Assembly: GCF_000150275.1 (NCBI RefSeq)
Contig: NW_002061016.1
Span: forward strand, 1 to 32,380
Direction: 5' to 3'
Source: Trichoplax adhaerens
Taxonomy: Eukaryota; Animalia; Placozoa
DNA: 32,380 bases
Every line of letters begins with the position of its first letter. Position 1 is the stretch's first letter. Position numbers and translations under genes: made by a program. Shown here in pieces: positions 1 to 32,380 of the stretch. The notes under the pieces were generated by a model. That model saw only the letters and a program-made list of their open reading frames with translations, was not told the DNA's origin and did not search any database.

Positions 1-420
1 ATAATGTCTGTATTAATTTAGCTATCAAATATGAGCTAAATTTCGTGAGCTGTTATGACTCATACATGATAGCTGCTGCCGAAGGGTATTTAAGCTCGGC
101 AAATAGTTGAATAAAAGAAGAGTTATATAGTTGTTTTAACGTAGAAACAAAGGTGTCTAAATTCTCGTGAGATAGTTAAGGAATACTGAATCCCGGAAAT
201 TATAGTAATTTAGAGATTTGTTTTAGGTTATCTTTGGCACGAAGCTGGTTTGTGACAAGATAATGATGATCTGTTTGAGAAAAAGTATTCTGTTTGATGA
301 CCCAAGTCTGATTTGCAGCTTATTATGTTGCCATAAATAGATTTAACGAAATGTATTTAAGAACTGTGGAGATGAGCTCACATTGGAGAGACTTCATTTC
401 ACTTTGAGCTCTAAATACTA
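1..420 (-). pseudogene. Decayed coding relic, possibly death-fold domain; 1-257 is an inverted copy of 6795-7050
   Basis: The reverse complement of 1-257 aligns closely to 6795-7050. The minus frame reads ...HHYLVTNQLRAKDNLKQISKLL*FPGFSIP*LSHENLDTFVSTLKQLYNSSFIQLFAELKYPSAAAIMYES*, a helical pattern reminiscent of death domains. The repeat is certain; the domain call is weak. Confidence 0.4.
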
Positions 421-1458
421 GATTCTCGTAGTAATAAATTATTGCTCTACTAATCCTAAACCTTGCCATAAAGCCTTTCAGAAATTTTCATTTGACTACG
501 ACAGTTATTTGTGAGATACTTTCATTACAATAATATACTAGAATCAACAAGCTAGGAGCTAGTTCAGTTTTACTCAAATCGTTTCAGTGATATGATTGTG
601 ATTCCAAGAAATGCTGTTGAGCCTCATAGACAATATCATTGCTAATATACTTCTTTTAGCTTTGACACTTAGAGAGAGCCCGATTCTAAAATAACAGAAT
701 CAAAATTTTCGCCTATATAAACGCTTCAGAAATTGTATTATCTGCTGTCGATTATAGTTCACAAAGCAAAATTATTCTAATAATTAATATTGTTTACTTA
801 TTAATTTGAAACCTAATTGTTTTCCATCTGTTGACTTAATTAATGGCTATAATCAAGGAAATTACGTAATTAAGTCATTAAATATAAGAAAATTTATGTT
901 ATTAATACCAACAAATCCGATAGATTCTTTAAATTACCCGTAAGTAATCTCGATTAATACATTTAAAATAAAATATTATAATTGCACATCCTCTATTAGG
1001 AATAGGTACAGTACGATAATAATGTAGAGATAGGCTCACATAGTAATTGATAATTTTATATTTTGAAATACGAGTTTCTTTGATGCTATGAGCCTGTTAG
1101 TCAGCAATTAATACCCGACAACAATATACGTGTATACGTATATTGGATATTATCTTATATAGTTTGATATTAATACTAAATTAATTAAAACAATTAGACT
1201 AATTTTATGATATTTTACCAGTGAGTAACAATAACATGATCATTTTCATTTAGTATTTGTCGCCGTAGCCGTCTCATTTTCATTCGTTCCATATACGTAT
1301 TATATGCTACGCTATAAGTAAAAATTAAAAATTTCTTAGAGCTCTTACTGGCAAGATGTACGAATCTCCTTGCAACTGAAGATTGATAGATCAATAGACT
1401 GTTTAAGAAGTTTTAAATAGTCCGATTTGTATGCTACTCGTTGGTTAATAATCAATAA

Positions 1459-2475
1459 ATGGCATCAATATTTAATAGCAATTATGTCGCCGTAGGCATA
1501 GCTTGGACATTCGGCATAATTGGGACGCTAGCTAATATCGTTGCGCTTATTACAGCGAAAGCTCAAATCCAAAGATTGAAAGCCGTATCTACAATTTCAT
1601 CCCCTATAGTATATAGCATACGCAATCCTATAAAGCATCAAGCTTTTCTGATTTTTATGATTAATTTGGCGATTTCTGATTTGTTTGGCTCATTATATTT
1701 ATTGCTTATGGGAAGCTCCGATCTCTATTCTAGATTAGATAACCTAGAAGTTGCTAATGCCTCAAATTCTATTTCCAATTCCACTCCTGTTGACATCGCT
1801 TGGCCATATCATCCAACTTGCTACATGGCAAGGTCTTTGCTGATTCTTTCCATAAGCGAATCAACCACTTTAACAGTATTAATTGCAACCGAAAGATACA
1901 TGCTAGTTATGTGGCCCTTTTCTAATCACAATCATATTACTCCTAAGAGAGCAGTGATTCAATCTGTAATTTCCTGGAATACCAGCATAGTATTAGCTAT
2001 AACTTGCAATATTATAGCGGCCAAAACTCTGTTACCTCCTCCCAGTAGGTACACTTATCGCTATCATAACTTGTGCTACATCGATGATATCAATAATTCC
2101 TCGGTTCGATTATTCTTCTTATCCATGATAGTCCTTGGCTTAATATCCCATGTAATAATTATATGCACATATATTATTATTGCGTGCAAATTTCATTACG
2201 GCCCCAATAGGAGACTTAAAACAATTTATCATTCACGAGCTAAGTTACCAAAAAAAGCTGTATTTCTAGCATATACTATCGGATTTGTCAATTTTATTGC
2301 TTGGTTCCCAGCCTTCGCGGTGGGATTAATTATATTTTGTAATTATCAATTTCTAGTGGATAATATACTTTTTCAAGACGTTATTGCCATAATATATTTG
2401 CTTCTTCAAGCTAAATGCAGTATTAATCCAATTATTTTTATAATATCTTCACGTAAAAAATTCTCTATTTGCTAA
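1459..2475 (+). CDS. Intact single-exon class A GPCR, LGR/RXFP (glycoprotein-hormone/relaxin receptor)-like 7TM without LRR ectodomain, 338 aa
   Basis: Seven hydrophobic segments with INLAISDL (TM2), C..AR..LIATERY (TM3), W in TM4, NFIAWFP (TM6) and CSINPIIF (TM7). An in-frame TAA lies immediately before the ATG. Confidence 0.93.
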   Translation: MASIFNSNYVAVGIAWTFGIIGTLANIVALITAKAQIQRLKAVSTISSPIVYSIRNPIKHQAFLIFMINLAISDLFGSLYLLLMGSSDLYSRLDNLEVANASNSISNSTPVDIAWPYHPTCYMARSLLILSISESTTLTVLIATERYMLVMWPFSNHNHITPKRAVIQSVISWNTSIVLAITCNIIAAKTLLPPPSRYTYRYHNLCYIDDINNSSVRLFFLSMIVLGLISHVIIICTYIIIACKFHYGPNRRLKTIYHSRAKLPKKAVFLAYTIGFVNFIAWFPAFAVGLIIFCNYQFLVDNILFQDVIAIIYLLLQAKCSINPIIFIISSRKKFSIC

Positions 2476-2479
2476 ATCG

Positions 2480-3330
2480 AAATGAATGCCTGATAGTATT
2501 CATAGAAGTTTGGGATAAATTTTTCATGTTGAAATTAGATTATAAGAAATTCGCCTAACTAACAATTTACTTTGAACACCGCCAAAAAAATGATTCCAAT
2601 ACCTTAATTTCATTTAGCTGACTTATTGGATGTTGTAGATGATGCAATGCCATTGATTGGCTGAAATATTATTCTATGCAAACATACCGTTCACCTAGAA
2701 TTACTTAATTATCACAGGACCTATTTCTAAGATACCTACCTTGGAAAACGAATCCATATCGTAGGACGATTGATTTGAATTACATTATTTTTTTCAACCT
2801 TATCACGATAATAGCATCCATTTATCCCTAAATCAGCTCTAAATTTACAAATTTGTAATTATTGATAGTTCTGTCTTGTTTTGGTATACCATTCATTTGG
2901 AAGATCTCTTTATAAGAAGTGGCAAATGAAAATATTCAGTGTTTGCATTTTTTTTAACGATCTATTTACAAGATTAACTGGTATTAACATCATTTAATGA
3001 AATAGTGAAACGTCTCCTAAAATCTAGAATTCTCAATTTAAAAGAATTTAGCTTTTTTCGATACGGACAGTAATGCTTCATGATTTATTTCATATATTAA
3101 ATTTAACACATTAATATCAATTTCATTAAATATTGACACTTATTTTAAGTAAAATGTAAAGGCATGGAACATGTCCTTGATTTTATTTCTTAAAGTTTAG
3201 TATTTACTACTCACAATAAGCTGAAATTCATTCTTTAAAAGAGTAAAATCCAGCTTCAATCTCTCAATAACTTTTGTCATATTTATAAAAAATTCAGAAT
3301 TTAAGAATCATTACTGTTAATCTAAATCAC
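2480..3330 (-). pseudogene. Decayed leucine-rich-repeat coding remnant
   Basis: Minus-strand fragments SEFFINMTKVIERLKLDFT, SFKLRILDFR and NEIKVLESFF/GGVQSKLLVRRISYNLIST (2583-2527) fit LxxLxLxxNxI, with stops and frameshifts. Boundaries are approximate. Confidence 0.55.
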
Positions 3331-3502
3331 ATTAAAAAATGATTGAATCTAAAGCATGAACAATCAGATTGATCTCTTTCTTTTCTTTATAATAAAAGTA
3401 TAACAGTATTCTACTGCGTACGACTCAAAAATCAGTCACCTCCTTGCCGCTTTAATTCTGCCGGAGATATATAGTTTTAAGATCAAGATGATACTAACCA
3501 TA

Positions 3503-3901
3503 TGTCACAAATCCCACTTGTGATTTGGTTATGTAAGGCGCTATAGTAATTGTGTAAAGCTTCCACTGACTTGGGCGCCTTCTACTAAGGGAAAACTAAC
3601 TCTTTCCTCACAGTCACACAACTACTCAGGTTTCTTTCAAACCACTACTTTTTATTCGGCCATCCGATTTCTAGTCTCTACTAGCTTGTCCTAGCCCGGA
3701 GCGACTACTACTTAAGTTAATCCTATATTACACAATATTATATCCAGGTAAATATAATTAAATCTTTGTTGATTGCTCCATTTATAATAATTGTAAACAA
3801 CCAGTACTAATGCCCCATGGTTGTCTACCAAAATGGTAAACAACCGGGTTAATCAATTATTATTGCCTAATTTATAATTTACGGAGCTACACTTCGTAAC
3901 A
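3503..3901. mobile_element. Solo-LTR-like element (399 bp)
   Basis: Starts TGTCAC, ends GTAACA, with a perfect 5-bp TSD CCATA (3498-3502 / 3902-3906). One end resembles the reverse complement of the end of 15291-15845. Confidence 0.75.
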
Positions 3902-4496
3902 CCATACTATAGAAAATATAATGGCTCTGAAAAATTTACAGTCACTGCGTATAATACGACGTTAATACCTTATTCAAAAACTCAAATACGGACAGCTAAC
4001 ACTCTGATAGTATAGCATACATGTTACATGTAAAAATTACATTAGTTAACAAATTGCATACATAAAACGCCATTGCCTTAAATTTAATAATAAATTGACT
4101 GCTGGAAGCATCCATCCAGCTTGGCAAAGGTTAAAGACATAAAAAACTATTACGAATATTAAAACAAGCTATTCGAATATACTACTGCACGTAGTACTAT
4201 CACTCCCTCATTCGTAGCAAAGATTCGCAAAGTACTTCAGTGCAAGTGCGATAACTCTGACGACTTCCCCTTCTATTTTCAGTCTCTACGGGTGCGATGC
4301 ATTAAAACTCGATTCCTTAGCAGAATCCCATATGCGACTGATTAATTGCTACATTTTCCTTCACATTACGACTCCCATACAGTTCTTAAGCAATTTTTAC
4401 GTTTATTCTACAACCACACACACTTAAACTGATTTCCATAGTAAATTCTAGTGTTAACAGGAGTGAATTCATATGATACAAGTTATATAAATTAAT

Positions 4497-5385
4497 ATGT
4501 GGGTATCTACAATTGCTAAATAGTTATGTAAATATTCTGGAATTTTGGTAGCTGCGGGCTAGCGGGTATTGAGATGCTAATCTTCGGATGATATACGGTT
4601 TAATTGTTAGAGCTTGGTACACCTTTTTATAAACTGTAAATTAAGACGCAATAGTCTAGATTTTATATCAAATTCTATCGCAGCAGCATAAACTTCAAGC
4701 TCAGTAAAATTGCACATCAAGCACAGTATATGATCTTATTTAGACTATTTAAAATTATTCGCTATTCTTTAATCAATAATTATTTAGTTGTTAAACATAA
4801 TGACATAACAAGTACCCAGATAGTAAAGTATAAGTTATATGCTATCACCGTTTAAACATCAAAAGCTATTAAATTTTTTTTAATGGTATTTCAGCAAGTA
4901 AAAGATTGCGTGCAGTAACTATGCGTAAAATTTAGTATACGAATATGTTAAACGTAATTGTATCAAGCTAATATCATCTTAATATTAATTGCTATTGAAT
5001 ATTGCTCTATTAATGACTTTATGTAATGGCTTTTTATATGTATTTTGTGATAGCATGCAAAGTCCAGCAAGTCAATAGTAGCAAAATCTTAACTAGAATA
5101 AATTATAACAATCAGAAGCCGGAAAGAAAAATTTGAAAATAGCCGTTACAATTTCGATGGCAAATTTTATAGCTTAGCTGCCTGCTTTTATTGTAGGATT
5201 TATTACGATTACCGATTCTAATTTTGTAGCAAAGCTTCCCACTTTTAGCAAAATTTCTTCTACGAGTCTTTATTATGTTTTAATCCAACTCCTGTATTAA
5301 TCCGATAATACATATATTTTCTACCAGGAAAAAAACAACAAGCGCAATTCATAATAAAAATCCTAATGTAATGTGGATTGTTTAG
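4497..5385 (+). pseudogene. Heavily decayed paralog of the LGR-like GPCRs
   Basis: Remnants in order: LLNSYVNILEFW..CGLAGI (TM1), IILILIAIEY (TM3), MYFVIACKVQ (end of TM5), ANFIA*LPAFIVG (TM6, TGG>TAG at 5175), SNSCINPIIHIFSTRKK (TM7). Several frameshifts; TM4 and most of TM5 appear deleted. Confidence 0.85.
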
Positions 5386-5832
5386 GATGAGGAAAGTATC
5401 AAGACTGTAGCATGTGACTATTATTGCTAAAGTGTGAATGGAATAGATGTAAAACTGTTACTGAAATATTACTATAACTTTAGCTTTATTTTATGATTAT
5501 TCTACGGCTAGCATGGAGAGGCGATAACGCAGTTAAAGACAAACTAGTACACAAACAATTGGATGTGACAGCTTTAAAGATTTTATATAATTCTTGCCAT
5601 TAATAGACATTACCGAGCAGTATTTACATATGCAGAGTATCTAAATCGTGACCTATTTGCCTGGCCTTGAACAAATATAAAATTTAAATACAATATTTAA
5701 CTTATTCTTAGTAAGCTAGAAATCATACGAATACAAGTTAATTTTAAAATTTATCATAAATTTTGATGAGAGAATTTCGAACTAAGCAATGTAAAAGAGG
5801 TATACTTTGATGAATGAAACTGAGTAGCCCCT

Positions 5833-6170
5833 TGTCACACATCACTAGGGACAAACTAGTCTACACACGCCAATGCTTATGAAGAATGGCTCTTACTGAC
5901 TTTAAGAGGCGAAACTAGCTACATCACCAAAATAATTCAGTTCCTAAGACCGAATACTATAGTATAAGTACAGCTTCACTGATAGTGTAGGCGAGATAGC
6001 CAGAGATTTACTACTATTTATTACTGAAGAAAGCTTGACAACCAAGATTAAAGTCTTGACAATTTAATAGCAATTGACAAACTAGTTGACTAACTAACCG
6101 ACTAACTAACTAAAAAGTGGTCTTTAGGCACCAGCCTTTTATAGTCTCGTCAGAAACTCCTGTTGCACAT
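5833..6170 (-). mobile_element. LTR-like fragment
   Basis: Starts TGTCAC. The minus strand carries CGAGACTATAAAAGGC, shared with CGAGACTATAAAAAGC near 9762, plus an AATAAA. No TSD found and the far end is uncertain. Confidence 0.4.
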
Positions 6171-6285
6171 AAAATAAAATTATCCTTCTAAAGTTATCTA
6201 ACAGACGTATAGATTATTATATATTAATCATCATTAGACCAGATAAATTACCATAGAAAACTTGCTCTATACATTATGGCTGTGG

Positions 6286-7365
6286 CGTCATAAACCAGCA
6301 TTACGAAAAGGTTTACGCACAAGAAAATCTCTAAATTTCTAAATTTTCGGGATTCGGTATCTCTAAACTACTCACAAGAACTTAGACGCTTTTGCTTCTA
6401 CGTTACAAAGCTAGGGAACTGATTTTATTTAATAATTTGGAGAGTCTAAATGCTTTTTGGTAATGGCTAACATTAATGAATCATCTTACAAAAATATTTA
6501 TCGATGAGGACATTTACCGGCTGATTTTACCTTATCAGACTTCTGTATGTCCATTCGCATCGTCATTTTAATATACCTACATTCTAATATTGATCATAAT
6601 TACAGCTACAAAAACTTGTACTGTATTTAAATATTATATAAGAATTTTATTACAGTAAAAAATATAGTATACTGTAACATAAAGTATTATACCTTTAGTA
6701 ATTCCTAATGTAAGTAATTAATTGTAATCGCCATATATAAATGTTAATTCGTTAAATTTAGTCTTTTAATTCTTCACGATGGTGCGTACGTTGATGTCAC
6801 AAACCAGCTTCGTGACAAAGATAGCGCAAAACAAATCTCTCCATTACTATAGTTTCCGGGATTCAGTATCCCTTAACTGTTTTACAAGAATTTAGACACC
6901 TTTGGTTCTACGTTGAGCAGCAATAGAACTCCTCCTTTATTCAACTATCTGCCGACCTTAAACACCCTTCGGCAGCAGCTATCATCTATGAGTCATAACA
7001 GCTCACGAAATTTAGTTCATATTGGATATCTAAATTAATACAGAAATTATTTATAATCTTAGACATATACTGAACGATTCTAGACAATTATATTAAAGTA
7101 TATCCATACACAGAATTATTAATAGTATCATATATTATTGAATATTTTTAGGATATTCATCACAAGCATTGCAAGACTTAACACTACAATCAATTAACAT
7201 TTGTTACCGTATAAGAACTCTTACTATAGTGCAATACAACATAATTTAAATTAACAAAATAATAACTGCTGTAGTTCTTACTTTAATTCACTATTAGTTA
7301 TCTCCATATATAAATGTTAACCACTAAATTTAGTCTCTTACTCTTCACGGTGTTTCGTACCGTGG
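6286..7365 (+). repeat. Diverged tandem duplication of a ~510-570 bp unit carrying the death-fold-like relic
   Basis: 6286-6490 is a diverged copy of 6795-7000. 6731-6790 matches 7304-7361 (ccatatataaatgttaa...aaatttagtct...tcttcacg). The conserved frame gives LD(T/A)F(V/G/A)STL in all three copies. Confidence 0.7.
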
Positions 7366-7440
7366 CACTTGACAAGTTGTAGTAACAGTACTATATTCTT
7401 ATTAGATCTTATAATAGATTAGAGTAGTAATCTATAGAAG

Positions 7441-8000
7441 TGTGATATATACCAATCATGAAATTCCAAATTTTAGAAAAATAAGGGCTTTATTGAATCT
7501 TATACAAAGATTAACTACACACAGCTCTACTCTAGCCGAATACTACTACGAAAAACTTCTACAACGAACTAACTGAATAATCTAAAGTTGCATGCTTTTA
7601 TACTTTTCGTAGCATTCGCAGCTACAATCCGCATGGCAACCTTTTACCTTATTTTACACATAGTTAAATTATTCTTAGTAAGACTATTCTACTGCGGACC
7701 ATCATTAATCCAATATGGATACGACTACAGTACTGGCGTAGACATTATTCACACCAGCCAAAGTACAATGAATTAACCATATCCTAATTTATGATTTATA
7801 GTTCTATTTTTACCTATAGCCTTATTAGTAACTCAACACCTTACTGTACGTATATAGTCATCAGTACTCTAGCATAGAGTCTATACCACTACAGTCTACA
7901 GTATAGTTATAGCTACCAAATATCTCTTAGGATAAATATCTATCGTACATTATACTAAACATGGCTAACAGTCTACAATCACAATAGTAGTTACATTACA
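7441..8000 (-). mobile_element. Solo-LTR-like element (560 bp), same family as 30781-31160
   Basis: TGTGAT...ATTACA ends, TSD AGAAG/GGAAG, AATAAA on the minus strand near 7490. Collinear similarity with 30781-31160. ORF 7588-7776 lies within it and is likely spurious. Confidence 0.8.
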
Positions 8001-8039
8001 GGAAGTAACTTAAAATAAGTGCTTTACGTTAAAATAGTA

Positions 8040-8790
8040 AACTTATCAGGAATTAATTCGTGGTATGGATAATGTAAAAAAACTGATCAAGTATACTTAA
8101 AAAATGCAGATAATGGTTTCGGCGACAATCTCTTATTGAATACCAATCTTCACATATCAATAATTATAATAGAACGCTTTTAAGAAAAATCCCCCTAAAA
8201 CTGGAGTTAATAATTTATTGAGTCTGAAGAGGTTATTTGCTATAATGATACGAGTATTACTGATAAAGAAATGCTTCAAGATACAAAAATACGTTTTTAG
8301 AGATTTAGATTCAGCTTAATCTGAGTAGAAGTCTCTTACATATTATACTTAGCCCCTATACTTTGAAAGATAGTGTCTCTATTACTACTGTATAGCAAAT
8401 TTTCTAATAGACTAGTTACCCTTCAAATCGTACTTTGTCGCTAATAATTAACTATTAATAGATAGATATGAAAAGCATTCTCCACAGTTGAATAAAATTG
8501 TTACATTATTATTTAAAGCAAATTATTTCTCTTGATTTGGAGATGAACCACCGTAGTTTATATCAGTAATAATCCCGTGCAAGATGATTTAGAAAACGAA
8601 TACATATTTAGGGATTTGATGAGTCTATTAACTTCAATAGCAATGAAGATCTAGAGAAAGTGAACGGTAATAACGGTAAAACCTACAGTAATAGGCTTTT
8701 AATGTCAAACTAGGATACCTAAGCGCATATGAATAAGCCACCTTAGAATTAATAACATGACCTTTTAATAGTTTACGAGGTACTATTTAT
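8040..8790 (+). pseudogene. Decayed LRR-coding remnant (LGR-ectodomain-like)
   Basis: Fragments QELIRGMDNVKKLI, ADNGFGDNLLLNTNLHIS, GVNNLLSLKRLFA, QKYVFRDLDS, LKQIISLDLEMN and VVYISNNPVQDDLENEYIFRDLMSLLT (8553-8633), with multiple stops and frameshifts. Confidence 0.6.
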
Positions 8791-9380
8791 TGAAAAGGTA
8801 AGATAAAAATAGGAACAGATTTTAATCTATCTGAAAATGATATTATTATATATAGAGTATAAATATCTTCAATAGCATTATCGAATAATTTCAATTTAGT
8901 GATATCAAGTACAAATATTACCATATTACTAATGGAAATGATGTACTGATATTAATTTCGTAGGAATCTACTGTAATGGAAGTACTGTAACATACTTATG
9001 CTAAGTTCAATAAGATATTTGGTACGATTAAATAATTCCAGTATTATCTGGAGATCGTAAACAAGATGGTTGCATAATTATATAAATTAATGCAGTGAAG
9101 ACCGTCCTTATTCTTGAGATTGCAGATTTACAATCTGCAGTTGTAGAAATTTTGTTAACGAGAATACGTAATAAACTCTGTTTTACTTAAAGTCTTTTAT
9201 GACAATAATATACCAGTGAAGAAATATGAAAATTTATTACGTGACCAAACTATGTTAACAGACATAAGTGTACTAATTGTCCTCTCTTTTTAATATCTAT
9301 TGTAGTAGGGTAAGATTTGCTTCATTAATCAATTACATTTAATTAGTGCTCAATTAAGACTTTTTAATTTCTAATTCCTA

Positions 9381-9417
9381 GTACAGTACATTACAGTACA
9401 GTACTGTACACAGTACA
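9381..9417. repeat. Imperfect (CAGTA)n microsatellite
   Basis: gtacagtacattacagtacagtactgtacacagtaca. Confidence 0.7.
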
Positions 9418-9535
9418 CGATATAAAGTTACTGAACCTCTGACAGGTCTACACGGTACGGTATAAAGTTACTGAACCTCTCTTAAATGAGCACATTATCG
9501 TAAACCGTCAGTAAAGCGACGGGAGTTTGCACTAG
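9412..9535 (+). mobile_element. Short non-autonomous Helitron-like element
   Basis: Hairpin CCGTC-agtaaagc-GACGG (9505-9522), then CTAG|T at 9532-9535. Contains an internal 20-bp duplication (tataaagttactgaacctct). An inverted second copy lies at 15112-15224. Confidence 0.6.
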
Positions 9536-9585
9536 TGTTTATTAATAATTACTTGCTATTGCCAAGGTATCAGAAAGTTCAATAT

Positions 9586-10051
9586 TGTTGACGTGTCGGA
9601 GCTAACACGCTTAGTCAGTAAACGTTAATTATAACACCTTAAGTGTAAGGTGCAATTACTTTGCAGAGCCTTGAGGCTCTAGTTGCTATACTAGGATATG
9701 TGTACTGTACAGTGTAAGTCGCTATGTCAAGAATATTCGCAAGTGTACCGTCGGTGTTGGCCGAGACTATAAAAAGCCGAGTACTAGCTTAGCTGCTCAG
9801 TTCCAATTAGTCATTTGCAGGATCTTTTGACTATTATTGCTAAAAGTATTCTTACGTTTTTCTTTAGTACATTTTACGACTAAGATTACCGAAAATAAAG
9901 TGAAGTATTTAAACCTATTACTCATTATTAGCTTGTTTGTGTAGCTGAGAGTTAGTTCAACCACGATAGGTCCCTAAGTTATTAGGAATACGAGTACTAG
10001 TGAAGATAGTGTTTAAGACCCATTTTCTACTTGCAAAGGAGATTTGTAATA
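9586..10051 (+). mobile_element. LTR-like element, degenerate ends
   Basis: TG start, TATAAAA near 9768, AATAAA near 9894, and a motif shared with 5833-6170. The TSD is not clean. Confidence 0.35.
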
Positions 10052-10342
10052 TAATATTCGAATACAATAAAATTTTACTAAAAAACTGTAATCAATAGCA
10101 AGGAAAAAAACATCAATTTTATACATTTAGTATTGCTATTGTACCCTACTATTAATAGTTAATTAGTGCATAATTGTATGCTATTTCACAACAATTTACG
10201 TATACAGCAGCTGCTATCAACTATGTACGCTAAATGTCTAGATGAGATCTACATTTTCCGAATTCACTATCTTGTATATATGCTCAAGTACGTCCGATTC
10301 CTATTTATAAACTGATTTTATTTATTCTATTAAGACATCAAG

Positions 10343-11388
10343 ATGTCGTCAATCTTGTTCGATAATTATCTGATTATTATCATATTATGGGTAGCCGGGA
10401 TAGCTGGAATCGTTGGAAATTCTTACGTTCTCTATAGTGTGTTTTCTTTTCGGAAAATCGGTAATACAGTTAACACGAAATTGTCAATCCGTCGTCCTCA
10501 AGGGAGAGCGTTAAATCGTGCACGAGGAAGAACGTTTGTAATATTAATCTTTAACCTGGCAATAGGTGATTTACTGGGTTCTGGCCATCTAATAATCGTA
10601 GCGATATCAGATATTCGCTATCGATTTGTCAAGATCACACTATCAAATATTAGCAATCCTCTGCCTGTTCTAGAATATTCAAGGTGGTTAGATGATCCAG
10701 CTTGTTATTTAGCAAGATTCCTTCACATTACATCTATTACTATATCAATATGTTTAATGGGTTTAATTGCCATTGATCGATTTTTTCGCATTGTATTTCC
10801 ATTTTCTACGAATTTACGAATAACATCAAAATATGCGATAATATCTGTTCTAATTTCTTGGTTGGCATCTATGGTACTCGCTATATTAGGGGATTATTTT
10901 GCATATTTGTCTCGTACAATCGGTTTAAATATAATTCAACTATATCAAATTCGTAATTTATGCACCATTGATATTGCCTTCAACAACAGCGAGAAAGTAT
11001 ACTTATCGACAATGATCATGACTGGTTCTATAATCTATATTATGGCCATATGTATGTATAGCATGATTACAGTAAAAATCAAACAAATAAGTGCAGCCAG
11101 TGATATAAACAAAGCTACTTTAATCGATCATAAATTGGAAAAAGAGTTTTAACTACGGCAATTGTGATCGCAATAACAAATTTTATCACTTGGTTCCCTG
11201 CATTTATTGCAGGACTTATTTCAGTCTTTAATTACACTAACATATTTGGTAAGAGCAACTTTATCATAATTTCTGCCATATTTAACGTTATATTTCAGGC
11301 AAATTGCAGTATTAATCCAATTATATTTGTAATGTCTACTCGTAAGAAACAAATATCCATTCTTAAAGTCAGATCTAGCGTTCGTTAA
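10343..11388 (+). pseudogene. LGR-like GPCR paralog split by a single 1-bp frameshift (348 aa if restored); could be an intact gene with a sequencing error
   Basis: ORFs 10343-11152 (TM1-5) and 11164-11388 (TM6-7) join if one A is added to the A5 run at 11139-11143, giving ...HKLEKRVLTTAIVIAITNFITWFP. This matches the paralog's AEGKVLIIAIVIVITNF. Confidence 0.88.
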
Positions 11389-13928
11389 AAGCTCAGCCTA
11401 TTCTTGGTCTGTTCTGGTCCTCTTGGGATGCTATTTCGATATCATATAATTTCGAATCATAGATGCTTAAAAAATGTCCTTGGGATGCAAATGTCAGTAT
11501 ATATTTACAATATTCCAATAGAATGAATCGTAAACATAAACTAATATCGTTAAGTACGCGCAGAACTAAATATATTCCATTTAATATGAAGAAATCAATC
11601 TATGATTTACTGCATTATACTGATATAACTCTATCATGGATTTCGCTCTTGTTCTTCTCTACCGATTGTGTATCCAATTTTTTGCTTTAATTTACAGGTA
11701 TCAGAGTCGAAAACACTGTATAGATATTTTCTAATTTTAACTAATATGGTATCAAATACCATACAGCGTACATATTTAGTCTAATCATTATTACAGATTA
11801 ATGACTTTCGATGACTAATAAAGGTACAAAATTTTGTTAATTTAATGCAACTGTTAAGAATCTTCTCTTATTATTTCGATTATTTCCTACTACATATTTT
11901 AAATTACAATAAAGACGATAGTTTACTATACAATCATGTAACACTTCATTTTCGTAATGCTGGCATAGCTCAGGCTTACTAGAGAAGATGATGCAATAAC
12001 GCTATTCTTCAACGAGCATTTTGTTCTAGCTTTACGAAAAAGGATGACTTAAATGAGAGTTTTAGAAGCCCTTTTAGAAGCGATACCGTAAACAAAGCAG
12101 ATAATTATCTAAGCAATAAGTAAAATATCACAACCAAAGTCATCATAGGTAAATTTTAAGAAAGATAATCTAATGAAAACTATAAATAAATTGCTTCTAT
12201 CATGTACAGAGTTGCTAAGATCTATGATATGCTTTATTTATCCGAACTTTGTTGATAGTTACATACTATAGTTTAATGAATCTTTTCCTGACTTTCTATA
12301 CGTACGGTACTAAACCTACACTATCTCTCGAACTTCATTTTTTAATCAAAAATATGCTTAGATAATATTATTTCCGTTCTTATTTAATAAAAAATCATAG
12401 GACAGATTTATACCAGTCTTTAAGATGAAAAAATTGTACAATTACGTTTAACATGCGTAATGTTGCTGGTAGTACATATGGTATCGTAATTTTCGGTTAA
12501 CAAATGATGTTACACGAACATCTTATTAAATTACTGGTCAGAAATGAGCCTTGATTTTGGTGTTGACTAACGGTACTATACAGGCATATTGCAATCATAG
12601 CAATTCCTGACCATAAATCCTTACAGCTTCTTAATCATAAAAGAGTATAAGGTGCATTACTGCTGATAGGACCTAAATCAGTAAAGTAAGCTCGGATATT
12701 GCTGTTAGACTTTACGATACAAATTCTCTATTGTTATAAATAAAAAAATTGGTATCGTAACAGTAACTGTAACGCAGCATTATTATTTTAGAGAAATGTA
12801 GTCATTGTTGCCGATTCGTTCATGCAGATTCCAGAAGAATTTATATCCTTACCTCTCTGCATTTCTCCCTTTCATAATTTTGAATAGTAATGCCCCCCTC
12901 CTTAAAAGTTAAAATGAAAAATGGCTTGATTCTTGAAGGAATACTTAATAATAATTGAATCCTCTGTTACAGATGAATTCTAATGTAAATTAATGTAAAT
13001 TAATGTGATGATTAACAAATATGCTACACATTATTATACGAGAAGTTATGTATAATTTACTGTTTCTTAACGAAGTTATTTCTAATAGTGACAAAGTACG
13101 TCTATAGTATTTAAAAATATAAATGCGTTAAATAATGAATGGCTTTATCAGCTCGATAATAATAATAATTCAATTAACGAAGCTTATTTATAGAATTTAT
13201 AATTAGTATACATTTAACTTAAGTTTCAAATATATCCATCTCTGTGCTCGATTGTATTCTATTTTCTCATAATTTTACTCCTTATTAGTTCTGACTAACG
13301 ATATGTACTATCGCCTTAAATATTCTTTTATATAAAATTGAATAAAATGAAATATAAATTTACGCTTGGCAGAATAAGGCATTAAATTGCTACTATACCG
13401 GCTACTAATAGAGCTGCCCTGGAGTTGTCTCAGATTCATCTTAAATTAAAAAATAGACAGCTAATAATCGTCACTAATTAATTATTTTAAATTTTGCATT
13501 CTGTCAATACCGAAAACTGTCATACCATACTGGTGTAATTATTACAGCAATAACATTATATGTCCTATTAAATCCCATTATTCCGTTATGAATAATGTAC
13601 TATAATTACGACCTTATACACTTTTTGTACGGGTACCTTTAGTTTTAGCGATTTTTAATACTACGATTTTTGATTGCAATTCTCTATTTCTAACATCGAA
13701 ATAAAATTCGATATACAGGCTACCAATATTTTATCGCACATATTTTTTAACGTTAAAGCAATGGAGCCTTCCATAATTTTCTAATCATTACATCGAAACT
13801 ACAATCAAATCCATTTATAAGCACTTATTCGCTTGATAAGAAATTAATTTTTCGAAATTTCTTAGGTTGAATAATTTTTTAATCCATCGTTATAGCAGAA
13901 CTTGATCCTTTCCGATTGATCAGTTAAA

Positions 13929-14957
13929 ATGGTATCGATCTTATTCGATAGTTATCCAAATATTATCTTATCCTAGGTTTTTGGACTGACTAGAGTCGAT
14001 GGAAACTGCTATGTTCTTCACAGTACCTTCTCTTTTCTGAAATTAGGGAACTTTAGCAGTGCAAATATATACTCTTATCGTTCTCAAAGACCATTGCTAA
14101 ATCCTATGCAAGGAAAAACTTTCGTAATATTTATCTTCAATCAAGCGATAAACGATTTACTGAGTTCATGTTATTTATTTATTTTGGCAGGATCAGATAT
14201 TCACTATCGCTTCGATACTGCAACACCATCAAATACGTCAACTTCAAATATTAGCTTTGCTGTACCAATTTAAATATTTTCGAAATGGCTAGATGATTCA
14301 GCTTGCTATTTTGCAAGATTTCTTCATATCACATCTATTACTCAGTCAATCACCATAACAGGATTGATTGCAATTGATAGACTTTTCCGCATTAAGTATC
14401 CATTTTCTAACACTTTACGTTTAACAACAAAGTATTCTATAATACTTGTTATAATTTTTTGGTTGATGGCTATTGTTACTCCTGTATTAGGCAATTATTT
14501 CGCATATTTATCGCGTCCTTTAAATTTAAATTATTTGAAACTTTATTTATATCGTAATTTATGCGCTATCGAAACAGTTGATGAAGTTCCAGAGAAAATA
14601 TACTTGTTGATAATGATAGTCCTGAATTTAATAAATTACACGGCAGCTATTAGTATGTACAACATGATTGCAGCTAAAATCAGACAAACTAACAATGATA
14701 GTACGATCAAAAACAATTTAACACATCATTAAGCGGAAGGAAAAGTTTTAATAATAGCAATTGTAATTGTAATTACAAACTTTATTTCTTGGTTTCTTGC
14801 ATTTATTGGAGGAATCATAACCGTTATTAATAGCCATTTCGTAATTAGTGATGATTATTTTATATTAATTTCTTCCATGTGTACAATTTTTATTCAAGCA
14901 AACGGCAGCATTAATCCGGTTATATTTATTTACGCACTACGCGTAAAAATGGGATGA
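13929..14957 (+). pseudogene. LGR-like GPCR pseudogene, closest paralog of 10343-11388
   Basis: One continuous frame MVSILFDSYPNIILS*VFG...IFNQAINDLL...LIAIDRLF...TNFISWFLAF...QANGSINPVIF with in-frame stops at 13974, 14271 and 14730. Conserved residues are also lost (NLA>NQA, WFP>WFL). Confidence 0.92.
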
Positions 14958-15111
14958 AAATTCCTATTAATAGACCATTTTCGAAATTCGTTTTAAAAAG
15001 AAAGCATTTGATACTGATTTAGCAGTTTAGATAGAATACGCCTTCGCATTGCAAATTCTGTTTAATACGCTTATAGTATTTTTATGTGTAAAAGCGCCTT
15101 TCCAATATTCA

Positions 15112-15224
15112 CTAGTACAAACTCCCGTCACTTTGCTGACAGTTTACGATAATGTGCTCATTTAGCAAATAGTATTATCATTTGATAGACCTGTCAGAGG
15201 TTCAGTAACTTTATACCGTGTACT
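15112..15224 (-). mobile_element. Short Helitron-like element, inverted copy of 9412-9535
   Basis: The reverse complement reads agtacacggtataaagttactgaacctctgacaggtcta...taaatgagcacattatcgtaaactgtcagcaaagtgacgggagtttgtaCTAG|t. Confidence 0.6.
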
Positions 15225-15290
15225 ACAAGATAATGTGATTTAATACTGTAATTTAATCGTATTATTATCACAAAAAAATCTATTATATGT

Positions 15291-15845
15291 TGTCACGTTA
15301 CCTTTTTGCCGTGATGAGTTAGAAGTGTTATGGTGTTTGTTAGTAAGGTGTTTTGATGATCAACTGTCCTTAGTTATTTTGTATGTATTCGAATAGGAGG
15401 ATAGACTAGGGAAATATAAATATTGATGCTGTGCAACCTTTGTGTTAGAGAGTTGTTTATGCTGACACGATTTGTAGTCGTGTTGTAAGATTATTACTGG
15501 ATAGGAGGTTATGGTTGTGAGATCTCCTACGTGAGATTAATGTAAATAGTAAATATCTTAGAAAGTATATAAAGGCTAACTATGCTGTAATGTGGACGAG
15601 GAGAAAGGCATAGAAAAGAATAAACTGTAGTGATAGTTATCTGTTCAAAAGCCTAGAATTAGCTACTTGTGTAATCGAGTAACCTAGTGACGGTCAAAGA
15701 AGTGTAGTCCCACACCCGAGAAGTTAGTGTTCTAATAGGAAGCGTAGTTCCAGTAGCACTTGTTCAGTGTCGTGATTGTACCGTACTTAGCTAAGCTTTA
15801 CACGATAAGTAAAGATCCTGTGTCACAGAAAACGTGGTTGTGACA
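15291..15845 (+). mobile_element. Solo-LTR-like element (555 bp)
   Basis: Perfect 6-bp terminal inverted repeats TGTCAC...GTGACA, TSD TATGT/CATGT, internal TATAAA near 15568 and AATAAA near 15619. Confidence 0.78.
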
Positions 15846-15862
15846 CATGTACCGTACTAAAG

Positions 15863-16495
15863 TGTTGCAGTGTTATACACTGTAATATTCAGATTATAGT
15901 AGAAACATCTATGTTAGGATAATTTTGTTGATTTACCCTTATATGTAGAGTTTCTAATTTAGATATGTGATATTTAAATATAGCATTAGCTTTTATGGTG
16001 ATATATACAGCCTACTGAAATTAGTAGCTTAATTAGGGAATCGAGAATAATCTTCTTACAATTCAAATCACTGTGATTGTAACTTACTTACGGTAGATTG
16101 TAGATAATCGTAGAAATGTTCCGTGATAGGACATATTGTAATCTGACAATTTTGTACTGGTCATTCGATGTCTATGCTCGCAAATACTGTTGTCTTCATT
16201 AGGTAGCAGTAGATAAAATTAACTTTGATGCTTTATCAGGTTTCAACATTAACATTACTAACTAGGATGTTTTTGCTATTGTTAAAGAGTATATAAATGC
16301 GATAAATCGTATATTAAAGTTAGTTCTTGTGATTAGTATTTAAGGTAAGATAAGAGGCGTCTAAGTCTTTTTGTAGTCTACTAGTTTAGGAAAAGTGTTC
16401 CTGAAAGAGTAGATATTGCTCTCTGATACGTGGCTTAAGGAATCGACTGATTGATCGTGCATTACGTTATCTTGTTGCAAAGATGTTTTGTAACA
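15863..16495 (+). mobile_element. Solo-LTR-like element (633 bp)
   Basis: TGTTGCA...TGTAACA ends, TSD TAAAG/TATAG. Confidence 0.5.
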
Positions 16496-18340
16496 TATAG
16501 TTGAAGTTAGATTTATATAATTCATAATCTCTTAATCCAACGGTTTACCTGTCACAAATATCATGAAATTTAGATAAGCTACAATATGATGAATGGTAGT
16601 AATAAACTCAATTGGTATTACCATTATCTCTTACTCATCTGAATTTTAAGATTTCTTATTAAGACGATTTATCAATATACGAAAAGTTTTATAGTAAATT
16701 ATCATACATTATTGTAACTACTCGATGTCTGCAATTACAGGATATTTAAAACTATATAATATTATTTTAATTAAGCTATTATTATATGAAAATATACTCG
16801 CGCAATCGCATTTGTAAACCCTCATTAGGTAAAAAGACCGCCAATAAATGTTCTGTTTAACGTACGATACCCAAAGGATATCATTTCGTACTAATAATAT
16901 TACCAATAATAGAGCAAGCTTGGCATCACATTGTGCTCAATCACTATTGTTCTAGTAAGTGTGTTAGTCAATTCGTGTTTAGAAAATGACTGTGATATTA
17001 ACTCCTGATTTATATTACTATAGTAAGCCTTCATATTTAAGTACAGACTTACGCCTTAATTTCAAGCATTTAACATTATACAATATTAATCATGAAGCTT
17101 GACTCTCCAACTAATTGCATACAATTTAAATGATGCAGCAGAGAATGTAAATATATTATTTCTTATTATTACAAGATATGTTTATCATTTCAGTTTTCAA
17201 TATTGCATTAATAAACTATTAGCAGTAATAATAATTTACGAAATTAAGATTAATTGCAAAATTATTAATACGCATGCTGTAGAAGTATCCTATTTAACTT
17301 GAAAGCTTATAGAATGATATCAAAATTTGATTATCCTCCATTTTCCCATACATTTACTTTCTCCCATCATATCCAATAATTACTTCCAAAATAGTATTGA
17401 CAACTTAATTCCAATATACAAAAGATACTTTAAAACCAACGTAGATCAGAAACTGTCAGAAGGAAAATATTGCTATGAATCATTCTTAGGAGTCTTTATG
17501 CGGCTACGACTATCTAAAATTAATGTCAACAAGGGAGAATAACAGATACGAGCTTATTTCTAAATTCAATTTTCTCGTAATGCCAAATAGTGCACCTTAT
17601 CATTATAAATACAATAAAAATTGAGCTGTAACTAACTTGTTTAACTATATCTTACTATCTCTTCATGAATACTATGCTGCTATAATTGCTGCGATACGCT
17701 ATATATATTAAAAAATTTTTAGTTTAAAAATCTTGGTACCAATGTTAACAAATAGAATTTTAACTGATAGCCGCTTTCTGTAATAAGAAATCTTAAGTAT
17801 ATACTAATAAACATCAAGGGAAATCACCGATAATCGACATGAAAATAACTGATAATTGTCAATTCTGTCCATTTACTTGCGAGAGCAATTTAATTGTTTG
17901 CAGGAGTAATAAAGCATCTAATTTATGTTAAAAAAATGAAGCCTCTGCATTTTAGGAAAACAATTCACTGTATTACATAGAATCACGTCTTCTACCAAGG
18001 ACTGTATTAACTAATCAACTATTCTAACATACTTCGCATCCTTCTTTGGTATTACAACACCTAAACAAGATATTTCTAAGTAAAGCTACAATATCTACTG
18101 TAGCTAGTTAGCCTTATTTAGCTAATTTACCTTGATTAGAATCTTATCACTCTACAATTTCACAATCCATCGTTTTCTACTCACAATTTTCACAATCTAT
18201 TTAGCTATATTTGGGATACGCTACAACTGGCTTCAAACTTCAGAACGGAGTGCATTGTTTCTGATATTAGCACGGTAGTCTTTATTCCATTGATAGCGTT
18301 ACCACAAATTTAGAGAAAATGTACTTTTCAGTAATGGATA

Positions 18341-18734
18341 TGTAATAATTTAGCTTAATTTTGCTAAGATACACTAAGGTTGGTGACACTTTGAACCAAG
18401 ATAGAGATTAGGGGAACAACACCAGTTTATTTAATATATTTTACTTTATAGATTAAAAAGCCACTTAAGTGAGTCTTGCAATAGGTATAACAATACGGCT
18501 GAACACTATATGAAACTAACAAGCGAAATGATCTATAAAGTTTACCAAACAAAACAACTTACGATTTCTTCTTAAGTTACACGACCCCTAGTGGTCAAGA
18601 CCACGACTTCGATTAACACCAAGAACGACAAACAGGAGATATAATTAGTATAGAAACGTATGTCGTAGTTATTTCTACTTATAGCATGATCACAGAAAAA
18701 GTAATACAGGTTAAAAAGATTAACTTGGATCACA
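18341..18734 (-). mobile_element. Solo-LTR-like insertion within the TLR fossil
   Basis: TGTAAT...ATCACA ends and a degenerate TSD GGATA/GTCTA. Removing it plus one TSD joins the flanks in frame (GLLDIHY*KVHFL). Confidence 0.5.
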
Positions 18735-19101
18735 GTCTATCCAACAGCCCATAGTATGGAAAGGAAAGTTTTCATTACGGCAAGAGTAATTGTAATCACA
18801 AATTTTCGCGACCGGTTTCTCTTCTTTATTGCAAGGCTTACCAATATCTTCAACGATCGTTTTTGCTCAACAAAGACCAATTTTTATTGCTTTACTCTAT
18901 ATGCACTATCATTCTTCAAAAAAGTAGCATTATAACCCAATCTTATTTTTTTGTCTTTATAAAATAGTTAAGTGTAGATTCCTAATATTGACTATTTCTG
19001 AATTTGGTATCAATGCAGTAGATGTATGATGCTATTGCTTTATTCATTATAAGAAATATTTGTTCGTTGTACCATTTTTACTTGGCAGAACATTTTATTT
19101 T

Positions 19102-19557
19102 TGTAATTTACGGTTCCTTTGGTCACTTTTAAAGTAACTGTTACGGTTCTAAGATTCAGTGCATTGTTATAATTAGTAGCGAAATATTATATGCACGATT
19201 AGTTCGTTATATAGTATTGCTAAGTAAATATTTAAGGGTATAATTGTGTGATGGCTGTACAGTACGCATTAGTGTATTACCGATAACACTGATATGTGAT
19301 GGAATGTACTGGAAATACCAGGAGAATAGACTAGATATAAGACGTTGAGATTAGAAGTAAAGAGCAGATTATGCACGTGCATTCAAACGAAGTCTAAACT
19401 GGTTAACGGTAGCTAAGAAATATAAATACAGAAAATAGAATTAATCTCTAATAAAAGTAATAATAATACTATATTATATAATTAATTGAAGAATCCTGTA
19501 AAGTGTACAGTACATAAGATAAAACTAAGTGAATGATGATAGATTTGGTTAATTACA
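19102..19557 (+). mobile_element. Solo-LTR-like insertion within the TLR fossil
   Basis: 7-bp terminal inverted repeats TGTAATT...AATTACA, internal TATAA and AATAAA, degenerate TSD ATTTT/ATCCT. Confidence 0.45.
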
Positions 19558-20795
19558 ATCCTTTAATTCTATCCAACTTAGCTTATCTATCTGCCTATCA
19601 ACATCATTCAATCAAAGTCAAACAAACACATTAGCGGCTATTAATAATGGTATGTAATCAAGCAATTACATAGTTTTTTTATATCTTCCAAATCCATAAT
19701 AAATCGCCGATAAAATCGTAATACAAGAAATAACTATATATTCTGTTGCACCTACTAGAATTATAATATGTATGCATAGACTTTAAGCTGCTAGCAGTAA
19801 TTCTTTATAATTTTTTAATATTGTAAAATTGAATATCAGTTGGGTGTATATTTATGATAGAAAGTCGTCAAGAACCATCCATGCAGTAATGAAAAGACAT
19901 TGTACTCTAACTAATTGCACGCTAACTCGCAAATTTCTCTCCTCGTCCAGGTAGAAGCACGTTCTGCTAAAAGTACAATATATTTTTACATAGAGATGAC
20001 TTTGTATAATTTAGAGTATATACTTTGCATGTTGACAGATTTTAGCGTCCGTATCTACTGAAATAGCTGGCCTTTATTGCTTACAGTGCTAAAAATTTTT
20101 GATTACACCATTAATCCTGAATAAATAGACATGTTCTTAATCCTTTGAATCAATTTATAAATCGGAACTATGAATAGTCGTTCTATTTCCTTAGTCCGAA
20201 AACTTTTTTATGTGTAAGAATTATATTAGACTTAATATACGGCTATTATCTAGTTACATTGTAGTTATTTTAGAATAATGAACTGTAATATTCATAGATT
20301 ATATATGAAGTCTTACTTCCTACTGAGAAGTGGCTGCAGATTAGAGAAAGAATTCATTTAAACAATTACCATACTGAAAATATAAACTATCATGTAGCGT
20401 GACTGGCATGCAACTACATTTGGTCGGCTGATGGTCACTCTTTAAAAATAAAATTATCTTCAATAAATACGGCTTATTGTTATACTACAATAGTCATTTC
20501 GAAAATTCATACAGTCTACAACTCGGAGCAATTTACAATATCTGAAATCATTGCCGTTCCTTTTACAGGTTTGCCGTGAACACTGCCTCAAGACCCAATA
20601 GAATCAGACATAATAGTTCAAAATTAACCCCTATTATTTTACATTCGTATTTTATATCGCTAAAAGAAGAATGTACGCTCACTAATAGCCTTTAACCTTT
20701 AGATGGATGTTTATGCCTTCTTAAATAAGTCCAATACAAGTAAATGCCGATATACAGACAATAGAAACGACCTTTTATGTCTTTACAAAACTGAT

Positions 20796-20930
20796 AGAAC
20801 ATACACTTATTATGTTAATATTTCGATTTTAAGAGTAGGCATATTGATGGCTGTTGTAACTCAGAACATACACTCATCGTGTTGCAATACTTCAATTTTA
20901 ACAGCATATATACTGATAGCTGTTTTAACT
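20796..20930. repeat. Diverged ~67-bp tandem duplication
   Basis: agaacatacact...ctgttgtaact and agaacatacact...ctgttttaact, starting at 20796 and 20863. Confidence 0.7.
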
Positions 20931-20985
20931 TTAAGCTAAATAGTTCGGTATCTTTAGAGTATGGATAGAAGTAGGTGATTAATAA

Positions 20986-21507
20986 TGTGATATTTTGGTA
21001 GATTTAGGATCAGTAATTGCAATTAAATTACCAGACTTAAATTAGAAGGGAAGTATAGTTTATTGGAATTAGTGCCATGAGGAAAACTGTGTAAGGTCAT
21101 AGCGTGTACAACGACATCATTAGTCGAATAGCTATTATAATGTAGAATAGGTAAAGTGTGCATTACACTGTGCAAGCTTACCGTGTAACTAGCAGGACTA
21201 ACTAACGAGATAGATGCAAGATTAGCGCTTTTATAATATAAGAAGCACAGCAGGAGGAAATCTTTCTTAAATCACGAATGACTTATGAATAACTTAATTC
21301 TATATTAGGGTAGTTCTACAATACAATCAAGCTAGATTATAAGAGATTTCCTCAGTATGAATAGTTAAATGTAAATTAGACCAATAAGGAGTTACGATAC
21401 AATCTATGTGAAAATTAATTTTACTAAGAATAGACTAATCCGTATTTAAAAGTATACACTGCAGTCTTAGGTAAAGTCTGCTTCAAGAAAATCCCGAATT
21501 CATTACA
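20986..21507 (-). mobile_element. Solo-LTR-like element (522 bp) inserted in the TLR fossil
   Basis: TGTGAT...ATTACA ends and a perfect TSD AATAA (20981-85 / 21508-12). Excision rejoins the LRR frame (..KDLRA*LSY*SPTSIHTLKIPNY). Confidence 0.8.
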
Positions 21508-23790
21508 AATAACTTAATTAGGCTCGTAGATCTTTATTAAGGAGTAATTGAGTTATTTCTTGATTATTGTGCCGACTATCTGGGTTCTAAGAGATAATTT
21601 AGGGAAGTCCTTTCGAAGAATTACGACAATGACATCAATAAAAATCATATGAACAATATGCTACCATAGACAATTAAAACGCAGTTGGGTAGCTATCCTA
21701 TTCATAGTAAGGTACTTATAGATTCTATTTATTTTGCAACTTTTCAATTTATTGCTATATAGCCATAAATTATCAATACTTGAAGCGATTAAAGTAGAAA
21801 GAATCGATGATCACTGTTGAGACTGTCACTGTGTTGAATTATATGCTGTAAGCTGTTCAACTGTAGGTTCCTATTTCGAAATTGAATCTCGAGACAGCCT
21901 ATCAATGAAGTCTTGCGATAAAGTCTTACGCTCAATATGAATAATGCTTATCACTACTATTAGACGTAGTTTCCAATCTATTGTATTAAGTCTGCTACCA
22001 TTTTTAAATACTGCAGCGAAATAAAAGAATTTTCAATGATGTAGAAAACAAGAGGAATATATACCATTGAAATCGATTTCTTAAGAGCTATCTTGCAGAT
22101 CGTGATTTTAGTGTTTTATTATATACGGTATGCTATTGCATCTTTCTAGACTTTATGCTGACGCACTTAAAACTTTAAGAGAAAAAACTTAGCTCTTATT
22201 ATTGCTTTAATCCTAATCAAGCCACAATCCATAGCTGTTACATATCTTAAACTAACTGTATAGTGGAACAGAAAGTGATATTTAAACTTAAACATCATGT
22301 TTAGAAAGCGATTTTTATACTGAAATAATAATTATTCCTTGTAGACTATACTCGTACATATACATGTAGTTTCTGCTAGAGGGCAATTACCTCAATATTA
22401 CCATGCTTATTGATTTTCTTGACTTGCTATCTTTCTTAATTTATAACGACATTATCTTTACTTGTTGCTGCTTTACGTTATTGAACCAAAAAAACTTCTT
22501 AAATTAGTCTTTCATCTTCGTTGGACAAAAGAAAAACACCCACTATTATTTTCTTTTAAAGGTCCGTCAATTTTTTATATAAGTAAAAATAATAAAACGA
22601 ATATGTTCCGCAAAAAAGGCTTCTTAGTTGCTATTTCGAAGACTATACAGCCTGTTGTACCAACTAAAAGAATTAATACAGGTCACTATTTCTATGTAGA
22701 CCATAGTAAATGAAATCATTGTTTAGAATTGATTTTAAAGGAAATAATGTTTCGTAGTTTATGCGGATTGTAGCTCAATGACAAAGCAATAGTAATAATA
22801 AAGGTCAACGGCCTATAAAACTGATATAATGGTTTCAGTGCCGAATGGCATGAGTGAGAATTGCCATTTTAATTTTACTTCTAATCAATCTTGGTATGCT
22901 TAATGATAGTTTTATTGCATTACATCTACGTACTTTTAGTATCAATTCAAAATCGATACTTTCAGTTTATATATATATCGTCGAAGATAATTTTTTACCT
23001 GTGGATATCTCATAAAAACGGTGAAAATTTTTTTGAGGTGTTGTCCGACTTGCAATCTTTACCATCATTTTTAAAGGTATACTCAAATTAAGTAAAAACA
23101 TTCATAAAATGACTATTATGAGTCGAAATTTGAGCTTTGAGAGTCTCAAGAAGTGTAGTTTGTGGTTTATGAGAAAAGCTAACGTTGCAAAATAAAAGTT
23201 TCAATAAATCAAAATTTAAAGAAACCAAAGGGGGCAAATATTATTTTGTTTTACGGCATTGATGTAGACTTTATTTATTTGGACCCTACCACGATTTGAC
23301 TACAAAGGACATAGAATGTAATAGGAGTTCATGAATGTTATTCTACCCGGTGGTCTCACGCCTTGTAAGATATCCTGAAAAGTTCTTATCCCTATAATAT
23401 GAGGTATTTATGTACTCATATATATATATTTGTATCTTTTTATTTTTTTATTGATCTACTCGAACAATGGGAGGCGAGCTATTCTGAAGTTTCACAAGAG
23501 AAATAGGTCATGCATGAAGTTATCTTTTGCTAATCCATGAACTTGTCTAGAATAGCAATGACTGGATAGTTGATTTGATCAATTATTTCTCCTAATTTGC
23601 GAAAAGCTTTCACTTATGTTTGGATAATGCTTGCCTAAATTCTCAACTTATAAGCAGATATTTAATGCAATATGAATGAAAGTAAACTTCTTCGCATTTT
23701 CTATACTATTGATTGTAAACAGCGTCGAGCTGAAAAGCACTTCCGGGCCGTAGTCGCTTTCTTCACAGTATTTTTGCAAAGAGTAAAACT

Positions 23791-23982
23791 ACCAGTAGTA
23801 TATCTGCTCTCTTTGTTGTGTAAAGTACTATATTTTAAAATTTGGTAATTATCTGTCTCCAAATTAAGCAACAGTTGGTTATATCGACCAGTAGTATATC
23901 TGCTCTCTTTGTTGTGTAAAGTACTGTATTTTAAAATTTGGTAATTACCTGTCCCCAAATTAAGCAACAGCTAGCTATATCG
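23791..23982. repeat. 96-bp tandem duplication (2 copies, 6 differences)
   Basis: Units 23791-23886 and 23887-23982. This explains the internal repeat of ORF 23701-23967. Confidence 0.95.
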
Positions 23983-24520
23983 GAGTTAAAGACCCCCCCT
24001 GATCTTTGGAAGAAATTTTATTAAATAAGCTTTGGTCAAGCATAGATCCTTAGAGAGCTCACGGCTTCGGAGTTCCTAAATACACGTATACTGTCCTATC
24101 GATGAATACAACAATTATAAGAAAGGATCCTGGACAATTGCCACGAATAGAATAACTTGGATCCTGGTTTGTACGTAAACAGCAATGCTATGACGATTAT
24201 AATTCGACAACATTCATTTGATGGCTAGGACATATCGAGGAGATGCTTTTGTTATTGATCGCTATTGTGAATTTAAAGCAATCAAACTAAAGGAGAAAGT
24301 TTCGTTTAGAACAGATAATAATAATATAAGCTAAAAGACTGTAATTATTTTAAGGATTCAGGTAAGCAATACAGTTAGCTTTAAAAGAAAGACAATAAAG
24401 AGAGAGCGGTATAAGCCAACTTCAAAGAATCGAACACCTATAAATTATCAGATACATACCGAAATGTTTACTAATTGCTTCAGTGAAAGATCATTAGCAA
24501 TTGACCGAAAGTTTGCATTA

Positions 24521-27500
24521 ATGGCTATAAAAAATACACTGATGATCACTATAAATTTATTCGTTCTCTCAGTTTTGGTAAGTGAAATATTTAGCTATTA
24601 TAGTTTTTAATAATTTAATCTATCGTAAGAAATTTATTTAAAGTATTGCACTTTGAACGTAAGTAGGACAGTTATTTTTAGACTAATGGCATAAATTGCA
24701 TCATCTCTTTTTTTCTGTAGTGATATTTCACGTATAAATAGGAATGAAGTTTATGTCATGTTTAAAACAGAATTATCTGTAATAGATGTAGCAGTAAAAT
24801 TTCCCACTGCCATAAAAGTTACAATAAATTTAATATACTCTGCAGGACTAACAGTTATCTATCTTTAGTCATAATATTACTCTTAACAGTTTCCTTCAAC
24901 AAATGATGACAGAAAATACTTTTCGATTATTTGTTTTAACTTAACACCTTGATTGCACCATAATTAAAGATACTGAAAAGGCAAGCGTTTGCCAAATATT
25001 ACTCAACCACTATAATCATTGCTAAAATGAAAATCACGATAGAGTGCTTTGCATCTTTTTCATTAGGCGTTAATTATCGTCAACAATCAAAAGTCTATGC
25101 CTGGTGGAACCATCATGATCAATTTAGAATGTTTTACTAATGTCGATGATAAAGATAACTCTGGAAATTACTGTGATAATAACATAGCCGATCCTTGCGA
25201 GTATGAATTCCAGATAACATTAGGAACCTTTACTAATAGTACCAAATATTGGAAATTTCGATCCAAAACACTAGCCTATTTTTCCCCACTTGATTTCCAT
25301 CCTGATCAACAATTAAGTGATGATGGGTTAATCAAGACACCCGTAGCGATACCATTTTCCGGCCCTTGGCTTGTAAGTGATCTAAAAATAATTGTAACTA
25401 GTTTCATATGAATAGCTTAGCAATTGTGACGAATCATAATAAGGCTTAGAATAAGATTTGGAGAATAGCCTGTTATTATAATTGATCTTGACCGCACTCT
25501 ATCTCCACCTTGCCAAGCATAGATATTACTACTTGTATTGAATTAGCAATATTTTTAAAGCGGCAGAGCCCAATAGCGTACCATTCCAGTTTGCTATGTA
25601 AGGTGTATTATCTTCACCCTAAATTAATACATCAAACGGGATAGAAACTCTTTTTCTCATGAGGACTAAATAGAAATCAATAAGTTATCTTTCACTCTTT
25701 TTATCTTACATAAAAACAAGATCGTAACAATAGTCGTCAGTCATTGTTAAGACAATATATTATGTTACCAATTCACACGCCATCGAATATAGCAATTTTT
25801 GTTTATATAACGATAGTATCGACACGATTCCTCAGTATAATTAAGAGCTTTGATGATGAGAATGTCAGAGTAGACTGCCAGCCAACCCATGTAGATCAAT
25901 CGATGGATAAATCTAATTAAGATAAAGGCACTCCTTCGGCTTTTAATTAGAGCTTAAACTATGAAAATTTGAAATACCATTACAACTGTGGATAAAGAAT
26001 GTTTAGAATCATTGTATCCAAATATTATTCCGTGGAGTACGTTTCGAGATGCTTGCAATCCCTTTCTATCTGTAAAGAATAAAGTTGTTAAATATAGGAT
26101 TCATCAATAGAATCGGTGATAAATAGTCAGGGAAATAACTCTTTGAAATTGCAATCAACAATTAAATTAAATTTGAAGAGAAAACGGAGTTTCGGACAAG
26201 AAAAAGGTAGCACGGCCAATATCATAACTCCTAAACTAGTTAAAGTGGTATTCACGATTATAAACTTGCGCACGCCAGATCAAAATCCCATGAAGAATAT
26301 TTTTAATCGTAGCAACATACGAGTACTATATAATCTTAGCAGAAGAAACCAATGTAAAGAAGTGATATTAAGATGTTTTTAAAATTCTACCTATATAAAT
26401 CATTTCAAATTTATTATGCTAATACTACGACATAATATTAATCTATAAGGGGTACTTAAAGGTCCGAGTTGAGGTATATGACCGTGATGGGACTGGTCCA
26501 GACTATTCTTATACCGTCATTGACAAATTCGAAGAAATAATCGTCATCGATGAAGGTTCCACGCAAGTTACTGAACTTTTGGGACAACGTCATAATCCAG
26601 CAAGCCTAGTTGTTACCTTTAAGATAACCTGTTTGAATCTTGACTATGGAGCTGTATCTTTCGACGGTAAGGCATCTATAATAAAGATTACTGGAACAGT
26701 ATCGGATAGCGTCTATCGAATTTTTATCTTGACAAGAACAGAATGGAACATTGAGGACCTAGCCAATTGCATATTTCTCAGTTTGTTTCTTCATCCATTT
26801 TTAGGATATCCAACAATTTCCGTACTTTTCGGTGTAATTGTATTAGGAATCTTCAGCCTGGATGTTTGTATCTTACGCTATAGGTTACTTAGGTAAATCA
26901 AACTGGTACTCCTCATACTTTAATGACTTTCATTTCATAATTATAAATTTACCTATCGTAACACAGTAGAATATCTTTAAGCTCAACAATGATATGGCCT
27001 ATCTCGAAAACTATGCAGCCAAATAGGAACATAGGTAGTTAAGAAAATTCTACTTCAGGTCACAGAGTATCTATTAAATTTATTGTCTATTTAATTTTAT
27101 CTTCGCAGTAAAGCAACTTATGGAGTTATATATCTGATGCAGCTAGATTTCAGTTTCGTAAAACGCTATAATTCTATATTCGAATATCAGGTTTATCTAC
27201 AGATCCTAATTTCCCAAAGGCAACTGACCATAGCAATGCAGCATCTGCTGCAAGTAACTATGATTCCTTATATTTCGGTTCAAGTAATTCACTGGTATGG
27301 AATATATTTAATGGCTAATGCCTGTGATAGCTATTTTAAGTTTTCTTAAGTAGATCATTAGCATACGCACTTATCTAATTGAGAAATTTTGAGATGGATC
27401 TGTAATGCAACGAAAATGATTTTCAGAACCCTTTCGATCCGTGTAACCGTCCTTACACCAACCAGAGCATTGTTACTAGACCTAGCGAAAGTAATATAAT

Positions 27501-27663
27501 TGCTCATAATCATGACATTACTTCAATGAACAATAAGAAGAGTGCAAGCCTTCGATATAAAAATCTATTTGATGAGTATGATGATCAATCAATCACTTTC
27601 ATGAACTCTCCTCCAAGTCTAAGTGGATATGAACGCGTTGATGACCCCTATAATAGTATGTAA
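24521..27663 (+). CDS. 7-exon single-pass membrane protein (~358 aa): signal peptide, Notch-ligand N-terminal C2/MNNL domain, vestigial DSL start, TM, Tyr-rich tail
   Basis: Exons 24521-24577, 25067-25372, 26450-26666, 26805-26892, 26967-27034, 27191-27294 and 27427-27663. All introns are GT..AG with compatible phases (1077 nt, no internal stop). The motifs GTIMINLECFTN..KDNSGNYC..C...F.I.L, TPVAIPFSGPWL|GYLKVRVEVYD and SLVVTFKITC...YG parallel Delta's [42 protein letters not shown] and SLEYDFRVTC...YYG. Exons 5-6 are the least certain. Confidence 0.75.
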
Positions 27664-27700
27664 ATCATACTTACTGCTGTATGTCTCAATCCTATAAAGA

Positions 27701-27706
27701 AATAAA
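27701..27706 (+). promoter_or_regulatory. Candidate polyadenylation signal of the MNNL gene
   Basis: AATAAA 38 nt after the stop codon. This hexamer is common by chance in AT-rich DNA. Confidence 0.4.
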
Positions 27707-28559
27707 TTTTGATCACAATGTAAATAATTTCAACTGATTGTATACGAACTTGATAGTTTCCATCCATTTATAAACTGTAAAATCTAACTTAACTGCAAGT
27801 TCTGTTCTAAGAGAAGTTATGTTCATAACAAGATGCGCGAAGATGGTAATATTTCTTAACAAGTCTTAAATAATTGCTCTAGTGCTTGATTTATCGATGA
27901 AAATAAATGTGTCTCTCATTAAAACATCAGGTTTTTATAGAATTAATACTGCGCATTGCAGCTGTTTGTTATCGAAGTTACTCTTCAAATTTAATCACCA
28001 TATTCAAAATCTGTGTCAAACTTAGAATAGAATTTTTATCATTCCTTTTAATCTATTAACCTATTTTTGATATCTGTATATAACTTTAAAATATGTTCTC
28101 TTTGGAGTACAAATTCTATCAATTAGTCCATCAATTATTTTTATAGGGTAATGGTATCCTCTGTATTCATTCTATCACTGATGAGAAGAGAATTAACTGG
28201 ATAACAATATTGTAATAAAAATTATTTTAAATCTAGAACACCCTGACAACTGTCAGATGGAGTAAATTATAGCTTTAATTGTAAAAAATAAATGAGATTA
28301 ATCAGAATTGCTTCGGCATTTCCTTGCTACTTATTAGCTTGACCGTTATAAATTATAATATTTAATTTAAATCATCACTAGACGCCTGCATTTTATCAAT
28401 AATAGCCAATCGAAATACGATGCTCAGGCATTGCTGTTCAAGTTCCTACGCTACACATAATATAGATAAAATTATATTTCTTTTCATTTGCAAACGTGAT
28501 TTTAGGTAGAGATAAGGGAATGATTTTCTTCCGATTTATAATTCAGTCTAATATATGCT

Positions 28560-29950
28560 ACTATATGCATAAATTCTAAATTGATTGAATAAGCAAGTTA
28601 CATTTAAAACAGGATAAAGTACTGCCTAGAAGTGTAGTTAATGTAAAACAATGCGAATAATGTGAAAATAAAATGGAGCAGAAAGAAATAATTGTTAGTG
28701 ATAGTATAATATCTTTAGCACAAATAAAACCTAAATGAAACGTAAGAAATACTTGCATTAACAACAAATAGCCCCTTTTAGATATAAATGTTATTATTTC
28801 TCCATTATCATTACTATTGTAAAAGAAACGATTTATCCAGAGCAATTAAATTTTAAAAGATTAATCAATTACCTATTGCTAGTTGTAATAGTCAACTGAG
28901 CTGGTCATCGAAATCACAATTATTGTTATTAGCGATAAAAGTAAGCAAGATTTTTTGCCTTTATCGTATTACAATTATATATTCCATATCAAGGTCCATG
29001 ACTGTCGCTATCTTAATCTACATTCGAGGGATAAAATGACAACAACATTGTTAAATTATTCACCAGAAAAGCCTTAAAAGCATTCAGATGTGCAGACGTT
29101 AATCTATTCCTTTGCTAATGAGCGAGGCTTCCTTCCTGATTTATAATACCCATTAGCTATCACTATTTTCGTTTATTTGTAAAAAAATCGAATTCATGAT
29201 TTGCTTTTTCCAAAATAATTTAAAAATTGACATTTGATTCTTTTCATAATTGAAAGCATTCTCAGTAATTATATTCATGTTTATGATAAACTCTAACAAT
29301 TCTGGCTACAATAATTACAAATAAAACAATTGGAAATACTATCATAAGCCATGCCTATTAGTCCGCATACAAGCTATTGCTACATCAGCAGTCTCGTCAT
29401 GACAACAGACAATAGCTTTGCTTCAACCAGGAACTTTGTCCTAATGTAGATACCTATTTTCTGTTTTAAGTTCTTTTAATCTCATTTGAAATAGTTCGAA
29501 GAATAGTTTTGTACCCGTGAGAACAGAGTAGATTGATATCGAAGCATTACTAATATAAAAAAAAACTAGCCAGAGGGAACAGCTTGCACCAATGATTGAT
29601 TAGCATTCTATTAATGCTCATCACAATTGCTGTTTGTCATGTTACTAACAACAATCCAAATAGAAAATAATATAATCGCTTACTTTCGCAATAACATCTA
29701 GTTAGGACTGCCGCATAGTGGTATACATTATCATACGGTAATGGTATACATTTTAACTCTCTATTGTAGCATCACATCATAAAGTATTTAGCCATAGTTG
29801 AAAGCTTGTTAAATTAGACGTCAATCAACGTTAAGGCACCTGTTGAATAAAAGATAAGGCAAGATCTAAAAAATATAATTGATTATAGTAAGTTGCAAAT
29901 AATAATCAGCTAGCGAGATCAGAAGTCTGATAAACTATTGACTTGAAGGC
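28560..29950 (-). pseudogene. Decayed class A GPCR of a different (amine/peptide-receptor-like) subfamily
   Basis: Ordered remnants: LLISLADYYL (TM2), FQLWLNTL*CDATIES (TM3, 29803), VYHYAAVLT / IILFSIWIV (IL2/TM4), AWLMIVFPIVLFVIIVARIVRVYHKH (TM5, 29354-29277), FTLFALFYIN / LYPVLN..QFR (TM7/helix 8). ORF 28576-28845 is part of it. Confidence 0.65.
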
Positions 29951-30780
29951 AGAAATCTGTAGATTGACTTTTTATTAAGGTAACAGTGGGTGAATAGCCT
30001 CAATGCTTTCGGCGCTAGAATTTACCTAACTCGATAATAAGTAGTACTGGCAAAGAATATTTACAGCGACAGTAGCATAAATGTGTTTTGTTGTTCCTTA
30101 AATAACAACTATGTATCGTATTTTGATGAAAAAAAATATCATCATATTAGTAGAGCACTTCAATGCACTTGTTTCATTATTCCTATTCTAATTATGATAC
30201 CAATCGCAGTTTCGTAATTTAAGATTGGATGAACACATCATAGGGATTATGCTACCACAACTATTTCTAACTATTCCCCATTGTAATCATGATAGCCTCT
30301 CCCTACGGATGGTACTTATAGTCGAAACCGATATTGACTTTGGTAATCCAACGCTGTTTTAATTTATACGACGTTATAGCGCATTTTAACGATAAATGAA
30401 TAATTAGATTCCTATCATACAACAGTATATTAAAGTTATAGTCATGTTCTGGTGTCTTTGTATTATATCTGCTTGATTGCATGTTATCAACTCTTATGAT
30501 CGTTTAAATAATTATCTTGACGGCTGTTTTATGAAGATACAGTATAAAACCTTTATTAGTTCGCTAAATGCAATAGTACCAACAAGCTACTCAATAATGA
30601 GAGCTTACAGCTATTTTATAGCAAGCCATTGTTATACAAGCTTTAGCTATACAGAAAAAAGTCGCCAATCACACTTTTGTAACTGATTGAAAGTAAGTGG
30701 AGAAGATAATAGCGATGAAATGAAAATAATTTAGATTCATTATATGGTTGTTATACAGTACATGAAGCTATTTGACATAA

Positions 30781-31160
30781 TGTGATAAAATCCAATCACG
30801 AAAATTCCAAAGTTGTAGAAAATTAGAACTTTATTAGATCTAATACAAAGACTAGCTACACACAGCTCTACTATAGCCGAATACAACTATTGAAGGACTT
30901 CTAGATAGAACGAACTGAATAGTTTAAGTTGCCAGCTTATATTCATTTCGTAGCAGTCACAGCCATAATCAACATAGCAACAGTCTACCTTAATTTACAC
31001 ATAGTCAAATTATTATCAAAGACAATATTTTACAGCGGACCATCATTAATCCGATATGGAAACAACTACAGTATTTCCGTAGATATTATTCTTAGCAGTT
31101 AAAGTTACATCTTACTAACATAGCTAAAAGTCTACAATCACAATACTAAGTTTCGTTATA
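30781..31160 (-). mobile_element. Solo-LTR-like element, shorter copy of 7441-8000
   Basis: Aligns to 7441-7770 and 7954-8000. Starts TG, ends TA (CA>TA), with a perfect TSD CATAA (30776-80 / 31161-65). Confidence 0.82.
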
Positions 31161-31544
31161 CATAATAAGCTGGAAAGTTCATGATTGATAATCATAATAG
31201 TATTATATCTGAAAAGAAGCAAAATCATAAGGGCAATTCGATGGCAATTAAAAATTCTATGGCAATATTGGCTGAATGCATGTCATTTTTCACCCCGTAA
31301 CGAAGTTCGACAACATATATAACAATTTATAACTACCGAAGTTAAGATGAATAAACCAGTAAGAATTTAATAATAACTACTAGGCTAGACAGGATCGGTT
31401 GAAGAAACAATAATTTTAACGTATGATGGAAAGCTTAAAACTCATTATCAACTACCCTTATCTATTTCTCTCGATTTGCTACAAATCGAATCTTTCATAT
31501 ACAGTAGCGCGCGTTATTTTGAGTACCTCAATAATTTGTATCAT

Positions 31545-32086
31545 ATGAAGATCATTCAAAATTTTTTACCTACCTTCACCTACTTAGAGTTAAATTATCT
31601 AGACTTTAGGCTAATAATAGGGCCGATATCAGTCACTATGTTAACTGATTGTAGGGCATTTTGCAAAATGACTGATTTCGCATCCGGCCTCGTTCAGCCT
31701 GACTATAGTGACTTGATTTGTATCAAGACTGCCAAATGTAAAGGATCCACAGCAGTCCGATCACCTGCTATTTACCGATGTATCTCAAAATTAATACAAT
31801 ACTCCACCCAAATAATGAATGTATCATTACGCAACGCAAAAGCTATTTTAATAGGCCTTTTGGTAATGTAAACATATTACATTTGAATTTTTTGGACAAC
31901 CCAGTCCGCAAATAAGCTAACGCTTTTGATGTAATAACCGTTTTAGATGCATTAGATATATAGAATGGCTCTTTTTTAAGAACACATTACCGATGCCGTA
32001 TTAGTTGTAAAGATTAAGACATCTACAAGCACAATAAACTGTTCACAATGATCTATTTCGAATGATAACTGGATTACCGATCGATG
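31545..32086 (+). pseudogene. Decayed LRR ectodomain (LGR4/5-like), truncated by the assembly gap
   Basis: An N-cap-like DCRAFCK...ICIKTAKCKGS..VRSPA is followed by frameshifted LPMYLKINTILHPNNECI, NVNILHLNFLDNPVRK*ANAFDVITVLDALDI*NGSFLR, TLPMPY*L*RLRHLQAQ and MITGLPID. These resemble LGR5 [36 protein letters not shown] (recalled). Confidence 0.65.
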
Positions 32087-32137
32087 NNNNNNNNNNNNNN
32101 NNNNNNNNNNNNNNNNNNNNNNNNNNNNNNNNNNNNN
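32087..32137. other. Assembly gap (51 N)
   Basis: Run of N. Confidence 1.
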
Positions 32138-32380
32138 GCGATACCATTTTCCGGCCCTTGGCTTGTAAGTGATCTAAAAATAATTGTAACTAGCTTCATA
32201 TGAATAGCTTAGCAATTGTGACGAATCATAATAAGGCTTAGAATAAGATTTGGAGAATAGCATGTCATTATAATCGATCTTGACCGCACTCTATCTCCAC
32301 CTTGCCAAGCATAGATATTACTACTTGTATTGAATTAACAATATTTTTAAAGCGGCAGAGCCCAATATCGTACCATTCCA
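32138..32380 (+). repeat. Near-identical copy of 25346-25588 (end of MNNL exon 2 plus intron 2)
   Basis: 243 bp, 6 substitutions (all intronic), no indels. It starts immediately after the gap. Confidence 0.97.

What the first reader, a model, noticed from the sequence alone, without database searches (positions are those of the whole stretch)
24521..26892. Notch-ligand C2/MNNL domain attached directly to a TM helix, with no intact DSL or EGF repeats
Seen: the spliced ectodomain aligns by eye to the Delta/Jagged N-terminal C2 domain and keeps only the start of the DSL (FKITCLNLDYG versus FRVTCDLNYYG). It lacks the other DSL cysteines and splices straight into the TM exon. Phase-0 introns lie in the signal peptide and after PFSGPWL, matching recalled DLL1/JAG1 intron positions (after FxFxWP). 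Established: the ligand C2 domain binds phospholipid and, with the DSL, contacts Notch. Inference: this is a non-canonical Delta derivative, either a Notch decoy/modulator or a stand-alone lipid or cell-surface sensor.
Basis: partly seen in the sequence, partly recalled or inferred. Interest (0 to 1): 0.8.

Follow-up and report, generated by a model that had tools for sequence, protein, structure and literature searches.

The report
Stand-alone Notch-ligand C2 membrane protein
A Trichoplax gene (TRIADDRAFT_62484) encodes a small membrane protein whose only folded outer part is the C2 "tip" of Notch ligands, with no DSL or EGF parts; it is the shortest member of an apparently undescribed placozoan family, and its function is untested.

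Summary
The window is a whole Trichoplax adhaerens scaffold. The gene is the public, unnamed model TRIADDRAFT_62484 (370 aa, no Pfam domain).

- **C2 homology:** Exons 25067-25372 and 26450-26666 encode a Delta/Jagged-type C2 (MNNL) domain. Pfam misses it. A profile of seven divergent Trichoplax paralogues hits only Drosophila Delta in the PDB (E 9e-6). The AlphaFold model of the public protein matches Notch-ligand C2 domains best (Z 15.9-13.4; generic C2 domains score 12.4 or less).
- **Gene structure:** The phase-0 intron after ..PF.G.W(P/L) is shared with Trichoplax's own canonical Delta and seven paralogues.
- **What is missing:** Only the first DSL cysteine survives. No EGF exon lies within the scaffold, or within 10 kb downstream in the Trichoplax sp. 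H2 orthologue.
- **What follows:** Exon 3 splices into a TM exon, followed by a roughly 100-aa tail that the finding's coordinates omit.
- **Selection:** Exons differ less than introns between H1 and H2 (4/983 against 35/1875).

All seven paralogues examined keep a two-cysteine DSL stub plus EGF repeats, so this gene is a derived, EGF-less member. This scan had already noted the DSL-less family on other pieces of this genome. Function is inferred only: a short-reach lipid or surface sensor is likelier than a Notch decoy.

The parts
24521..24577 (+). Exon 1: start codon and signal peptide (MAIKNTLMITINLFVLSVL), followed by a phase-0 GTAAGT donor
   Evidence: Sequence. There are 0 differences in 57 nt against Trichoplax sp. 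H2, while intron 1 has 14 in 489. The upstream in-frame ATG at 24464 used by the public H1 model reads ATA in H2, so 24521 is the likelier start. Hydrophobic peak at P0001 residues ~24-46.
25067..25372 (+). Exon 2: first half of the Delta/Jagged-type C2 (MNNL) domain, 102 codons, phase 0 at both ends
   Evidence: The invariant Cys pair and the ..NP..PF..W motif are shared with the paralogues and the canonical Delta. The donor lies at the same codon as in Delta and 7 paralogues. The family profile hits Drosophila Delta 2-101 at E 9e-6.
26179..26247 (+). Doubtful in-frame cassette exon (RKRSFGQEKGSTANIITPKLVKV) present in the public H1 model; the H2 model extends it to 26322
   Evidence: P0001 and P0010. 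The acceptor is weak (aaatttgaag|A). No paralogue has an exon here, and the model of paralogue B, which NCBI labels 'expressed protein', joins the two C2 halves directly. It folds as a loop of pLDDT 61-64. There are 0 H1/H2 differences in 144 nt, P about 0.07.
26450..26666 (+). Exon 3: second half of the C2 domain plus a stub of the DSL (ITCLNLDYG; the second DSL Cys is replaced by Ser), with a phase-1 donor G|GTAAGG
   Evidence: The end-of-exon position and phase match paralogues A-G. The best PDB hit of the exon-3 profile is Jagged-2 residues 115-183, aligned end to end, at E 1.
26667..26804 (+). Intron 3: 138 nt, in frame and free of stops, so retaining it would also keep the frame
   Evidence: The chance of 46 open codons is about 0.026. 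Both public models splice it out.
26805..26892 (+). Exon 4: transmembrane helix (YPTISVLFGVIVLGIFSLDVCIL) plus the stop-transfer RYRLL; donor AG|GTAAAT (phase 2), or the in-frame TAA at 26894-26896 if unspliced
   Evidence: Kyte-Doolittle peak of 2.55 at P0001 residues ~236-264. AlphaFold helix 239-264.
26967..27294 (+). Middle of the cytoplasmic tail; the two public models disagree (H1 uses 27109-27190; H2 uses 26967-27034 plus 27191-27294)
   Evidence: All junctions are GT-AG and in frame. There are no H1/H2 differences from 26648 to 27333.
27427..27663 (+). Last exon: polar, predicted-disordered tail end (NPF, YTNQ, LRYKNL, SGYERV, YNSM motifs) and the TAA stop
   Evidence: Shared by both public models. 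0 H1/H2 differences in 234 nt. No paralogue of it in the genome. pLDDT below 50.

Best explanation
**What it is.** This is an intact Trichoplax gene (TRIADDRAFT_62484; the orthologue in Trichoplax sp. H2 is TrispH2_005455). It encodes a type I membrane protein built of four parts:
- a signal peptide;
- one Delta/Jagged-type C2 (MNNL) domain;
- about ten linker residues, which are the remnant of the first DSL loop with its second cysteine lost;
- one transmembrane helix and a disordered cytoplasmic tail of about 100 residues.

**Origin.** It arose inside a placozoan family of 'C2 head + two-cysteine DSL stub + EGF repeats' proteins by losing the whole EGF stalk.

**Shown here.** The exon structure, C2 homology and predicted fold, absence of DSL and EGF, the same architecture in H2, and exons that change less than introns.

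**Inferred mechanism.**
- With no stalk, the C2 domain sits only a few nanometres above its own membrane. It can therefore act only at very close range: on lipid or glycan surfaces of tightly apposed cells or particles, or in cis.
- The acidic V-x-D-x-D strand end is kept. It aligns with the WDWD of Jagged-2 and, from my own knowledge, corresponds to the Ca2+/lipid site of Jagged-1 C2.
- The tail carries an NPF motif (EH-domain endocytic type) and several tyrosine motifs (YxN, YxxM, [LS]xYxx[LV]). It would couple binding to endocytosis or SH2-type signalling.
- The protein is probably not a canonical activating Notch ligand.
For: - **Identity and orthologue:**
- **Paralogues:** exon 2 and exon 3 match at E 1.9e-16 to 1.4e-6.
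- **Link to MNNL:** paralogues E and G pass the Pfam MNNL cut-off at 31 and 23.6 bits. A profile of 7 divergent members, without Delta or E, hits Drosophila Delta 2-101 at E 9e-6 as the only PDB hit. The full 9-member profile hits Delta, DLL4, DLL1, JAG1, Serrate and JAG2.
- **Shared introns:** the phase-0 intron after W-P/L is shared with the canonical Trichoplax Delta and all paralogues. The phase-1 intron two residues after the second DSL Cys position is shared with A-G.
- **Fold:** in the AlphaFold model of P0001, the blocks covering residues 51-220 have pLDDT 85-96, apart from the inserted loop at 61-64. Foldseek's top 21 ranks are Notch-ligand C2 domains, E 2.5e-7 and weaker. VIA gives Z 15.9, rmsd 2.1 A over 142 residues to Drosophila Delta; the twelve ligand entries score Z 15.9-13.4 and generic C2 domains 12.4 or less.
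- **No EGF:**; also none in 10 kb downstream on the 444-kb H2 contig, whereas all of A-G and L032 have EGF exons.
- **Tree:** the exon-2 tree nests the gene with EGF-bearing L032 (87/90) inside the A/B clade.
- **Selection:** exon differences 4/983 against intron differences 35/1875, Fisher p 0.001; 1 non-synonymous and 3 synonymous changes.
- **Membrane anchor:** TM and signal hydropathy peaks.
- **Acidic motif:** alignment to Jagged-2.
Against: - No expression evidence could be reached. NCBI labels the H1 model only 'predicted protein'.
- Pfam MNNL does not hit the exons or the whole protein.
- The profile of the three closest members alone reaches only E 0.16, and the exon-3 profile only E 1.
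- The alignment used for folding included the canonical Delta exon and the MNNL-positive paralogues, which may pull the model towards the ligand C2.
- The selection signal rests on four exon changes. H1/H2 divergence varies strongly along the scaffold, and a 686-nt stretch spanning exons and introns has no change at all.
- The extra exon in both public models would put 23-48 residues into a C2 hairpin.
- The middle of the tail differs between the models.
- Lipid binding, Ca2+ binding and tail signalling are inferences from motifs. Short tyrosine motifs arise easily by chance.
Confidence: 0.6

Rival explanations
1. Notch decoy or cis-modulator. The lone C2 domain keeps enough of the ligand's Notch-contacting surface to bind Trichoplax Notch, in cis or in trans, without activating it.
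For: The domain is closest in predicted fold to ligand C2 domains, which in the DLL4 and JAG1 complexes (PDB 4XL1, 4XLW, 5UK5, all among the top hits) sit against Notch EGF12 (contact recalled from my own knowledge). Trichoplax has a Notch gene and one canonical Delta gene with a strong MNNL exon and a DSL exon (PMC2770060).
Against: From my own knowledge of those complexes, the DSL and EGF1-3 supply much of the binding interface, and they are absent here. The whole parent family (A-G) has only a two-cysteine DSL stub, so Notch binding may have been lost before this gene arose. The C2 is only 14-22% identical to ligand C2 domains in the structural alignments. PMC2770060 reports no Fringe in Trichoplax. 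No binding test was possible.
Confidence: 0.15
2. A decaying leftover. A partial duplicate of a C2-EGF gene lost its EGF exons and now reads into fortuitous open frames; the 'TM' and tail are gene-prediction artefacts in AT-rich DNA.
For: The H1 model is labelled 'predicted protein' only. The second DSL cysteine is lost. The tail has no paralogue and the two public models disagree on it. Pfam finds nothing. The scaffold is small, with an N gap and a duplicated fragment at its end.
Against: All C2 exons and splice sites are intact at only 35-40% identity to the nearest relatives, which implies long survival as a coding sequence. The locus is collinear on a 444-kb H2 contig, so this is not a mis-assembly. 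Exons change less than introns. From exon 3 to the TM end there are 157 open codons, and the last exon is an 85-codon open frame of polar composition that does not look like translated AT-rich DNA to me.
Confidence: 0.15
3. It is a C2 or other beta-sandwich domain unrelated to Notch ligands, and the resemblance to MNNL is convergent or due to chance.
For: Pfam MNNL misses it. Generic C2 domains also score Z 10-12.4.
Against: A chain of significant sequence links runs from the window gene through A/B and E/G to MNNL. Two intron positions and phases are shared with the family and one with the canonical Delta. The twelve ligand C2 entries rank above every other C2. The only PDB sequence hit is Delta, aligned end to end.
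Confidence: 0.05

Closest known systems
C2 (MNNL, PF07657) domain of Delta/Serrate/Jagged Notch ligands, e.g. Drosophila Delta 7ALK, DLL4 4XL1/5MVX, Jagged-1 4CC0, Jagged-2 5MW5
   Same: An N-terminal extracellular C2 sandwich directly after a signal peptide. The strand order is colinear (model 51-225 against Delta 23-185, Z 15.9). The conserved Cys pair and the NP..PF..W and V.D.D motifs are shared. The phase-0 intron after F.F.WP is the same as in Trichoplax Delta.
   Different: It does not pass the Pfam model. Only the first DSL cysteine is kept, and there is no DSL core or EGF repeat. The C2 sits about 10 residues from the membrane instead of at the tip of a long rod. The tail carries tyrosine and NPF motifs.
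Trichoplax DSL-less C2-EGF paralogues (A = C1409:4337k; B = C1409:4352k, TRIADDRAFT_64025; C-G), also noted elsewhere in this genome by this scan
   Same: The same two C2 exons with the same intron positions and phases, 32-40% identity to A and B, and the same truncation point of the DSL.
   Different: They keep the second DSL cysteine (a closed C-x8-C loop) and continue into EGF exons, at least 16 within the stretch fetched for A. The window gene has Ser there and goes straight to the TM.
Vertebrate DLL3 and the non-canonical ligands DLK1/DLK2 and DNER (from my own knowledge; DLL3 also per PMC12166595)
   Same: Delta-family or EGF-type surface proteins with a missing or degenerate DSL that do not activate Notch in trans and act as modulators.
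   Different: DLL3 keeps its EGF repeats. DLK and DNER lack the C2 and keep EGFs. None is a C2 domain alone on a TM helix.
Generic Ca2+/lipid-binding C2 domains (dysferlin C2A, cPLA2, extended synaptotagmin)
   Same: Same fold (Z 10-12.4); acidic residues at the strand ends near the tip.
   Different: Those domains are cytosolic. This one is extracellular, carries cysteines conserved across the family, and ranks below the ligand C2 domains in similarity to generic ones.

Membership tests
Canonical DSL Notch ligands (Delta/Serrate/Jagged) | N-terminal C2/MNNL domain | tested here: met
   The family profile hits Delta at E 9e-6. The predicted fold gives Z 15.9-13.4 to ligand C2 domains. An intron is shared with Trichoplax Delta. 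The Pfam model itself is not passed (see the PF07657 row).
Canonical DSL Notch ligands (Delta/Serrate/Jagged) | DSL domain with six cysteines and a YYG motif (PF01414) | tested here: not met
   Only ITCLNLDYG remains, with one Cys and Ser at the second Cys position. The genome-wide PF01414 scan lists nothing on this scaffold. No Pfam hit on P0001.
Canonical DSL Notch ligands (Delta/Serrate/Jagged) | EGF repeats after the DSL | tested here: not met
   No frame with an EGF-like cysteine pattern at 26.6-32 kb on the + strand. No significant tblastn hit of paralogue EGF exons. None in 10 kb downstream in H2.
Canonical DSL Notch ligands (Delta/Serrate/Jagged) | Single-pass type I membrane protein | tested here: met
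   Hydropathy peaks at residues ~24-46 and ~236-264 of P0001; helix 239-264. No dedicated signal-peptide or TM predictor was available.
Canonical DSL Notch ligands (Delta/Serrate/Jagged) | Binds and activates Notch | not testable with these tools
   Needs binding and signalling assays. No complex prediction was run because I make no binding claim.
Pfam MNNL (PF07657) | Score at or above the gathering cut-off of 22.5 bits | tested here: not met
   No hit at E <= 10 for exon 2, exon 3, P0001 or P0010. Paralogues E (31 bits) and G (23.6 bits) pass.
Placozoan DSL-less 'C2 head' family (paralogues A-G, L032) | Two C2 exons with a phase-0 intron after ..W-P/L and a phase-1 intron two residues after the second DSL Cys position | tested here: met
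Placozoan DSL-less 'C2 head' family (paralogues A-G, L032) | Closed two-cysteine DSL stub followed by an EGF stalk | tested here: not met
   The second Cys is Ser and there is no EGF. The gene is therefore a divergent, stalk-less member.

The most novel reading that the evidence does not exclude
The Notch-ligand C2 domain can work on its own as the sensing ectodomain of a receptor. In placozoans a stalk-less 'Delta head' would bind lipid or glycan surfaces at very close range and signal or internalise through an NPF and phosphotyrosine tail. That would point to a Notch-independent, possibly older, function of the ligand C2 module.
Probability: 0.2. Interest if true: 0.75.

Novelty: new variant of a known kind. 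Interest (0 to 1): 0.5.

Why it matters
- **A natural experiment on the C2 domain.** What the C2 tip of Notch ligands does, for example in membrane lipid recognition or tuning of Notch activation, is, to my knowledge, still being worked out. It has been studied only as part of the C2-DSL-EGF rod. A natural protein that presents this domain alone on a membrane anchor, kept in two Trichoplax lineages, isolates the domain's autonomous activity.
- **Ligand modules in a simple animal.** It adds the minimal member to a placozoan expansion of DSL-less 'Delta heads'. The Notch-evolution papers I read (PMC2770060, PMC12166595) do not mention this expansion; they discuss only the Delta ligand for Trichoplax. 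So the ligand modules were shuffled widely in a very simple animal.
- **Annotation.** Both public orthologues currently carry no domain annotation. They can now be labelled as divergent MNNL/C2 proteins.

Tried and rejected
- **Pfam:** scans of single exons and of the whole public proteins found nothing.
- **Word search:** the exon 3-TM read-through found nothing, because the real model is longer than the length filter allows.
- **Half-domain fold:** AlphaFold of exon 2 alone gave pLDDT 70.8, and Foldseek found no meaningful match. Half a sandwich is not informative.
- **Big protein search:** hits P0005 and P0008 are bacterial repeat proteins that matched over short stretches. I set them aside as irrelevant.
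- **Alignments:** MAFFT alignments A5, A6 and A7 misplaced fragment ends and were not used for folding. A8 was checked by eye first.
- **EGF relics:** none found in the window.
- **Tail:** the last exon has no paralogue in the genome.
- **Literature:** a search for the gene's accession numbers returned no paper.
- **Joined model:** Exons were searched one by one by reference, and whole-protein steps used the public protein P0001.
- **Human genes:** no comparison with human DLL1 or JAG1 gene structure was made.
- **Complex prediction:** none was run, as I claim no binding.
Full report
**Source and gene.**
The window is AT-rich (about 31% GC) animal DNA with GT-AG introns. It is a whole 32,380-base scaffold of a 105.6-Mb assembly. 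A search of 1.8 billion proteins with exon 2 returned a 100% match to a 370-aa public protein. That protein is TRIADDRAFT_62484 / XP_002118449.1 / UniProt B3SDY0 of Trichoplax adhaerens, labelled 'predicted protein' or 'uncharacterized protein'.

**Exon structure.**
- Exon 1 is 24521-24577 and encodes the signal peptide.
- Exon 2 is 25067-25372, phase 0 on both sides, with donor CTT|GTAAGT right after PFSGPWL.
- Exon 3 is 26450-26666 and ends FKITCLNLDYGAVSFD G|GTAAGG (phase 1).
- Exon 4 is 26805-26892 and encodes the TM helix.

Three things go beyond the finding:
1. The 138-nt intron 3 is in frame and free of stops (P about 0.026 by chance). Retaining it would also give a membrane protein. 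Both public models splice it out.
2. The TAA after the TM exon overlaps a good donor (AG|GTAAAT). Both public models continue into a cytoplasmic tail whose last exon is 27427-27663, but they disagree on the middle exons. The H1 model uses 27109-27190; the H2 model uses 26967-27034 plus 27191-27294.
3. Both public models insert an in-frame exon starting at 26179 between the two C2 exons, 23 aa in H1 and 48 aa in H2.

No paralogue has that inserted exon. The model of paralogue B, which NCBI labels 'expressed protein', joins the two halves directly. The acceptor is poor, and the insert folds as a low-confidence loop. I treat it as an unresolved cassette exon.

**Is the ectodomain a Notch-ligand C2?**
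Pfam finds nothing in single exons or in the whole public protein. The genome, however, holds a graded series of relatives:
- Exons 2 and 3 match two tandem genes on C1409. Paralogue A scores E 1.9e-16 and 6e-8; paralogue B scores 3.6e-10 and 1.4e-6. Five further loci, C to G, match more weakly.
- The Pfam MNNL model hits the canonical Delta gene on C1403 at 104.8 bits, with a 71-bit DSL exon 6 kb downstream. It also hits paralogues E and G above its cut-off.
- A profile of exon 2 from the window gene plus A and B finds a single PDB sequence at E <= 10: Drosophila Delta residues 2-101, E 0.16.
- A profile of seven divergent members, leaving out Delta and E, finds the same single hit at E 9e-6.
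- All nine members together hit Delta, DLL4, DLL1, Jagged-1, Serrate and Jagged-2.
- The exon-3 profile has Jagged-2 residues 115-183 as its best hit, aligned end to end. E is only 1.

Gene structure agrees with this:
- The phase-0 intron directly after ..W-P (W-L in this gene) sits at the same codon in the canonical Delta and in paralogues A-F. A GTA in frame suggests the same for G.
- The phase-1 intron two residues after the second DSL-cysteine position is shared with A-G.

**Fold.**
I did not build a joined model of my own. I folded the public protein P0001 with an alignment of exon-wise family fragments (A8, checked).
- The blocks covering residues 51-220 have pLDDT 85-96, apart from the inserted loop at 61-64. 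There is a helix at 239-264 and a disordered tail.
- Foldseek's first 21 ranks are Notch-ligand C2 domains, with Jagged-2 at E 2.5e-7.
- VIA gives Z 15.9, rmsd 2.1 A over 142 residues, to Drosophila Delta. The twelve ligand entries score Z 15.9-13.4, and the best non-ligand C2 scores 12.4.
- Caveat: the alignment was shallow (23 rows) and contained MNNL-positive exons.

**What is missing, and where the gene came from.**
- The + strand from 26.6 to 32 kb holds no frame with an EGF- or DSL-like cysteine pattern. EGF exons of paralogue A find nothing significant in the window.
- The orthologue in Trichoplax sp. H2 (TrispH2_005455) has identical C2 exons apart from one D-to-N change. It lies on a 444-kb contig that is collinear with the window at 98% identity.
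- No EGF-like frame occurs in the 10 kb downstream in H2. The next gene there is a GPCR. Mis-assembly is therefore excluded.
- All seven paralogues, and the closest foreign relative (Logan contig L032, 40% identity), end exon 3 with C-x8-C and then run into EGF exons.
- None has the rest of the DSL. The collapsed DSL is thus a family trait, and the window gene differs by having also lost the second cysteine and the whole EGF stalk.
- An exon-2 tree places the gene with L032 and L033 (87/90) inside the A/B clade (88/89), so the stalk-less state is derived.

This scan's earlier notes on other pieces of this genome describe the same DSL-less family (s1-751077, s1-748243, s1-747284) and other 'Delta-head' architectures (s1-748233, s1-739555). 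I confirmed the DSL stub independently for A-G and did not test the rest.

**Is it a working gene?**
- Between H1 and H2 the core exons show 4 differences in 983 nt and the clear introns 35 in 1875 (Fisher p 0.001). One change is non-synonymous and three are synonymous.
- The upstream ATG at 24464 used by the H1 model is ATA in H2.
- The numbers are small, and a 686-nt block (26648-27333) has no change at all, exons and introns alike. The selection signal is therefore suggestive, not decisive.
- Intact frames and splice sites at only 35-40% identity to the nearest relatives argue against a pseudogene.
- I could reach no expression data.

**Mechanism (inferred).**
- In canonical ligands the C2 sits at the tip of a long DSL-EGF rod. 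From my own knowledge of the Jagged-1, DLL4 and Drosophila work, it binds phospholipid and touches Notch EGF12, while the DSL touches EGF11.
- Here the C2 is about ten residues from the membrane, so it can act only at very short range or in cis.
- The acidic V-Y-D-R-D strand end is conserved across the family and aligns with the WDWD of Jagged-2. That fits a retained Ca2+/lipid site.
- The tail has NPF, YTNQ, LRYKNL, SGYERV and YNSM motifs. These suggest endocytosis and SH2 coupling, so the protein looks more like a receptor than a ligand; note s1-756301 says the same.
- I give about 0.6 to the overall reading (a real stalk-less C2 surface protein acting as a short-range sensor). The structural core of that reading is near 0.85.
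- I give 0.15 to a Notch decoy, 0.15 to a decaying or mis-predicted gene, and 0.05 to a non-ligand C2.

**Novelty.**
The Notch-evolution papers I read discuss only the Delta ligand for Trichoplax. They do not mention MNNL-only or DSL-less proteins there (PMC2770060, PMC12166595). No paper in the library cites the gene's accessions. Pfam assigns no domain to the public protein. I class it as a new variant of a known kind: a Notch-ligand C2 domain in an undescribed, minimal architecture.

Noticed in passing
window 32087-32380: After a run of N, bases 32138-32380 repeat 25348-25590 (the end of exon 2 and the start of intron 2) with a few mismatches. This copy is 100% identical to the Trichoplax sp. 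H2 allele. It is probably a second haplotype or an assembly artefact at the scaffold end.
   Followed up: partly
window 26179-26190: The doubtful cassette exon begins RKRS, which resembles a furin-type cleavage motif. If the exon is used, the motif would sit in a loop inside the C2 domain.
   Followed up: no
window 26648-27333: There is no H1/H2 difference across 686 nt spanning the end of exon 3, intron 3, the TM exon, intron 4 and the alternative tail exons. About 13 differences are expected at the intron rate (P about 3e-6). This could reflect strong constraint, for example overlapping alternative exons, or a recent exchange between lineages.
   Followed up: partly
window 1459-2475, 10343-11388, 14364-14732: A tandem series of intronless rhodopsin-type GPCR genes. 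The first is intact (7tm_1, 64.7 bits); the others appear split or truncated. The H2 locus also has a 7tm_1 gene about 10 kb downstream of the C2 gene.
   Followed up: no
window 14007-17872 versus L035 1-3431: H1/H2 identity drops to about 92% here, with a 115-bp inverted piece (15111-15225) and rearranged order. From 18.6 kb onward identity is 98-99%.
   Followed up: no
window 23701-23982: A 96-bp tandem duplication (23791-23886 and 23887-23982 cross-match in H2). It gives a minus-strand ORF with a repeated peptide.
   Followed up: no
L032 (Logan SRR30664516) and L033/L034 (SRR30664517/6): Contigs of about 30% GC from unnamed sequencing runs carry the closest foreign relatives of exon 2 (36-40% identity), with the same intron position. 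L032 continues into at least 8 EGF exons. They are probably from another placozoan; L033 ends just after exon 2, so its architecture is unknown.
   Followed up: partly
window 25128 and 26631 (Cys codons in LECF and ITCL): The ectodomain has four cysteines: the family-invariant pair, plus one in the first strand (aligned paralogues A-G lack it; L032 has a Cys two positions later) and the orphaned first DSL cysteine. The two odd ones might pair with each other or form an intermolecular bond. I could not check distances in the model.
   Followed up: no
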